Source: a candidate division WOR-3 bacterium (lineage in GTDB: Bacteria; Hydrothermota; Tepidihabitantia; Tepidihabitantales; JAOUPE01). Taken from it: a stretch of 64,000 nucleotides of DNA. Shown in pieces: positions 1-64,000 of the stretch (positions within the stretch are counted from its first letter, which is position 1; every line of letters begins with the position of its first letter). The DNA lies in the NCBI GenBank assembly GCA_039801565.1, contig JBDRUX010000001.1, positions 32,001 to 96,000 on the forward strand, read 5' to 3'. The notes under the pieces are model-generated. The model was not told the origin of the DNA, did no database searches, and saw only the letters and a program-made list of their open reading frames with translations. Made by a program: the position numbers and the translations under genes.

Positions 1-593
1 TCACAGACCAGACACCGTTCTTTATATTCAAAATATTCTTTAGCGCGGGCGAGTTCGTTTTTAATTTTCTGGGGTGTAGCAGGTAAGGCAATTAGCTGGG
101 AATGAGTATGTTCGATAGCTGAAGCGCCAGCCAGTGCGCCATAATCTTTGAAGATCATTACGTAACGCAATCTTTTATCCCGGTGAAGGTCGCTGATTCG
201 TTCCTGATACGTTTTGAAGACTAAAGCGATTTGGCTGGCACTTAAGAGGTGAAAATTTTTAATATGTTCGGGAGATTCAATAATGACTTCATTGGCACCG
301 ATTCCGGAGACTTTATCGTGGATGCCGATACCAACGCGTAGTACTTCGCCTTCCACCCGGAGAACCGGGTCTTTATCTGGTATGACCCGTACCTGCCAAC
401 CTGGTTGATTGGGTTGCGAGGTTTGACTTCGGATAGTGAAGATTTCCGGTGGAGTTTGGGCTTCATTGCCAGCACAGAAAGGGCAAATTGGTAACGGTTT
501 GGGCGGCTGGCGATGGTTGAGCGGAATATCTTTATTTTCGGTGCGAATAATCACCCAAGTGTCGGTCAGAATATCTCTTCTTACTTCAGACAT
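1..593 (-). CDS. galT: Galactose-1-phosphate uridylyltransferase (runs off window start)
   Basis: Not in the ORF track. Manual translation from ATG at 593: MSEVRRDILTDTWVIIRTE...CPFCAGNEAQTPPEI...MIFKDYGALAGASAIEHTHSQLIALP (HxHxQ motif). Overlaps the HIT gene stop. Confidence 0.88.
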   Translation of the reverse strand, partial: MSEVRRDILTDTWVIIRTENKDIPLNHRQPPKPLPICPFCAGNEAQTPPEIFTIRSQTSQPNQPGWQVRVIPDKDPVLRVEGEVLRVGIGIHDKVSGIGANEVIIESPEHIKNFHLLSASQIALVFKTYQERISDLHRDKRLRYVMIFKDYGALAGASAIEHTHSQLIALPATPQKIKNELARAKEYFEYKERCLVC

Positions 594-1093
594 CGGTTTT
601 TGAAAAATGGTTTTAATCGCTGGTAAGTTGTAGATAATGATTCGCAAATCACTTTTGTCTGAGCTAATAAGGGGAAAAAATTGACATCGCCAATCCAACG
701 TGGCACAATATGAATGTGGAAATGACTCGGTAACCCCGCCCCAGCATAACGACCTAAATTGGCTCCGATATTGAAACCATCCGGACGTAGTGCTTTTTTT
801 AAAATTTTGACCGACTCTTGAATTAATTTAAAAAGCGCTGCATATTCATCGGGTTTTAGTTTCTCAATTGCGCCGATATGCCGACAAGGTGCCACCATTA
901 AATGACCATTGTTGTAAGGATACCGATTCATCATAACTAAGGCATAAGAGTCAGTATAGAGAACCAAATTTTTAACCGGATCACCTTTTTGACTTTGGCA
1001 GATGAAACAGTGACCGGCATCTGTCACCTTGCCTTTTTGTTTGGAACATTCTTTGATGTATTCCATCCGCCAAGGGGCATAGAGTTGTTTCAT
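581..1093 (-). CDS. HIT-family nucleotide hydrolase
   Basis: LYAPWR N-terminus, CFIC, NRYPYNNGHLMVAP, HFHIHIVPRW histidine triad. Confidence 0.92.
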   Translation of the reverse strand: MKQLYAPWRMEYIKECSKQKGKVTDAGHCFICQSQKGDPVKNLVLYTDSYALVMMNRYPYNNGHLMVAPCRHIGAIEKLKPDEYAALFKLIQESVKILKKALRPDGFNIGANLGRYAGAGLPSHFHIHIVPRWIGDVNFFPLLAQTKVICESLSTTYQRLKPFFKNRCLK

Positions 1094-1209
1094 ATTAATC
1101 TAATCACCAATCCCTTGAATGATAACGAATTTCCCGAATATTCGAGACACTCGCATCATTCGTAAAAATAAGATTCATCGCTTCATCTAAGTTTTGAATT
1201 CCATTTAAG

Positions 1210-2457
1210 TTAGAATAAGGTCATTTGCTCGCCCGCTACTTTTTCGCTAATTGGTTGGGTCTCTTCTGAGAATATTTTGATTGTACCGAATACCCCATCA
1301 TAGCCCGGAATAACGGTGATTTCACCTTGCCGCATCTTCGCGACACCCAAGGCGATTCTTTCATCGCTATACTGTTTAATCGCTTCAATCGGTGCCGAGA
1401 GCAAGACGGTAAACTCTCCACCCAAATTTTTAACTAAATTTTCGTATTTCAATCGAACTGCCGCGGTATCCCGACCGACCCCCAACGCCTCGGCGATAAT
1501 TTCTTCTAATGGCACAAGATTTTTATAAGGAATAGCGTTCTCGGGAATGAAACCTTCGGGACGGTCAGCTAAAGATTCAACCCGGTGTAAGACACCGATC
1601 GTTAACCGGCGTCCACAGACCGGGCATAAATCGTTATTTAAAACCGATTGTTTAGGTGAAAGCCGAACCTTACAATTCCGATGACCATCGTAATGATATT
1701 TTCCTTCTTCAGGGAAGAATTCGATAGTGTAGAGAAATTTTTTACGGTCTTTAGTCTTCAGCACCGTTCGAATCTCATCATAGGTCAAATCGCAATCGAA
1801 GACATTTGCCTCACGACCTAAGCGAGATGGTGAATGGGCATCAGAGTTAGAGATTAGGGAATAATCATCAAGAGCCGATAGTCGCCAGTTCATTGCCGGG
1901 TCCGATGATAGACCAGTCTCCAGGGCGAAAATCTCGTGGCTTAAATCACCAAAACAATCCTCAATCGAATCAAAACCTGAATGCGACCCGTAAAGCGAAA
2001 ACCAAGGTGTCCAGATATGGGAAGGAACAATAAAGGCTCGGGGTGCGAGCTCCTTAATTTTGGCTAACATCTGATAAGAATCGAGTGCAATGGTCGGTCG
2101 GCCATCGCTGGCTAAATTGCCATAGCGGCTCAAAAACTTGTTGATTCGTTCTACATCACTAAAATCTGGGGCGAAGATAATATTATGAATGCGTCGCAAT
2201 TTTGCATTCTTAGTATAAATATTGTTCACTTCGGCCGTGAGAATAAAATAAATATCTTTGCAGGTAAAAAGTCCTCCGCCCGTGGGCTTTAAATCTTTTT
2301 TCAGTAGTTCGAGCCATTTCGGGTGAGTGAAGTCACCGGTTCCTAATAATTTTATTCCTTTTCGTTGGGCACTGGCAACGATTTGCGGAATTACCATATC
2401 CTGACTGGTAGCACGGGAAAAAAGTGAATGAATATGAAAATCCGCAATAAATTCCAC
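1210..2457 (-). CDS. PHP-domain endonuclease Q family protein
   Basis: ADFHIHS, GTGDFTHP, HIWTPWFS, ETGLSSD, NSDAHS, GKYHYDGHRNC, CPVCG motifs; GTG start. Confidence 0.88.
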   Translation of the reverse strand: MEFIADFHIHSLFSRATSQDMVIPQIVASAQRKGIKLLGTGDFTHPKWLELLKKDLKPTGGGLFTCKDIYFILTAEVNNIYTKNAKLRRIHNIIFAPDFSDVERINKFLSRYGNLASDGRPTIALDSYQMLAKIKELAPRAFIVPSHIWTPWFSLYGSHSGFDSIEDCFGDLSHEIFALETGLSSDPAMNWRLSALDDYSLISNSDAHSPSRLGREANVFDCDLTYDEIRTVLKTKDRKKFLYTIEFFPEEGKYHYDGHRNCKVRLSPKQSVLNNDLCPVCGRRLTIGVLHRVESLADRPEGFIPENAIPYKNLVPLEEIIAEALGVGRDTAAVRLKYENLVKNLGGEFTVLLSAPIEAIKQYSDERIALGVAKMRQGEITVIPGYDGVFGTIKIFSEETQPISEKVAGEQMTLF

Positions 2458-2632
2458 CTCCGTATTTTACCGAAAGAAACCTAATAGTCAAGAATGAAAA
2501 GCAAGAAGTATTAACTGAATCCAAAACGAGGCTAATTAAGAGAATACAAAGAAAGTAAAATTCGGGAACGAATTTTTGTGGTTCCAAAACATCGCTTTTA
2601 GGAGACGATTCGGATTTTCGAGAGTTCGATAG

Positions 2633-2776
2633 TTATTAGTTCAAATTGTTTAAGATGGTTTAAAACTTAAATATGAAAGAATAATGAGAAGAATTATTGT
2701 CACTTCTATCGTCCTGCTTGGTGTTTTTTTGTGCTTGCGATATTAGTGTTGTGTCACAAGTCGTTTCGGGTGTTGC
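2633..2776 (+). pseudogene. Degenerate inverted copy of the upstream region and 5' end of gene 7506..8120
   Basis: Aligns to the reverse complement of ~8028..8172 (ATGAGAAGAATTATT...TCGGGTGTTG) with substitutions and a T7 versus T6 frameshift. Confidence 0.8.
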
Positions 2777-2811
2777 TGTTGACATTTTTGTTACTTTGGT
2801 TATGATGAATT

Positions 2812-3894
2812 ATGCGTGCAACCGAAGCCGATGAGTTTTTTATGGCCCAAGCCTTGGAATTAGCCGAAAAGGGACGTGGCTTTGTTGCACCAAATCCTTT
2901 GGTCGGAGCGGTTGTTGTCAAAAATGGTAAAATTGTCGGAAAGGGTTATCATGAAAAATTCGGCAGAGCCCACGCTGAAATTAATGCTTTGAACGAAGCA
3001 AAAGAGAATGCACGCGGTGCTACCCTTTATGTCACACTCGAACCTTGCACTTTCTATGGCAAGACACCAGCTTGTGTCGACAGGTTAATTACTGCTGGTT
3101 TGCGCCGGGTAGTTATTGCTACCAAAGACCCTAATCCAAAAGTTTTTGGTAAAGGGGTCGCTTTGTTAAAGAAGGCCGGTATTGAAACAGAAGTTGGTAT
3201 TAAAGAAGAAATCGCCCAAAGACAGAATGAGAGTTATTTCAAATTTGTTAAGGCACAATTGCCTTTTGTCGTTTTAAAACTTGCCCAAAGTTTGGATGGC
3301 AAGATTGCGCTTTTAAACGGCAAGTCGAAATGGATTGATTCGCCAAGAAGTCGGAATTATAGTCAAAAACTGCGTCTTTATGCTGATGCTATTTTAGTTG
3401 GCATCAACACCATTTTAAAAGACGACCCACGCCTTACTTGTCGAATCGTTCCTGATAAGGAACTATTAAAAGTTGTCCTCGACACCAATTTACAAATTCC
3501 CCTTAATGCCCGAGTGCTTAATAAGGGTAACACTTTGATATTTACTGCTGTCGAAGATAGTCGAAAGCGAAACCAGTTGATTCGAAAAGGGGCAAAGATA
3601 ATTACAATCAAGGCTGACCAAGGAAGATTTTTGCCATGGCCGAGGATTCTATTAGAGTTATATCAAATTGGCATTCAGACCCTTTTGATTGAAGGGGGCG
3701 CAAAAATTGCTGCATCGGCTCTGCGAGCGAAAATTGTGGATAAAGTCTATTTGTTTTTAGCCCCAATCTTTTTGGGCGAAGGTCTGTCCTATACCCAAGG
3801 CATCGAACTTAAAAGTCTGAAGGATGCGATAAAATTAAAAGAATACAAACTGCAGCAAATCGGCAAAGATATTTTAATCGAAGGTTACCTATGA
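2812..3894 (+). CDS. ribD: Bifunctional diaminohydroxyphosphoribosylaminopyrimidine deaminase/reductase
   Basis: PNPLVGAV, HAE, TLEPC...PAC deaminase motifs; SLDGKIA, DDPRLT, IEGGA reductase motifs. Confidence 0.96.
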   Translation: MRATEADEFFMAQALELAEKGRGFVAPNPLVGAVVVKNGKIVGKGYHEKFGRAHAEINALNEAKENARGATLYVTLEPCTFYGKTPACVDRLITAGLRRVVIATKDPNPKVFGKGVALLKKAGIETEVGIKEEIAQRQNESYFKFVKAQLPFVVLKLAQSLDGKIALLNGKSKWIDSPRSRNYSQKLRLYADAILVGINTILKDDPRLTCRIVPDKELLKVVLDTNLQIPLNARVLNKGNTLIFTAVEDSRKRNQLIRKGAKIITIKADQGRFLPWPRILLELYQIGIQTLLIEGGAKIAASALRAKIVDKVYLFLAPIFLGEGLSYTQGIELKSLKDAIKLKEYKLQQIGKDILIEGYL

Positions 3895-3921
3895 TAACCC
3901 TATTTATTAGCCAATAGTCTA

Positions 3922-4530
3922 ATGTTTACCGGTTTGATTGAAACAGTTGGTAGAATTGGGGCGATTAAATCTAAAGCCGGTAGCAAATTCTTGACGATAA
4001 TTGCTGATTTTGCTAAGGAATTGCGGATCGGCGATAGTGTTGCAATTGATGGTTGCTGTCTTACTGTAATTGAAAAAAGTGATAGGTCGTTCACAGTGGA
4101 AGCAACCGCCCCTACGCTAAAGAATACAACATTAAAGTATTTAAAAATAGATGACCTGGTGAATTTAGAGCGTTCGCTTAGTTTGACCGAACGAATGGGC
4201 GGCCATTTCGTTTTGGGTCATATCGATGAAGTCGGACAAATCAAAACAATTAGACCTACCGCTGGTGCTGGTAGATTATGTACAATAGAAGTTTCGCCGA
4301 AAAATGCCAGTCTATTGGTAAAAAATGGTTCAATAGCCGTTGCGGGTATTAGTCTTACAATCAATGCGGTTAATAACAATTCTTTTGTGGTCAATATAAT
4401 TAGTCATACGCTTTTGCATACCACTTGGCATCGGAAACGAAGTGGCGATTATGTCAATATTGAATATGACATTTTGGGGAAATTGGTGCAAAATTATTTA
4501 AAGAAGTATATTTCCGGTTCGAAGGAGTGA
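3922..4530 (+). CDS. ribE: Riboflavin synthase (alpha chain)
   Basis: MFTGLIE N-terminus, GDSVAIDGCCLTV, VNLERS, GGHFVLGHID. Confidence 0.96.
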   Translation: MFTGLIETVGRIGAIKSKAGSKFLTIIADFAKELRIGDSVAIDGCCLTVIEKSDRSFTVEATAPTLKNTTLKYLKIDDLVNLERSLSLTERMGGHFVLGHIDEVGQIKTIRPTAGAGRLCTIEVSPKNASLLVKNGSIAVAGISLTINAVNNNSFVVNIISHTLLHTTWHRKRSGDYVNIEYDILGKLVQNYLKKYISGSKE

Positions 4531-4534
4531 TGGA

Positions 4535-5377
4535 TTGGTGTTAACTCTATCCGTAAAACCAAACCTAAAAGTTAAAGAAGTTGAATGCCGAACTGCCTTA
4601 AATTTATCAAAAATTTCTGGGATGGCTTATTGCCTTAATCCTTATATTGGCTGTGAACACCGTTGCATCTACTGTTACGCAACCTTTATGAGGCGATTTC
4701 GTAATCATTCAGAAGAATGGGGAAGTTTTGTTGATGTTAAAATAAATTTTATTGACCGCTTAAAAAAAGAAATCCAAAAGAAAAAGATTGGTTCGGTGGC
4801 GGTTGGTACTGTGTCCGACCCCTATCAGCCGATTGAGGCAAAATACCACACCACAAGGCAGACAATCACACTTCTTAACCAGTACAATTTTCCCTATGAA
4901 ATCTTGACCAAATCGAATCTAATTGTTCGAGACATTGACTTATTGAAAGATAATAAAAATAGTTCCGTGGAGTTGACTATTACTACAGTTGATGAAGCAA
5001 TCCGTCAAATTTTTGAGCCCAAGGCTCCCTCGGTTCTTGCCCGATTGAAAACTTTAGAAAAATTATTAGCAAATAGCATTGAAACTACTGTTTTCTTTGG
5101 ACCGGTAATTCCTTATTTTTCAGATAGTCCAGAAAAAATCGGGCAGTTTTTTAGGATTTTACAAAGGATAGGTATTAGGCGGGTTTTAGTGGATAAACTC
5201 AACTATCTTGAGACAAAAATTGCACAAATAATCCGAGTACTTCGCAACACCTTTCCTCAAGCAATTCCCTATTACCAGAAAATCTTACTTAATCCAACTC
5301 ACTACCAAATTACTTTGAGGCAAAACATTGAGGTGGTAGCGAAAGATTTTAAATTTTCCGTGGAGGTTCTATTTTGA
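4535..5377 (+). CDS. Radical SAM protein (SplB/Rv2578c-like)
   Basis: LNPYIGCEHRCIYCYA (CxxxCxxC), SDPYQPIE, ILTKS. Confidence 0.88.
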   Translation: MVLTLSVKPNLKVKEVECRTALNLSKISGMAYCLNPYIGCEHRCIYCYATFMRRFRNHSEEWGSFVDVKINFIDRLKKEIQKKKIGSVAVGTVSDPYQPIEAKYHTTRQTITLLNQYNFPYEILTKSNLIVRDIDLLKDNKNSSVELTITTVDEAIRQIFEPKAPSVLARLKTLEKLLANSIETTVFFGPVIPYFSDSPEKIGQFFRILQRIGIRRVLVDKLNYLETKIAQIIRVLRNTFPQAIPYYQKILLNPTHYQITLRQNIEVVAKDFKFSVEVLF

Positions 5378-5910
5378 CAATTCTCTTCACTTTATTCATC
5401 ACTACCAACTTTGACCAGAACTTGTACAATAAAATTCACAATGACTGGCAAAATCCGACGCTGGATTTGATAATGAAAGGAACCGAAATGGTTAGCGGTT
5501 TTGAATCACAGCTAATCGCTAATTTGGCTGTTATTTATTTCGGTCAAGAAAAAGAGCTAAAGACCGCAAAATTAGCCCTTACTGCCTGGGCAATAAGTTC
5601 TTTAGCAAACTTAAGCATCCGGGTGATTGTTAACCGTCCCCGACCCGAAGATTCTCTAACCCCGCGTTGGAATTCTTCGTTCCCTTCGGGTCATTCCTCA
5701 AGTTACTTCAGTTTAGCTACAGTTTATTCGGCGAAGTACCCAAAACTGACAATTCCGCTTTATACATTCGGAATTTTGGTTGGTTTCTCGCGCATCTATT
5801 TAGGCTATCACTATCCAACCGATGTCTTAGCCGGAGCAGTTTTGGGTTGGACTTGTGGCAAATTGACATTAAAAATGGAAAAGTTATTAAATCGGTTCTT
5901 AGAGTTCTGA
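5374..5910 (+). CDS. PAP2-family phosphatase
   Basis: RPRP, SFPSGHS, SRIYLGYHYPTDV motifs. Confidence 0.92.
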   Translation: MTILFTLFITTNFDQNLYNKIHNDWQNPTLDLIMKGTEMVSGFESQLIANLAVIYFGQEKELKTAKLALTAWAISSLANLSIRVIVNRPRPEDSLTPRWNSSFPSGHSSSYFSLATVYSAKYPKLTIPLYTFGILVGFSRIYLGYHYPTDVLAGAVLGWTCGKLTLKMEKLLNRFLEF

Positions 5911-5913
5911 ATA

Positions 5914-6606
5914 ATGGCGAAAAGAATAAAAGAACCGGTTGTGCAATACAATGGTCGAAAATTTCAAAGGATTTGGGTCAAGACCCATATCATTACCGAT
6001 CGAGATGATATTGGTGATGTGGTTGAGCAATATACCAAAGGGGTCTTAAGAAATAATGACATTGTGACAATTGCTGAAAGTGTCGTAGCGATAACCCAAG
6101 GTCGAGCAATCCCCATCAATAAAATCAAACCCGGTCTACTGGCGAAAGTTCTTTGGCGATTTGTCCGCAAAGTTCCTTACGGAATTGGGTTACGCAGTCC
6201 TTGGAGTATGCAGTGCGCAATTGAAGAGGTGGGGGGCTTAAGAATTTTACTGGCTGCTTTCGTCAGTGCTTTTGGTAAATTGCTTGGGCGAAAAGGGGAT
6301 TTCTATAAAATCGCTGGCAAACAAGCAGCAATGATTGATGCTGCGCATACTTCTGGAGTCAAAGAATTTTACGAATGCGTCATTATGGGACCAAAAACAC
6401 CCGAGCTGGTCGCAAAAAGAGTTAGTAAACAAATTAACCACCCGGTTGCGATTGTTGACGCCAATGATATTTCCGGCTGTTGGGTGGTTGGAGCATCCGA
6501 TGGCTTAGATTTGCAGATGATTGAAAAGGTGATGGCAGATAATCCAGCTGGGCAGGGTGACAGTTTAACCCCAATCATCATCATTCGGGAAGTGAAAGAT
6601 GAGTAA
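5914..6606 (+). CDS. F420-0:gamma-glutamyl ligase (CofE)-like protein
   Basis: KTHII, IAESVVAITQGR, FYKIAG..AAMID, AIVDANDI, DNPAGQ..TPIII pattern of the F420_ligase-like family. Confidence 0.75.
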   Translation: MAKRIKEPVVQYNGRKFQRIWVKTHIITDRDDIGDVVEQYTKGVLRNNDIVTIAESVVAITQGRAIPINKIKPGLLAKVLWRFVRKVPYGIGLRSPWSMQCAIEEVGGLRILLAAFVSAFGKLLGRKGDFYKIAGKQAAMIDAAHTSGVKEFYECVIMGPKTPELVAKRVSKQINHPVAIVDANDISGCWVVGASDGLDLQMIEKVMADNPAGQGDSLTPIIIIREVKDE

Positions 6607-7501
6607 GTCCTTATATGCCATCGCATTCCCTCAAGACGGTAATATTGGCTATGCGGCGGGAGAATCAGGGATAATTTTAAAAAGCACTGATAGTGGCGCC
6701 ACTTTTTCACTTTTAGACGCGCCAACCCAGAATGATTTATATGGTATAGATTTTCCTTGTGATGCCCAAGTCGGTTTTATCGTTGGGGCAAAAGGGACAA
6801 TTCTAAAAACAACCAATGGAGGTAAGGAGTGGAAGCTGATAAAGATTAACACTGAACTCGATTTACGCGGACTCTGTTTTCCTCAAACCGATTTAATTGG
6901 ATTTGCCGTTGGTGACGACGGCTTAATTATTGAGACCGACGATTCAGGTGAAACCTGGACCATTCTCCATCAAGGTAGTGGTCGAAAACTATACTCAGTC
7001 CACTTTCCGTTCGATACTTTGACCGGTTTTGCTGTCGGCGAAAAGAGCGCTATCTATAAAACTGTCAATGGCGGTGAACATTGGTTTCTCTTAACCGAGC
7101 ATCTACAAGGTGAATATCGGTTTGACCTCTATTGTGTCAGCTTTCCTTTTGATGACCTTACCGGGTATGTTGTTGGTGACCGAGCGGTTATCTATAAGAC
7201 TACTGATGGTGGCGAAACCTGGAAACTTTTAACCGAGGCGTTTAAACCCTACCCGCTTTACGGGGTTCGTTTCCCAGCCAATGAATATAACGGGATACTG
7301 GTCGGTGGCAACGGCAAGATTTTTCGGACTAACGATGGATTGCAGAATATCTTATTATGCGAGTCGGGTGTCGAAGATGATTTGTATTCGGTCTATTGTG
7401 ATACGCAATGCGAACGAGCTTGGGTTAGTGGAGCTAATGGAACAATCCTTCGAACTATTGACGGCGGTTTCACTTGGACCAAAGTTAAAGTGAATATTTG
7501 A
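6599..7501 (+). CDS. YCF48-like BNR-repeat beta-propeller protein
   Basis: Repeated G(F/Y)xVGxxGxIxKTxDGGxTW units. Confidence 0.85.
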   Translation: MSKSLYAIAFPQDGNIGYAAGESGIILKSTDSGATFSLLDAPTQNDLYGIDFPCDAQVGFIVGAKGTILKTTNGGKEWKLIKINTELDLRGLCFPQTDLIGFAVGDDGLIIETDDSGETWTILHQGSGRKLYSVHFPFDTLTGFAVGEKSAIYKTVNGGEHWFLLTEHLQGEYRFDLYCVSFPFDDLTGYVVGDRAVIYKTTDGGETWKLLTEAFKPYPLYGVRFPANEYNGILVGGNGKIFRTNDGLQNILLCESGVEDDLYSVYCDTQCERAWVSGANGTILRTIDGGFTWTKVKVNI

Positions 7502-7505
7502 ATAA

Positions 7506-8120
7506 CTATTTTGGCAATTCTTTAAGCGCTTCCTCACAAGTCTTTCTCAAACTATCCGCCAATATCAAGACTTTTTCCAATTGCACTTTTAACCTCGTGA
7601 TTTGTTTCTTTATCTCAGTTTGGTCTTTTTCCTTAAGTAGAGCCTTGACGTGATTAGAAAGCGACTCTTTCAGTGACCTAAGACTGTGTAGTTTGCTCGT
7701 GTCGTCATCACTAAATGCTTTCAACAAAATTTTCGCCTCTTCTAAAATGGCCGTAAGTTCTTTTGCCCGGTATTTTTCTTTAATCTCAATGGTCGCCTTT
7801 GCCGTAGAAGTCCGGATTGGACAAGTCCGACTCGCATCAATAAAACCTTGACCAGCGCGGTCAAGACGAACCGTTATCTTCTTTTCGAAAGTTGTGACAT
7901 TAACTGAATCCCAATCGCTCTCTTTTTGCAACGAGACTTTATCGAATTTGAATTGAGTGGCTTCGATAGCTAATAGACAAGGCAGGTGAATATTCTTAAC
8001 TATAACTTTAAATTCCAGCGAATCCCCGACAACACCCGAAGCGGTTTGTGGCACAACACTAATATTACAAGCATAAAAAATACCGAGCAGAGCGATAGAG
8101 GTGATAATAATTCTTCTCAT
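7506..8120 (-). CDS. Hypothetical exported (lipo)protein
   Basis: Signal peptide with lipobox-like FYAC; coiled-coil-like C-terminus. Confidence 0.65.
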   Translation of the reverse strand: MRRIIITSIALLGIFYACNISVVPQTASGVVGDSLEFKVIVKNIHLPCLLAIEATQFKFDKVSLQKESDWDSVNVTTFEKKITVRLDRAGQGFIDASRTCPIRTSTAKATIEIKEKYRAKELTAILEEAKILLKAFSDDDTSKLHSLRSLKESLSNHVKALLKEKDQTEIKKQITRLKVQLEKVLILADSLRKTCEEALKELPK

Positions 8121-8185
8121 TATCTTTTCGTATTTAAGTTTTTAACCATCTTGAACAATTTGAACTAATAAATAAATTAGGGATA

Positions 8186-10264
8186 TCACCCCTTTTCTTT
8201 TTCGCGTTTTGCCTCTTCGATTATTTTAGCCGCGATTTCGCGTGGCACTTCTTCGTAATGGGAAAACTTCATTGAAAAATAACCGCGGCCTTGAGTCATT
8301 GACCGCAGGGTCGTCGAGTATTTATACATCTCGGCCATCGGCACCTGAGCCTTAATTACCTGTAAAGAACCCTCCGACTCCATTCCTAAAATTCTTCCGC
8401 GTCGAGCATTCAAGTCACCAATCGCATCACCCATATACTGTTCAGGAACTGTGACTTCAACATCCATTATTGGTTCTAATAAGACGAGGCCGGCTTTTTC
8501 GGCTGCTGCCTTGAATGCTAACGAACCAGCAATCTTAAAAGCGATATCCGAAGAATCGACTTCGTGATAAGACCCGTCGTAAATCGTTACTTTTACGTCC
8601 ACGACCGGATAACCCGCCAGAACACCCTGTGCCATTGTCTCTAATACCCCCTTTTCTACCGAGGGCAAATATTTAGAAGGCACTGCTCCAGCATAGATTT
8701 CGTCAATAAACTCAAAACCGGTTCCGCGCTCTTTAGGTTCGAGCCGAAGCCAGACATCGCCATATTGGCCCCGACCACCGGATTGTTTCTTATATTTTCC
8801 TTGTGCTTCAGCTTTGCGTTGAATTGTCTCTCGATAAGGAATCTTCGGTTTCACTAAGTCCACCGCGACATCAAATTTTCTTTTCAAACGAGCAACAATT
8901 ACATCTAAATGCAACTCGCCTAATCCAGAGATAAGTTGCTGTTTCAATTCATGGTCATACTTATAAGAGAAGGTTGGGTCTTCTTCATGCAATCTTGCTA
9001 AACCGTTAGAAACCTTTTCCTCATCGCCCTTAGATTTGGGTACAATTGCTACCGAAATCGAAGGTTCGGGGAATTTTATCGGCTCGATTACAAATGGGTC
9101 TTGAGGGCTACATAAAGTATGGGAGGTGTGAGTCTGTTTTAACTTAACCAAGGCGCCAATCTCGCCGGTCCGAAGTTTATTAGTCTCAATCCGCTCTTTA
9201 CCCTTTACATAATAAATCTGGTTAATTTTTTCCTCGCGTTCAACATTCGAATTCAATAAAATCATCCCCGACTCAATACTCCCCGAAAGCACCTTCACAT
9301 AATTCAAATCCCCAATATGAGGTTCAGAAACAGTTTTAAAGACAAAAGCGATAGTCGGACCTTTGGGGTCTCTCTTTCGAATGATTATCTCTTCACTACG
9401 TGGTTTAGTACCTCGAATTTCGGTAATATCAATACTCGACGGCATTGATTCCACAATAAAATCCAACATCAGTTGAACTCCAATATTCTCATAACCATCG
9501 CCACAAAGCACCGGGAAAAGTTTATGCTCTTTAGCCCCCTGCTTAATTGCGGCAACAATTTCCGAAGGAGTAATCTCATTACCTTCAAGATACTTATTCA
9601 TCAACTCCTCGCTGGAATCGGCACAAGCCTCTAAAAGCTTATCTCGATACTGATTAATTCGATCGTCAAGCTCGGCTGGCACTGGAATCTCCTTAATAAC
9701 TCCATCCTTATCACTATACGCCTTATTATGGATTAAATTAACAATTCCCTCGAAACCGGCTTCTTTACCAATCGGTAAAAAGACCGGACAGATTTTGCTA
9801 CCGAAATTCTTAATCACCTCATCAATTACTTTATAGAAATCACTGTGTTCTTTCTTCAATTTATTAATAAAAATTAATCTTGGCAACTCTCTCTGATTAA
9901 TCAATTTCCAGACTATTTCGGTACCCACTTCGATACCGGATACTGCATCAATTACCACAATAGCGATATCTACTGCGGCAAGACCAGAATAAACCTCGCC
10001 GATAAAATCCGCATAGCCAGGAGTGTCAACAATGTTAATCAGATTATCTCGATATGCCCCATAACCTAAAGCCAGACTAATACTAATTTTTCGAGCGATT
10101 TCATCTTCATCATAATCTAAAAGGGCATTCCCTTCATCAACTCGACCCAGCCGATTATTTTGTTTTAAGTTATAAAGAATTGCTTCGCCAATGGTAGTTT
10201 TACCACAACCACCGTGACCGAAAAAACCAATATTTCTAATATTTTCTGCGTTATACTCTTTCAT
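8186..10264 (-). CDS. fusA: Elongation factor G (stand-alone EF-G2-like paralogue)
   Basis: GHGGCGKTT, DTPGYADF, NKLK, GLGELHL, KKQSGGRGQYG, DGSYHEVDSS; not in an rpsL-rpsG-tuf context; AGGAGG RBS. Confidence 0.93.
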   Translation of the reverse strand: MKEYNAENIRNIGFFGHGGCGKTTIGEAILYNLKQNNRLGRVDEGNALLDYDEDEIARKISISLALGYGAYRDNLINIVDTPGYADFIGEVYSGLAAVDIAIVVIDAVSGIEVGTEIVWKLINQRELPRLIFINKLKKEHSDFYKVIDEVIKNFGSKICPVFLPIGKEAGFEGIVNLIHNKAYSDKDGVIKEIPVPAELDDRINQYRDKLLEACADSSEELMNKYLEGNEITPSEIVAAIKQGAKEHKLFPVLCGDGYENIGVQLMLDFIVESMPSSIDITEIRGTKPRSEEIIIRKRDPKGPTIAFVFKTVSEPHIGDLNYVKVLSGSIESGMILLNSNVEREEKINQIYYVKGKERIETNKLRTGEIGALVKLKQTHTSHTLCSPQDPFVIEPIKFPEPSISVAIVPKSKGDEEKVSNGLARLHEEDPTFSYKYDHELKQQLISGLGELHLDVIVARLKRKFDVAVDLVKPKIPYRETIQRKAEAQGKYKKQSGGRGQYGDVWLRLEPKERGTGFEFIDEIYAGAVPSKYLPSVEKGVLETMAQGVLAGYPVVDVKVTIYDGSYHEVDSSDIAFKIAGSLAFKAAAEKAGLVLLEPIMDVEVTVPEQYMGDAIGDLNARRGRILGMESEGSLQVIKAQVPMAEMYKYSTTLRSMTQGRGYFSMKFSHYEEVPREIAAKIIEEAKREKEKG

Positions 10265-10637
10265 GCTTGCCTCCTAAAAATTATACTCGACAAAGTCGAA
10301 TTCTCTTTTCTTTAACAATTCTTAAGAGAAAAATCCGATTCGGATCCATTATAAGAAGGATATTAAATTTTAAGCCGAAGTCAAGCCTCACTAATAACCG
10401 ATTCAACTGCACTACTCCTTTTTGTAATTTTTAGGGAAGATTTTAGCATTTATGGTATGGAATCCTTTTGGAGTAATGATGGTAATTAGTTGTCCTAGAA
10501 TATTTTTGGGTGCATAGTGGAATGGATAACCATCGTCAAATTCAATTGGGTACAAACTCCCATTAGCTAATGGCTACAACAGAGAAAAGTCTCTTTATAA
10601 TTGACTTTTTGCCATCTTCGATTAAAATTATTATGGA

Positions 10638-12983
10638 ATGGAGGATCATCAAATGAAAAGTAGAAAGCATAATTTGGCTTTTAAACCTTTTTGGCTTTGT
10701 TTAGGTATTGCGACTTTATTGTCAATTTCGAACACTTTCGGCAAAGAGATGGTTGTACGCATCTATGCTAAAAATTATCAGGAACTGAAAGACCGAATTC
10801 AATTCAAAGGCACAAATATTGAGATTGCGGGCGCCCGACCAAACGAATGGTACGATTTAATCGTCACTTCCGAAGATTATCCTTTAGTTCAAAATTGCGG
10901 TCTAAAATCGGAAATTATCCTCGAAGATTTAGCACAAGCCAAAGAACAAGCTCTGGCTGAAGGACAATACCACAGTTATGACGAGATTAATCAGATTCTA
11001 AGGAATATGGCAACCCAATATCCGAATATCTGTAAACTTGAGAGTTTAGGACTGACCTATGAGGGTCGGCAGATTTATGGCGTCAAAATTTCTGACTCAC
11101 CAGAGATTGATGACCCAACTGAGCCGGATGTCCTTTTTATTGGTTGTCATCACGCCCGCGAATGGGCATCGGTCGAAGTACCCAGGCATATTGCTGATAG
11201 TCTTACCCGCGCTTATAGTTCAAGCCCGGCAATACAGGATTTAGTGAACAATCACGAGATTTGGATTTTCCCGATAATCAATGTTGATGGTTATGTTTAC
11301 GACTATCCAGCCCAGCGCAGTTGGCGGAAGAATCGTCAGCCATTCGGCACCGCGGTGGGCACTGACCCGAATCGTAATTATAATGGTGCTTGTAATGGCG
11401 ATGCGATGGGCGATTGGGGCGCACTAACCGAAGGTTCCCAATCCACCCATTATCCATCTTCTGCTACCTTTATGGGTCCTTATGGTTTTTCGGCTTATGA
11501 GATTAAAAATTTAACCGACTTCTTTAAAACCCATGAATTCAATGCGGTGCTTTCTTTCCATTCTTATTCGGAACTGGTGCTTTGGCCCTGGGGGTATACC
11601 AATGCAACAACACCGGACAATACAATTTTAGTTCGAGTTGGTCAACGGATGGCGGGTTTGATGGAACGGTTAGGTGGTGGCTACTATACTCCTCAGCAAT
11701 CAATTGAACTCTATCCAACCGCCGGTGGTTCAGATGACTGGATGTATGGCTATAGCCATTGGGTTTCAGGCAATCCTTGTATCTCTTATACGATTGAACT
11801 TGGCACACAATTCTATCAATCCGCATCGCAACTCGACCATATCCAACTTCAAGCCTTTAAGGCTGCCGTTTGTATTACTAACTTCTCGGATAGTGTTCGA
11901 TTACTAATGAAAAGTATTGTGCCGCCGCCAATCCTTGCTCCATTGGACTCCAGTGTTACGGGCGATTTTACACTCCATTGGTCCCCAATCCGTCCTTATG
12001 CAAACCAACCCGAACAATGGGAAATTGAAGAATTGACAAGCTATTCTCTTATCGAAGACAATCTTGAAGGCACTACCGAACGATGGACTTTGGGTGGTTT
12101 TACTTTAAGCACTACCCAGTCCCATTCTGCCAGCCATAGTTTTTTCTCTGGCTCAGCCCATAATATTTCTAACTATGTCCGTACTACCTACCCTTATATC
12201 GTTCAGCCGAATGACTCTTTAACCTTCTGGTGTTGGTACGATTTGGAAAATAATTATGATGTGGCGGTAGTAGAAATATCGCCCAACTTAAAAGAATGGA
12301 CTCAACTTGACAATCGCTACACTGGCAATTCTGGTGGCTGGGTGAGGAAGGCTTACTCCTTAGAAAATTGGGTTGGTAAATCCATCTACATCCGTTTTCG
12401 GTGTATGACCGACGATGGCGTCTTACGCAATGGATTCTATGTGGATGACATATACCCGGTCCCTTATTTCAATCAAGCCCGGGTGGTTGCTTCAAATATA
12501 GCTGACACTTTTTATAATATAACCGGTCAACCAGTTGGCCAATATTGGTATCGGGTTCGAGGTTATAATACTGCTTGGGGTTGGGGTGATTACAGCACCT
12601 TAGAAGATATCGCTGTTATCGGAACCGGAACCCAGAAGGCGGAAAGCAAAATACGGAACGGGGAATGCGAAATGTGGCTTCGCTTCCAACCAAACCCCTG
12701 CAGAGATCAAGTTCGCATTACTTACTCAGTGCCAAAAGGAGAGAAACCGCTTTTGCAGATTTACGATGCATTGGGTAGACCGGTAAAATCATTTAACATC
12801 ACACCCTCGGAATTTAACTCTGGAGAAATCGTTTGGGCTAAGGATGATGATTTGGGCAGACCGCTAAGTTCAGGCATTTACTTCATAGCCTTATCTTATG
12901 CTACCTCAAAAGAATCGCACGTTAAATCGAAATGTTTGCACCAGATAAACGGCAGGCTAATTAAAAAAATAATTGTTCAATAA
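10638..12983 (+). CDS. Secreted M14 zinc carboxypeptidase with beta-sandwich and FlgD/T9SS-like C-terminal domain
   Basis: HHAREW, WRKNR, DPNRNY, FHSYSELVLWPWG, YTIELG; C-terminal PNP...IYDALGR...W...SGIYF. Real start is probably ATG 10652 after GGAGGA. Confidence 0.9.
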   Translation: MEDHQMKSRKHNLAFKPFWLCLGIATLLSISNTFGKEMVVRIYAKNYQELKDRIQFKGTNIEIAGARPNEWYDLIVTSEDYPLVQNCGLKSEIILEDLAQAKEQALAEGQYHSYDEINQILRNMATQYPNICKLESLGLTYEGRQIYGVKISDSPEIDDPTEPDVLFIGCHHAREWASVEVPRHIADSLTRAYSSSPAIQDLVNNHEIWIFPIINVDGYVYDYPAQRSWRKNRQPFGTAVGTDPNRNYNGACNGDAMGDWGALTEGSQSTHYPSSATFMGPYGFSAYEIKNLTDFFKTHEFNAVLSFHSYSELVLWPWGYTNATTPDNTILVRVGQRMAGLMERLGGGYYTPQQSIELYPTAGGSDDWMYGYSHWVSGNPCISYTIELGTQFYQSASQLDHIQLQAFKAAVCITNFSDSVRLLMKSIVPPPILAPLDSSVTGDFTLHWSPIRPYANQPEQWEIEELTSYSLIEDNLEGTTERWTLGGFTLSTTQSHSASHSFFSGSAHNISNYVRTTYPYIVQPNDSLTFWCWYDLENNYDVAVVEISPNLKEWTQLDNRYTGNSGGWVRKAYSLENWVGKSIYIRFRCMTDDGVLRNGFYVDDIYPVPYFNQARVVASNIADTFYNITGQPVGQYWYRVRGYNTAWGWGDYSTLEDIAVIGTGTQKAESKIRNGECEMWLRFQPNPCRDQVRITYSVPKGEKPLLQIYDALGRPVKSFNITPSEFNSGEIVWAKDDDLGRPLSSGIYFIALSYATSKESHVKSKCLHQINGRLIKKIIVQ

Positions 12984-13188
12984 TTGTTATGCGTTAAACT
13001 TTTATCTCAACTCAGACCGTAGCGTTAGGACTTGCTCCAACAATACACTGCTTCATTTTTGGGGAAGTGTTTGAATTATCTCCGGGTAAATTTAGGAAAA
13101 ACTACTTAACTTGCGATTCTAAATGAGCGCTCTAACTAAATCGTCCCCTAATTAAATTAAAACCTATCTTCGAACCAATCTTGTCGAA

Positions 13189-13563
13189 TTAACCCGTCTC
13201 CGAATCGGATTTGGGCGGTGTTGACAGTTGTCCCATCATCTTTTCATACTTTTGTTTAAAATCAATCGCAGTCGGTTCTTTAAAAAATTCGACTAAGAAG
13301 TACCACCGACTCGAAGCAAATCAAGAATTGTTCGCAAAACGAGATTTTGGATAAATCCATTTTATAGGCGGGCAATAAAACTCCGTCCATGCTTTGATTT
13401 TAATCCTAACCAAGCAGCAACTTCCAGTTGGGTCAAATCAATCTTTTTTTCGTAATGCTTTAAGCTATCCGAATCAGATTTTGAAAGAAAAGAGAAACCC
13501 GGAACTTGTTTCAGGGTCGCCTGCGTCGAACTTTTCTGCCATTTCTTGAGAAAAAACCGGTAT
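13189..13563 (-). pseudogene. Decayed XRE-family HTH regulator
   Basis: Manual translation across stops and frameshifts: PVFSQEMAEKF...LKALRKK/IDLTQLEVAAWLGLKSKHGRSFIARL*NGFIQNLVLRTILDLLRVGGTS*/FFKEPTAIDFKQKYEKMMGQL; parallels 33355..33695. Confidence 0.7.
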
Positions 13564-13572
13564 CGGCAAAAC

Positions 13573-13875
13573 GTTAGCTAAAACTAACACAAAAATCAAG
13601 CCAAAATTTCTTTTAAGTATATGATATTTAAGATGTTATATATAATTTGTCTTTGGGTGGGGGTATGGTATAGGGGGTAGCCCCGTAGGCTGCCTCCTGA
13701 GCTAACCCGCAGGTTGCCCGGAAAGTTGCTTCGGAAGTTACTTTTGGAGCTGGTTGGCAGGTAGGCTCAGGAGTGACTTCGTAGGCGACCTCGGAAGCAA
13801 CCCAGTAGGCAACTTGGAAAGCAACCTGGAAGGCAACCTGGTCGTTAGCTCCGCAGGCTACCTGAGAAACGACCC
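13573..13875 (+). repeat. Dispersed element copy 1: GTTAG-N6-CTAAC palindrome, AT-rich spacer, GGGGGTATGG, then a degenerate 12-bp tandem array
   Basis: Units such as ccgtaggctgcc, ccgcaggttgcc, tcggaagttact, tcgtaggcgacc, tcggaagcaacc, cagtaggcaact, tggaaggcaacc; colinear with 56155..56455. Confidence 0.85.
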
Positions 13876-13990
13876 TCTATACTGCCTCGCTGTTTCACCA
13901 ATCTTAATTCCTGTGTCTTGATCACCGATTTTAAGGATATAAAAATAGTTCAAAATGTTCAAATAGTTTAACTGAGCGAGCAGTAAATCT

Positions 13991-14204
13991 TGAAATGTTT
14001 CCCAGAAAGTGAAAAACATTGACAACGCTTTAAGTAGGGTTATTGCTCATTAGAAAGAAAGGAAAGAAAATAACATTAGACAAACCTTGGAGTGCAAAAG
14101 CAAAATTAGAAATTGTCCTGGAAGGGTATCGCTCAGGGCAACATTGCTGCGATATGCCAACACCGAGGTATTCCCAAAAATTTTCATTTCTGAGAAACGG
14201 TACA
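13991..14204 (+). mobile_element. Internally deleted IS3-like element (MITE)
   Basis: Imperfect terminal inverted repeats TGAAATGTTTCCCAGAAAGTGAAAA / TTTTCATTTCTGAGAAACGGTACA (TG...CA); internal WSAKAKLEIVLEGYR resembles an IS3 OrfA N-terminus. Confidence 0.65.
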
Positions 14205-14281
14205 CTTTGCAATGACACTCATTTTAAGCTTGACATATTCATTAGATAATATTATAATGATGAAAATGATAAGGAGGAAAA

Positions 14282-14875
14282 ATGCATAAAAGCACAAGAC
14301 TCCTTGTTTTGGGGTTCTGCGTATTAGGTATTATGGTATGGAGTTGTCACCGGACCACACCGAAAGCTTTACGAATTGTTGAGATAAACAACGGACAAAT
14401 ACTTACTGCTGATACACAAGATGAATGGACAACCGGTTCGGGCGAAGAGTTAGAAGAACATTCGGAAACACCAAGTTATAGTGTTGAAGTTGAAGTATCT
14501 TACACCGAAAGAGGAACTGGTTTGCCCACCTACCCTACTGCTTACACTGCAGAGATTACTGATTATACAGTTACCTTTAAAGATATAACTCCTGGTGCTA
14601 CTCCTGGGGAATTCGCACCCGCTCCAGTCAAAGGGGTGTGTTATTTCGTTGTTCCCTCTGACCCTGCAGGCAAAAAGACAGTTAAACAATCAATTCTTGT
14701 TCTTCCAGCAGCTTGGATTGATCAATACCCAGAATTGGAGGATGGGAAAGTATTAAATGCGAAAATTACGCTACGGGGTAAAGATATAATTTCCAATTTG
14801 GATGTTACGGGTGAGGGTATTCTGACAATTAATATTGCTAACTTCGAAGACGACCCCAACAAACGAGGCGAATAG
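14282..14875 (+). CDS. Hypothetical lipoprotein
   Basis: AAGGAGG RBS, signal peptide ending VWSC; upstream TTGACA...TATAAT. Confidence 0.75.
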   Translation: MHKSTRLLVLGFCVLGIMVWSCHRTTPKALRIVEINNGQILTADTQDEWTTGSGEELEEHSETPSYSVEVEVSYTERGTGLPTYPTAYTAEITDYTVTFKDITPGATPGEFAPAPVKGVCYFVVPSDPAGKKTVKQSILVLPAAWIDQYPELEDGKVLNAKITLRGKDIISNLDVTGEGILTINIANFEDDPNKRGE

Positions 14876-15077
14876 GGTTAAATAACTTGCTCAATTACAA
14901 CCAAACTTGATTTGAGTAAAGAGCAATTTGCAATGCTAGCCAGGATTTAACCTCTTTAATCTTGTAGCTACTAAGGACAAAATAATAAAACCAAAAAGAA
15001 AGGAGGGAAGCGATTAAAAACCATAACTTACAATACACAAAAGCGATGCATTATCAAGAAAGCAAAAGGAGGCTTTT

Positions 15078-17021
15078 ATGAAGCGACCGAAGTTCTTGGT
15101 TTTAGCCCTTACAGTTTGGGCAATACCTTCGATAATATTTGGGCTACCATCATTAGCCGGAAATCGAGGTTTATTCCGAGTTAACGATGCTCGGGTCGAA
15201 GGCGCTGGACTACTTACTTTTTCGGTTCATGGAATCGCAAGCTGGGAAGGCAGCCTTTCGGATAATCTCTATGGTGACTTAGTCGCCTCACTTGGCTATG
15301 CTCCGGTTAACTTTTTAGAATTCTATGTTTGGTCGGGTGGAATTATGCAGATTGTGAAAGATGTTACAACTGGTGAACCTAAAGCCGATTTCGGATTTAA
15401 CGATAAGGTCTTTGGTGGTAAGTTATCAATCCCTTGGATTCCGGTTTTGAAATTGGGTGCAACTGGTTATTACACAGTTGAAAGCGATATGGGCTTTGTC
15501 CACCCACTTTATCCAATAGCCGAAGAATTCGGCTGGAAAGGATTGGCTACTCTTCAATTGAACGAATTCTTACCATCGGCCCCAAACTTTTACTTCAATT
15601 ATGGGGAAACTAAATACCAAGATATTGCGATTAAATCAATGGGAATGGGATTAGAACTCGAGGCAAAAAATATAAGTTTTATCCTCGAAGCGACCTCTAA
15701 TAATGACTATTTTTATTATCCCGAGTCATCACTATTAAGCAAAGGTGCTTATATTAGACTCACGCCGGGATTACGTTTTAAGGTTGGTGGCTTTGGGGTT
15801 GATTTGGGCTTGAGCCTTGGTTTAACTCCACCGGCACCGGATTACGAGGTATTATTTGGTTTTAACCTGGCGACTCCTTTCTTACAACCACCAAAAGCCG
15901 CGGTCGGTACAATTGCTGGCAAGGTTATTGATTCCCGCACCGGTGAACCACTCGAAGCAACAATCAATTTCCCCGACCTGCCAAAATTAACACCACTCAC
16001 ATCTAATCCTAATACTGGTGTCTTTACTGCTGAGAAGATACCAGCCGGAGTGGTAGTAGTAGAAGTAACTAAAGAAGGTTACCTTAAAGAAGTAGTTCCC
16101 CTTACGGTAAAAGCAGATGGTATAACGAGTTACGAATTTAAATTAAAACCACTCATCACCTACGGTGTTATCGCCGGTAGGGTTTATGATGTAACCAATA
16201 ATCGTCCACTCCAAGCACTCATTTCTTTCCCCGGCACCAACATCCCGTCAGCAAGTTCCGATTCAGCCACTGGTTCGTTCCGTGTTGACAATATTCCGGT
16301 GGGGATTATTACCATTCAAGCGGAAAAAGATGGTTATTTTAAAAACGCCCAAACGATTCAAATCGAAGAAGGTAAAGTTACTTCGGTCGATTTAGCAATG
16401 GCACCGTCAGCATTTATGGCAACCTTAACTGGTAAAGTAGCTGATAAAAAGACTGCAAAGCCCCTTCAAGCAATAATCTCATTCCCGGGCACTGGAATTG
16501 CTGATATAACCACCGATAGTCTAACTGGAATTTATCAAGTCCAATTGCCAGTTGGTTCGCATCCCGTTGAAGTTAAAGCTGAAGGTTATATAACGCAGAC
16601 TGCCGTTGTAATTTTAGAAAAGGATAAGATTACTGAAAAGAATTTTGACTTAGTGCAAAAGGGGATGGTAATTACCCTTAAAGGTATCTATTTTGACTTT
16701 AACAAAGCGACGATTCGGCCAGAATCTTATCCAGTTCTTGATGATGCTGCCAAGATTCTTACTGACAATCCCAAGATTACGGTTGAAATCCAAGGTCACA
16801 CCGATTCCGAAGGTTCTGACTCTTATAATCAGAAGCTCTCCGAGCAGCGGGCTTATGCGGTAGTTGATTACCTTGTAAAGGTGAAAGGGATTGATATCAA
16901 TCGGCTAAAAGCGGTTGGTTTTGGTGAAAGCAAACCAATTGCTTCTAATGCTACAAAAGAAGGGCGTGCTTTAAATCGAAGAGTCGAGTTCGTAATCTTA
17001 GGCGAAATCGAACAGAAATAA
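15078..17021 (+). CDS. OmpA-family outer-membrane protein with carboxypeptidase-regulatory-like repeats
   Basis: Signal peptide, beta-rich N-domain, three GxIxGxVxD repeats, C-terminal IYFDF...IQGHTD...LSEQRA...NRRVE. Confidence 0.92.
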   Translation: MKRPKFLVLALTVWAIPSIIFGLPSLAGNRGLFRVNDARVEGAGLLTFSVHGIASWEGSLSDNLYGDLVASLGYAPVNFLEFYVWSGGIMQIVKDVTTGEPKADFGFNDKVFGGKLSIPWIPVLKLGATGYYTVESDMGFVHPLYPIAEEFGWKGLATLQLNEFLPSAPNFYFNYGETKYQDIAIKSMGMGLELEAKNISFILEATSNNDYFYYPESSLLSKGAYIRLTPGLRFKVGGFGVDLGLSLGLTPPAPDYEVLFGFNLATPFLQPPKAAVGTIAGKVIDSRTGEPLEATINFPDLPKLTPLTSNPNTGVFTAEKIPAGVVVVEVTKEGYLKEVVPLTVKADGITSYEFKLKPLITYGVIAGRVYDVTNNRPLQALISFPGTNIPSASSDSATGSFRVDNIPVGIITIQAEKDGYFKNAQTIQIEEGKVTSVDLAMAPSAFMATLTGKVADKKTAKPLQAIISFPGTGIADITTDSLTGIYQVQLPVGSHPVEVKAEGYITQTAVVILEKDKITEKNFDLVQKGMVITLKGIYFDFNKATIRPESYPVLDDAAKILTDNPKITVEIQGHTDSEGSDSYNQKLSEQRAYAVVDYLVKVKGIDINRLKAVGFGESKPIASNATKEGRALNRRVEFVILGEIEQK

Positions 17022-17040
17022 GTTCAACTAAATTGAATGT

Positions 17041-17070
17041 ATGGGGGCGAAACTTTGCCCCCATTTTTAT
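17041..17070 (+). terminator. Rho-independent terminator
   Basis: ATGGGGGC/GCCCCCAT stem followed by a T-run. Confidence 0.85.
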
Positions 17071-17190
17071 TTTTGAAGATTGGTTAATGAGTGTCTTTGG
17101 AGAATGCGGATTGGCTCGAATTGCTTAAAGAATTCAAGTGGCGACCCAGAAGGTTGACATTTTTTGCTGAATATAATATAATTCATTCGG

Positions 17191-18141
17191 ATGGACCAGG
17201 ATTTTGCTAATCGTTGGGAGAAATCAAATATCCAGACCCTTGGTTTAGCTGTCAAAAAGCGAATTGGCATCCCAAGGGCTTTATTGTATTTTCGGTATGG
17301 TAATTTCTGGCGACGATTTTTCCAAGAACTTGGTTTTGAGGTTGTCTTATCACCCAAAACTGATAAGACAATTCTAAAAAAAGGTTTGGATAAGGTCTCA
17401 AGCGAAGTCTGCTTACCAATCAAAGTGATTTGCGGTCATATCGAGGAGTTAATTGATAAAGTCGACTACATTTTTCTACCCCGCTTGGTAACACTTAAAG
17501 ACAATCTCTATGCCTGTCCGAAGATGATTGGAGTTGTGGACGTTGCGCTTCTGAAGTTCTCTAATTCTTGCTCAATCCTGACACCGAAGATAAAAAATGA
17601 TTTTTTCTTACCTCATTTTTTAACCGGACTTAAGCTGACCGCAAACCCGATAAAATCATTGCGGGCGTTAAAACGAGCTAAGTCAGTTTTCTCAAAAGTG
17701 AAAGCTGTTCCTGAATTTCCAACCGACAAGCCTAAGATTGCGTTAATTAGCCATTTTTATAATCTCCAAGACGATTTTATTGCCAAAGATATTATTGAGA
17801 CCTTTAAAAAGAATGGGTTTCTAATCTATACCAAAGAAGATTTGCCTGAGACAATTTTAGCTTCGGCACAAGGTTTTGCCCAAAATATTCGATGGGTTTA
17901 TGAGCGGGAACTTTATAATGCCTTTAACTATTATTTAGATAAGGTCTCGGGCATTGTGACGATTATTTCCTTTGGCTGTGGGCCGGATTCCTTAATTGCT
18001 GAACTGATGGCAGAAAAAGCGAAAGCCAGCAACAAACCATTTTTATCGTTAATCATTGATGAGCATACCGGCCGGGCTGGTTTAATTACTCGTCTGGAAG
18101 CCTTTATTGAATTAATAAAAAGACAGATTAGTTTAAATTGA
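17191..18141 (+). CDS. Acyl-CoA dehydratase activase-related protein (DUF2229-like)
   Basis: IGIPRAL, EVCLPIKVICGH, CPK, FGCGPDS, DEHTGRAGLITRLEAF; start uncertain. Confidence 0.85.
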   Translation: MDQDFANRWEKSNIQTLGLAVKKRIGIPRALLYFRYGNFWRRFFQELGFEVVLSPKTDKTILKKGLDKVSSEVCLPIKVICGHIEELIDKVDYIFLPRLVTLKDNLYACPKMIGVVDVALLKFSNSCSILTPKIKNDFFLPHFLTGLKLTANPIKSLRALKRAKSVFSKVKAVPEFPTDKPKIALISHFYNLQDDFIAKDIIETFKKNGFLIYTKEDLPETILASAQGFAQNIRWVYERELYNAFNYYLDKVSGIVTIISFGCGPDSLIAELMAEKAKASNKPFLSLIIDEHTGRAGLITRLEAFIELIKRQISLN

Positions 18142-18205
18142 AAACACTTAAGACGAATAATTACAAATGAGCAGAGATAATTTGACCCGAATCGGGTCGG
18201 AGTTT

Positions 18206-18300
18206 TTAGTTTTTGGTTTGAGGGGGAAATCCCTCAAACTCCCTGTTCTTAAAGAAAAAATCTTTTGGGGTTTCAAAGGGGCAAAGCCCCTTTGGTTGTT
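18206..18300 (+). repeat. REP-like double-hairpin repeat (copy 1 of 3)
   Basis: TTTGAGGGGGAAATCCCTCAAA...GGGGTTTCAAAGGGGCAAAGCCCCTTTGG; related copies at ~28409..28518 (+) and ~40270..40345 (-). Confidence 0.75.
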
Positions 18301-18345
18301 GGTTTTTAGTCTAACAACGAACAACCAATTACCAACGACTGATTT

Positions 18346-19425
18346 GTGATGAAAGCAACCTTTCCCTATTTTGGCTACGATACCTTAGCCTTAAAGACTT
18401 TTGTCGAGAAACTTGGCTCCGCGGTGGTCTTGCCCCCACCTACCACTAAAAAAACCCTTGAGACCGGGGTTAAGCTTTCCCCCGAATTGGTCTGTTTACC
18501 GTTCAAGATAACTTTGGGTAATTTTATTGAAGCGATTGAGCGCGGTGCGGATACCCTTTTTATGGCAGCGGGTGCCCGGAAGTGTCGTTTTGGCTATTAC
18601 CATTATTTGCAAGAAAGAATTCTCGCCGACCGGTTTACTAATTTTCGTCTCTATGCCATTAGTCAATACACGCCCTATCAATTTGTCTTTGAAAAGATAC
18701 CCCGGATTTTTTCGGTTTCGCCAACTAGGGTTCTCTATGCCTTATCAATCCTTTTTGCCAAGAGTGCCTTGGTCGAAGCCTTCCTGAATAAATTGCGGTG
18801 GCTCCGAGCCGTTGATTTTGAACAAGCCGCAAAATTTGAAAAAGAAGGTATAAAGTTAATTGAGTCAGCAAAAAGCCTATCTGCAATCCGTCAGGCAATG
18901 CTTATTATAAAGCGTTACGACTCAACTAACTCAAGAAAACCCGAAATAACTATTGGGTTGGTTGGCGAAATCTTTTTTATGATTGAACCTTTTGCCAATC
19001 AAGAGATTGAAAAAGAGTTGGGTAGGTTAGGTGCTTTGGTTTTGAGTAGGCGCAGCCTTTATCGGCATCTACGCCATCTTTTAAAGATTGATTGGGAGTT
19101 TTATTGGTCAGCAATTTTAGCCCATCGTTACTTGAAAGATTCACCCGGTGGTGAAGCGATTAAGACCGTGGGCGAAGCAGTCCGTTTTGCTCGGGCAGGC
19201 GTATCGGGTATTGTACATATCTACCCATTCACCTGTATGCCGGAAAATATTGCCTTGGCTGCCTTGGAGAAAATCGGCGAAGATTACGATCTACCCATCC
19301 TGTCTTTGTCCTTTGATGAACATACTGCTAAGACCGGACTTTTAACCAGACTGGAAGCCTTCGTTGACTTAATTAAAAGACGGTCCAATTCGAAATTCAA
19401 AATTCGAAATTCAAAATTCTTATGA
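18346..19425 (+). CDS. 2-hydroxyacyl-CoA dehydratase/activase-associated protein
   Basis: SPELVCLPFKITLG, CRFGYY, IGLVGEIF, PFTCMPE, DEHT..GLLTRLEAF. Confidence 0.82.
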   Translation: MMKATFPYFGYDTLALKTFVEKLGSAVVLPPPTTKKTLETGVKLSPELVCLPFKITLGNFIEAIERGADTLFMAAGARKCRFGYYHYLQERILADRFTNFRLYAISQYTPYQFVFEKIPRIFSVSPTRVLYALSILFAKSALVEAFLNKLRWLRAVDFEQAAKFEKEGIKLIESAKSLSAIRQAMLIIKRYDSTNSRKPEITIGLVGEIFFMIEPFANQEIEKELGRLGALVLSRRSLYRHLRHLLKIDWEFYWSAILAHRYLKDSPGGEAIKTVGEAVRFARAGVSGIVHIYPFTCMPENIALAALEKIGEDYDLPILSLSFDEHTAKTGLLTRLEAFVDLIKRRSNSKFKIRNSKFL

Positions 19426-20372
19426 TTGGTTATCTTGGGGTTGATGTTGGGTCAATCTCAACCAAAGGGGTTATTATTGACCAGGAGTATAAGGTAATTG
19501 CTAATACTTATCTGCGCACTCAAGGGAGACCAATTGAGGCAATAAAAGAACTCTTGAACTCCTTAGCCCGACAAGTAGACAATAAAATAAAAATTGCTGG
19601 TGCTGGCACAACTGGTTCAGCCCGAAGATTAGCTGGAGTGATGCTCCAAGCCGATATAGTGAAAAATGAGATAATTGCCCATGCGGTTGCTGCCAGCCAC
19701 TTTTATCCACAAGCGAGAACGGTAATTGAGATTGGTGGCCAAGACTCTAAGATTATTATCTTAAGGGATGGCATCCCAGTAGACTTTGCAATGAATACGG
19801 TTTGTGCTGCCGGCACTGGTTCATTTTTAGACCATCAGGCAACCCGGTTAGGAATTCCCATTGAAGAATTTGGCAAAAAGGCGTTGCAAGCAAAGAATCG
19901 CGTGAACATTGCCGGTCGGTGCACGGTTTTTGCTGAGAGCGATATGATTCATAAGGCGCAATTAGGGATTGCCACCGAAGACATTATTAGTGGACTATGC
20001 GATGCAATTGTTCGGAATTATATGAATGCGGTAGCAAAAGGAAAAGAGATTAAGCCGTTAATTCTCTTTCAGGGCGGGGTAGCGGCAAATATTGGGGTGC
20101 GCAAGGCATTTGAACGGGCATTGGAACAAGAAATAATTGTTCCAAAACATTTTTTAGTGATGGGTGCAATTGGTGCTGCAATCCTTGCCCGAGAACAGAC
20201 TGAAGGAAAGGTTAGTAAGTTTGCTGGTTTTGAAATTGCAACAATACCCTTCCAAACCCGAGCCTTTGAGTGTGAGGGTTGTCCCAACCATTGTGAGGTC
20301 GTCGAGACTTTAAAAGAAGGTGTTGTCATTGACCGTTACAGCGGTCGCTGCGGCAGGTGGTCCGAAATTTAA
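19422..20372 (+). CDS. Acyl-CoA dehydratase activase (BadF/BadG/BcrA/BcrD ATPase)
   Basis: LGVDVGSISTK, IEIGGQDSK, MNTVCAAGTGSFL, RCTVFAESD, QGGVAAN. Confidence 0.93.
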   Translation: MIGYLGVDVGSISTKGVIIDQEYKVIANTYLRTQGRPIEAIKELLNSLARQVDNKIKIAGAGTTGSARRLAGVMLQADIVKNEIIAHAVAASHFYPQARTVIEIGGQDSKIIILRDGIPVDFAMNTVCAAGTGSFLDHQATRLGIPIEEFGKKALQAKNRVNIAGRCTVFAESDMIHKAQLGIATEDIISGLCDAIVRNYMNAVAKGKEIKPLILFQGGVAANIGVRKAFERALEQEIIVPKHFLVMGAIGAAILAREQTEGKVSKFAGFEIATIPFQTRAFECEGCPNHCEVVETLKEGVVIDRYSGRCGRWSEI

Positions 20373-20382
20373 ACTCTGAAAG

Positions 20383-21288
20383 GTGAGAATTATCGAAAAT
20401 TTTAAAGATGATTTATCCAAAACCGTTGAGGATTTAAAACGATTTATTAAGACCGAAGTCGAAAGACAAAATAAAGATGGCGTTGTGATTGGAATATCAG
20501 GTGGCATTGATTCAGCAGTCTGTGCTTATTTAGCCGTAAATGCCTTAGGTAAAAATCAGGTATTGGGATTAATCTTACCGGAAAGGGATACTAATCCCCC
20601 AAGTCTCGAAGACGCGCTCTTGGTATGCCAAGCATTAGCAATTGATTATAAAAAGATTGATATGACAAAGGTATTAACTAAAATTGGTATTTATCGTTTA
20701 GTCTCGGCTTTAGGGGGATTGGTGCCATATCGCATAAAGGCAAACTATGCCAGGAAGCGGTTGCAAAAGTTACAAGAATTGACCGGAGGCAATGCCTATC
20801 AACAAAATCTTTTAGGATTTAAACAACCCGAATTACGCAAAGCAACTGCTTATTATCGGGCTAAAAATCGTTTAAGATTGCTTTATCTTTATTATTATGC
20901 TGAACTAAAAAACTTATTAGTCGTCGGCACGACAAATCGCACCGAATATCTAATTGGTTTCTTTGTCAAATATGGCGATGGCGCAGCCGATATAATGCCT
21001 TTGCTAAATCTCTACAAAACGCAAGTTTGGGAATTGGCAAAATTTTTGAGTGTGCCAAAAAGAATTATTGAAAAAGTCCCATCTCCGGATTTAATTCCTG
21101 GGCTAAATGATGAAGAAATAATTGGTCTTAATTATTTGGAATTGGATTTAATTTTATTGGGCTATGATTCTGGTCAGAGTTCGGAAGCGATAAATAAATC
21201 TACCGGAGTACCTATAGAAAAAGTAGAATATGTCTTAAAACTTATTCGAAACTCGGAATCGTTCCGCCAACATAATTTACATCCATAA
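20383..21288 (+). CDS. nadE: NH3-dependent NAD+ synthetase
   Basis: GISGGIDS, GTTNRTE, GFFVKYGDG, LYKTQV, PSPDL. Confidence 0.93.
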   Translation: MRIIENFKDDLSKTVEDLKRFIKTEVERQNKDGVVIGISGGIDSAVCAYLAVNALGKNQVLGLILPERDTNPPSLEDALLVCQALAIDYKKIDMTKVLTKIGIYRLVSALGGLVPYRIKANYARKRLQKLQELTGGNAYQQNLLGFKQPELRKATAYYRAKNRLRLLYLYYYAELKNLLVVGTTNRTEYLIGFFVKYGDGAADIMPLLNLYKTQVWELAKFLSVPKRIIEKVPSPDLIPGLNDEEIIGLNYLELDLILLGYDSGQSSEAINKSTGVPIEKVEYVLKLIRNSESFRQHNLHP

Positions 21289-21291
21289 AAG

Positions 21292-21316
21292 AAAAAGGCG
21301 GTCAAAAGACCGCCTT
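21292..21316. terminator. Terminator between convergent nadE and peptidase genes
   Basis: AAGGCGGTC-AAAA-GACCGCCTT hairpin with an A-run on the left and a T-rich tract on the right. Confidence 0.8.
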
Positions 21317-21375
21317 CAGTTTTATTTTATTCATTAGAGTTTACATAAGGTAGCAGTCCGACAAGAAATAATGAG

Positions 21376-23205
21376 TCATTTACTCTGATGACCGGTCAAA
21401 CGGATTGATTTTATTTGACTTTTCCAATCCTTGCCACCTTGCTCTTTGGACAGTGTAAAGAGTACAATATTGGCATTGTTCACAGTCTGGCCAGGTTGAA
21501 ATGTTAGCATATCGTCCCATTGACCGTTGCCATTAGCGTCCCAATAACCGAGGCCTTCGCCCGGGTCACTATAACCATTATTGTTCACATCATCAAATGC
21601 CTCAACATATGCCTCAAGCGGTGCCGAAAGTGAATAGATAATTGTGTAGGCTCCGGTGGCGGGATTGACGCTAACTATACCGACGGGAATAATAGTATTT
21701 GTGTGTGAAGTATCAAGGAAGGCAATACAGTAGTTAGATAGAGAATGCCCAGGCCAAGTAACCACTCCGGAAACAGTAAGATTTTGTCCACCACCTTGCT
21801 GTTGTAATGTTGCATTTATTGTAGTTGTCTGACCAGCGTTGACTGTGACCGTATCAATCCAATCATAATATCCGCTCAAAGTCAGTTTTACTTCATAATT
21901 ACCTGGATTGATGGTAAATGTCACATTGGTGGTGTGACCGGTATTTGTGCCGTTAATCCAGACCGTAGCACCGGTTGGGGTTGAATTAACCACTAATGTT
22001 CCGGTATTTCCACCACCTCCGCCGCCACCAGTTGAACTTATGAACTTGGATAAAAATGCATGCCAGTTAGTGGAACGAAATTGACATTGGACATATTTGG
22101 TAGATTCAAATAACTCGGCTCGATACGGAAAGTGAATATTTAATCCGCCCCGCGTCAATCCGGTAACATTAGTCATCGTCATTGGTACTGCATCATTTAT
22201 TCCATCAATAACCTCTTGTGCCGCATTTTTAATAAGGTTGATATTCTGAAGATTCGGTTCCTGTAACACCTTTTTGCAGAACTCACGCAAATCACAAAAT
22301 GCTGGGTCATCCCATTGCGTGTAGTGAGTTGAGTTGAAGGCATCTAAAACTTCATTCCAATTATTGCCGGTCTCAGTTACTAACATATTACCAAGATTGG
22401 AAATCCGAGAGGCGAGCGCAGTCATTTTGCTTAAATCAGTTACTGCCATATGCGCCTGTTTCTGCTTATTATTTGCCGTCGCATATACCGCCTCAACAAT
22501 CTTCTTAGAAATCTCAAGCGGAGTTGTGTTTGGGTTAGCGGAAAGGTGCCCCAGCCATTGTTCTGAACCAAGAATACTCTGCATCGGCATCGTGAATTGA
22601 CAGGCAACCATATAGTCAGCATTGTCTTTTAGTTCATAAGCGACCTCAACCATTGACATCAAGCAAGCGTGAAAGACAATAACATCAAAATGAAAGGTGT
22701 CTAGTGCCTGTTTCATATCCGGCATTGACATTAAATCACCAGCGCCATTCTGCTCATCCGAACACGCACCACGCCAGCCACCACCATGGTCATCAATTAT
22801 CAACATATAATGCTCAGCTGGATATTTCTCTTTACCGGCTTTGATGAAATTATGCAAGGTCGTTTTATCTGACATATCTTTAGTTCCCAAGTTCTCAATC
22901 ACAGTTGAACTGAGCGAATCTGGCATTTCGTTTTCAAACTTCTCAATATGGTAATACTTACAGTTGCCGCCGGTCTTTAAAGAACCAAGCATAACCATAA
23001 TTTGAACCTTATCGGTTGAGCCAATCTTCTCCATCTCTTGGGCATCGGCTATGCAATAGGAATTTCCGTTCAATGAGACATCAAGGTTATTATTCCCGTC
23101 CATATAGGCAAGTATTGTCCAAGTGGCTTTTTTCGTCTTATGGCAGGTGAGGGATAAAAAGCCCATAACCATTACAATTAGGAGAAGGAACTTCGATAGT
23201 TTCAT
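21376..23205 (-). CDS. Clostripain-family (C11) cysteine peptidase lipoprotein with PEGA domain
   Basis: WTILAYMDGNNNL, DHGGGW, FHACLM, EVAYEL; Gly linker followed by GTLVVNSTPTGATVWING. Confidence 0.88.
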   Translation of the reverse strand: MKLSKFLLLIVMVMGFLSLTCHKTKKATWTILAYMDGNNNLDVSLNGNSYCIADAQEMEKIGSTDKVQIMVMLGSLKTGGNCKYYHIEKFENEMPDSLSSTVIENLGTKDMSDKTTLHNFIKAGKEKYPAEHYMLIIDDHGGGWRGACSDEQNGAGDLMSMPDMKQALDTFHFDVIVFHACLMSMVEVAYELKDNADYMVACQFTMPMQSILGSEQWLGHLSANPNTTPLEISKKIVEAVYATANNKQKQAHMAVTDLSKMTALASRISNLGNMLVTETGNNWNEVLDAFNSTHYTQWDDPAFCDLREFCKKVLQEPNLQNINLIKNAAQEVIDGINDAVPMTMTNVTGLTRGGLNIHFPYRAELFESTKYVQCQFRSTNWHAFLSKFISSTGGGGGGGNTGTLVVNSTPTGATVWINGTNTGHTTNVTFTINPGNYEVKLTLSGYYDWIDTVTVNAGQTTTINATLQQQGGGQNLTVSGVVTWPGHSLSNYCIAFLDTSHTNTIIPVGIVSVNPATGAYTIIYSLSAPLEAYVEAFDDVNNNGYSDPGEGLGYWDANGNGQWDDMLTFQPGQTVNNANIVLFTLSKEQGGKDWKSQIKSIRLTGHQSK

Positions 23206-23482
23206 AGGTCCTCCGTTTCTAATAATAACTTAATAGTTCTGTTTATTCGAGGGACTATTCCTCTCCCTATCCTTTATCTTCCAAGAATGGGGAACAGCGA
23301 GGTGATTTGCCCCTCGTTCCGATTATAATCAAGAAAATTTATCGGGTCAAGCATTACTTTTCATTAAACTTAATTTATTTAAGGTGGCAATTTAATAATT
23401 TTAGCTACTGGCTGGATAGCCGAAGAGATAGATTATGAACGAAAAGGGTTGACAAAAGGCAAAGTCTTTATATCCTACTTGA

Positions 23483-23998
23483 GTGCCAAAGGTTTTGCTT
23501 TTTGGTAAGCCGAAATCGGGTAAGACGACTTTGGTGAAAAAGGTCTTAGCCGAACTGCCCAAAAATTCTTACGGCGGTTTTTGGACCGAGGAGATAAAAG
23601 AGCAAGAGGAGAGAGTCGGGTTTAAAGTTGTCACCACCGAAGGTGAGGAAGGTATCTTGGCACATAAAGACTATCGCAGTCCCTACCGAGTGTCAAAATA
23701 TTATGTCAATGTGACGGATTTTGAACGAGTAGCATTAAAAACACTCGACAATGCCGAAAAAAGCAAGGATTTAATTGTGATTGATGAGATTGGCAAAATG
23801 GAATTATTTAGCCAAAAATTTGCCCAAGTGATTGAAAAGATTTTTGCCAACAAGCATAAGAAAGTCCTTGCTACCATCCCGATTAGCAATATCCCTTTGA
23901 TTGAAAAACTTAAAAAACTATCTGACGCAACGGTGATGGAAGTGACACCAGCTAATCGTGATTTCTTGGCAACTAAAATCCTTAAACTAATTAAATAG
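23483..23998 (+). CDS. Nucleoside triphosphatase (THEP1/NTPase_1 family)
   Basis: GKPKSGKTT, GGFWTEEI, RVGF, IVIDEIGKME. Confidence 0.92.
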   Translation: MPKVLLFGKPKSGKTTLVKKVLAELPKNSYGGFWTEEIKEQEERVGFKVVTTEGEEGILAHKDYRSPYRVSKYYVNVTDFERVALKTLDNAEKSKDLIVIDEIGKMELFSQKFAQVIEKIFANKHKKVLATIPISNIPLIEKLKKLSDATVMEVTPANRDFLATKILKLIK

Positions 23999-25351
23999 AT
24001 GGCGCGTTTCAAACAACCGGTTAATCCAGCCCGTACCTTAATTTTTGGTTATCTTATCATTATCCTCTGCGGAACCGCACTGCTAATGTTACCAATATCA
24101 GCTACCAATATTAAACCGGTGGAAGCTTTATTTACTGCTACCTCAGCGGTATGCGTCACTGGTCTAATCGTAAAAGATACGCCAACCGAGTTTACTCTAT
24201 TTGGGAAGTTTATCATCTTGCTTTTAATTCAAATCGGTGGAATCGGTTATATGACATTATCCACTGCTTTTTTCTTTTTCCTAAGAAGGGGAATAAGTTT
24301 AAGAGATAGACTTTTGATGAAAGAATCAATAAGTTACCTTTCCTATGAGAACCTACGCCGGTTTGCCTTCACAATAATTAGAGTTACGATTGTGATTGAA
24401 GGTATTGGGACAATTTTACTTTTTGGCTATTTTGCTCGACTCGGCATGCCAATTGGATATGCTTTTGGTCATGCGGTCTTTCATTCGATTTCAGCATTTT
24501 GCAATGCCGGTTTCTCAACTTTTTCGAATAATCTTACCGGCTTTGCCAACAGTTTCTTTATCCCAATTGTCATTTCTTTACTTCTCATCAGTGGTGGGAT
24601 TGGTTTCATTGTAATCAGCGATATTTATAAGACCTGGATAACAAAAAAGAATCTGCGGCTTTCGGTTCATTCCAAAGTTGTTCTAACAACTACTTTGATT
24701 CTAATTATCGGCGGAACGGCACTTTTGCTTTTATTAGAATGGAATAACTCATTAGCCCCTTATCCCTTGGCCCAGAAAGTTTTAGTTGCCTATTTTCAGG
24801 CGGTGACGCCAAGAACCGCTGGGTTTAGCACAATTCATCTTGGCGCTTTTAACCCAGCGGCGCTTTTATTACTAATATTTTTGATGTTTATCGGCGCTTC
24901 ACCCGGTGGAACCGGTGGCGGCATTAAAACCACCACCTTCAGTCTATTGCTATTGGAAATTAAGAACTTGTTACGAGGCAGGAGTGAAATTTTAATTTTT
25001 AAGAAAAAACTGTTACCAGGATTGACCGGACGGGCTTTTTTAGTTTTTACCCTATCTTTATCTTGGCTATTGACAGTAGGCTTTTTGCTCTTAATCTTAG
25101 AAGGTAAAAAAGGAGATTTATTGCGATTGGTTTTTGAATTGACATCAGCTTTTGGCACAGTTGGCTTATCATTGGGCTCAAAACTCCAAGCCCATGTCTC
25201 GGCATCTTATGATTTCTCAACGTTAGGAAAGCTAATTGTGATTGCAACGATGTTAGTGGGCCGAGTAGGAACTTTAACCGTTGGCACAGCCCTTATAAGA
25301 CCCAAAAAACTTAACTACACTTACCCGGAAGGGACGGTATTAGTTGGCTAA
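23999..25351 (+). CDS. ktrB: Ktr/Trk potassium uptake membrane subunit
   Basis: SAVCVTGL, SAFCNAGF, PRTAGF, PGGTGGGIK, SAFGTVGLS pore-loop motifs. Confidence 0.93.
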   Translation: MARFKQPVNPARTLIFGYLIIILCGTALLMLPISATNIKPVEALFTATSAVCVTGLIVKDTPTEFTLFGKFIILLLIQIGGIGYMTLSTAFFFFLRRGISLRDRLLMKESISYLSYENLRRFAFTIIRVTIVIEGIGTILLFGYFARLGMPIGYAFGHAVFHSISAFCNAGFSTFSNNLTGFANSFFIPIVISLLLISGGIGFIVISDIYKTWITKKNLRLSVHSKVVLTTTLILIIGGTALLLLLEWNNSLAPYPLAQKVLVAYFQAVTPRTAGFSTIHLGAFNPAALLLLIFLMFIGASPGGTGGGIKTTTFSLLLLEIKNLLRGRSEILIFKKKLLPGLTGRAFLVFTLSLSWLLTVGFLLLILEGKKGDLLRLVFELTSAFGTVGLSLGSKLQAHVSASYDFSTLGKLIVIATMLVGRVGTLTVGTALIRPKKLNYTYPEGTVLVG

Positions 25352-26033
25352 GAAATTTGCCGTAATTGGCTTAGGCCGTTTTGGTTCGGCTACCGCCCAA
25401 GCTTTAGCCGAAAAGGGATTTGAAGTGATGGTAATTGATACCGATGAAAATAAGGTCTCAGCTTTAAGTGATATCGCATCACAAAGCTTAGTCTTAGACG
25501 CTACCGATTCCAAAGCCCTCAAAGACGCCGGGATTGCTGATATTGATATTGCAATTGTCTCGGTTGGGCAAAAAATTGATTCCAGTATCCTAATAACCTT
25601 ATTGTTAAAGGAATTAGGGATAAAAGAAGTGATTGTCAAAGCGGTCAATTCTTTGCACGGTACAATCTTAAAGCGCATCGGCGCGGACCGGGTCATTTTC
25701 CCAGAACGAGAAGTGGCGGTTAAACTGGCGGAGAGCTTTGTCTCGCCCAAAATTTTCGATTACATTGAACTCTCACCAACTCACAGCGTAGTAGAAATCG
25801 CGGCGCCCAAACTATTCTTTGGTAAGACCTTAAAGCAACTGGCACTGCGCGAACGCTACAAAGTCCAAGTTATTGCCATCAAAAGGAAAATTCCATTCAT
25901 AACCGAAAAAGGATTGCCGGACTTCAAAGAAGAAGTGAATATTGCACCGAATGCCGATGACGAAATCAATGAAGGTGATATTTTAGTCCTATTGGGGCGT
26001 TATGAAGACTTAGAAAAGATTGAACGGATGTGA
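25344..26033 (+). CDS. ktrA: Ktr/Trk potassium uptake RCK subunit
   Basis: VIGLGRFG, IGADRVIFPE, C-terminal TrkA_C domain. Confidence 0.93.
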   Translation: MAKKFAVIGLGRFGSATAQALAEKGFEVMVIDTDENKVSALSDIASQSLVLDATDSKALKDAGIADIDIAIVSVGQKIDSSILITLLLKELGIKEVIVKAVNSLHGTILKRIGADRVIFPEREVAVKLAESFVSPKIFDYIELSPTHSVVEIAAPKLFFGKTLKQLALRERYKVQVIAIKRKIPFITEKGLPDFKEEVNIAPNADDEINEGDILVLLGRYEDLEKIERM

Positions 26034-26310
26034 GACTTTCCCAATGAAAAAAACGCCAGCAAATCCAGAAGACTTATTGGAGACAGGCCAATTTTACCTT
26101 TTGAACCAAAAGTTTTCCGAGGCGATAAAGAAATTTAAGGAAGCCTTGAAACTGAAGCCTGATGACCCGAAAATCTATTTCCAATTAGGACTGGCTTATG
26201 AAGGTGCCTGCCAAATCAATGAAGCGAAAGAGATGTTTCGAAAAGTATTAGAATTGGATGCCGGGGCAAAAGAAGCCGCCGAACACTTGGAACGCCTGGC
26301 AGGAAAATAA
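26020..26310 (+). CDS. Small TPR protein
   Basis: Two TPR-like repeats (EAIKKFKEALKLKPDD; EAKEMFRKVLELD); probable start ATG 26044. Confidence 0.8.
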   Translation: MNGCETFPMKKTPANPEDLLETGQFYLLNQKFSEAIKKFKEALKLKPDDPKIYFQLGLAYEGACQINEAKEMFRKVLELDAGAKEAAEHLERLAGK

Positions 26311-26313
26311 TTA

Positions 26314-26442
26314 GTGTATTGTCCAAGGTGTAAAACAAAAATGGTTGAACAGAAGCGAAGTTTTCATAAGAAACGAAAATGGGTATGTCCAAAATGTGGC
26401 AAGGTACGGATGCAGTTACCAAAATTAGCTAAAGAACAATGA
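26314..26442 (+). CDS. 42-aa basic zinc-ribbon microprotein
   Basis: GTG start: MYCPRCKTKMVEQKRSFHKKRKWVCPKCGKVRMQLPKLAKEQ*; two CxxC motifs, AGGA upstream, ATGA overlap with the next gene. Confidence 0.75.
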   Translation: MYCPRCKTKMVEQKRSFHKKRKWVCPKCGKVRMQLPKLAKEQ

Positions 26443-27995
26443 TGAAGAGCGAAAGTTTAACTTTTAAAGATAAACCAAAGAGACCAGACTTGATTGGGGT
26501 TTGGTTATTATCTTTAGTAATCTTTACCCTGAATCAAGTTCAGGGTAATCCGCCCCAGGTGGCGAAAAAGGAGGGAATTATGCGCGAACCAGCGGTTGCC
26601 GGGCAGTTTTATCCAGGTAGTAAAGAAACATTAGATAAAACTGTAACTAAACTACTTAATAGTGTGACCGTTCCTAAGATTACCGGGAAAATCATCGGGA
26701 TTGTTGCACCCCATGCGGGTTATGAATATTCTGGGCAAGTTGCCGCGCATAGTTATAAATTGATTGCCAACTTAGACTATAAGACAGTAATCATAATTGG
26801 ACCAAGTCATCGGACATTTTTTGAAGGGACTGCAGTTTATAGCCAAGGGATATGGAAGACACCATTAGGCGAAGTGGCAATTGATTCGAAATTAGCCCAA
26901 GCCATAATTAATCATAATCCCAAATTGATTAAGGATTTGCCCCAGGCCCATAAATTGGAACACTCCTTAGAAGTCCAATTACCATTTTTACAAAAGACGC
27001 TAAAAGATTTTAAAATTGTACCCATTATGTTACTCGAACCAACTTTCCAAGATTGTGAGGCTTTAGCCGATGCGCTAAGTAGTGTGATTAAAGATAATTC
27101 AGCTCTTCTCTTAGCTTCCTCGGATTTATACCATGGCTACTCCTACAATGAGTGTGTAGCGACAGATAAACGGACCTTGGGCTTGATTGAAAAGATGGAC
27201 GCCAAGGCACTATTTAATGCCCTAAAGACAGGAGAAGCACAAGCTTGTGGTGGAATGCCAATTGTGGTGGTAATCCTGGCATGCCAAAAATTGGGTGCCA
27301 ATAAAGCCAAGGTTTTAAAATCAACTAATTCCAATGAAGTAACCGGTGAAATTGGTGGTTATTGTGTTGGTTACGGCTCAGTGGTTTTTTACCAGTCACA
27401 AGCCCAAGAAGGCAAAAAACCAAGTATTGAAGAAATGAGCGGCACAATTGGTTTGAGTCCTGAAGAGAAGAAAGAGTTATTAAAGATTGCCCGCACCACC
27501 TTAGAAAAACACATCCGAAAAGAAAAAATTCCTGAGTTCAAACCGAGTTCAGAAAAATTAAAAGAAAAGCGTGGGGTATTTGTCACCTTAAAAAAACATG
27601 GCGAATTGCGGGGTTGTATTGGTTATGTCGAAGGTATTAAACCGACCTACGAAGCGGTAAAGGAGAATGCAATCAATGCCTCAACCAATGACCCAAGATT
27701 TTCACCGGTCCGACCCGAAGAATTAAAAGACATCGACATTGAAATAACCGTGATGACGCCACTGCAAAGAATCACCGACCCAAAAGTTATTGAAGTTGGT
27801 AAACACGGAATTCTAATCAAACGGGGTTGGAATCAAGGCTTACTCTTGCCCCAAGTCGCCACGGAATATGGTTGGAATCGAGAGGAATTTTTAGCCCACA
27901 CCTGTTTAAAAGCTGGTTTGCCGATTAATGCCTGGAAAGAAAAAGATACCGAAATCTATATCTTTTCCGGCGAGGTCTTTGGGGAAAAGGAATAA
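26439..27995 (+). CDS. AmmeMemoRadiSam system protein B (MEMO)-protein A (AMMECR1) fusion
   Basis: REPAVAGQFYP, PHAGYEYSG, GPSH, EHSLEVQLPFLQ, then GVFVTL...LRGCIG, DPRF, LLLPQV, CLKAG. Confidence 0.92.
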   Translation: MMKSESLTFKDKPKRPDLIGVWLLSLVIFTLNQVQGNPPQVAKKEGIMREPAVAGQFYPGSKETLDKTVTKLLNSVTVPKITGKIIGIVAPHAGYEYSGQVAAHSYKLIANLDYKTVIIIGPSHRTFFEGTAVYSQGIWKTPLGEVAIDSKLAQAIINHNPKLIKDLPQAHKLEHSLEVQLPFLQKTLKDFKIVPIMLLEPTFQDCEALADALSSVIKDNSALLLASSDLYHGYSYNECVATDKRTLGLIEKMDAKALFNALKTGEAQACGGMPIVVVILACQKLGANKAKVLKSTNSNEVTGEIGGYCVGYGSVVFYQSQAQEGKKPSIEEMSGTIGLSPEEKKELLKIARTTLEKHIRKEKIPEFKPSSEKLKEKRGVFVTLKKHGELRGCIGYVEGIKPTYEAVKENAINASTNDPRFSPVRPEELKDIDIEITVMTPLQRITDPKVIEVGKHGILIKRGWNQGLLLPQVATEYGWNREEFLAHTCLKAGLPINAWKEKDTEIYIFSGEVFGEKE

Positions 27996-28001
27996 ATCCG
28001 G

Positions 28002-28401
28002 GATATTGTCAAAAACTTTATGAAAGAGACCACAGAGAATCCGAATGGGATTAAGAAAGAAAAAGGGAACTCTGAAACAAGTTCAGAGTCGACTTCGTCG
28101 AATCACAGAGATAAATTAAGTTCTTTGTGTTCGCCTCACGCAGTGAGATTCTTCTCAATATGCTTCTTCATCTTTTTCCTGTTTATTTGTGTTCATTCGT
28201 GGTTTTCCCCTTTTCGTTCGGTGGACGCTGCGTGTAGCTCGTAAGAGATTCGCTTTAAGGAACATAGTTCATCAAACGCGGATTGAAGGAAGGTCTAAAA
28301 AGACTGAAATTCAAGGAACACAGAGGGGGAGCCCGATTTGGGTAAGTTCTTGAGCTTAAAAAGAATTCTCTGTGTTCTCTGTGGTTGATTTTGACAATAC
28401 C
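28002..28401 (+). mobile_element. Non-coding MITE-like element bounded by terminal inverted repeats
   Basis: GATATTGTCAAAA...TTTTGACAATACC ends; left end is 24/26 identical to the reverse complement of 40848..40873; inner inverted repeat ACCACAGAGAA / TTCTCTGTGGT. Confidence 0.7.
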
Positions 28402-28408
28402 AAATCTG

Positions 28409-28518
28409 ATTTGAGGAAAAACCCCTCAACTCCCCATCTTTAAAAGAGATGGTTCAAAATTGTTTCCGCCTCAGGCGGATTCAATTTGGGGATTTAAAGG
28501 GACAAAGCCCTTTGGTAG
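28409..28518 (+). repeat. REP-like double-hairpin repeat (copy 2)
   Basis: TTGAGGAAAAACCCCTCAA...GGGGATTTAAAGGGACAAAGCCCTTTGG. Confidence 0.7.
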
Positions 28519-28533
28519 TTTTGCATCGCAAAG

Positions 28534-28800
28534 GTTAGTTAAAACTAACGTTTCCCAATGACCAGTTTTTCTTCTATCATATTGATTATCCAAGTAGTTA
28601 GTCGTAAGACAGCTTAGAGGGAGGGTATGGCGGGGTGGCAGTATCCGGGGCAGTGGCAGGGCTAGCTTATAAAGCAACCCAATTAGTTGTTTTTGGTACA
28701 TATTCAGACTTTACCTTCGACTCTATCCGAATTACTACTTAGAGGAAAGTTTTCCGGCCTGGTTAGCGAATAGGTTCAAAGGCTGGCTGATAGGATAGAA
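28534..28800 (+). repeat. Dispersed element copy 2 (palindrome plus diverged G-rich array)
   Basis: GTTAGTTAAAACTAAC, TTTTCTT, then GAGGGTATGG at similar spacing to copies 1 and 4. Confidence 0.65.
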
Positions 28801-28879
28801 GACAAACAAAATAAGCAGTGAACTGGAAAATTAGATAGTCAATCGCCTGAGAAGATAATCTTCAGTCCCTTCCAGTGGA

Positions 28880-30286
28880 TTAACTGGGATAATCGGTAGG
28901 TGGATAAATCCCTGAAGGCGGTTTGCCAAATTCAGGAATTTCAATTTTTAACTGACGGAGTTTCCGATAAAGGTGGGTTCGGTCAATAGCTAAGACCGCC
29001 GCGGTCCTTTTCAAATTCCAATTGTTACGGGCTAACATCTTTAAGATGTAATCCCGTTCAAATTCTTCCCGGGCTTGTTTGAGCGTAACCAATTTTGATT
29101 TCACTTGTGGCTCACCTATCTCCATAATTCTAATTAAATCTTCCGCATTGATTTTTGGATTTTTCACCATTATCACTGCCAGTTCCATAAGGTTGCGTAA
29201 TTCCCGACAATTTCCGGGCCAGGGTTGATTCTTTAAAAACTCGATAGCATTATCGGTTAAAATCTTCTTCGGCACTCCGTGTTCTTCACAGAGTGTAGTC
29301 AGGAAATAATCGGCTAAGACTGGCACGTCTTCGGGTCGATTCCTTAATGGTGGAATATAGACATTAACCACATTGAGCCGATAGAATAAATCTTCCCGGA
29401 AGCGGTGTTCTTTAATTTCTTCCCATAGATTCTTGTTGGTGGCAGCAATTATCCGAACATCAACTTTATGGGTCTTAACACTGCCTAACCGTTGAAATTC
29501 CCCTTCCTGAATGAATTGGAGTAATTTGGCTTGGGCGGGTAGGCCCAAATCACCAATCTCATCTAAGAACAAGGTGCCGCCATCCGCCATTTCCAACTTG
29601 CCTTTTTTCTGGGTCTTGGCATCAGTAAAAGCCCCCCGTTCGTAACCAAAGAGTTCGCTTTCAATCAATTCCTTAGGTATTGCGGCACAATTGATTTTGT
29701 AAAAAGGTTGGTCCTTTCTTAAACTGCGGAGATGGATGGCTCGAGCCACCAAATCTTTACCAACCCCGCTTTCACCAACAATTACGACGCTCACTTTCTC
29801 GGGTCCAACATTTTCAATTAATTCAAAGATTTTTTTCATTGCCGAAGAAACCCCAACCATCTGGTAGCGTCTTAACAACTCTTCTTTAAGGAGCTGGACT
29901 TCTTTTTCGATTTGCTCCCGTTCCACTGCCCGTCGAATTAACAAAAGCAATCTATTTTTATCAAAATTGCTTTTTTCTAAGAAATCGTAGGCACCCTCTT
30001 TGGTGGCTGCGACCGCATCTTTGACGGTACCGAAACCAGATATGATAATTACGGGTAGCAGCGGATGGATTTTTTTAATTCTTTTCAGAACTTCGATGCC
30101 GTTGATATCGGGTAAAATTAGGTCGAGGAGGACAACATTCAGATTATTTTCTTGCACCAATTTAAGTGCCGACATACCATCTTCTGCCGTAATAACCGAA
30201 TAGTGTCCTTCGGTCAATATATTAGTCAAAGTCTGACGGGCTCGCTCGTCATCATCAACAACTAAAACTCGAGGATTTATTATCAT
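28880..30286 (-). CDS. Sigma54-dependent response regulator (NtrC/NtrX family)
   Basis: Receiver (LVVDD, LLDL), GESGVGKD, ESELFG.E.GAFTDA, LFLDEI, WPGN.REL, Fis-type HTH. Confidence 0.95.
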   Translation of the reverse strand: MIINPRVLVVDDDERARQTLTNILTEGHYSVITAEDGMSALKLVQENNLNVVLLDLILPDINGIEVLKRIKKIHPLLPVIIISGFGTVKDAVAATKEGAYDFLEKSNFDKNRLLLLIRRAVEREQIEKEVQLLKEELLRRYQMVGVSSAMKKIFELIENVGPEKVSVVIVGESGVGKDLVARAIHLRSLRKDQPFYKINCAAIPKELIESELFGYERGAFTDAKTQKKGKLEMADGGTLFLDEIGDLGLPAQAKLLQFIQEGEFQRLGSVKTHKVDVRIIAATNKNLWEEIKEHRFREDLFYRLNVVNVYIPPLRNRPEDVPVLADYFLTTLCEEHGVPKKILTDNAIEFLKNQPWPGNCRELRNLMELAVIMVKNPKINAEDLIRIMEIGEPQVKSKLVTLKQAREEFERDYILKMLARNNWNLKRTAAVLAIDRTHLYRKLRQLKIEIPEFGKPPSGIYPPTDYPS

Positions 30287-30288
30287 GA

Positions 30289-32748
30289 TTAGGCTGGTAA
30301 GTTGATAGTAACGGTTGTGCCAACCCCTTCTTTACTTTGAATCTCAATTGTGCCTTGATGTTTTTCGATAATCTGTTTAGCCAAAGTCAGACCAAGTCCG
30401 ATTCCAGTCGGTTTATCAAAAGTGAAATAAGGGTCAAATACCGATTGCAAATATTTTTCCGGGATTCCCTTGCCAGTATCTGATATCATAACCCTTACCC
30501 AGTTTTTAATTTTGCCTTCAAAGGTTTGGTGAAAAAGCGAAGTTATAACCAATGTTCCTTTGTTTGCCATTGCCTCTACTGCATTATTGATAATAACCTC
30601 AAGGGCATATTCAATTTCTTTTCGGTCAATCCGCACTAAGGGGAGTTTTTCACCTAATTCTAATTTTAATTTAATCCCAGAACCGATGGTTAACGAATAT
30701 TTATCAATAAGTTCTTTTAATATGCGATTAATATCTTCGGCTTGCAAATCGAGTGGAGCGAACCGAGTGAACCGGAGAAAACTATCGGTTAATTTACGCA
30801 GCCTGGCTATCTCTTCCCTGATATTATGGACCAGCTCTTTTGCCCGTTGTTTATCTTCTACTTGGCAGACTTCTGCCAATTGTTCGGTTGCCAGTTGGAT
30901 ATTCATTAACGGCGTCCTCATACCGTGCGCCAACTTTTGAGCGACCGGTGCCCAAGTTTCGATTTGACCAAGATGGCGCAATTTCGTAATGTCTTCAATT
31001 CTTAAAGTATAGGTGTTGCGTCGTGGCAACTGATAAAAATTTAGCGATAAAATCTTCTCATCGGCTGCGTCTTTAATTGTAAATGTCTCGTTTTCGAATT
31101 GCTGAAAATCTTTTAGCTTATTGGAAAGTTCTGTAAGCCCAGCCTTTTGCAACTCTGCGAAAAGGTTGGCATTGTTTAAATTCTTGATGCCGAGCAGATT
31201 ACAAGCCGACACATTCGCGACTTTTATCTTTCCTTGGCGATTGAAGAGAATGTAGCCGATTTGGGTAATTTTGCTATAAAATTTCTTGGCAACCCTTTCC
31301 GAGTAAGTTAATAGCCACCACAAGATGTAAGAAATAATCAGCCCTAAAATGATGAGATTGAGTAAAATCGCGTTAAATAAATGTCCGGTCCTTTTAGCAA
31401 TTGGGGTTGGTTCAAATCGGTAGAGAATAAACTCGGTTTCATCTTTAGCCGGTTGACTAATCAGGACCTTTTTGGTCTTCTGCTCCCGTACCAATTTAAT
31501 AGCTCCTGAATTTAAGCCAACGCCTTGGTCTACAAGACTTTTGGCTAATGGCAATTGGGCGATAACTTTTAACTGATGATTGAAGATCACTAACTTATTA
31601 TCTTCGGTAGTGGTGATGATTTCTTTTCGGCCATCGCCAATTAAATCGTAGACTCCCATCACATCGATACCACGATGGTTGTCATAGGTCAAGATTTCAT
31701 CTAAATCCGAATTGAAGACTCGAATTTTACCATCTAAGTTACCGGTGATGATTTCATCGCAACCATCAAGGTTGATATCTGAACATGCCATTCCCCAAAA
31801 GTTTTCTCCGGTCTGGATAGATTTTTTTAACTTGCCATCGGGTGTCAAGATTAAAATTTTATCCGATTCATAGGATTCCCGTTTTGAAGATGTAGCTACA
31901 ATCACCTCCTTTCTACCATCTTTATCAATGTCTGAGGCGGCGATTTCGGTTTCACAGAAGTACTCACCGGTTTGTTGTTGCCATAATAATTTACCTTTGC
32001 AGTCCAAAACAATCACATAACTCGCAAGGTCAGTAGTATTATTTGCACTACTGCCATTAGCTGGGGAATAAGTTCCAACAATAATTTCGGGTTTTAGGTC
32101 ATCATTAATATCTTCAACGATTATTTTTACAACGATTGGACCAATCCAATAGTGCCACAGTTCTTTTCCGGTCTTTAGGTCATAAACGGCTAAACCGCGG
32201 GGTTGCAAATCAAAACCGCAGCCAACATTCAATAATAAATCCAAGTTTCCATCGTCATTGGCATCAATACAGTTTATTGCCGTAACCGAGCCATCCCATT
32301 TGCCATCCTGATTCTTATCGGTCATCTTTACGGTGGGCAAGCTCTTTATTAAATTGCCCGATTTGGTTGAACCGTAACAATTAACAATTTCGGTTGCACC
32401 TTTAGTATAACTGGCAAAGATTTCTTTTATACCATCTTGATTGATATCCAAGACGGAAAAAGTTTTAAAACGATTTGATAGAAAATAATAATCCCAACAG
32501 ACCCTTCCCTTTTGGTCTAAAAGTTGCATATTGTAATCGCTGATTTTTAATAATTCATCGGTTTTATCCTGATTGATATCTAAAGGAAAAATTTCGATAC
32601 CGGTGAACTTTCGCTCCTCTTTTAAGCAAAATGGCAATTTCTCGGCTGGAATCGCCAAAGAAGTTAAAAATAAAATGGTGATAACCGCCTTCTTTCTCAT
32701 ACACTCATAGCTATTTTGTATAATACAATATCCATTAGTCTCTGTCAA
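30289..32748 (-). CDS. Sensor histidine kinase with extracytoplasmic FG-GAP/VCBS repeats
   Basis: Many DINxDGxxE(I/L) repeats, one TM helix, LAHGMRTPL H-box, NAVEA, DTGKGI, FDPYFT, GIGLGL. Probable start ATG 32700. Confidence 0.92.
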   Translation of the reverse strand: MTETNGYCIIQNSYECMRKKAVITILFLTSLAIPAEKLPFCLKEERKFTGIEIFPLDINQDKTDELLKISDYNMQLLDQKGRVCWDYYFLSNRFKTFSVLDINQDGIKEIFASYTKGATEIVNCYGSTKSGNLIKSLPTVKMTDKNQDGKWDGSVTAINCIDANDDGNLDLLLNVGCGFDLQPRGLAVYDLKTGKELWHYWIGPIVVKIIVEDINDDLKPEIIVGTYSPANGSSANNTTDLASYVIVLDCKGKLLWQQQTGEYFCETEIAASDIDKDGRKEVIVATSSKRESYESDKILILTPDGKLKKSIQTGENFWGMACSDINLDGCDEIITGNLDGKIRVFNSDLDEILTYDNHRGIDVMGVYDLIGDGRKEIITTTEDNKLVIFNHQLKVIAQLPLAKSLVDQGVGLNSGAIKLVREQKTKKVLISQPAKDETEFILYRFEPTPIAKRTGHLFNAILLNLIILGLIISYILWWLLTYSERVAKKFYSKITQIGYILFNRQGKIKVANVSACNLLGIKNLNNANLFAELQKAGLTELSNKLKDFQQFENETFTIKDAADEKILSLNFYQLPRRNTYTLRIEDITKLRHLGQIETWAPVAQKLAHGMRTPLMNIQLATEQLAEVCQVEDKQRAKELVHNIREEIARLRKLTDSFLRFTRFAPLDLQAEDINRILKELIDKYSLTIGSGIKLKLELGEKLPLVRIDRKEIEYALEVIINNAVEAMANKGTLVITSLFHQTFEGKIKNWVRVMISDTGKGIPEKYLQSVFDPYFTFDKPTGIGLGLTLAKQIIEKHQGTIEIQSKEGVGTTVTINLPA

Positions 32749-32758
32749 TAATTTTGTT

Positions 32759-32793
32759 AAAAAAGGTCCCTCAGAGTGTACATCTGAGGGACC
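32759..32793 (-). terminator. Rho-independent terminator of the putative sRNA
   Basis: Perfect 11-bp stem GGTCCCTCAGA/TCTGAGGGACC plus U6 on the minus strand. Confidence 0.88.
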
Positions 32794-32879
32794 CTGCCTA
32801 ACCGACTTGACCCCAAAAACGGACTGGGGTGGGAAGGAAACTTCACCTTAGCACACAACGAGAGAGACCCGACCTCTCA
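32759..32879 (-). ncRNA. Putative sigma54-dependent small RNA (~120 nt)
   Basis: Bounded by a -24/-12 promoter and a strong intrinsic terminator; 5' hairpin GAGAG..CTCTC; only a 10-codon ORF without SD. Confidence 0.68.
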
Positions 32880-32889
32880 TATCTATTAT

Positions 32890-32905
32890 TGCAAAATTTG
32901 TGCCA
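32890..32905 (-). promoter_or_regulatory. Sigma54 -24/-12 promoter
   Basis: Minus strand reads TGGCAC-AAATT-TTGCA, matching TGGCAC-N5-TTGCW. Confidence 0.85.
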
Positions 32906-32997
32906 GAAGATTAAATTAAAGTTCGATTTTCTTTCTTATTGTAAAATAATAACTTAAATTAAGGGTCAATTAAACCACTCTTTTTAAAAGTCATTGA

Positions 32998-33035
32998 TGT
33001 TGCATTTATGCAAATTTTGTTGTAAATAAGCAGCA
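32998..33035. promoter_or_regulatory. Candidate tandem enhancer (UAS) sites
   Basis: TTGCA-TTTA-TGCAA palindrome and a second degenerate TGTTGTAAATAAGCAGCA, about 120-155 bp upstream of the predicted +1. Confidence 0.55.
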
Positions 33036-33354
33036 CAATTGATTTGGGTGTGGGTCATAATAGATTGCGGTTCTTGACCATTTAGTATGGAAGACACTTG
33101 AGGCATCGCTTCAATCCTTTGTCCACCATAAAGCCAATCTCTTCACTCAATCCTAAATATTACCTATACCGTCACCAATATTGGATCAAATAACAATCCT
33201 TTCTCAGTCTCAAAAAAACGAAACCATTCCAATTTCATAAACAATTATACACAATCGGCTCAATATTTTAACCATTTGGTTGGTAATATTCCGATAGCCA
33301 CTACAGTGGTTGCTTCTCGGAGTGCTATACGGGACTACCGAAGAAGCAAGGAGA

Positions 33355-33695
33355 TTAGTGAATAGAAATTAACGAAGATGTTGCGATGTGATTTATCGCA
33401 AAACAGCGGTTGTTCGGTAGCGTTGTTGGATTGGCCATTCGTGATGAGGTCAGTTGTGCCAGCATCTTTTGGTTTCTTTGTTTAAGATCGATTCTATCCG
33501 GCTCTTTTAAAAATTTCACTGAAGACGCACCACAAACTCTAAGGCACTTAAGAATTGTATTCAAAGATGAATTTTTTACCCTACCCTTTTCCTGAATTTA
33601 AAGACAAGCCAATACCTTTAGCCACCTCGGCTTGTGACAAATTTACCTTCTGACAGGTTTTAATTAAAAGCTTTACTATTGCTTGGGTTATAATT
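33355..33695 (-). pseudogene. Decayed XRE-family HTH regulator
   Basis: VKLLIKTCQKVNLSQAEVAKGIGLSLNSGKG* then, after a frameshift, KNSSLNTILKCLRVCGASSVKFLKEPDRIDLKQRNQKMLAQL. Confidence 0.7.
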
Positions 33696-33722
33696 GTTTA
33701 ATTATTTTAAGGTTTTAAAAAG

Positions 33723-33958
33723 TATACTATTTAGTATATACCAAAAATCAAGCCGAAATTTCTTTTAACTAGTAGCCTCGTAGGTTGGTTCAGGGGTTAG
33801 CTGAGGACCAAGTTCGCAAGCGAGTTGGGAGGCAACTTGGGAAACGGGTTAGGGATTTGGTTAGGAAATTAGCTGGGGAGCTGGTTCGGAGGCGGCCCCG
33901 TGAGCTACCTCAGGGATTGGCTAGTAGGCAAGCTGGAAAGTAAAATCGTAGGCTGACT
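33723..33958 (+). repeat. Dispersed element copy 3 (palindrome, shared spacer, 12-bp array)
   Basis: TATACTA-TT-TAGTATA palindrome, CCAAAAATCAAGCCGAAATTTCTTTTAAC shared with copies 1 and 4, then units such as tcgtaggttggt, tgggaggcaact, ccgtgagctacc. Confidence 0.78.
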
Positions 33959-34064
33959 TTTTCCTAATAATAAAGATTTAAAAAAATAAGATTCTTTCGC
34001 ATCTCAATTTTGCCAATTTTGTTCATATTAAAATCTTAATTTTGCTCACTTTTTGCAATTTAAA

Positions 34065-35033
34065 TTAAAAAATATACCGCATCGCTTGTTTTAAAAGCGG
34101 AACGCCGCGTATCTCTTTATCCATTTCGGGCAAGATTCCTAAGACATTGGGAAAGGTTAATTTTATCTCAGCCAAATATTTTTCTTGCATCGCAATGCGA
34201 TTCAAAACAAATTCGGGAGCATTGTCTTTGACCAAACTCTTATCAATCACTCGATTCACAATCACCCCGCCGACCGGAATGCCGAATTCTTTAAACCAAC
34301 CGATGAACCTTTTAATCACCGCAATCGGTAAGGCTTCGGGTAAAGTGACAAAGAAGAATGCGGTTAATTGGTTATCGGTTAAGAGGTTGTGGACGCGTTC
34401 AATCCGTTCTTTAAAATTTAAAAGATAAGTTAGTAAAGGGTCCTTTTCATCTTTTTGCGAAAAGGATAATTTCTTTCTTAATTCCGTAGCCTCTTTGCGG
34501 CTGGCGAGCATCTTTTCAACCCATAAGGTATAGACCTTTGACATACCAAGTAATCTTCGGGCATTAGCGGTTGGCGCAGTATCAAAAACGTAGCAATCGT
34601 ATTTATTCTCAAACATCAAATCTACCATCTTTTCAAACATCGCCGACTCTTCAAATGCCGGATTCATCGTAGCGGATTCAATAAAATCTTCGGTCTTTTG
34701 ACCTGAGATATCAGCATATTTTAAGAACCATTCAATCTTCTCTTTGATTTCACCTTTCTTTTTGCTAATAATCTCTTTGGTCTCAATCTCTAAGGCATAG
34801 AGATTAGTATTGCTAACCTTGGTCTCTTTACCAAAGACATTTTGTTCTAACAAACCAGAAAGGCTGTGCACTGGATTAGTTGAAGCGAGTAAGACCTTCT
34901 TACCAGTTTCGGAAAGATAGAGTGCGGTCATTCCTGCCAAGACAGTTTTACCGACACCGCCCTTACCACCAAAGAAAATATACTTTAAAGTTGGGTGACT
35001 GTTAATAAATTCTTTCATTTTTTTTGAAACCAC
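34065..35033 (-). CDS. ArsA/Get3-family ATPase, single domain
   Basis: GGKGGVGKT, STNPVHSL, FDTAPTAN, VTLPEALP, VIVNRV. Confidence 0.9.
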   Translation of the reverse strand: MVSKKMKEFINSHPTLKYIFFGGKGGVGKTVLAGMTALYLSETGKKVLLASTNPVHSLSGLLEQNVFGKETKVSNTNLYALEIETKEIISKKKGEIKEKIEWFLKYADISGQKTEDFIESATMNPAFEESAMFEKMVDLMFENKYDCYVFDTAPTANARRLLGMSKVYTLWVEKMLASRKEATELRKKLSFSQKDEKDPLLTYLLNFKERIERVHNLLTDNQLTAFFFVTLPEALPIAVIKRFIGWFKEFGIPVGGVIVNRVIDKSLVKDNAPEFVLNRIAMQEKYLAEIKLTFPNVLGILPEMDKEIRGVPLLKQAMRYIF

Positions 35034-35041
35034 CGAGAAAT

Positions 35042-35567
35042 AAAAAATTTTAAAACCGCGGATGGGCGCGGATTCACACGGATATAATTATTTTTGTCAA
35101 TCAGTATGTAATCGCTTTTCATTCTTTTTATTTTTCCTTGATAAAACCAATCTTTTATATTCTAACTTGGGTTTGGCAAAATTAAGGATTACTCCAACTT
35201 CGATACCTGTCGCTTTCAAATAATTTAGTATTTGTGCTTCGTGGATTTTTTCAATCTTATCGCAGGCTTTTACCTCGACAATTACTTTTTTATCAATAAT
35301 TATATCAGAAATGTAATTACCAACTTTTTTCCTTTTGTAAAAAACTTCAATCAATTTTTGATTTTCGACCGGAAGATTTCTACTTCGAAATTCTTCAAGC
35401 AAGGCATTCTCATATACTTTTTCCAAGAATCCACAACCTAAATAATTGTGAACCTCAAAAGCAGCATTAAGTATTTTATGAGTCAATTCGCTATGTAATA
35501 GGTCTTTTGGTAAATTAATATTTTCCATCGGCGTATAATCCGCGTGAATCCGCGGTTAAAATTTTTA
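35042..35567. mobile_element. Inverted-repeat-flanked GxxExxY cassette
   Basis: Left AAAAATTTTAAAACCGCGGATGGGCGCGGATTCACACGGAT and right ATCCGCGTGAATCCGCGGTTAAAATTTTT enclose exactly one gene between the two arsA-like genes. Confidence 0.7.
35097..35528 (-). CDS. GxxExxY family protein (PD-(D/E)XK-like)
   Basis: AFEVHNYLGCGFLEKVYENAL, DIII..VIVEVKA, AQILNYLKAT, ILNF. Confidence 0.93.
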   Translation of the reverse strand: MENINLPKDLLHSELTHKILNAAFEVHNYLGCGFLEKVYENALLEEFRSRNLPVENQKLIEVFYKRKKVGNYISDIIIDKKVIVEVKACDKIEKIHEAQILNYLKATGIEVGVILNFAKPKLEYKRLVLSRKNKKNEKRLHTD

Positions 35568-36536
35568 ATCATACATTATCATTGCCATTTTTTCAATCAT
35601 CGCTAAACCGGTGACATCGCGCTCTAATTCCGGCACCCAGCCCAATACTTTTTCACCGAATTTTTGCTTAATATCCGTCATCGGCTGGCGTTGGCTTGCG
35701 ATTCGATTCTTTAGATATTGCGGAATATTCTCTTTTTCTAACTCTTGCGGAATTACCCGATTGACCACAAAGCCGGTTATCGGCACACCATAACGCGAAA
35801 ATAGTCCTGCTGCCTTTTCGGTATCAATAACACTCATTGCCTCTGGTGTCAGCACAAAAAAGAAACCAGTTTTTTCTTTATCAGTAAAGATTGAAGAAGC
35901 GAGATTGATTCTTTTGCGGATATATTGCAACTCGGCAAGGATTTCGTCCTCTTCTTTTATCTCTTCACTTTTCATTTTCGCTACCACTGCTTCGTATCTT
36001 CGCATCTCTTCCCGTAATGAAGTAATCTTATTAATCCATTCATCATAGATTGAACTCATCGAGAGATAATAAAGGGCATGACCTAAAGGCACTAAGTCAT
36101 AAATATAATAATCAAAATTGGTGGTATTGACGATATCCACTACCGCATCAAAAATGGCACTTTCTTCCATTGCTGGTTCAGCTGAAGTGGCAGTAATATA
36201 ACTTTCAATCTCCTCAGGTACTTTTTCAAAGCCATAACGGTCAAGAATCTTTTTTCTTATCTCATCCTGATACTCTTGGATTCTTTTATCAGCATCAATC
36301 TCCTGAGCAAACAAATTGGGAATTATCTCTTGGGCACCTTTACCGAAAATATCCTTTTCAAAGATATCCGAAAGTGAAGCCTGGGGGTCAACCGAAAAGA
36401 CCAAAACCTTTTTACCTTGCTTGGCTAACCAGAAGGCGGTTGCCGCAGAAAAAGTCGTTTTGCCCAAACCACCTTTGCCACCAAACATAATATATTTCAT
36501 CTTCGGATTCTTTTGAAACACTTCTTTTAAGGTCAT
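35565..36536 (-). CDS. ArsA/Get3-family ATPase, single domain
   Basis: GGKGGLGKTT, SVDPQASLSD, AQEID, DLVPLGH, VLTPE, VVNRV. Confidence 0.9.
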   Translation of the reverse strand: MTLKEVFQKNPKMKYIMFGGKGGLGKTTFSAATAFWLAKQGKKVLVFSVDPQASLSDIFEKDIFGKGAQEIIPNLFAQEIDADKRIQEYQDEIRKKILDRYGFEKVPEEIESYITATSAEPAMEESAIFDAVVDIVNTTNFDYYIYDLVPLGHALYYLSMSSIYDEWINKITSLREEMRRYEAVVAKMKSEEIKEEDEILAELQYIRKRINLASSIFTDKEKTGFFFVLTPEAMSVIDTEKAAGLFSRYGVPITGFVVNRVIPQELEKENIPQYLKNRIASQRQPMTDIKQKFGEKVLGWVPELERDVTGLAMIEKMAMIMYD

Positions 36537-36548
36537 AGCATTCAGTTT

Positions 36549-37109
36549 TTATCCTTCTTGAATTTTTATTGATGCCAAGGCTTTTTGGAAGGCGGTTTCG
36601 TATTTGGTAAAGTCTTCAGGCAAGGCTCTAAAGAAAACCTCAATGACTTCACCGTCTTTGCCGATATAAAGTTCAATCACCTTATATTCTGCTTCTTTTA
36701 TTACCTCAATCGCATTAAAATTACCAATCTTCCTTTGTGTCTTAGCAACAATCCGAGTTTTGGTTACTTCTTCTAACTCCTCTTCACCGACGATATTACC
36801 TAAGGTCTTTGTCATCTTTTCAAACATTGATTCTATCTTTGCTGATTCTTTTAGCGTGTTCTCAACAAATTCTTCTACGGTCTGTTCTTCTTCCAATTGG
36901 TATTTAACAACCATCCCCCAGTTATCATCCCTTTTGGCTGGTTCATAAAAACTGGTTGAGTCTTTGGGGTCGGTCTGCCAACCGGTAGGTAAGTTCATTG
37001 AAAATCCTAAATCTGGGATTATCACTCGGTTACTACCTTTTTGACAATCAAGTGATAACAGAAGAATAAAAGTTAAGCCACTAAATAAAATCTTAACAAT
37101 TTTTACCAT
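36549..37109 (-). CDS. Hypothetical exported protein (possibly PsbP-like fold)
   Basis: Signal peptide; GFSMNLPTGW motif; ends FQKALASIKI. Confidence 0.6.
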   Translation of the reverse strand: MVKIVKILFSGLTFILLLSLDCQKGSNRVIIPDLGFSMNLPTGWQTDPKDSTSFYEPAKRDDNWGMVVKYQLEEEQTVEEFVENTLKESAKIESMFEKMTKTLGNIVGEEELEEVTKTRIVAKTQRKIGNFNAIEVIKEAEYKVIELYIGKDGEVIEVFFRALPEDFTKYETAFQKALASIKIQEG

Positions 37110-37164
37110 TCAGTTTTATTTTATCTGATTAAGAATCAAAGTCAATCGTTCGATTGGTTCGGAT

Positions 37165-38061
37165 TCAACCTAAGAAGACTAACAAGGCGCCACTGAAGGC
37201 AATAATTATTGCGAAGAGACGAATTAGGGTTATTGGTTCTTTTAAAAGGATTGCCGCAAGGATGAAGACAAAGATATAGCTCGTTTGATTCAAAGGTGCG
37301 GCAATTGAAGCCTGGGTATATTTCATTCCGCCCAGCCAGACAACCAATGTGAAATAGGTTCCAACCAAACTGCCGCCGAGTGTATAGCCCAAACTTTTGG
37401 TTGTAAATAGAGAAGCGATAATTTGGTTACGATTAGGTAAAAATAAAGTAATAATTAAAAGGCTAAGAAAACCAGCAATCAGACGGATTTCGGTTGCCCA
37501 TAATAATGGTGTCTTAGTGAGTAGTGGTTTAATTAAAATAACACTGATTGCAGTTGCTACCGAGGCTAAAACACCACATAAGATTCCGATAAGCAATCCC
37601 TTTCTGGTTAAGTTTTTCGGTAGTTTTATCTGTGTGGTTGATGTTAAAGCAAAAAGGATTAAAATCACTCCCAAAATCTGTAATAAAGATAAGCGTTCAT
37701 TGAGGAATAAGACCGAAAGGATAATAATTGAGGGACTGTACATATAACCGACAATTGCGGATAGTGAAGCACCAATTCGGTTTAGGCTCATAAAGAAAAA
37801 AGTGTCACCAATCGCCATCCCTAAGATACCACTAAGTAAAAAGATTGCGTATTCCTTTAAAGCAACCGGTCGCAATAATTGCTCACCGAAAATTGTCATT
37901 GTTGGCAGTAATAAGAGCATTGCCAGAAGGTTTTTGAAAAGGTTCAGTCCAATTGGGTGAACTGTCTCGCCACTCTTTTTAAATAGAATAACCGCAAACG
38001 CCCAGGCAAGCGCACTGAGCAGAGCTAAAGTCTGTCCTAAATAAGGGAAATTGACTGGCAT
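37165..38061 (-). CDS. DMT/EamA family transporter
   Basis: About ten hydrophobic segments in two repeats; LFLNERL / ILLKEPI. Confidence 0.9.
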   Translation of the reverse strand: MPVNFPYLGQTLALLSALAWAFAVILFKKSGETVHPIGLNLFKNLLAMLLLLPTMTIFGEQLLRPVALKEYAIFLLSGILGMAIGDTFFFMSLNRIGASLSAIVGYMYSPSIIILSVLFLNERLSLLQILGVILILFALTSTTQIKLPKNLTRKGLLIGILCGVLASVATAISVILIKPLLTKTPLLWATEIRLIAGFLSLLIITLFLPNRNQIIASLFTTKSLGYTLGGSLVGTYFTLVVWLGGMKYTQASIAAPLNQTSYIFVFILAAILLKEPITLIRLFAIIIAFSGALLVFLG

Positions 38062-38098
38062 AATTAGAAGAAATGATTATTTAGAAGTGATTGGGTGA

Positions 38099-38362
38099 TT
38101 AAGCTAAGGTATCGGTGAAATCCTTTTCCCTTAACATCCGACGCTTCCAAGTCGCAATCTGCGGCACACAATAAGGAAGTATCCTTAATGAATAATAAGG
38201 GGGTAGGATTGGAATCCCTAACATATCACCCATTGTGATTAGGATGAATAGATGCTCCATACTACCGCGGGTCTTTAAGGCAAACCGGGCGGTGTCATGG
38301 GCTGCCATACCGTAAACAAATTCTCTTATCGTCTTAAAAATTCCTTTTTTCTTTTCGCTCAT
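38099..38362 (-). CDS. Small CstA-associated protein (cory-CC-star-like)
   Basis: EHLFILITMGDMLGIP..PPYYSLRILPY; lies between cstA and arsA-like genes. Confidence 0.7.
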   Translation of the reverse strand: MSEKKKGIFKTIREFVYGMAAHDTARFALKTRGSMEHLFILITMGDMLGIPILPPYYSLRILPYCVPQIATWKRRMLREKDFTDTLA

Positions 38363-38367
38363 TTTAT

Positions 38368-40032
38368 TTACTCCTTTTGCTCTTCACCGGTCAATCTTTT
38401 ATATTTTAAGAATGCCTTTAATCCGTCATAAGCCAGAATAATTGCCGCAACGAATAAGACCAGTCCAATTATCCCAGCAAAATAATTACCGATAATTGAA
38501 CTGGTGGACAATCCTTTTCCGGTTACATCCAATCTCGTTATCGCCTGGCGTAAAACTGAAATACTTGTATAAATTAAAGCACTCATTGTTGTCACATACA
38601 TAAATATCATTGGGTAAAAGGTAAAACCGGTGGGTTTCTTTTGGCTAACCAGCCAGACCGAGGCAATCAGTAAGGCAAGGCTTGCCATCAATTGATTGGC
38701 TGAACCGAAAAGAACCCAGATATAATTAAAAGTCCCGGTATAGACCAGGACAAAAGATAAGATTAAGGCAATCAAAGTCCCCAAGATCGGATTTCTTAAA
38801 GCGGGTATCTTTTTGCCCAAAAGTTCATTGGTCGCAATCCGCATAAAACGAACTACCAGATGTAAAATCGTGATTGCCAAAACAACAATCATCACCGGTC
38901 CATAAGCGTTACCCCAAGTCTTAGGCAAACCGATATAACTAAATATTTCACCCATCCCTTGCCCGAATAGGGTATGCCAGGCACCTTTAGCGGTAGTGAC
39001 ACTGACGATTATCAAGGCGATTAAGGCGAGTATCATCTCAAGAAACATCGCACCGGCAGTGACAACCCGAGTATCGGTATCCTTTTCCAATTGCCGAGAA
39101 GTGCCTGTGGAAGAAACATTACTATGCCAACCTGAAATCGCGCCGCAGGCAATCGTCACAAATAGCATTGGCCAAAGCGGCAGCCCATCAGCATTAAAAC
39201 TGGTGAAGGCCGGGGCTTTGAAATTAGGATGACCGATGATTATTCCTAAGATTGTGCCAATCATCCCGAATAGGATAATATAAAAACCGAGATAATTGAC
39301 CGGTTGGACAAAGACCCAGATTGGTAAGACCGAGCCCAAAAAAGAGAAAAGCAAGGCAAAAATTAACCAGAGCATCTTATTTGCTTCTGGACTGGCTAAG
39401 GCGATTTGGATATGACTGCCGAAAAATAACGCAACATAAAAGATAACAAGCCCGATAATCGTAACCAGAATTAGATTGAATCTAACATAATAGATTAGAA
39501 AACCGACAATCACACCAGCGATGCCAAGAAAGATTAGCGAAAAGGGGATATTGGGGTTATTAGCCATAAAAGTGGCTACCACATTGGCAAAGGCAGCAGC
39601 AATTAGTAAGAGATAGAAATAGATAAAAGAGAGTAAAATGATTCGGGTGCGGGGCGAGATTAGAGAGTAAGATATTCCGCCAAAGGTCTTGCCGTCGTTA
39701 CGCATTGAGACGATTGCGCTCGTATAATCCTGAATCCAACCGATGAAAAATGTCCCTAAAAGAATCCAGATTAATCCGGGTAGCCAGCCCCATTTGATAG
39801 CGATGATTGGACCAAGCACCGGTGCTGCCCCAGCGATTGATTTGAACTGATAACCGAAAAGGATATTCTTTGAGGTTGGCATAAAATCAACCCCATCAGC
39901 ATAAAGTCGGGCTGGAGTCGCTCGTTTCGGGTCGGTCTGGATTACTTTTTTGTCATAATATTTGGCATAAATTTGGAACCCAAGATAATATACTATTATA
40001 CCAAGGATAATCACAACTACTGAATTCATCAT
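38368..40032 (-). CDS. cstA: Carbon starvation protein A family transporter
   Basis: TPA...DGVDF, F.SIAGAAPVLGPI, WGWLP, FVTIACGAISGWH, WVLFGSANQL. Confidence 0.92.
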   Translation of the reverse strand: MMNSVVVIILGIIVYYLGFQIYAKYYDKKVIQTDPKRATPARLYADGVDFMPTSKNILFGYQFKSIAGAAPVLGPIIAIKWGWLPGLIWILLGTFFIGWIQDYTSAIVSMRNDGKTFGGISYSLISPRTRIILLSFIYFYLLLIAAAFANVVATFMANNPNIPFSLIFLGIAGVIVGFLIYYVRFNLILVTIIGLVIFYVALFFGSHIQIALASPEANKMLWLIFALLFSFLGSVLPIWVFVQPVNYLGFYIILFGMIGTILGIIIGHPNFKAPAFTSFNADGLPLWPMLFVTIACGAISGWHSNVSSTGTSRQLEKDTDTRVVTAGAMFLEMILALIALIIVSVTTAKGAWHTLFGQGMGEIFSYIGLPKTWGNAYGPVMIVVLAITILHLVVRFMRIATNELLGKKIPALRNPILGTLIALILSFVLVYTGTFNYIWVLFGSANQLMASLALLIASVWLVSQKKPTGFTFYPMIFMYVTTMSALIYTSISVLRQAITRLDVTGKGLSTSSIIGNYFAGIIGLVLFVAAIILAYDGLKAFLKYKRLTGEEQKE

Positions 40033-40269
40033 TTAGAATTCTATAAATTTTTGTCCAAAAGTCAATCCACCCGAGTAAATCAAGTTGCTATTTTTCTTAT
40101 CTTCACAATGAGAAAGGTCATCTTAAAATGAAGATTTGTATTTTGTGCGTGGTCAATAATTGAGTATCCAAGGTGATTAATCATCTTTTGAGGACCGCTC
40201 TTTGACAATTTGGTTTGTGTCTAATAAACCACTGCAACTCGTTAAAAAACTCCAACATCTTAACTTTCA

Positions 40270-40345
40270 ATCAAAGGAGCAAAGCCCCTTTAAAACTCCA
40301 ATTCTTTTCTTAAATCCGAGGAGATGAGGGGTTTCCCCTCATCCA
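40270..40345 (-). repeat. REP-like double-hairpin repeat (copy 3, inverted)
   Basis: Minus strand GATGAGGGGAAACCCCTCATC...GGAGTTTTAAAGGGGCTTTGCTCCTTTGA. Confidence 0.65.
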
Positions 40346-40873
40346 CAAACTTGAAAGTTATCATTAGAATCAAAAGCAATATCGCCTATGACTTTCTTTA
40401 CCTTCACATTGGGATGGAGTTACTTAAATATTGAGTAATCACCGAAGAAAATTGCTGAGTCTTGGATTCGTTACCTGAAACTACTTCGACGGCGATAGGA
40501 AATGAGGAGGCTTTTACGCTAACCAAAATGAATCCCTTCATCACTATGAGCTCAATATGATTGGTTTTGGTTAGGGCAAAGATTTAAGTGACGAAGCTGT
40601 GGAAGAGTCGAAAGATTTTATCGTCTTTGCGGAGGTTCTTTTCGATAAAGAAAGTATTAGGTATGGGCAGGGGTTTTGAAATGTCTCACAGAAAATGAGA
40701 AAAAAGTGACAGACAAATCGGCGAAGCCGATTTAGAAAGAGAAAAAGAAAATTCCTTAAGAATTCGTTTCTTCTTTTAAACTTATTATACTCATTTAAAT
40801 TTCCACGACTAATAGGGGACTACCAGAGCTAGTGGCTTATTTTATAATCTTTCATAAAGTTTTTGACAGTACC
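40345..40873 (-). mobile_element. Decayed DDE transposase remnant with terminal repeat and a nested IS3-like end
   Basis: Broken frames FPIAVEVVSGNE... and VKKVIGDIAFDSNDN; terminus GGTACTGTCAAAAACTTTATGAAAGA (40873..40848); TGAAATGTCTCACAGAAAATGAGA at 40677 resembles the 13991 end. Confidence 0.55.
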
Positions 40874-40914
40874 TTTAATTTGATAAAATCCGGCAAGCTT
40901 AATACAAACGAAAT

Positions 40915-40947
40915 CCCCTGCTTCCCGCCCGGAGCGGAAAGCAGGGG
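40915..40947 (-). terminator. Intrinsic terminator after the repeat-peptide gene
   Basis: CCCCTGCTT...AAGCAGGGG long hairpin followed on the minus strand by ATTTCGTTT. Confidence 0.75.
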
Positions 40948-41018
40948 TAAAGGATGGCTCCTGCTTATGCCTTCGATTTATTCATTAGCGAAAAGCAGAT
41001 AGTGCGCCAACTTTAGCT

Positions 41019-41300
41019 TCAAGTGCTAATAGTCGGTGGAACCGGTTTCGGTGGCTGAGGAATACCATCCGGTGGCACCGGCTTCGGTGGTTGCGGAATA
41101 CCATCAGCAAAAATCAGAGGAGGTACGGGTTTAGGAGGTTGGGGAATACCATCGGTGTAAAGCCCCGGTGGAACCGGTTTCGGTGGCTGAGGAATACCAT
41201 CCGGTGGCACCGGCTTCGGTGGTTGCGGAATACCATCAGCAATCACTGCGAAGACAGTGATCAGGAGCACAATCCATAAAAGCGCGGTAGTATGTCGCAC
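41019..41300 (-). CDS. Secreted precursor with five DGIPQPPKPVPP repeats (93 aa)
   Basis: AGGAGG then GTG 41300; MRHTTALLWIVLLITVFAVIA signal peptide; repeats vary only at synonymous sites; downstream terminator. The ORF track starts at ATG 41321. Confidence 0.88.
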   Translation of the reverse strand: MRHTTALLWIVLLITVFAVIADGIPQPPKPVPPDGIPQPPKPVPPGLYTDGIPQPPKPVPPLIFADGIPQPPKPVPPDGIPQPPKPVPPTIST

Positions 41301-41487
41301 AGAGCCTCCTTTCTTGGGCATACGCCCATTATTATTAATATCATTTCTAATTCCACCCGGTACTAATTTATAAGATGTTAATATTACAATTCTTAAAAAA
41401 ATAATGCAAATTTTTTAATTCTAACAATGAAAATAAAATTGTCGCACCGCTCAAAAAGTTTTATAAGTTTTGTATTATCAGTTAATT

Positions 41488-44400
41488 TTAAGAACTCTGG
41501 AAGTCTTCTTTATTGATATTATAACGTCGGAGCAATCGTTGAATTTGTCGCCGATGGGTGGAGAGCATTTGAGCAGCACGACTCACATTGCCTTGGGTGG
41601 CTTTGAGTGCTTCAATTACTTGTTCCCTCTCCAAACTTTTCTTTTGACCTTTCTCAATTTTCATCGTCTTTGCAAAATTAACAATTTTCGGACCGAGATT
41701 TTCTAAACTGATTTTTCGCTTTTGCGCCATTATCACTGCTCGTTCGATTACATTTTGCAGTTCTCGGACATTACCTGGCCAGGGATATTCGGTAAGAATT
41801 TGGGGAATGTTATCTTCAAAACCCAGAATCGGCTTATTGAGTTGTTTCGCATACCGTTTTAAAAAATATCCGGCTAATAGCATAATATCGCTTTTCCGCT
41901 CTCTTAACGGTGGCACCTGAATTGTTACAACATTCAAGCGATAATAAAGGTCTTCGCGAAACCGATTAGCTTTAACTTCTTCTTCAAGATTTTTGTTAGT
42001 GGCACAAATCAGTCGCACATCTACTCTTCTCGGTTCAGTTTCTCCCACCCGTCGAATAATCTTGTCCTCCAAGACCTCTAAAAGTTTTGCTTGGATACTT
42101 AATGAGGTATTGGCAATCTCATCCATAAAAATTGTACCATGTTCAGCAATTTCGAATAAGCCTTCTTTGTCCCGAATCGCTCCGGTAAAAGCACCTTTGC
42201 AATGCCCAAATAGTTCGGATTCAAATAGTGTTTCAGGCAATGTGCCGCAGTTGATTGAAACAAATTTGTTGGCACGTCGGTTACTATTGGCATGAATTAA
42301 TCGAGCTAATACCCCTTTACCTGAACCAGTCTCACCTAATAATAGCACAGTACAATCAGTTGGAGCTATCTGTTCGATTATCGAATAGACATCCTTTATC
42401 GCTTTAGAACGTCCTAAAAAATAGCCAGTTACCGCATCGGTCAAAATATCCTCCCGCAGCGCGGAAAAATCCTCTTGCATCTTCTTGAAAGCAAAAGAGC
42501 GGTCAATAGTGGCAGCAAGAAGATTGGCTACCGAGATGAGTAAATTTTTGTCTTCTTCGACAAACACATTGGGATTGATTCGGGAATCAAGATAAATTGT
42601 CCCGATAACTTTATCATCAATCCGCAATGGTACACAGACTAAAGAACGAATTTTATTTAATACCACACTATTAGAATTAACAAACCTTGGGTCCGATAAA
42701 GCATCAGCGCAAATTATCGGTTCCGCACGTTTTTTAACCTGACGAATCACAGTTCGCGAAATTGTATGTGCATCTTCTAAAGTGGTGTGGTCAACATTAC
42801 GCGCCGCCACCGGGAATAACTTATCCCCTTGAATTAAGAAAAGAAGACCGCGCTCGGCCTGGGTTACATCAATGATTAAATCTAATAACCGGTCAGCAAA
42901 ATCCTCTTTCTCTAAGTCAAGATTAATTAATTCACTTAATTCATAGAAGACTTTTAAATATTCGCCACGCTCCCGCCCTTTTAATTTATGGGTTGCTTCA
43001 AGTTGACTAATATGATTTAACATATATCTCACCCTTTCTTGTTCAACTTTCGCTCCTAAACTTGTAAAAATTGTCTCAGCCTCTTTTAAATCATCCAATA
43101 CCCGGGTAAGTTCCTGTTCCGATAATGGCTTGTAAGTAATTGGTAGGGGCTCGCCTTGGTTATAAGTTTTAGGTGCAGTAAGAAGTAACAGGCTTGCCTG
43201 GGCTTGGTAATAAAGCGATTTTGCCATTTCATATTTTGCACCTAAGCTCCGAAGAATCTCAATACTTCGATTCAATTCTTCTTTCCCATCATCCGTAAAA
43301 CCAAGGGCATGTTTAGCTAATCCTCGCCACCGTAATAAAAGGGAGTATAGTCTCGGATTAGCATTATATGCTTGACCTTCTGCTGCTGGTAAAGTTAATA
43401 AATTCTGAGCTCGTTCACAGGTGGTTAAACACTTAGACCAATCGGCTTCAGCCGCCCGTATCCCAGCTGCAGTTAAAAGCATTTCAATCAATTTCTGTTT
43501 ATTTCCTTTCGCATAAATTCTTTGCACATTAAGGGCAAGGGCAAGAGATTTAATTGCTGAATCTACTTGATCGCGCATCAAGTGTAATTTCGCCCAAGCT
43601 AAGTAAATTTGACCCAAAATTTGTTGATTTTTGTTCTGTTTGGTCAAATTTTCTGCTTCTTTAAGCAAAGGTTCAGCATCAATGAAGTCGCCTTTTTTCG
43701 TAAATAGATTAGCCAGATTAATTAGTCCGATGACCAACCCATTATCGTCCCTAATATTTTGCCGAATTTCGATATCCTTTTGGTAATAAGCGGTTGCTTT
43801 TTGCCAGTCCCCCATCTCTTCTAAGATAATACCTAGGTTACACAATGTATCACCCAATCCGGCTGAATCACCAATTTTTTCGCAGAGTTCTTTTGCTTCT
43901 TTAAAATATTCTAAGGCTTGATGCCAATCGCCAGTTTCAAAATCAACCAAACCAAGACCCTGAATGGTACGAATCCGAAAGTAAACATCGCTCAATTCCC
44001 AAAGTGGTGAGGATAGGATGGAAGAATAAGTTTCTTTTGCCTTATTTAATTCCCCTTTCTGCCAGTAGATTGTCGCTAAGAACTGACCAATTTTTCCCCG
44101 GAGATTGGACTTGGAAGAAATCCAGTTTGATTCTACTTCTTCTCGCGCAGGGGCTGGTTTCTCATATAATGCAAGACCACGATTCGCATATTCTAAGGCC
44201 AAATCAATCTCCCCTTTATACCAGGCAAGGGCACTCATTCCATAAAGAGTTCGTGCCTTTAGGTCAACCAACGATTCGGAATTTTTTAAATCAATCGTTT
44301 TTAAGGCTAAAGAATAAAACTCCTCGGCTTTCTTAAAATCACCTTTAGCGGTTAACGACCAGCCGATGTCATTCCAAAGGGTTATTGTTCCAACTGCGTC

Positions 44401-46830
44401 TTTTTCTTTAAGGGTGGTGAGTGCTTGTTTGAAATAACTGATTGATTCATCTACTTTACCTTGTTTCTGATAGATTAGTCCTAATCGGCGCAAAACACTG
44501 GCTAATAGCGAAACATAGTTGGGTTCTCTTCTTAAGGTATTGTCGGAAAAGAGAATACCCAGTCCTTGAGTATAAATGTCAATGGCATCGGCAAAGCGTC
44601 CCGTGATTTCCCGCAAGCGCCCAACAGCTTCAATTAACTCAATCCGTTCTCGGGCTGATACAAAGTTGGATGATAAGGCAAGCGCAGTTTCATAAAAACC
44701 AAGTGCCAATTCTGTCAGATTTAATCTTTTTGCTTTGGCTCCTGCCTCACGACAATAGTTAAAAGCTCGATCTTTTATCCCAGCCTGGGTGTAGTGGTGA
44801 GCTAAATCAAAAAGGTAACGATCTTGTTCCCGCGGGTAAAGCAATTCGATTGCCAGGGCAACTGAGCGATGATAATCCCGTCTTTCTTGCACACTAATTC
44901 CTTCGGTAATAATCGCTTCTAAGGTCTTGGAGGATAAGACAAAACCATCCGAATCGGGTAGGGGGCGCAGTAAATTAATCGCCCGTAACCTTGAAAAAAT
45001 TGAATAGAGGAGATGTTCCTCATAACCTAAAACCGCACGAACAAAATCAACTGTGAAAGGAGTTCCAGTAATCGCTCCCACCTTTAAAACTTCTAATTCT
45101 TCTCGAGTGAGAGTACTCAGTCGTTCTTTAATCAGCGAGTAGACAGTGTCTGGTAATTTGAAATCGCCTGATGTCAATCGGTTACGGTCTAATCTCCAAC
45201 GACCGTATTCCAATTGAATGACCTTGCTGGCCAAAAGGGAATAAAGCGATTCAATCACAAATAGTGGATTACCGCCGGTACTGGCAAAAAGCCAGGTGCT
45301 CAACTCGGCGCTTGATGGATGAGGACCAAGAATTGCTTCCACTAAAAGTTGAGTCTCCTCTTGAGTTAGTGGACCAAGCGTAATGTGTTGAAAAAATTCT
45401 TTTCCCAAAAATTCTTTACTGAGTTCTAAAATTCTCCGCTCATTCAAACTGCTCACCACCACAAAAATTTTCTCCTTCTCAATGCTAAATCCTAAGAATC
45501 GGAGAAATTCGAGACTCATTGAATCAAATAATTCAAAATTATCAATCAGCAATAAAAGGCTGTGTTCAACCTTTGATGAATTAGCTAACGCTTTGAGCTT
45601 TTTTATTATTTCTTCAAATAATTCATATTTTGTTGCCTCGTCTTCCTGCTTTGCTACAATGTTTTTGATATCTTTACCATCATAAATTGATAAATTAGCT
45701 AAAATGTCTTCAATTAAAGATGGGGGGCGAGCACCTAATGCAGTATGAGCCGATTGTAAAATTGAAACACCTTCTAATTTAGCGAGAAATTTAAATTCTT
45801 GTAAAAGCCTACTTTTACCCACGCCGCGTTCCCCGGTGATAAAAACTAATTGTCCATTTGAACCTTTGGCTGATTCTAACCGGTTTCTAAGAACGTTTAA
45901 CTCATTTTCTCGGCCAATAAAACTCGAAGCTTGAAGAGAAAAAACACCTTCTCCGCTTCGCCGAATGCCAATAGTCGGTATTTTTTCCTTTAAAGATTCT
46001 GGTATTATATCACTTATCGTCTCGATAACTTCTAAGGCAGAAATTGGACGCCGAAAAGCATCCCGTGCGAGTAAACGCATACAAAGGTTAGAAAACTTCT
46101 CGGGGATTTTGCTATCAATCTCACTTGGTGGCGCGAAGTTGGAATAATATTGAGTCCGTAGCCAATTCCGTAAATCTGTTTCGGTTGACGGTCCCCGACC
46201 GGTTAGGATTTCATAAATTACCATACCTAATGAGTATAGGTCAGCCCGACCATCCGCTTCGGTTCCCTTAAAAATTTCTGGTGCAATGTAACCAAGTGTT
46301 CCGCGTGGTATCTGATTGGAAGAAGAGAAATAATTAGCAAACCCAAAATCTAATAATTTGGCTCTTGCCTTGTTACCGGTGTCAGAGTCGATCGCCGTAT
46401 TGACCAGGATATTCTGAGGTTTCAAATCACAATGAATTAATCCCTGGCTGTGAATAGTATCTAAGGCATACAATATCTCAATCAACACTAATAATAAATC
46501 TTCGGAATATCCTTTAAAAAATTTGTTAATCGGCGCACCTGGAAAATATTCCATTGTAAAGAATGGCTTTCTTTCAGTTATCCCAAAATCGAAAGGTGCG
46601 ACAATATTCGGATGATTAAAGCGACTGAGCATGAAAAATTCTTGATTTAATTGATTCTCAATTTCTTTTGTCGCAGGTTCTCGGGAGATTTTTAGGGCTA
46701 CGATGCGGGCACCAACCAAATCCTTTGTTTTGTAAACCTCAGTTATTTCACCACCACCCAGATAATCTAAAACCTGATAACGGCCGGCAATTAAACTGCC
46801 GGTTTTAAAAGCACCCTCTTTTTGATTCAT
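41488..46830 (-). CDS. Ser/Thr kinase-STAND-type ATPase-TPR-GAF-sigma54 activator-Fis HTH fusion
   Basis: HCDLKPQN, DFG, GTLGYIAPE; FIGRENEL, GERGVGKS, TGGNPLF; long TPR array; GAF (AERGLLFL...RSLVCVPL); GETGSGKG, GAFTGA, WPGNVREL, GNVSRAAQML. Confidence 0.93.
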   Translation of the reverse strand: MNQKEGAFKTGSLIAGRYQVLDYLGGGEITEVYKTKDLVGARIVALKISREPATKEIENQLNQEFFMLSRFNHPNIVAPFDFGITERKPFFTMEYFPGAPINKFFKGYSEDLLLVLIEILYALDTIHSQGLIHCDLKPQNILVNTAIDSDTGNKARAKLLDFGFANYFSSSNQIPRGTLGYIAPEIFKGTEADGRADLYSLGMVIYEILTGRGPSTETDLRNWLRTQYYSNFAPPSEIDSKIPEKFSNLCMRLLARDAFRRPISALEVIETISDIIPESLKEKIPTIGIRRSGEGVFSLQASSFIGRENELNVLRNRLESAKGSNGQLVFITGERGVGKSRLLQEFKFLAKLEGVSILQSAHTALGARPPSLIEDILANLSIYDGKDIKNIVAKQEDEATKYELFEEIIKKLKALANSSKVEHSLLLLIDNFELFDSMSLEFLRFLGFSIEKEKIFVVVSSLNERRILELSKEFLGKEFFQHITLGPLTQEETQLLVEAILGPHPSSAELSTWLFASTGGNPLFVIESLYSLLASKVIQLEYGRWRLDRNRLTSGDFKLPDTVYSLIKERLSTLTREELEVLKVGAITGTPFTVDFVRAVLGYEEHLLYSIFSRLRAINLLRPLPDSDGFVLSSKTLEAIITEGISVQERRDYHRSVALAIELLYPREQDRYLFDLAHHYTQAGIKDRAFNYCREAGAKAKRLNLTELALGFYETALALSSNFVSARERIELIEAVGRLREITGRFADAIDIYTQGLGILFSDNTLRREPNYVSLLASVLRRLGLIYQKQGKVDESISYFKQALTTLKEKDAVGTITLWNDIGWSLTAKGDFKKAEEFYSLALKTIDLKNSESLVDLKARTLYGMSALAWYKGEIDLALEYANRGLALYEKPAPAREEVESNWISSKSNLRGKIGQFLATIYWQKGELNKAKETYSSILSSPLWELSDVYFRIRTIQGLGLVDFETGDWHQALEYFKEAKELCEKIGDSAGLGDTLCNLGIILEEMGDWQKATAYYQKDIEIRQNIRDDNGLVIGLINLANLFTKKGDFIDAEPLLKEAENLTKQNKNQQILGQIYLAWAKLHLMRDQVDSAIKSLALALNVQRIYAKGNKQKLIEMLLTAAGIRAAEADWSKCLTTCERAQNLLTLPAAEGQAYNANPRLYSLLLRWRGLAKHALGFTDDGKEELNRSIEILRSLGAKYEMAKSLYYQAQASLLLLTAPKTYNQGEPLPITYKPLSEQELTRVLDDLKEAETIFTSLGAKVEQERVRYMLNHISQLEATHKLKGRERGEYLKVFYELSELINLDLEKEDFADRLLDLIIDVTQAERGLLFLIQGDKLFPVAARNVDHTTLEDAHTISRTVIRQVKKRAEPIICADALSDPRFVNSNSVVLNKIRSLVCVPLRIDDKVIGTIYLDSRINPNVFVEEDKNLLISVANLLAATIDRSFAFKKMQEDFSALREDILTDAVTGYFLGRSKAIKDVYSIIEQIAPTDCTVLLLGETGSGKGVLARLIHANSNRRANKFVSINCGTLPETLFESELFGHCKGAFTGAIRDKEGLFEIAEHGTIFMDEIANTSLSIQAKLLEVLEDKIIRRVGETEPRRVDVRLICATNKNLEEEVKANRFREDLYYRLNVVTIQVPPLRERKSDIMLLAGYFLKRYAKQLNKPILGFEDNIPQILTEYPWPGNVRELQNVIERAVIMAQKRKISLENLGPKIVNFAKTMKIEKGQKKSLEREQVIEALKATQGNVSRAAQMLSTHRRQIQRLLRRYNINKEDFQSS

Positions 46831-46874
46831 TCAATAAAATTATACTAAAAATTTTATATTTGTCAACAATAAAG

Positions 46875-46894
46875 TGCGACAGATGTTTGTCGCA
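46875..46894. promoter_or_regulatory. Palindromic operator TGCGACA-N6-TGTCGCA
   Basis: Perfect 7-bp inverted repeat just upstream of TTGACA(46866-61)-N16-TATAAT(46844-39) of the kinase/activator gene. Confidence 0.65.
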
Positions 46895-46959
46895 TTTAGA
46901 AATGCTATGTTTTATCAATTTAAATAGTTAAAATAATCTATGTAGGGGAGAATATAGAA

Positions 46960-47033
46960 TGGGCCGTGCAGGACTCGAACCTGCGGCCACCGGATTAAAA
47001 ATCAGGTGCTCTACCAGCCTGAGCTAACGGCCC
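46960..47033 (-). tRNA. tRNA-Lys(UUU), CCA not encoded
   Basis: GGGCCGT acceptor stem, GCTC/GAGC D-stem, loop TTTTTAA, GCAGG-TTCGAGT-CCTGC T-arm. Confidence 0.92.
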
Positions 47034-47123
47034 ATTGAGATTTTTTATATAGATTTTACTCAGGTTAAAACTTGCACTCATTTTACTGAAAAGTTATTTT
47101 ATTGTCAATAATAAACATCCCCC

Positions 47124-48371
47124 TTAACTTTTTGTTAATGCCTGGTCTAAATCTTTAATAATATCATTAACATTTTCAATACCTACCGAGAGTCGTACCA
47201 AATCGTCGGTAATCCCCGCAGCGATGCGATCTTTAGGGCTAAGGTGAAAGTGGGTCATTGAGGCTGGGTGTTCGATAAGGGTCTCGACACCCCCTAAGCT
47301 TACTGCAAGAGTGCAGAGTTGAACGTTATTCATTAGGGATTTGGCAGCTTTAAAACCACCTTTTAGACCAAAGCTTATCATCCCGCCGCCTGCCTTCATT
47401 TGTTTTTTTGCAACCGAATGATGGGGATGGCTTTTAAGCCAGGGGTAGCGAACCCATTTCACCTTGGGATGGTCTTGAAGATAATTAGCGACTTTTAAAG
47501 CGTTAAAAGAATGACGCTCCATCCTTAATGCCAAGGTTTTGATTCCACGATGCACTAAGAAGGCTTGCAGAGGGTCAATAATGCCACCGGTGTCATTTAA
47601 GACGGTTCGTAACTTATCGAATAGGCCTTGGTCTTTTACGACAATCATTCCAGCCACAACATCAGCGTGGCCGTTAAGATATTTGGTCATACTGTGAATT
47701 ACAATGTCAGCACCTAATTCTAAGGGTTTTTGGATGATTGGAGAACAGAATGTATTATCCACTACCAAAATAATTTTATTGGAGGAGTTTGAGGCTAATC
47801 GAGCGATTGCTGAAATATCGGAAATCGCTAAGGTCGGGTTAGCAGGTGTCTCGAGGAAGATGAGTCTGGTGTTTGACTTTATAGCATTTTGACACTCTTT
47901 TAAAGAAGAGGTGTCTACGGGTGATATCTCAACACCGAATTTGGTTAGGATATTTTTTAAAAGACTTGTAGTGGCACCATAGAGGACGTTACCGCAAATT
48001 ACGTGGTCGCCTTGGCTTAGCAGTGTCTGAAAAACTGTGTTGATTGCAGCCATACCGCTGGCACAAGCTAATGCGCCGACCCCATTTTCTAAACTGGCAA
48101 CACAGTCTTCAAGGGTCTTGATCGTTGGGTTGCCGAGTCGGGTATAGATATAACCTTTTTGGGTACCTTGAAAGATTTTTACCCCTTGGTTAACATTTTT
48201 GAATCGAAAGGTTGATACTTGATAGATAGGTGGCACTACCGCACCATATGCGTCCTGCATCCCACCGGCGTGAACAGTTAAAGTATCAATAGCGAGCTTG
48301 GAAATTTTGTTGCAATTTGGTTTATGGTGTTTGATTGTACGGATTTTGTTGGTTTTAGGCTTTTTTTTCAT
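47124..48371 (-). CDS. Methionine gamma-lyase / Cys-Met metabolism PLP enzyme
   Basis: YIYTRLGNPT, SGMAAI, ETPANPT, VDNTF, HSMTKYLNGH, AVSLGGVETLIEHPASMTH. Confidence 0.92.
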   Translation of the reverse strand: MKKKPKTNKIRTIKHHKPNCNKISKLAIDTLTVHAGGMQDAYGAVVPPIYQVSTFRFKNVNQGVKIFQGTQKGYIYTRLGNPTIKTLEDCVASLENGVGALACASGMAAINTVFQTLLSQGDHVICGNVLYGATTSLLKNILTKFGVEISPVDTSSLKECQNAIKSNTRLIFLETPANPTLAISDISAIARLASNSSNKIILVVDNTFCSPIIQKPLELGADIVIHSMTKYLNGHADVVAGMIVVKDQGLFDKLRTVLNDTGGIIDPLQAFLVHRGIKTLALRMERHSFNALKVANYLQDHPKVKWVRYPWLKSHPHHSVAKKQMKAGGGMISFGLKGGFKAAKSLMNNVQLCTLAVSLGGVETLIEHPASMTHFHLSPKDRIAAGITDDLVRLSVGIENVNDIIKDLDQALTKS

Positions 48372-48448
48372 CTGAGAATTATAAAGGTTAAATTTTATTG
48401 AGTCAAGGTCTGGATTTAGCTGTTAAATATTGGTCATTTGTTGTTGGA

Positions 48449-50326
48449 CTAAAAACTAATTCGGATGGTTTGGTTCGGTTTAATTTTTTTTATTAATATA
48501 GTATAACTTTGATTACCTTCATCATAATACCAATTTAATGATTGCTCATCGGGAGATTTGAAAAAGTTCAAGTGGTTCGAGGTAAAAACTTGAAGGGCGA
48601 TATCGGTGGATATACTACCGCTGTGATTGGTTAGGATTAAATTGAACCGTGGAGTATCCGATGATAGGTTCAAGGGTTCAAGAGATTTAAGAGATTCAAG
48701 GGTAAGTTCTAAGTTTAAGAGGTTATGCCACCATTGGACAAATTCCTGTCCAGTAGTAAGCCAAGTCTTCTTATTTTTAATGTAATCAATCAGTTCGGCG
48801 ATAATCGGATAATAGGTTGGGTTGGCCAGAATCTGAGTATGATAGACGAGAAGGTAGTAACTGCCCAAGTCATAGAGGCGTTCGAACTCTTCTTTCAACT
48901 CCTGTAGAACTGCCTGAGGATTTTGCATCGAATCTCGAAAAAAGATATCGTAATCGTCGCGGTTTGGCTTAGCAATAATCATAAAATCATTATAATTGCT
49001 TCTTGAAATCTTGGGGGCCAAGTAATTTCCTTCGGCTATCGCTTCTAATAAATATTTCAGACCAATTTTATTAAGGGCTCGAATCGTATTAAAATCGTAA
49101 CTGCCATAGGGTGGTCGAAACCCAACAATTTTTTGACGGCTGATTTTTTCTAAACACCGCTTGGCTTGGGCTAATTTTTTTAATTGCAACTCGTAAGATA
49201 GACCTGCTGGCTCGGTGTGGTGGTCGCCGTGCAATCCAATTTCGCCATTTTGCACCATCATTTTCACAAAAGAGGCTCTGGATTTAGCTAAACTGGCAAG
49301 AAGAAAAAAAGAACCCTTAACATTTTTAGCTTCGAGGATTTTTATTACATTTTGGACATTGTCAAAATCTTGTTCGATGTCGCCACAGATGATTGCGCAA
49401 GCTCGATAATCAAAGGGCCAGGGTTTTATTTGGACTAATGGGTTTTTCGTTACCCATAGTAATGCATTGGTGAACAGTTTTTGTGCAAAAATTTGACTTT
49501 GGTTATCGCCAGTAATCAAATTTTTGTTGAAGCCAAACCAGACGAACCTTCCATTGGCATAGTAACCGTGACATAGGGCGACACTATTTTTAAAATCCTT
49601 GGCTGTACCACCAAAATCAATCGGCGGATTACACCAGTATCCATCGGGAATAGTCCGGGTTTCGATTATTCGGGCTCGAATCCGTCCAAAACCGGTTGTA
49701 CCAATTTTAGCACCTAAAGGAAGTCCGATGCTTAAAGGTGAATTGGATTTGATAGTTAAGGGAAAATATTCCGGATGAATTTCAGTGATTTTAGTAATAC
49801 CGATGATACGATTGAGAAGGGAAATTTTTCGAACCCTACCTTTTTCATCCATTGCTCCACAATCACCAAACGCTATCAATCCGCCGCCACGCTCTAAGAA
49901 TTCGGTTATAGACTCAATTGCCGCCTCGGAAAGTTGAGAAATTCCCGGTAAGATTAAAACAGTGAAATCATTAAGTCTTTGGTTAAGGGCAAAAACATTT
50001 AATGTGCTAACTTGAACATTCTGGTTAGAGGAAAAATCGAGCCAGTCGGATAGATTAGCCATTGCGTTCGTATCTTCAACATTCGGAAGTAAAATACCAA
50101 TCCGGGCTGTAATTGATGGTAAATTAACTTTTGGCATAGCCGGTAGAATGGTTTGGTTTTGCTCGGAGAGAGTATCGGTTTTCGTTTCTGGGATTTTTCT
50201 GCCACCGGCAAAAATGGCATTGAGCTCGCCGCGAACAAGTAAAAGCGTAAAGTAATATGCCAAAAAACTGCAGGATAGAATAAAAGCACCTAAGATAAAA
50301 ATGGTTAATAAGTTAATTTTTCGCAT
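48449..50326 (-). CDS. Membrane-anchored polysaccharide deacetylase with a GATase-like N-terminal domain
   Basis: N-terminal TM; VLILPG..FLERGGGLI; GDIE, EIGLHGDHH, GFRPPYG, YH motifs (CE4/NodB-like). Confidence 0.85.
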   Translation of the reverse strand: MRKINLLTIFILGAFILSCSFLAYYFTLLLVRGELNAIFAGGRKIPETKTDTLSEQNQTILPAMPKVNLPSITARIGILLPNVEDTNAMANLSDWLDFSSNQNVQVSTLNVFALNQRLNDFTVLILPGISQLSEAAIESITEFLERGGGLIAFGDCGAMDEKGRVRKISLLNRIIGITKITEIHPEYFPLTIKSNSPLSIGLPLGAKIGTTGFGRIRARIIETRTIPDGYWCNPPIDFGGTAKDFKNSVALCHGYYANGRFVWFGFNKNLITGDNQSQIFAQKLFTNALLWVTKNPLVQIKPWPFDYRACAIICGDIEQDFDNVQNVIKILEAKNVKGSFFLLASLAKSRASFVKMMVQNGEIGLHGDHHTEPAGLSYELQLKKLAQAKRCLEKISRQKIVGFRPPYGSYDFNTIRALNKIGLKYLLEAIAEGNYLAPKISRSNYNDFMIIAKPNRDDYDIFFRDSMQNPQAVLQELKEEFERLYDLGSYYLLVYHTQILANPTYYPIIAELIDYIKNKKTWLTTGQEFVQWWHNLLNLELTLESLKSLEPLNLSSDTPRFNLILTNHSGSISTDIALQVFTSNHLNFFKSPDEQSLNWYYDEGNQSYTILIKKIKPNQTIRISF

Positions 50327-50346
50327 CGGTTATCTTATTAATATTT

Positions 50347-50640
50347 TCATTTCCACTCGGGACGAGATTCTTTTGGCTCTTTTGGCTGGTAACGGCGAAG
50401 GAGCGAGGGTGATTTGGGTTCTGTCGGTGGAGGCTGAGCAATTTCGGTCGTTGGTGCTTCATTAACTCTTGGTTTCGTTTCTTCAACCGGAGTTGGCTCA
50501 ATTCTTACTTCGGCAATTGGTTGTTTTGGACTTGCCCGTTTTCTCATCTTATAGACAATGTAGGCTAAAATCCCTAAAAATAAGGTGAGAACCGTAACTG
50601 CCAAAATGATTGTTGATAAAATTGTAATGACGACATTCAT
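50347..50640 (-). CDS. Small membrane protein with Pro-rich tail
   Basis: AAGGAG RBS, 30-residue hydrophobic N-terminus, in-operon position. Confidence 0.75.
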   Translation of the reverse strand: MNVVITILSTIILAVTVLTLFLGILAYIVYKMRKRASPKQPIAEVRIEPTPVEETKPRVNEAPTTEIAQPPPTEPKSPSLLRRYQPKEPKESRPEWK

Positions 50641-50662
50641 ACCAGCTCCTTCTTAACAGTTT

Positions 50663-52042
50663 TCATAACACCTTCACGCCATTAATTCGACCATTCCGCT
50701 CTAACTTATCCCAACTCATACCAAGACTTAAGAATTCTTCAACCGTAGCCAAGACTTTGATAATATCAATAATTAAGATAAAGAATAAGCGATAGGGCAC
50801 AGCACAAAGGACAAGATTCGTTGCTTCTTTTTCACAGGCAACACAAAACAGAGCTGCCATCATATCTAAGGCTAAGAGTTGTAACCACCAAAAGACAATT
50901 AAAGGTGAAAAACCAAAGCTTAAGGCGATGACAATGAAGAATAGGTGGGCAAAAATATTCATCGCGGGCCAAAGGATTGCTTCATAAATCATTTGCCAAA
51001 ATACTAAGGTCGCGGCAAAATTAATTTTAGGGTTGAAAAGAATATTTTTATGTTTTCGAATTGATTGGATGATGCCACGGGTCCAGCGATAACGTTGTTT
51101 GACCAAATCAAGCCAATTTTCAGGCACTTCGGTAAAGGCACAAGCCTCGGGTTCGTATTGGACCTGAAAGCCCGCCCTTAAGATTTTTAAAGTGACATCA
51201 CAGTCCTCGGCAGAGGTATCCGAGGAGTAATGTCCAACCACATCTAAGACAGAACGGCGGAAAAAACCAATCGGTCCTGGAACAATATTCACTAAGCCAA
51301 ATAATCCCTGGGCGCGTCGCGGCATATTTAGTCCTTCAACATATTCTAAACCTTGTAGCACCGAGACCAATTTTTGCCGGTTTACCGCTTTAACATTTCC
51401 AGCTACTGCTCCGACTTTTGGGTTTTGAAAGTGACGAATCCCTTGCCGCAGCGCTTCGGGATTAACCAAACTGTCACCATCCACGCAGACAATGAATTCA
51501 CCCTGAGCGGAGTCTAAACCATAGTTAAGTGCCTTTGCCTTGCCACCATTGGGTTTTGAAAGCACCAAAACTTTGGGTTTAGTGGGAAGGGTGGAAGTAA
51601 TCCGCTCCAGTCGCTCTTTAGTATCATCAGTTGAACCATCATCAATTATGATTATCTCATAATTTGGATAATCAAGATTTAAAAGAGAATGAACGACAGA
51701 TTCAATCACTTTGCCTTCATTGTAGACCGGTACTAAAATCGAAACCAACGGTAAATCATCAATTTTCTCTTTCGGCAAAATTTCCGGTGGTAGGCTACTG
51801 GTGTGGTGAAGATAAGCGAAAATCAAAATGAAAAAATAGCGAAGAAGCAACATAATCAAAAAGGCAAGTAGCACAACTGTCAAAGCAAGAATAAAGGTTG
51901 TGCCAAAAGCCAGAGCTGACCGTTGGTGAAAATGATAAGTGAGAAAGCCAAAAAGCAGACATAAGACTAAAAGCAAAATAAACCACAAACCATATCTGGT
52001 TTTGTTCATTTCGCTTCGTCTAAGCAAAGTTTTTGATTGCAT
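50663..52042 (-). CDS. Processive GT2 polysaccharide synthase (PgaC/IcaA/cellulose-synthase-like)
   Basis: PVYNE, DDGSTD, GKAKALN, DGD, AED, QRYRW; TM helices at both ends. Confidence 0.92.
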   Translation of the reverse strand: MQSKTLLRRSEMNKTRYGLWFILLLVLCLLFGFLTYHFHQRSALAFGTTFILALTVVLLAFLIMLLLRYFFILIFAYLHHTSSLPPEILPKEKIDDLPLVSILVPVYNEGKVIESVVHSLLNLDYPNYEIIIIDDGSTDDTKERLERITSTLPTKPKVLVLSKPNGGKAKALNYGLDSAQGEFIVCVDGDSLVNPEALRQGIRHFQNPKVGAVAGNVKAVNRQKLVSVLQGLEYVEGLNMPRRAQGLFGLVNIVPGPIGFFRRSVLDVVGHYSSDTSAEDCDVTLKILRAGFQVQYEPEACAFTEVPENWLDLVKQRYRWTRGIIQSIRKHKNILFNPKINFAATLVFWQMIYEAILWPAMNIFAHLFFIVIALSFGFSPLIVFWWLQLLALDMMAALFCVACEKEATNLVLCAVPYRLFFILIIDIIKVLATVEEFLSLGMSWDKLERNGRINGVKVL

Positions 52043-52043
52043 A

Positions 52044-53900
52044 TTAAAGACCCAATTTTAAATAGGCGGTTAATGATTGATACCAATAAGCCGGTGCTGC
52101 GGTCACCGATGCTGCTGGTAGGGTCCGGCGGGTATCCGAATAGGAGAATTGAATGCCAAGTACCAATTTGGTTTTGGGCGGATTAAGTGCGAAATTAGCA
52201 ACGATCGCCCGTGCCCAAGTTGCTAAGTTGGTCACTTTCGCAATTTCCAAACTTACATAATATGACAGTGGTGACTGTGAACCATTAGCCAATTCAATCC
52301 ATAGGGAATGTGTTTGATAAAAATCTGGCGACCAGTAATAATGCGAGGTGTCGGAATAGGTAATTAAATTGTAACGATAACCAAGTGTCAAGATATGAAA
52401 CATTTTGTAAAAGATTTTAGCTTGCGGGTTTTGCAGTTGATTTAAATCCGAATAACTGCCATAAAGATAACTGGCAAATAGACCATAATTCTTCTCAAAT
52501 TGGTAATAACCTTGAATCAAAAAATTATCGGTGGTAATACCTTGAATCAAGGAACGGGTTGTTAAGACATCGTTTATGATGTCATAATGGTCATAACTGA
52601 AGTTAAAATTGCTATTTGGATAAGGTGTATAATCAAACTTTATCCCGTAAGAATGGGTATTATCCAAACAATCATAAAAGTTATAGGTATACCTAACCAC
52701 TCCCCACACTGACTCGGAGAATTTTTCTATTAGCCGAATCGAATAAGAATAAGCGCTGATGTAATCCTCCTGTTGTTTGAATTCGCAATAAGCAAATCCT
52801 GGCTCAAGAGCGGTCTTGGTACTCAAATTTAATTGCAAATTGGCACTGAATCGTTTTAAACTAAAATCTTCGTTATCCCATAGCGAATTGCCTGAAGCTT
52901 GAAATTGGGGACCGCCGATGATTTTGGCTTTTAACTCTTTTTGTCTTTTTAAAGCGGTAAGATTTTTGGGGTCTTTTTCCAAAATCTTTTCATAAATCGC
53001 TAAAGCCCCAGTATTGTTCCCCTGCCAATAATAAGTTTCGGCCAATCCGGTTAGGACCTTAAGGTCAGTAGTGTCGAGTTTTAAATATTGGTGAATTGCG
53101 GAATCGTAGGCACCACTCCAGCTTAAGACCCGAGCCAATTCCAAAGCCGATTTTTGGTCGTTAGGATTAAGGGTTAACAGTTGGCGATAGGCGATGATTG
53201 ACTTTTCATACTTGCCCGCCCAACTTAACATCGCAGCATATTCACCCCAGGCAGTCGTATCAAGCGGATTTTTACGCAAATAGACCTCGTACAGTGATTC
53301 GGCTAAAGGATAGGCCTCTTGACCAACTAAAGTTCTGGCTCGGTTTAAAAGGTCGTTCGAAGTTGGATTCTGATTTAAGTATGATTCCACTCCTCGTTTA
53401 TTTTCTTTACTTTCTTTTACCCATCTCACTTTTTTCCTATTAGCGGCGAAATCGGTTGCTGATTCTGTCTGTCCACTAGTTAAAGTCTGATACTCTTTGT
53501 ACAACTGTGTCAACTTAAGTCTTGCTTCGTTATCTTTTGGATAGCGCAAAGAATAATTAGTATACTGCGCAATCAAAGATTCCAATTTTTCCTTTTTTCT
53601 TCTTGTTACTTCTTGTAATAATTGGTCAATTGTTGGGTCAGCCACGAGCGCTTTTGCCTTTTTTAATGCCATAATTGCCTTTGATTCATCCTCAATCATC
53701 GAAAAACATTGTCCAAGTAGTTTCCAAGCCGGTCCGTTTTGGGGATTCATCTGCAATTCTTTCTCTAAAAGGAAAATTGCCTCGGAATAAAGCCTTTGGT
53801 CGAATTTGTTTTTTGCCTTATAGAAATAATCAAAATAAGCAAAAACGAAAAATGGAAAAAGGAGTAGAAAAATTGCGTTGGTTTTGAATCGTTTCAGCAT
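52044..53900 (-). CDS. TPR plus C-terminal beta-barrel export protein (PgaA/BcsC-like)
   Basis: Signal peptide, TPRs (LARVLSWSG.Y), aromatic-rich amphipathic strands with YWSP motif. Confidence 0.78.
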   Translation of the reverse strand: MLKRFKTNAIFLLLFPFFVFAYFDYFYKAKNKFDQRLYSEAIFLLEKELQMNPQNGPAWKLLGQCFSMIEDESKAIMALKKAKALVADPTIDQLLQEVTRRKKEKLESLIAQYTNYSLRYPKDNEARLKLTQLYKEYQTLTSGQTESATDFAANRKKVRWVKESKENKRGVESYLNQNPTSNDLLNRARTLVGQEAYPLAESLYEVYLRKNPLDTTAWGEYAAMLSWAGKYEKSIIAYRQLLTLNPNDQKSALELARVLSWSGAYDSAIHQYLKLDTTDLKVLTGLAETYYWQGNNTGALAIYEKILEKDPKNLTALKRQKELKAKIIGGPQFQASGNSLWDNEDFSLKRFSANLQLNLSTKTALEPGFAYCEFKQQEDYISAYSYSIRLIEKFSESVWGVVRYTYNFYDCLDNTHSYGIKFDYTPYPNSNFNFSYDHYDIINDVLTTRSLIQGITTDNFLIQGYYQFEKNYGLFASYLYGSYSDLNQLQNPQAKIFYKMFHILTLGYRYNLITYSDTSHYYWSPDFYQTHSLWIELANGSQSPLSYYVSLEIAKVTNLATWARAIVANFALNPPKTKLVLGIQFSYSDTRRTLPAASVTAAPAYWYQSLTAYLKLGL

Positions 53901-53905
53901 AAAAT

Positions 53906-55258
53906 TTATCCGGTTCTAATAATGGTTTCAATATCGTTACTGTTTCGAATATCGTCGGGATAGGCATAGGCGATTACTTGGATGTCAATCCCCGGCAAGT
54001 TAGGTGATTCAGCGAGCATCGTCTTTACGATTTTTTCTCTAATCTCGGGAACCATTGTTTGCATTTCCGATTTTGTCACCTTATGGAGTAAGACAATAAT
54101 CTTATCGGAGTATCTACCAACCGGCACTGGCTTATTTATTACTTGTTTGACCGCTTTGGCGAGGTTTTGGGAAAGAAGTAACCTTTTGGCGCGACTCTCA
54201 ACCCCACCAGTTATTGTCACCAACATTATGGAGAAAGGGTGCTTCTTCTCAAGCACACCATTGACAATTTGCAACAATCCATCAAAATTGAAGAATCCAG
54301 TAAAATCATCACGGTCTAAGTCTCGAATTGGATATTCCGGAATTGCTTCTTCTATTACGATCGGTGGGATTCTATCGGTTTCGATAGTTGGACTAATACT
54401 TTTTTCTGGCTGGGGTGGTGGTTCTTTTGGTATAATCTCCGTTATTGCTTCTTTTTCGGTTGGTATGACCGCAGTTTCAATTGTCTTGCTCGGTTCGGCG
54501 ACTTCGGGCTTGATAGCGATTTCGGCTGATTCTCCCTTTTCAACCAAGGTTGGTTGTGGTGTAATTTCCGGTTGAGGTGTTGGTTCGAACCGACTCAAAC
54601 CAATTCCAATTCGGATTTGATAGGAATCGGTATGAGTCAATGGATAATGCCCTAATCTTGCCTGTAAGGATAAAACCCGCGAGTTATCCGCTAACGGTTG
54701 GGTCAACTTTAAAGTAGCGGTAACTATCGAAGTTAAAAAATCAAAGATTTGTTGAGCCAAAGCATTGACTGGTTCACCTAAGGTGATTATAGTTGTTACC
54801 TTAAATTCTTCCCAGGCATAAATTAATTCGGTAATTTTTTCTTTTAGGATAGCAATGTCTTCAAATTGTAATAAGGGAGCAAATGAATCAAAAATTAATC
54901 TTTCCGGTCTCTCTTGCTCAATAATTTGATTGATTTCATTTATTGTTTTACTTAACAATTCATTAGTTAATGAAGAACTTTTTTGATTTAAGTTAAAGAT
55001 TAAAAGTTCGTTATGTTCTAAGGGTTTTGCCAGTTCAAATTGTAAGGCTTCAGCGCGCAAAAGAAGGTCTTCAGCCCTTTCGTCAGTAAAAAAGACCACC
55101 TTTCCTCTTGTCCGTAATCCAGTAAGAGCAAATTGAAGGCAAAAGGTGGTCTTACCAGAATTTACCGGGCCGGTTAATAGATAAGTTCTGCCTTTATAGA
55201 ATCCTTGCCACAGATTGTCAATTATGTCAAAGCCCGTGGCAATCTTCGGGAACAACAT
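53906..55258 (-). CDS. KaiC/RecA-like ATPase fused to a degenerate GGDEF-like domain
   Basis: IATGFDIID, GPVNSGKTTFCLQF, RLIFDS; Pro/Glu linker; DDFTGFFN...FSIMLV...VGRYSDKIIVLL. Start ATG 55258 after AAGGAGG. Confidence 0.8.
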   Translation of the reverse strand: MLFPKIATGFDIIDNLWQGFYKGRTYLLTGPVNSGKTTFCLQFALTGLRTRGKVVFFTDERAEDLLLRAEALQFELAKPLEHNELLIFNLNQKSSSLTNELLSKTINEINQIIEQERPERLIFDSFAPLLQFEDIAILKEKITELIYAWEEFKVTTIITLGEPVNALAQQIFDFLTSIVTATLKLTQPLADNSRVLSLQARLGHYPLTHTDSYQIRIGIGLSRFEPTPQPEITPQPTLVEKGESAEIAIKPEVAEPSKTIETAVIPTEKEAITEIIPKEPPPQPEKSISPTIETDRIPPIVIEEAIPEYPIRDLDRDDFTGFFNFDGLLQIVNGVLEKKHPFSIMLVTITGGVESRAKRLLLSQNLAKAVKQVINKPVPVGRYSDKIIVLLHKVTKSEMQTMVPEIREKIVKTMLAESPNLPGIDIQVIAYAYPDDIRNSNDIETIIRTG

Positions 55259-55395
55259 CAACACCTCCTTACCGCTTCGCTTTTATTCGTTTAAGGCGGA
55301 TAAGATTATTTAGCGTTTGGTCATATACCTTTCTGGCTGCCAAATAGCATCCGCCTCCTTGCTAACGACCTTAAAGTTTAGGCCTTAGCTAAAAT

Positions 55396-55424
55396 ATAAT
55401 AACATAAATTTAACTTTTTGTCAA
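55396..55424 (-). promoter_or_regulatory. Sigma70-type promoter of the EPS operon
   Basis: TTGACA-N17-TATTAT with extended TG. Confidence 0.7.
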
Positions 55425-55506
55425 GCCTGCAATTTGCGAAGCGGTTAAGTCGGTAGGTTTAATTGCGAATTAACCCCTCAATTTATAACGGCTATTAGCT
55501 AACTTT

Positions 55507-55986
55507 TTAATAATTAAGTCGCCAGAGCACGAAATTAAGAATCGCAGCGAAACTTACCCATAAGAGATAGGGAAACAGTAACAATCCAGCGGTCTTAGAT
55601 ATTGGATAAAAGAACAAGACTGTAACTAATATTAAAACCCAAAGGATTATGATTTCGATGAAGGCAATAAAAGGAGAACGAAGTCCAAAGAATAAGATAG
55701 ACCATAAGATATTAAAAACCAATTGAATACCAAAAACGATTAAAGCTGGTTTAAGTTGTGGGAAACTCATTCCCTTTTGCCAAACCAAAAATACCGCTAT
55801 GCCCATTAGCAGAAATAGACCTGTCCAGACCGGACCAAAAAGCCAGTTTGGCGGATTAAAAATAGGTTTCTTAAGCGATGCGTACCAGGTTGGAATCGAA
55901 CGGGTAGTGAAAATTGAACCAATAACCCCTGCTAACTGGCAAATGATTATACTTCCGACCAACTTCAATATGGTAATTGATTTCAT
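55507..55986 (-). CDS. tspO: TspO/MBR tryptophan-rich sensory protein
   Basis: WYASLKKP.FNPPNWLFGPVW, QLVFNILWS.LFFG, PYLLWVSFA; start placed at ATG 55986. Confidence 0.92.
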   Translation of the reverse strand: MKSITILKLVGSIIICQLAGVIGSIFTTRSIPTWYASLKKPIFNPPNWLFGPVWTGLFLLMGIAVFLVWQKGMSFPQLKPALIVFGIQLVFNILWSILFFGLRSPFIAFIEIIILWVLILVTVLFFYPISKTAGLLLFPYLLWVSFAAILNFVLWRLNY

Positions 55987-56029
55987 TAGCCTAATGATAA
56001 TTAAAATGTTGCTTTCGTCAATAACAATC

Positions 56030-56146
56030 AATTACAAACTTAGGTGACCAAACTCCGAAGTCGGCTTTAAGGCTATCTGATTGGCTATTAAAGTCAATTT
56101 GGCTTGCGTTAAGTTTCTTCGCCATTGCTTCAGTAACAATCAACAT
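56030..56146 (-). pseudogene. N-terminal remnant of an XRE-HTH gene
   Basis: MLIVTEAMAKKL / NLTQAK...IANQIALKPTSEFGHLSL*; same position relative to the palindrome as copy 1. Confidence 0.5.
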
Positions 56147-56154
56147 CACAAAAG

Positions 56155-56455
56155 GTTAGTTAAAACTAACACCAAAATCGAGCCGAATTTCTTTTAACCT
56201 TTTGATATTTAAATATCTTATATTTAAGATTGCTTTGGGAGGGGGTATGGCCTCGGGGCAACCCCGTAGGCTACCCCCTAAGTCTTCCTATAGGTTGCTT
56301 GGGGAGTTACTTCGGCAGCTGATTGGCAGGTAGGTTCGGGAGCGACTTCGCAGGCAACTCCCGAAGCGGGTTAGAGAACAATCTGGCAAGCACCCTCGGG
56401 AGTTGGTTTGGGGGCTACCCCCGTAGGCTACATAGGAGTCTGCTCGTAGGCCAGC
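56155..56455 (+). repeat. Dispersed element copy 4 (palindrome, spacer, 12-bp array)
   Basis: GTTAGTTAAAACTAAC...GGGGGTATGG...ccgtaggctacc...tggcaggtaggt tcgggagcgact tcgcaggcaact; unit-by-unit colinear with copy 1. Confidence 0.85.
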
Positions 56456-56765
56456 AATAGAATCTTTTAGAATTCATCAATCCTGGTTTTTAATGGCTCC
56501 TGACGGATGACTAATATTATCAGAGAAAAATGAAGTTTTAACATTTAGGTAGCGGGTATTATCGGGGAAGATATTAGAGAATGCGAAGCGACTCTTCAGG
56601 TGCAGAGTTTAAATTTTATGCGTTAGCAGATAGTATTTAGGAGTGGATTTGGTCCGCCTTTGAGAGAAAAGAAAAAAGCGAAACATCCGCTGACAATTTT
56701 CATTTATGAGAGAGATTCCTAAAATTTACCCTTGACGAGTTGTTTTTTCTAATTAATATTATAAA

Positions 56766-57980
56766 GTGAAGAATGCAATCGCTTTCATCTTAGCCGGTGG
56801 TCAGGGCGAACGGCTCTATCCTCTAACCAAAGACCGGGCAAAACCAGCGGTACCATTTGGGGGCATTTATCGAATCATTGACTTCACCCTGTCGAATTGC
56901 GTTAATTCGAATCTGAAACGAATTTATGTTCTAACCCAATACAAATCATTCGCTCTTGACCGTCACATCAGTCTTGGCTGGAATATCTTCAATCCGGAGC
57001 TTGGTGAGTTTTTACATTGTTTGCCACCGCAGTTCCGAATGAAAGATGATTGGTATTTAGGAACCGCTGATTCAGTTTATCAAAATCTCTATTCCCTCAA
57101 ATCGGCTAATCCCGAATATGTCTTTGTTCTTTCTGGTGACCACATCTATAAGATGGATTATCGCAAGATGTTAAAATTTCATCGGACTAAAGAGGCTTCG
57201 GTAACGATTGGATTGTATGAAGTGCCGATTGAACAGGCTTCACGGTTTGGGGTCTTAGAGGTTGACTCCGAACTGCGCATCGTTGGTTTTGAGGAAAAAC
57301 CCCAAAAACCAAAGCCTAATCCTAATGACCCATCCAAGGCACTGATTTCGATGGGTGTTTATCTTTTCAATACCGAGGCATTGGTCGCAGCACTGATGGT
57401 TGATGCTGAAGACCCCAACTCTTCCCATGATTTTGGTCGAGATGTCTTACCAAAGATGTTTGAAGGTTATAAGGTTTATGGTTATCCGTTTGAGGATGAA
57501 AACCGCGGACCAATAAAATACTGGCGGGATGTCGGTACGATTGATGATTATTATCTGGCAAATATGGATTTAGTGGAGGTTGCACCAATCTTTAACCTTT
57601 ATGATAAGCGCTGGCCAATTCGAACTTACCAACCGCAATTGCCACCGGCCAAAACTGTATTCTTTGACTATCGGTCGGGTCGAGTCGGCGAAATTTTGCA
57701 ATCAATTATTGCTCCAGGAGCGATAATCAGCGGCGGTAAGGTTTGTCGTTCAATTATATCGCATCAAGTGCATATTCATTCTTATACCGATATTGCCGAT
57801 TCAATCCTTTTGGAAGGGGTTGAGGTCGGTCGTTATGCTAAGATTCGGCGCGCCATCATTGATAAATGGGTGAAGATTCCGGAAAGAATGGAAATTGGTT
57901 ATAATCTCGACGAAGACCGAAAACGATTCTTTGTCACTGATTCGGGAATTGTGGTCATTCCTAAAGATACTAAATTTTAA
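56766..57980 (+). CDS. glgC: Glucose-1-phosphate adenylyltransferase
   Basis: ILAGGQGERLYPLT.DRAKPAVPFGG.YRIIDF, WYLGTAD, SGDHIYKMDY, FEEKP, YWRDVGT. Confidence 0.97.
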   Translation: MKNAIAFILAGGQGERLYPLTKDRAKPAVPFGGIYRIIDFTLSNCVNSNLKRIYVLTQYKSFALDRHISLGWNIFNPELGEFLHCLPPQFRMKDDWYLGTADSVYQNLYSLKSANPEYVFVLSGDHIYKMDYRKMLKFHRTKEASVTIGLYEVPIEQASRFGVLEVDSELRIVGFEEKPQKPKPNPNDPSKALISMGVYLFNTEALVAALMVDAEDPNSSHDFGRDVLPKMFEGYKVYGYPFEDENRGPIKYWRDVGTIDDYYLANMDLVEVAPIFNLYDKRWPIRTYQPQLPPAKTVFFDYRSGRVGEILQSIIAPGAIISGGKVCRSIISHQVHIHSYTDIADSILLEGVEVGRYAKIRRAIIDKWVKIPERMEIGYNLDEDRKRFFVTDSGIVVIPKDTKF

Positions 57981-58036
57981 CCTAATGCCTTCACAAGAAT
58001 CCAAGATTAAAAATCAAAACGCTAAGGAGAAATAAA

Positions 58037-59620
58037 TTGCCCGGAGCGGGAATCGAACCTTACCTTTCAGCATTATTAAAACCTGATACCTACGGCGAAA
58101 ATGTTAAAGCGGTTCGATTAATTCAAACTCATACTTCCTGGGTCTTTCTTACTGGTGATTTTGCCTATAAGATTAAAAAACCGGTCTTTTTTGGTTTTCT
58201 TGATTACACAACCTTAGAAGCAAGAAAATTTTTCTGTGAAGAGGAGTATCGGTTGAACCGACGGCTTTCGCCCGAGATCTATTTAGCGGTGCTGCCCGTA
58301 GCTAAAAAAAGTGACGGGAAAATAGTTTTAAGTGAAGATGGTGAGATTATTGACTATGCGGTTAAAATGAGAGAGTTACCCCAAGACCGATTGATGACCG
58401 AACTTCTAAAGCAAGACAATATCCCCTACTCAACAATTGATGAAATTGCCAAGATTGTTGCTAACTTTCATCAGACCGCTGAGACCGGTCATCGGATTAA
58501 TCAATTCGGCAGTATCGAGACGATTAAGTTTAACTGGGATGAGAACTTTGCCCAAACTGAAGAATTTATCAATCGAACCATTAGTCGCCGGACATTTCAC
58601 TTGATTAAACGGGCAGTATACAAATTTATGTGGGATAACCAAGACCGATTCGCGCAGCGAATTGAGACGGGTAAAATTCGTCAGTGTCATGGCGACCTCC
58701 ATTCCAAAAACATATTTTTGACCGACAAGGTTTATATCTTTGACGCCATTGAGTTCAATCAAAGATTCGCCTGTTGCGACACTGCTTCCGAGGTAGCTTT
58801 TTTTGTGATGGATTTAGATTATTACGATAAACATCATCTGGCTAATTTTTTTATTGACCGCTATCTACAATATACCAAAGATTATGATTTATTGGCGTTA
58901 TTAGATTTTTATAAATGTTATCGGGCTTATGTGCGGGGCAAGGTGACAAGTTTTAACCTTAAGGATAAAGGGATTAGCGCTGATGATAAATTAGTTGCTC
59001 AGAAGACGGCTCAAAAATATTTTCGGTTGGCAGCAAATTATGCCCAAAATCTATTCAGTTCACCAAAGTTAATTGTGATGATTGGACTGCCCGGGGTTGG
59101 CAAGACCCATTTTGCTCAAACCTTGGCTCCGAAAATAAATGCTTACCATTTGCGAACCGATATTATCCGTAAGGAGTTAAGCAATTTACCGCTTGACCAA
59201 CATCACTATACTGGTTATGGCAAAGGAATTTACACCGGTGACATCTCAGCCCGAACTTATGATGAGATGTTTAGTCGGGCACGCCGCTATCTTTCTTACG
59301 GCAAGTCCTGTATATTGGACGCCACATTTTCGATGGAGGCATCTCGCCAAGCTGCGCAAAAAATTGGACAAGAATTTAATGCTAACTTTCTAATGATTGA
59401 ATGTTATTGCCCCAAAAAAATGGTCTTAAAACGGATGCGTAAGCGGGAGCGTAGTTTCGATTTCTCGGATGCCAATCCCGAAGTATATGAAGCAATGCGC
59501 AAACATTTTGATCCAGTGGCAAGGACTAAAAATGTTATTAAGGTTAATACGGCAAAACCATTAAAACCATATATCAAAAAGATTGTTGCGAAGTTGCGGG
59601 AGGACAAAAGAAATCGGTAA
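58037..59620 (+). CDS. Aminoglycoside-phosphotransferase-like / P-loop kinase fusion
   Basis: QTHTSWVFL, AYKIKKPV, CHGDLH, FD.IEFN; GLPGVGKT, TDIIRKEL, ILDATF, SDA. Confidence 0.9.
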   Translation: MPGAGIEPYLSALLKPDTYGENVKAVRLIQTHTSWVFLTGDFAYKIKKPVFFGFLDYTTLEARKFFCEEEYRLNRRLSPEIYLAVLPVAKKSDGKIVLSEDGEIIDYAVKMRELPQDRLMTELLKQDNIPYSTIDEIAKIVANFHQTAETGHRINQFGSIETIKFNWDENFAQTEEFINRTISRRTFHLIKRAVYKFMWDNQDRFAQRIETGKIRQCHGDLHSKNIFLTDKVYIFDAIEFNQRFACCDTASEVAFFVMDLDYYDKHHLANFFIDRYLQYTKDYDLLALLDFYKCYRAYVRGKVTSFNLKDKGISADDKLVAQKTAQKYFRLAANYAQNLFSSPKLIVMIGLPGVGKTHFAQTLAPKINAYHLRTDIIRKELSNLPLDQHHYTGYGKGIYTGDISARTYDEMFSRARRYLSYGKSCILDATFSMEASRQAAQKIGQEFNANFLMIECYCPKKMVLKRMRKRERSFDFSDANPEVYEAMRKHFDPVARTKNVIKVNTAKPLKPYIKKIVAKLREDKRNR

Positions 59621-60368
59621 GGGTCATTATTTCATCTCCGATGCCCATATCAGTAATAATGATTGGCACAATACCAATTTATTGCTCTCATTTTTTGAAT
59701 CGATAAGCAACAAGGCAAAAAGTCTCTTCATTCTCGGCGACCTGTTTGAACTGTGTTTTCGTTATCGGCAGAGAATCCCCGAAACCAACCGCCAAATCTT
59801 AAAACGCTTAAAAGAATTACGAGCGACAGGTATCCCAGTATATTATCTTTTGGGTAATCACGATTATTGGGTACGCGATTTTGTGAGAAACGATGACGAG
59901 TTGAGCGAATTTTTACCAACCGAGCAGACCAACGAAAGCGATGACGGAATTTTAGCCAAAACTTTTCAAATTGCGAATTTAGATGGCAAGAAAGCTTATG
60001 TTGGACATGGCGACGAAATTGACCATTCGATTCTCACGGTATTAAGTCGCACCATCTTAAGAAGTCAATCCAATCCCTTTGTCTATTGTCTACTCCATCC
60101 CAAACTTGGTTTAGCTTATGCCCGTTGGATTGAGAGCGTGGCGCGGAATTTAGCGGATTCAATGGGTGTGGTCGGTAAATTTGAGTCCTTTGCTCAAAAG
60201 AAGATTGTACGCGAAGGCTATGATATAGTTATTTTAGGTCATACCCACAAACCAAGATTTCAAAAAATCGGGGCTGGTTATTATTTAAATACCGGCAATT
60301 GGATTGATGATTACAACTATGTTGTTATTGAAGATTCCCAACCCCGATTAGAAAAATTCAAACCTTAA
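59583..60368 (+). CDS. UDP-2,3-diacylglucosamine diphosphatase-like metallophosphoesterase
   Basis: FISDAH, LGDLF, GNHD, HGD, GHTH motifs (LpxH-like); start uncertain. Confidence 0.85.
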   Translation: MLRSCGRTKEIGKGHYFISDAHISNNDWHNTNLLLSFFESISNKAKSLFILGDLFELCFRYRQRIPETNRQILKRLKELRATGIPVYYLLGNHDYWVRDFVRNDDELSEFLPTEQTNESDDGILAKTFQIANLDGKKAYVGHGDEIDHSILTVLSRTILRSQSNPFVYCLLHPKLGLAYARWIESVARNLADSMGVVGKFESFAQKKIVREGYDIVILGHTHKPRFQKIGAGYYLNTGNWIDDYNYVVIEDSQPRLEKFKP

Positions 60369-60418
60369 AACTCCGATTTTCTTGACTCAAACAGTGTAAT
60401 TCTATAGAGTATTAAAGA

Positions 60419-63388
60419 ATGAACCAAAAATTGCTAATTATTATTTTAATAACAAATTTGAATGCGATTCAATTGGATGCGAGATTCCTTTCAAAAGCAA
60501 ATCGAGTTATTGAAAATTTTGACGATGGGCAGATTGAACTTTTATCTTATCCGGGTGAGGATATTCAACCTGATGCCTGGATTTTGGATTCGACCAATAC
60601 CTATAATAATTCACTCTATTCGCTCAAATTATACGGCAATACCTGGAAGATTGAGATGATTGATTCGATTGAACTTGATACTAATGATGTTTGGCAGGTA
60701 GCCGGATTTATTGAACAACTTGGCGAAATTCAAGGATTTGGTTTAATGGATTCGGTTAATACTTTATTTTACTCTTTTGCCGGGACCGAACAGTTAAATG
60801 TTCAAAATTGGGTTACCGTTTATCAAGGCGCTTTCCCCTTAAACACCTGGAATATTTACCAACTACCGGTGGGCGAAGATTGGCTCAACTGGTTTGGTTA
60901 TCTGCCAATAATTACCGGCATCGTCTTTATCAATGACCGTGACTCTGATACCAGTGCGGTTGCCTATTTTGATGAGATAATTGATATTACTGATGACTTA
61001 CCAATCGCACCAAAAGTTGTGATATGGGATTCGATTGGTGAAATCTTGATAAATCGTCAAGGAGTCAAGAGTGTCACTGTTCATTTTTATTCCAAGGTGA
61101 TTGACCCGGATAGTTATAGCCATCAATATTTCTGGTATTTTGGTGACGATTCGACCAGCAATGATTCCAATCCGATTCATACTTACATTATCGAAGATGA
61201 CCACGAATATACGGTATTATTAGAAGTCTGCGACAGCACTGGATTATGGGGTAGAGCGACTTGTCAGGTTAGGATTGACCCAGGACCGACCACCTTTCCG
61301 ATCACGATGAATTTTGTTGGTGATATTATGTTGGCAAGAAGATATGAACTGCCTGGTGGCATCATTGATACGCTTGGGGTAGAGGGTATTTTTGAACCAA
61401 CTTTACCATATTTGAACAGCGCCGATATCACTGTAGCCAATCTTGAGTCGCCGCTCACCAACCGAGGAACCCGCCATCCAACCAAACCGATTGTATTCCG
61501 AGGTAGGCCAAGTAATGTGGCTGGTTTGGTCTATGCTGGGATTGATATTGTCTCATTGGCAAATAACCATATCATTGATTATGGCTTAGAAGGATTGCAA
61601 CAGACCCAAAGTGTCTTGGCCGAAAATAATATTTTATATTCTGGTGCTGGAGCAAATTCTTATGAGGCATATCTACCTTTATTTAAATTAAAATCCGGGG
61701 TCAATATTGGATTTTTAGCCTATAGTGACCGGACTGGTCAATATGATAACTATCAACCCTATTTGAATGCTGGCTTTAATAAACCAGGCTTTGCCAATCT
61801 TGATACCTTTTATCTTGTCCGCAATATCAGTAATATCCGAGAAGATGCGGATTTGATTGTAGTTGAGATGCATTCGGGCAGTGAGTACTCATTAGTGCCT
61901 CAACCATTGAACCCTTTAAGTGATGAATTCTATTCCCCAACATTTTTAATCCCTTGCACCAGTGACATCCGGGTTCGACGCTTGGCAATTGATGCTGGGG
62001 CGGATTTGGTTGTCTGTCATCACCCCCATATCATCCAAGGCTTTGAAGTCTATAACGGTAAATTGATTGCTCACTCTTTAGGCAATTTCTGCTTTGACTT
62101 AGATTATCCCGAGACCTATCCTTCAATGATTCTTTCGGCTAAAATTAATGGAACCGGATTTTATGAATACTCAGTAATTCCGGTCTATATTGACGATTAT
62201 ATTCCGGTCCGTGCCCAAGGTGAATTGGGTATTCATATCCTTGACTATCTGGCAAGACGGTCAAAAGAATTAAAGACCTATTTGATTGTTGACCGGGATA
62301 GTGTTATGGCAAAGATTGTCCTTGACACCTTAACCCTAAACCCAGTTGTCAATTCTTATGACCAAGAATTACAATTGAAAGAAGAGAATGGGTATTGGGT
62401 GTCACAACCAATTAGGCTACCGCGAAATGGCAGTATCGCGAAGATTCTTGCCATTATGCCAGAAAGAGATTGGCAATTCCGTTTGGGTAGGGACTTGACT
62501 TGGTTTTGGTGCGGAAATTTTGAAGATGAAGGCTCGTCGCTTTGGTTAATTAATCAAACCGATGAGTTTTATGATACGGTTGCCTATCAAGGTCAAAGGT
62601 CATTATGCCAAAGACGGCAAGCTGGTTCAAATCCAATTGTCACAAACCTTGAAGACCGGATTATCTGTTATTCGGATTCTACTGCTTATACGCTTTATGG
62701 TAACATCAAGACCCAAAATAGCGACAGTGCTTTGATTCAAGTTCGATTTTATCGGTCAAGGACTTCGGGTTATAATGGAGCGGTTAACCTTGATACAACA
62801 ATAAATGGGACGAACAATTGGGAATTTTATTACAATGAATTTGTTCCAAATACTGAAACCCAATTCTTTGATATTATATTACAAAGCAGTGCACCGGATT
62901 CGGGTATTGGCTACACTTGGTTTGACAATGTTGGGATAATTGAATGGGAAGCTTGGCAGGAATTTGATAGCACACAGATATCAACCCCGAACGATTTTTA
63001 TTGGCTTCAAATTAGAACCGACGAAGCGATTGACAGCGCAAGAATATCCTATCAAGAAATAGATTACAACCCACAGGTTGAAATTACGGATAATAAAAAG
63101 ACTAAGATTAGCTTTAAATCGTTACAATGTTTTCCCAATCCATTTAAGAACAAGATAAAGATTAGTTGGCAGATAAAAGAATTCGGAATTCAAAATTCAA
63201 AATTCGAAATTAAAATTTATGACGCAATGGGTAGGTTAGTCTTAAGTCACAAGTTACCAGCTACGGCCAATTATTTTGTCTGGGATGGCAAAGATAGTTA
63301 CGGAAAAGAGTTAGGTCCAGGAATCTATTTCTGCCGATTCCAGGCTGGCAACTATCAGCAATCGAGAAAACTTATCTTACTCAAATAA
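60419..63388 (+). CDS. Secreted CapA-family metallophosphoesterase with PKD and FlgD/T9SS-like C-terminal domains
   Basis: WYFGDD...PIHTY (PKD); VGDIML, NLESP, LANNHIIDYG, HHPHIIQ, SLGNF; PNPF...IYDAMGR...WDGKD..GIYF. Confidence 0.9.
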   Translation: MNQKLLIIILITNLNAIQLDARFLSKANRVIENFDDGQIELLSYPGEDIQPDAWILDSTNTYNNSLYSLKLYGNTWKIEMIDSIELDTNDVWQVAGFIEQLGEIQGFGLMDSVNTLFYSFAGTEQLNVQNWVTVYQGAFPLNTWNIYQLPVGEDWLNWFGYLPIITGIVFINDRDSDTSAVAYFDEIIDITDDLPIAPKVVIWDSIGEILINRQGVKSVTVHFYSKVIDPDSYSHQYFWYFGDDSTSNDSNPIHTYIIEDDHEYTVLLEVCDSTGLWGRATCQVRIDPGPTTFPITMNFVGDIMLARRYELPGGIIDTLGVEGIFEPTLPYLNSADITVANLESPLTNRGTRHPTKPIVFRGRPSNVAGLVYAGIDIVSLANNHIIDYGLEGLQQTQSVLAENNILYSGAGANSYEAYLPLFKLKSGVNIGFLAYSDRTGQYDNYQPYLNAGFNKPGFANLDTFYLVRNISNIREDADLIVVEMHSGSEYSLVPQPLNPLSDEFYSPTFLIPCTSDIRVRRLAIDAGADLVVCHHPHIIQGFEVYNGKLIAHSLGNFCFDLDYPETYPSMILSAKINGTGFYEYSVIPVYIDDYIPVRAQGELGIHILDYLARRSKELKTYLIVDRDSVMAKIVLDTLTLNPVVNSYDQELQLKEENGYWVSQPIRLPRNGSIAKILAIMPERDWQFRLGRDLTWFWCGNFEDEGSSLWLINQTDEFYDTVAYQGQRSLCQRRQAGSNPIVTNLEDRIICYSDSTAYTLYGNIKTQNSDSALIQVRFYRSRTSGYNGAVNLDTTINGTNNWEFYYNEFVPNTETQFFDIILQSSAPDSGIGYTWFDNVGIIEWEAWQEFDSTQISTPNDFYWLQIRTDEAIDSARISYQEIDYNPQVEITDNKKTKISFKSLQCFPNPFKNKIKISWQIKEFGIQNSKFEIKIYDAMGRLVLSHKLPATANYFVWDGKDSYGKELGPGIYFCRFQAGNYQQSRKLILLK

Positions 63389-63539
63389 CCAAATTTTCTT
63401 CTTTCAGATTTTTCGATTCGAGTTGAACCCCTCTCCACTAATTACCCAATAGCAATGGGCTTTTTCCCAAAAGAAGTTTGGGTCGTTTTGTTTCTGAAAT
63501 TTTGCTAATTCTTTTATTTAAGAAATAGGGTTCATTCGT

Positions 63540-63910
63540 TAATAATCATTTAACCTATTGATTTTTCATATCTAATGTTCTCTTGACATATCATAGGGGG
63601 CTAGCCCTGGGCTACCTTATGGCTATCTCGTAGGTAGTATAGGGAGCGGTATTCGGGGTAGGTCTCGGGCTTGTCTCATGGGTAGTCTAGATATTTGGCA
63701 CAGGGAAAGTGTCGAAGGCGAGTTTGGCGGTTGATTCGGAAGGTGGTTGAGAAGTGGGTTTGTCTCTAGGCAGGTATATTGGCGGGAGGACCGGCTTGGA
63801 AGGTAGCGGATAGGTTGACTCGTAATCGGAAAGGGAATCTCTAAAAGGTAAACTGATAGGGTTGGAACGAAGCAGGTCGAAAAAAGAAGCTGGCTAGGGA
63901 GCCGCTTGTT
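63540..63910 (+). repeat. Dispersed element copy 5 (diverged G-rich array)
   Basis: AT-rich TTTAACCTATTGATTTTT spacer, then atagggggctagcc, tcgtaggtagta, tcggggtaggtc and similar units; more diverged than copies 1 and 4. Confidence 0.55.
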
Positions 63911-64000
63911 ACAAAAAGACCGATTAGTTCGAAAAGTACAGATGTCCTGAAAAGTAAGATACCAACAGAACTTTATTAGTTTATTACTTCTGTCGAAGAG

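Follow-up and report, generated by a model that had tools for sequence, protein, structure and literature searches.

The locus and its two genes

The window analysed here, a stretch of 64,000 nucleotides from an uncultured hot-spring bacterium of candidate division WOR-3, carries on its minus strand a giant regulator gene and, beyond a spacer of 187 nt counted from the regulator stop codon, a small open reading frame of 93 codons with a GTG start (41019-41300, minus strand; 93 aa). From upstream to downstream, the features of the locus are the following.

46875-46894, minus strand: palindrome TGCGACA-N6-TGTCGCA, directly upstream of the regulator -35 element
46839-46866, minus strand: sigma-70-type promoter of the regulator, TTGACA-16-TATAAT, matching 12 of 12 consensus positions
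41488-46830, minus strand: regulator gene, 1780 aa, from the open reading frame and Pfam
41440-41446, minus strand: TGCGACA site between the two genes, 91 nt ahead of the -24 element
41340-41355, minus strand: sigma-54-like -24/-12 element TGGAAT-N5-ATGAT, 39 nt before the GTG
41315-41328, minus strand: small GGGC/GCCC hairpin just before the Shine-Dalgarno sequence, also present in G001 and G007
41305-41311, minus strand: Shine-Dalgarno sequence AAGGAGG, identical in G001, with the GTG 5 nt further on
41238-41300, minus strand: predicted signal peptide of 21 codons, GTG start, ending V-I-A, read from the sequence
41034-41237, minus strand: five DGIPQPPKPVPP units, at 41202-41237, 41166-41201, 41118-41153, 41070-41105 and 41034-41069
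41019-41033, minus strand: C-terminal TIST and TGA stop, from the translation
40915-40947, minus strand: intrinsic terminator of the peptide transcript, a hairpin with a 15-bp stem

The first-pass annotation had described two co-oriented genes spaced by 187 bp, with which the coordinates agree. It had further read the upstream gene as a fusion of kinase, STAND, TPR, GAF, sigma-54 activator and HTH modules, which is borne out by Pfam domains together with intact motifs in the translation, and the downstream gene as a small open reading frame with a ribosome-binding site, a VIA|D signal, five identical repeats and its own terminator, all of which were recovered (the signal by sequence reading, the terminator as the 15-bp-stem hairpin above). 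Its remark that no peptide-modifying enzyme lies adjacent also holds, the neighbours being CstA about 1 kb downstream and tRNA-Lys and a Cys/Met PLP enzyme upstream. A convergent radical SAM gene in relatives (genera g7, g3 and g14) was considered as a peptide maturase and set aside, as it gave generic matches only, below every cut-off.

In the regulator, Pfam places a Pkinase domain at residues 18-262 (141.5 bits), an AAA_16/nSTAND1 domain at 300-497 (86.8 and 38.2 bits, respectively), a TPR array (TPR_12, 130.6 bits; TPR_MalT, 78.4 bits against a cut-off of 45), GAF at 1309-1442, Sigma54_activat (PF00158, 234.7 bits) at 1472-1638, AAA_lid_14, and HTH_8 at 1733-1770 (31 bits). The translation retains, intact, the Lys of VALK and HCDLKPQN, DFG and APE, as well as GERGVGKS, GETGSGKG, GAFTGA and a Walker B; we take these to be the kinase motifs, a Walker A (GERGVGKS) and the motifs usually so named in the remaining modules. 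The kinase catalytic residues are invariant or nearly so across 39 homologues. Homologues of full length are spread over many families of the phylum, from which one strain, sy37, is available in pure culture (PMC12285271); of 47 further homologues listed, 40 were retrieved. The identical six-domain order was found in all four distant homologues tested. Sigma-54 itself is encoded in the genome (rpoN on contig C94; PF04552, 181.9 bits). By sequence comparison with PDB entries, the regulator TPRs lie nearest to those of LGN/Pins and kinesin light chain, which are peptide-binding, and the 46 PDB sequences matched by the STAND-TPR part include no RRNPP receptor. The RRNPP-associated model PF18768 (RNPP_C) reaches 33.9 bits against a cut-off of 26.5 when summed over the whole regulator, with no single stretch passing. 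The C-terminal 490 residues resemble enhancer-binding proteins of the GAF-bearing NifA/NorR type, and some sources label the homologues 'Nif-specific regulatory protein'. However, identity with either protein was rejected, as the scores fall under the NCBIfam equivalog cut-offs (nifA, 374.2 bits against 528.85; NorR, 367.8 bits against 476), there is no nif or nor context, and 1,290 extra residues precede this region.

The peptide gene and its relatives across the phylum

The GTG is the start codon served by the Shine-Dalgarno sequence; an in-frame ATG at 41321 has none and is missing from the closest relative, G001. The predicted signal is of the Sec type: its N-terminus is basic, its hydrophobic core spans 16 residues, and V-I-A|D follows. 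Each unit is a Pro-rich stretch of 12 residues with one Asp and one Lys, and so has a net charge of about zero. Units 1 and 2 abut, as do units 4 and 5, while the spacer GLYT separates units 2 and 3 and the spacer LIFA separates units 3 and 4. In DNA, unit 1 equals unit 4 and unit 2 equals unit 5, and thus a 72-nt block has been duplicated. Any two of units 1, 2 and 3 are set apart by 4 to 8 of 36 bases, every difference falling on a third codon position and being synonymous, which points to selection on the peptide sequence; neither gene conversion nor chance would yield unit differences that are synonymous only. As a side observation, when four DNA runs were compared, one contig of run X2 (depth 3.5) joined 41033 to 41166, omitting 132 nt that correspond to three units and both spacers. 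This may faintly hint at a two-unit allele, or the assembler may have collapsed the exact repeat of 77 nt.

The first-pass annotation had named a lack of linked peptide genes beside homologous regulators as grounds for refutation, and this clearly did not come about. Of 55 homologous loci that could be evaluated, phylum-wide, 48 have a Pro-rich small open reading frame, preceded by a Shine-Dalgarno sequence, downstream of the regulator, as do all 20 full-length orthologue loci within the order; seven of the 55 have no such frame. As the opposite strand gave 0 of 55 and shuffles a mean of 0.84 (maximum 3) of 55, the pairing of regulator and small frame is more than chance. The peptide is conserved at the amino-acid level, non-Pro residues included, across genomes of 29-64% G+C, and a strong Shine-Dalgarno sequence stands at every small-frame locus, while the genes beyond the peptide gene vary by lineage (SmpB, radical SAM, CstA and others). 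On a regulator tree (quick IQ-TREE run with SH-aLRT support), the peptide classes coincide with clades, and the peptide gene has been passed on vertically, throughout the phylum, together with its dedicated regulator.

The precursors themselves take several forms. Most relatives in the order encode only M and one unit, 16-21 aa in all and with no signal; distant families have a signal peptide or pro-region followed by one C-terminal unit; and close relatives carry 3 to 5 units per precursor. As predicted from sequence, 27 loci hold the leaderless form and 20 an exported form, and the two are interleaved on the regulator tree. Since the orthologues consist of M and a single unit, and the distant forms of a single unit at the C-terminus, the single unit (12 residues here) is quite probably the functional entity, and the form in the window is, by comparison of these predicted products, a derived, multi-copy and exported version. 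Leaderless units are conserved in three families, which implies a site of action accessible from the cytoplasm, the compartment of the regulator. The series from leaderless through single-copy exported to multi-copy exported forms amounts to a natural evolutionary experiment in public versus private signalling.

Promoters and operator-like sites

The palindrome ahead of the regulator promoter is the sole occurrence of TGCGACA-N6-TGTCGCA in the 2.3-Mb genome and is a candidate binding site of the regulator, through which autoregulation may take place; alternatively, it could be the terminator of tRNA-Lys. The TGCGACA at 41440-41446 is a candidate upstream activating site for the peptide gene, and nine of 20 loci have the hexamer at -91 to -93 in this spacer. 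In most of these 20 loci, paired TGCGAC/GTCGCA hexamers also precede the start of the regulator gene. The density of these hexamers is 7.5 per kb in the spacers versus 0.85 per kb in coding sequence, an approximately ninefold difference. The composite of hexamer and promoter occurs once per genome in three of five genomes and twice in the other two, with none found by reversed-pattern controls, and in G006 only one of ten canonical sigma-54 promoters, that of the peptide gene, has the hexamer upstream. The regulon thus looks restricted to the peptide gene, and annotation-missed genes of 16-20 codons can, in such a case, be the sole target of a regulator of 1,780 residues.

Of the 48 loci, 33 have a canonical GG-N10-GC promoter (score of at least 8 of 11, between -100 and -15 of the start codon) ahead of the small frame, where shuffles give 0.76 on average. 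The 15 loci failing this test are that of the present genome, the four f4 loci, all five f43 loci, and G060, G007, G214, G212 and G074; among these, G060 has no canonical match, and the matches of G007, G214, G212 and G074 fall under the score threshold. The element in the window is atypical, with GG-N10-GA in place of GG-N10-GC, and occupies the same position as the canonical promoters of relatives. As 29 canonical sigma-54 promoter matches occur elsewhere in this genome, a GA at -12 here suggests that the promoter in the window may be weak or differently read. The first-pass annotation had offered, as its alternative, that the peptide is the output of the regulator, and this has become its best-supported part, given the canonical promoters in 33 of 48 loci and a hexamer common to both promoters. 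The peptide gene is the conserved neighbour of the regulator and likely its target, and a conserved two-gene module of this kind is, in our judgement, highly probable.

A possible feedback circuit and its alternatives

The gene pair may be a peptide-signalling circuit. Such a circuit would begin with the cytoplasmic regulator binding TGCGACA-type sites and activating, from the -24/-12 promoter, one dedicated monocistronic gene directly downstream. The product would be a short Pro-rich unit, 12 residues here, from a gene that in this genome has grown to encode a Sec-exported precursor of five units. The hydrophobic-Ala spacers are similar to the signal-peptidase site, and a cut behind them would probably free the units. 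In what we infer to be the most likely closing step, the unit would act back on the STAND-TPR sensor and complete a feedback loop. In exporting lineages the loop would run via the outside or the periplasm and report density or confinement, and in leaderless lineages it would be private. Feedback is favoured indirectly, by the lack of any other conserved partner for the STAND-TPR sensor, by the likeness of its TPRs to peptide-binding ones, by the leaderless units and by the interleaving of exported and leaderless forms. However, if the peptide gene is the whole regulon, the peptide would need a further target, which counts against the circuit. That the unit feeds back on this particular regulator is therefore put forward tentatively, as a possibility to which we give somewhat less than even weight, and the whole chain of module, target, unit and feedback likewise stays a little short of an even chance.

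The route by which an exported unit could return to the cytoplasm weighs on this further. Omp85 proteins are encoded in this genome, which implies an outer membrane, and none of the importers searched for, SBP_bac_5 (PF00496, Opp), SbmA/BacA and PTR2/POT, was detected in the genome, which is 94% complete. Matches to PF00496 occur in only two sampled genomes of the order (f1-f5), and Opp-type binding proteins were found in 8 of 14 signal-form, 0 of 6 multi-copy and 1 of 27 leaderless genomes. The lack of a detectable importer and the outer membrane together count against an RRNPP-like route in this genome. CstA, the sole CstA of the genome and the only peptide-transporter-like gene found there, was considered as a linked importer and dropped, since it is unlinked in the other multi-copy loci. 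A more specific version, in which a native diderm peptide-pheromone system has a STAND-TPR sensor, fused to a Hanks kinase and a sigma-54 activator, that would directly bind its self-induced Pro-rich unit (the 12-mer here), with an ancestral form exported and re-imported for quorum or confinement sensing, a form in the window giving a fivefold signal per transcript, and sister lineages repeatedly becoming private, leaderless, self-activating switches, is on this evidence less likely than not.

The chief alternative is that the regulator, integrating signals through its kinase, STAND-TPR and GAF parts, serves solely to switch on a small Pro-rich peptide whose target lies elsewhere, without any feedback. 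That target could be an envelope or periplasmic component, the receptor of another cell or, where the peptide is leaderless, a protein of the cytoplasm. What the promoters and sites reveal is output, with no bearing on input, and this alternative would be compatible with the seemingly limited regulon and with the failure to find an importer in a genome that is 94% complete. In addition, some lineages have an extra open reading frame after the peptide gene (117 aa in all four f43 loci with enough DNA; 71-87 aa in G197 and G155), and these frames could encode the real receptors there. However, neither kind has a homologue in this genome, and the large TPR sensor would be left without a ligand. 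Further, 27 loci keep the unit in the cytoplasm and 20 export it, so that one extracytoplasmic target could not serve both without a further exporter. An output of this kind is a serious contender, if less likely than not.

That the product is an unprocessed secreted Pro-rich repeat protein, its mature chain of 72 residues staying intact in the periplasm or at the surface, where the repeats would be structural parts of a polyproline spacer or adhesin, is decidedly unlikely. The spacer-free junctions between units 1 and 2 and between units 4 and 5, and the absence of a protease linked to the locus, would agree with such a protein. However, orthologues of 16-21 aa consist of M and a single unit, distant forms have one C-terminal unit after a signal or pro-region, purifying selection acts on the units while the spacers are variable, and the unit number varies from 2 to 5 in close relatives.

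Less probable again is that the act of translation or the RNA is what matters, through polyproline stalling, a leader peptide sensing EF-P, proline or Sec flux, or a sigma-54-dependent small RNA. The frame does contain PPP and PPG-type motifs, and a short monocistronic transcript behind a sigma-54 promoter, adjoining its activator, recalls LuxO-Qrr and GlrR-GlmY, in which a sigma-54 activator stands beside a tiny, separately terminated, sigma-54-dependent gene whose products are non-coding RNAs. Unlike in those systems, coding is supported here by the Shine-Dalgarno sequence, strong at every locus, by amino-acid conservation that extends to non-Pro residues across 29-64% G+C and by purely synonymous variation. 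A terminator directly after the frame, together with downstream genes that differ between lineages, leaves nothing in cis to control, and Rfam matched only tRNA at the locus. Finally, a bacteriocin-like antimicrobial peptide acting in the manner of apidaecin or oncocin is highly implausible despite the multi-copy precursor and an LPRPRP-type motif in the peptides of some relatives that resembles the oncocin core, as peptides of that type are strongly cationic and the unit has a net charge of about zero, the locus has no linked genes for immunity or export, a peptide without a leader would arise inside its producer, and the pairing with the regulator spans the phylum by vertical inheritance.

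Among known systems, the proposed circuit is closest in layout to RRNPP(A) signalling (Rap-Phr, NprR-NprX, PlcR-PapR, PrgX, AimR-AimP, Rgg-SHP/ComR-ComS), in which a cytoplasmic TPR regulator likewise stands beside a small gene for an exported propeptide and the active part likewise lies at the C-terminal end in single-copy precursors; receptors of the PlcR and ComR type also control the promoter of their peptide gene. The receptor architecture is, however, unrelated. The output here is a C-terminal sigma-54 AAA+ domain with HTH_8 and the N-terminus is a kinase, whereas RRNPP receptors have an N-terminal HTH or Rap-type domain; the Fis-type HTH, GAF and STAND NTPase modules complete the difference. 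The unit is also Pro-rich and of 12-20 aa, many lineages are leaderless, and Opp was not found in this genome. Tandemly duplicated pheromones inside one propeptide are documented for RRNPP(A) in PMC11343458, and RRNPP systems are described for Firmicutes in PMC10075063, whereas the present host belongs to a diderm candidate phylum. Peptide-based autoinduction is regarded as a Gram-positive trait, a picture that would be broadened by a conserved cassette whose parts (STAND, kinase, sigma-54) are unrelated and whose hosts, members of a candidate phylum, bear an outer membrane. The earlier statement that no system with this combination had been described agrees with the literature search, in which no description of the regulator-peptide pair was found (subscription journals lay outside its coverage), term look-ups in PMC12542636 and PMC12316311 included.

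In PspF-PspA and ZraR-ZraP, too, an enhancer-binding protein chiefly targets a sigma-54-dependent gene next to its own, and the product is small, feeds back on the system and, in the case of ZraP, is periplasmic. However, both products fold, exceed 100 aa and have effector roles of their own, in contrast to a Pro-rich peptide of 12-20 aa, and the present activator, unlike PspF and ZraR, has kinase and STAND-TPR modules. Its first 1,300 residues share the architecture of MalT/PknK-type STAND proteins (Pkinase, AAA_16, MalT-like TPR), and MalT binds its inducer through a C-terminal repeat sensor, whereas the present protein is fused to a complete GAF, sigma-54 AAA+ and HTH module. Orphan STAND-TPR regulators form a large class, for which this pair would supply a concrete candidate ligand; as the pair is small and self-contained and the peptide can be synthesised, the question is directly testable in a sigma-54-competent surrogate or in vitro.

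Conserved pairing of the regulator and a small Pro-rich gene

Two co-oriented genes had been proposed at window positions 41019-46894 by the first-pass annotation, and both are indeed present on the minus strand: a large kinase-STAND-TPR-GAF-sigma-54 activator (the regulator) and, downstream of it, a small Pro-rich ORF (the peptide gene). The regulator has the following features, the domains being Pfam matches.

41488-46830 (-), regulator gene, encoding 1,780 residues
Residues 18-262, Pkinase
About residues 300-497, AAA_16/nSTAND1
Long TPR array, with a MalT-like TPR model among its matches
Residues 1309-1442, GAF
Residues 1472-1638, Sigma54_activat, plus its lid
Residues 1733-1770, HTH_8

The kinase catalytic motifs, two Walker A loops and GAFTGA are readable in the translation and vary little or not at all across 39 aligned homologues, and the six-domain order is identical in all four distant homologues tested (families f10, f14, f17 and f43). 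Over its N-terminal 1,300 residues the protein belongs to the MalT/PknK STAND type, and its C-terminal 490 residues resemble NifA/NorR with scores under the equivalog cut-offs. Named homologues in protein databases come from "candidate division WOR-3" and bear generic annotation only; the window DNA itself is found in runs labelled hot-spring metagenomes.

A search of 41 related genomes yielded 20 loci with a full-length regulator orthologue (42-67% identity, window included), and each of the 20 has, 187-559 nt downstream and in the same orientation, a small Pro-rich ORF with a strong Shine-Dalgarno (SD) sequence. When only the STAND-TPR part served as query, 104 of 272 genomes were matched phylum-wide (E <= 1e-30); beyond the 20 loci, 47 further homologues were listed, and downstream DNA was taken for 40 of them. 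One criterion was fixed for all 60 loci, namely an SD, a start codon, 10-135 codons, a position within 900 nt downstream and 5 or more Pro within a stretch of 12 residues, and 55 of the 60 had enough DNA to be evaluated. Such an ORF occurs on the gene's strand at 48 of these 55 loci, compared with 0 of 55 on the opposite strand and a mean of 0.84 (maximum 3) of 55 in composition-matched shuffles. No ORF passing the criterion was found within 900 nt downstream at the remaining seven (G218, G252, G254, G174, G256, G257 and G160), one of which, G254, encodes a 261-aa protein with a signal and then a Pro-rich stretch at its N-terminus. The linkage of regulator and peptide gene is thus robust and phylum-wide; full-text literature searches found no description of the pair. 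On the upstream side, a nitrilase-family CN-hydrolase gene adjoins the regulator in 15 of the 20 loci (L005-L014 and L017-L021; families f2, f3 and f4), divergently in 14 of the 15, and in family f1 (the window genome and G001) it is replaced by tRNA-Lys(UUU) and a Cys/Met PLP enzyme.

Forms of the peptide gene

In the window, the peptide ORF begins at a GTG 187 nt past the regulator stop codon and 5 nt after AAGGAGG. An upstream ATG at 41321 was rejected as the start: it lacks an SD and the nearest relative does not have it, so the 93-codon reading from GTG is to be preferred. In the predicted 93-residue precursor, a signal-like N-terminus that ends in V-I-A leads into five exact DGIPQPPKPVPP units, interrupted by two 4-residue spacers (GLYT and LIFA), and a TIST tail closes the chain; a 15-bp terminator stem follows. 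A 72-nt block of units 1-2 was recently duplicated to give units 4-5. Comparison of units 1, 2 and 3 shows 4 to 8 differences per 36 bases, solely synonymous third-position changes; unit identity is therefore kept by selection acting on the peptide rather than by gene conversion. The spacers and signal ends have in common a hydrophobic-[FYI]-A↓[DG] pattern, which suggests cleavage in a signal-peptidase-like manner, and the earlier proposal that the precursor is cut into units seems reasonable. A metagenome contig from run X2 (depth 3.5) lacks exactly 132 nt (window 41034-41165), equal to three units and both spacers, and may represent a two-unit allele of a sister population or an assembly collapse of a 77-nt repeat. 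Between the peptide stop and the terminator, 25 nt (40950-40974, minus strand) are nearly identical in G001 despite divergence of the 3' region around them. Read on the opposite strand, this stretch opens a 20-codon ORF (40954-41016, plus strand) with an SD-like AAGGA, and the first residues of that ORF are also kept in G001; the stretch may act as a 3'-UTR element or belong to an antisense micro-ORF.

Database relatives of the window precursor number only two, one with five units (one degenerate) and one with three. Among the 48 positive loci, 27 encode M plus one unit only, without signal, in 16-21 aa (for example MDGIPIPPRPGPLGPP, MDGIVPILPPPRPAPPVK and MFGVFVPPPPLPVPPK); the products of 14 (45-67 aa) carry a signal peptide and, in some cases, a pro-region ahead of a single C-terminal Pro-rich unit; six, the window included, encode a signal peptide and 2-5 units; and one (G074) has two units and no clear signal. 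Since whole genes elsewhere are made of one unit, the single unit is probably the functional entity. An alternative route to unit multiplication is seen at L062 (G220), where two tandem single-unit genes of 20 and 19 codons, each with its own SD and a TTG start, share one sigma-54 promoter.

The C-terminal 540 residues of the regulators were placed on a quick maximum-likelihood tree. Every lineage outside this order (f1-f5) has signal-bearing single-copy forms there, and leaderless forms are limited to the order, the exception being G074 with its signal-less two-unit gene. Multi-copy exported forms appear twice on the tree, in f1, which holds the window genome, and in a nested f2 clade (support 98), inside which sits one leaderless gene (support 99). 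From this distribution, an exported single-copy peptide gene was probably ancestral, and export has been lost or regained more than once; the window, with its multi-copy exported precursor, has a conserved micropeptide gene in a derived form.

The peptide gene as a probable target of the regulator

A canonical sigma-54 promoter (GG-N10-GC, at least 8 of 11 consensus positions, -100 to -15 from the small-ORF start) precedes the small ORF at 33 of 48 loci, as against a mean of 0.76 and a maximum of 4 in shuffles. The same test found none at five f43 loci and G060, and four f4 loci have a non-GC -12 element in common. The window itself has at the equivalent position TGGAAT-N5-ATGAT, that is GG-N10-GA, which is not canonical; its genome possesses a sigma-54 gene and 29 canonical promoter matches elsewhere, versus 6 in the control. 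The regulator's own promoter is a perfect TTGACA-16-TATAAT, immediately 5' of which lies a TGCGACA-N6-TGTCGCA palindrome, the sole one in the 2.3-Mb genome. There are 36 copies of the hexamer TGCGAC/GTCGCA in the regulator-peptide spacers (4.8 kb), versus 89 in regulator coding sequence (105 kb); it often lies 91-93 nt upstream of the -24 element, and is also paired 50-130 nt before the regulator's start. Three of five genomes have exactly one composite of hexamer, 70-100 nt and canonical promoter, which lies at the peptide locus, and the other two have two each (reversed-pattern control, 0). G006 (98% complete) has ten canonical sigma-54 promoters, and the hexamer lies <=260 nt upstream of only one of them, that of the peptide gene. 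A terminator lies directly 3' of the small ORF in most loci, and the next genes vary by lineage.

The simplest reading is that the regulator would bind the TGCGAC/GTCGCA sites, autoregulate and activate one dedicated monocistronic peptide gene; that the peptide gene is its target we consider very probable. PspF-PspA and ZraR-ZraP are sigma-54 activators whose neighbouring target feeds back, and LuxO-Qrr and GlrR-GlmY are activators adjoined by a tiny sigma-54-dependent gene; the present pair resembles both kinds. L027 (G024:C8:386615-389710) encodes a paralogous sigma-54 activator of 912 aa; after it come a TGCGACA site of its own, a canonical promoter (TGGCAC-N5-TTGCA) and two ORFs for small membrane proteins of 66 and 71 aa. 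The layout of activator plus small sigma-54-dependent gene seems general in this lineage.

Possible feedback, output and peptide import

Whether the peptide also feeds back on the regulator is a more tentative matter. In favor of feedback, no other conserved partner of the STAND-TPR sensor was found, and the regulator TPRs are closest in sequence to those of LGN/Pins and kinesin light chain, which are peptide-binding. Further, the regulator is cytoplasmic, and conserved leaderless units have to act in that compartment or from it; on the regulator tree, exported forms give way to leaderless ones and vice versa. The peptide may therefore be a signal sensed by the very regulator that drives its gene, a possibility we hold at somewhat less than an even chance; that it is instead an effector, and output only, is nearly as likely. 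Lineage-specific extra genes lie 3' of the peptide gene in f43 (L081, L082, L084 and L086) and in f14 and f13 (L090 and L092): a conserved 117-aa ORF at all four f43 loci with enough DNA, and in G197 and G155 a 71-87-aa ORF, then a membrane protein of about 425 aa. Homologues of these genes are absent from the window genome.

RRNPP cassettes, which couple a TPR receptor to an exported peptide, follow a similar logic that extends to tandem pheromone copies, documented among the features of such cassettes (PMC11343458). The pair falls outside this class, as the regulator architecture differs and no oligopeptide permease (Opp) was found in the window genome. Against the classical RRNPP route, this genome has six Omp85-family matches, which point to an outer membrane, and at 94% completeness no SBP_bac_5, SbmA/BacA or PTR2 gene is detectable in it. 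Phylum-wide, Opp-type binding proteins occur in 8 of 14 signal-form, 0 of 6 multi-copy and 1 of 27 leaderless genomes, a comparison confounded by phylogeny but sufficient to show that Opp is not generally required. In this order, solute-binding proteins of the Opp type (PF00496) are nearly missing (2 sampled genomes only), and in families f13 and f14 they are universal (47/47); the loss of Opp and the rise of leaderless peptide genes in the same order are a single phylogenetic coincidence, and only suggestive.

The only CstA gene of the window genome lies 1 kb downstream of the peptide gene, and was rejected as a module-linked importer, not being linked at other multi-copy loci. In the ~900-nt gap from the peptide terminator to cstA (40031-40915) there is nothing that reads credibly as an ORF; the gap is pieced together from dispersed repeats. 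At least 15 other contigs of the genome carry 43-51-nt pieces of it, three pieces align to contig C12:9142-10270 (80-92% identity), and the segment 40836-40879 has many different flanks among metagenome contigs.
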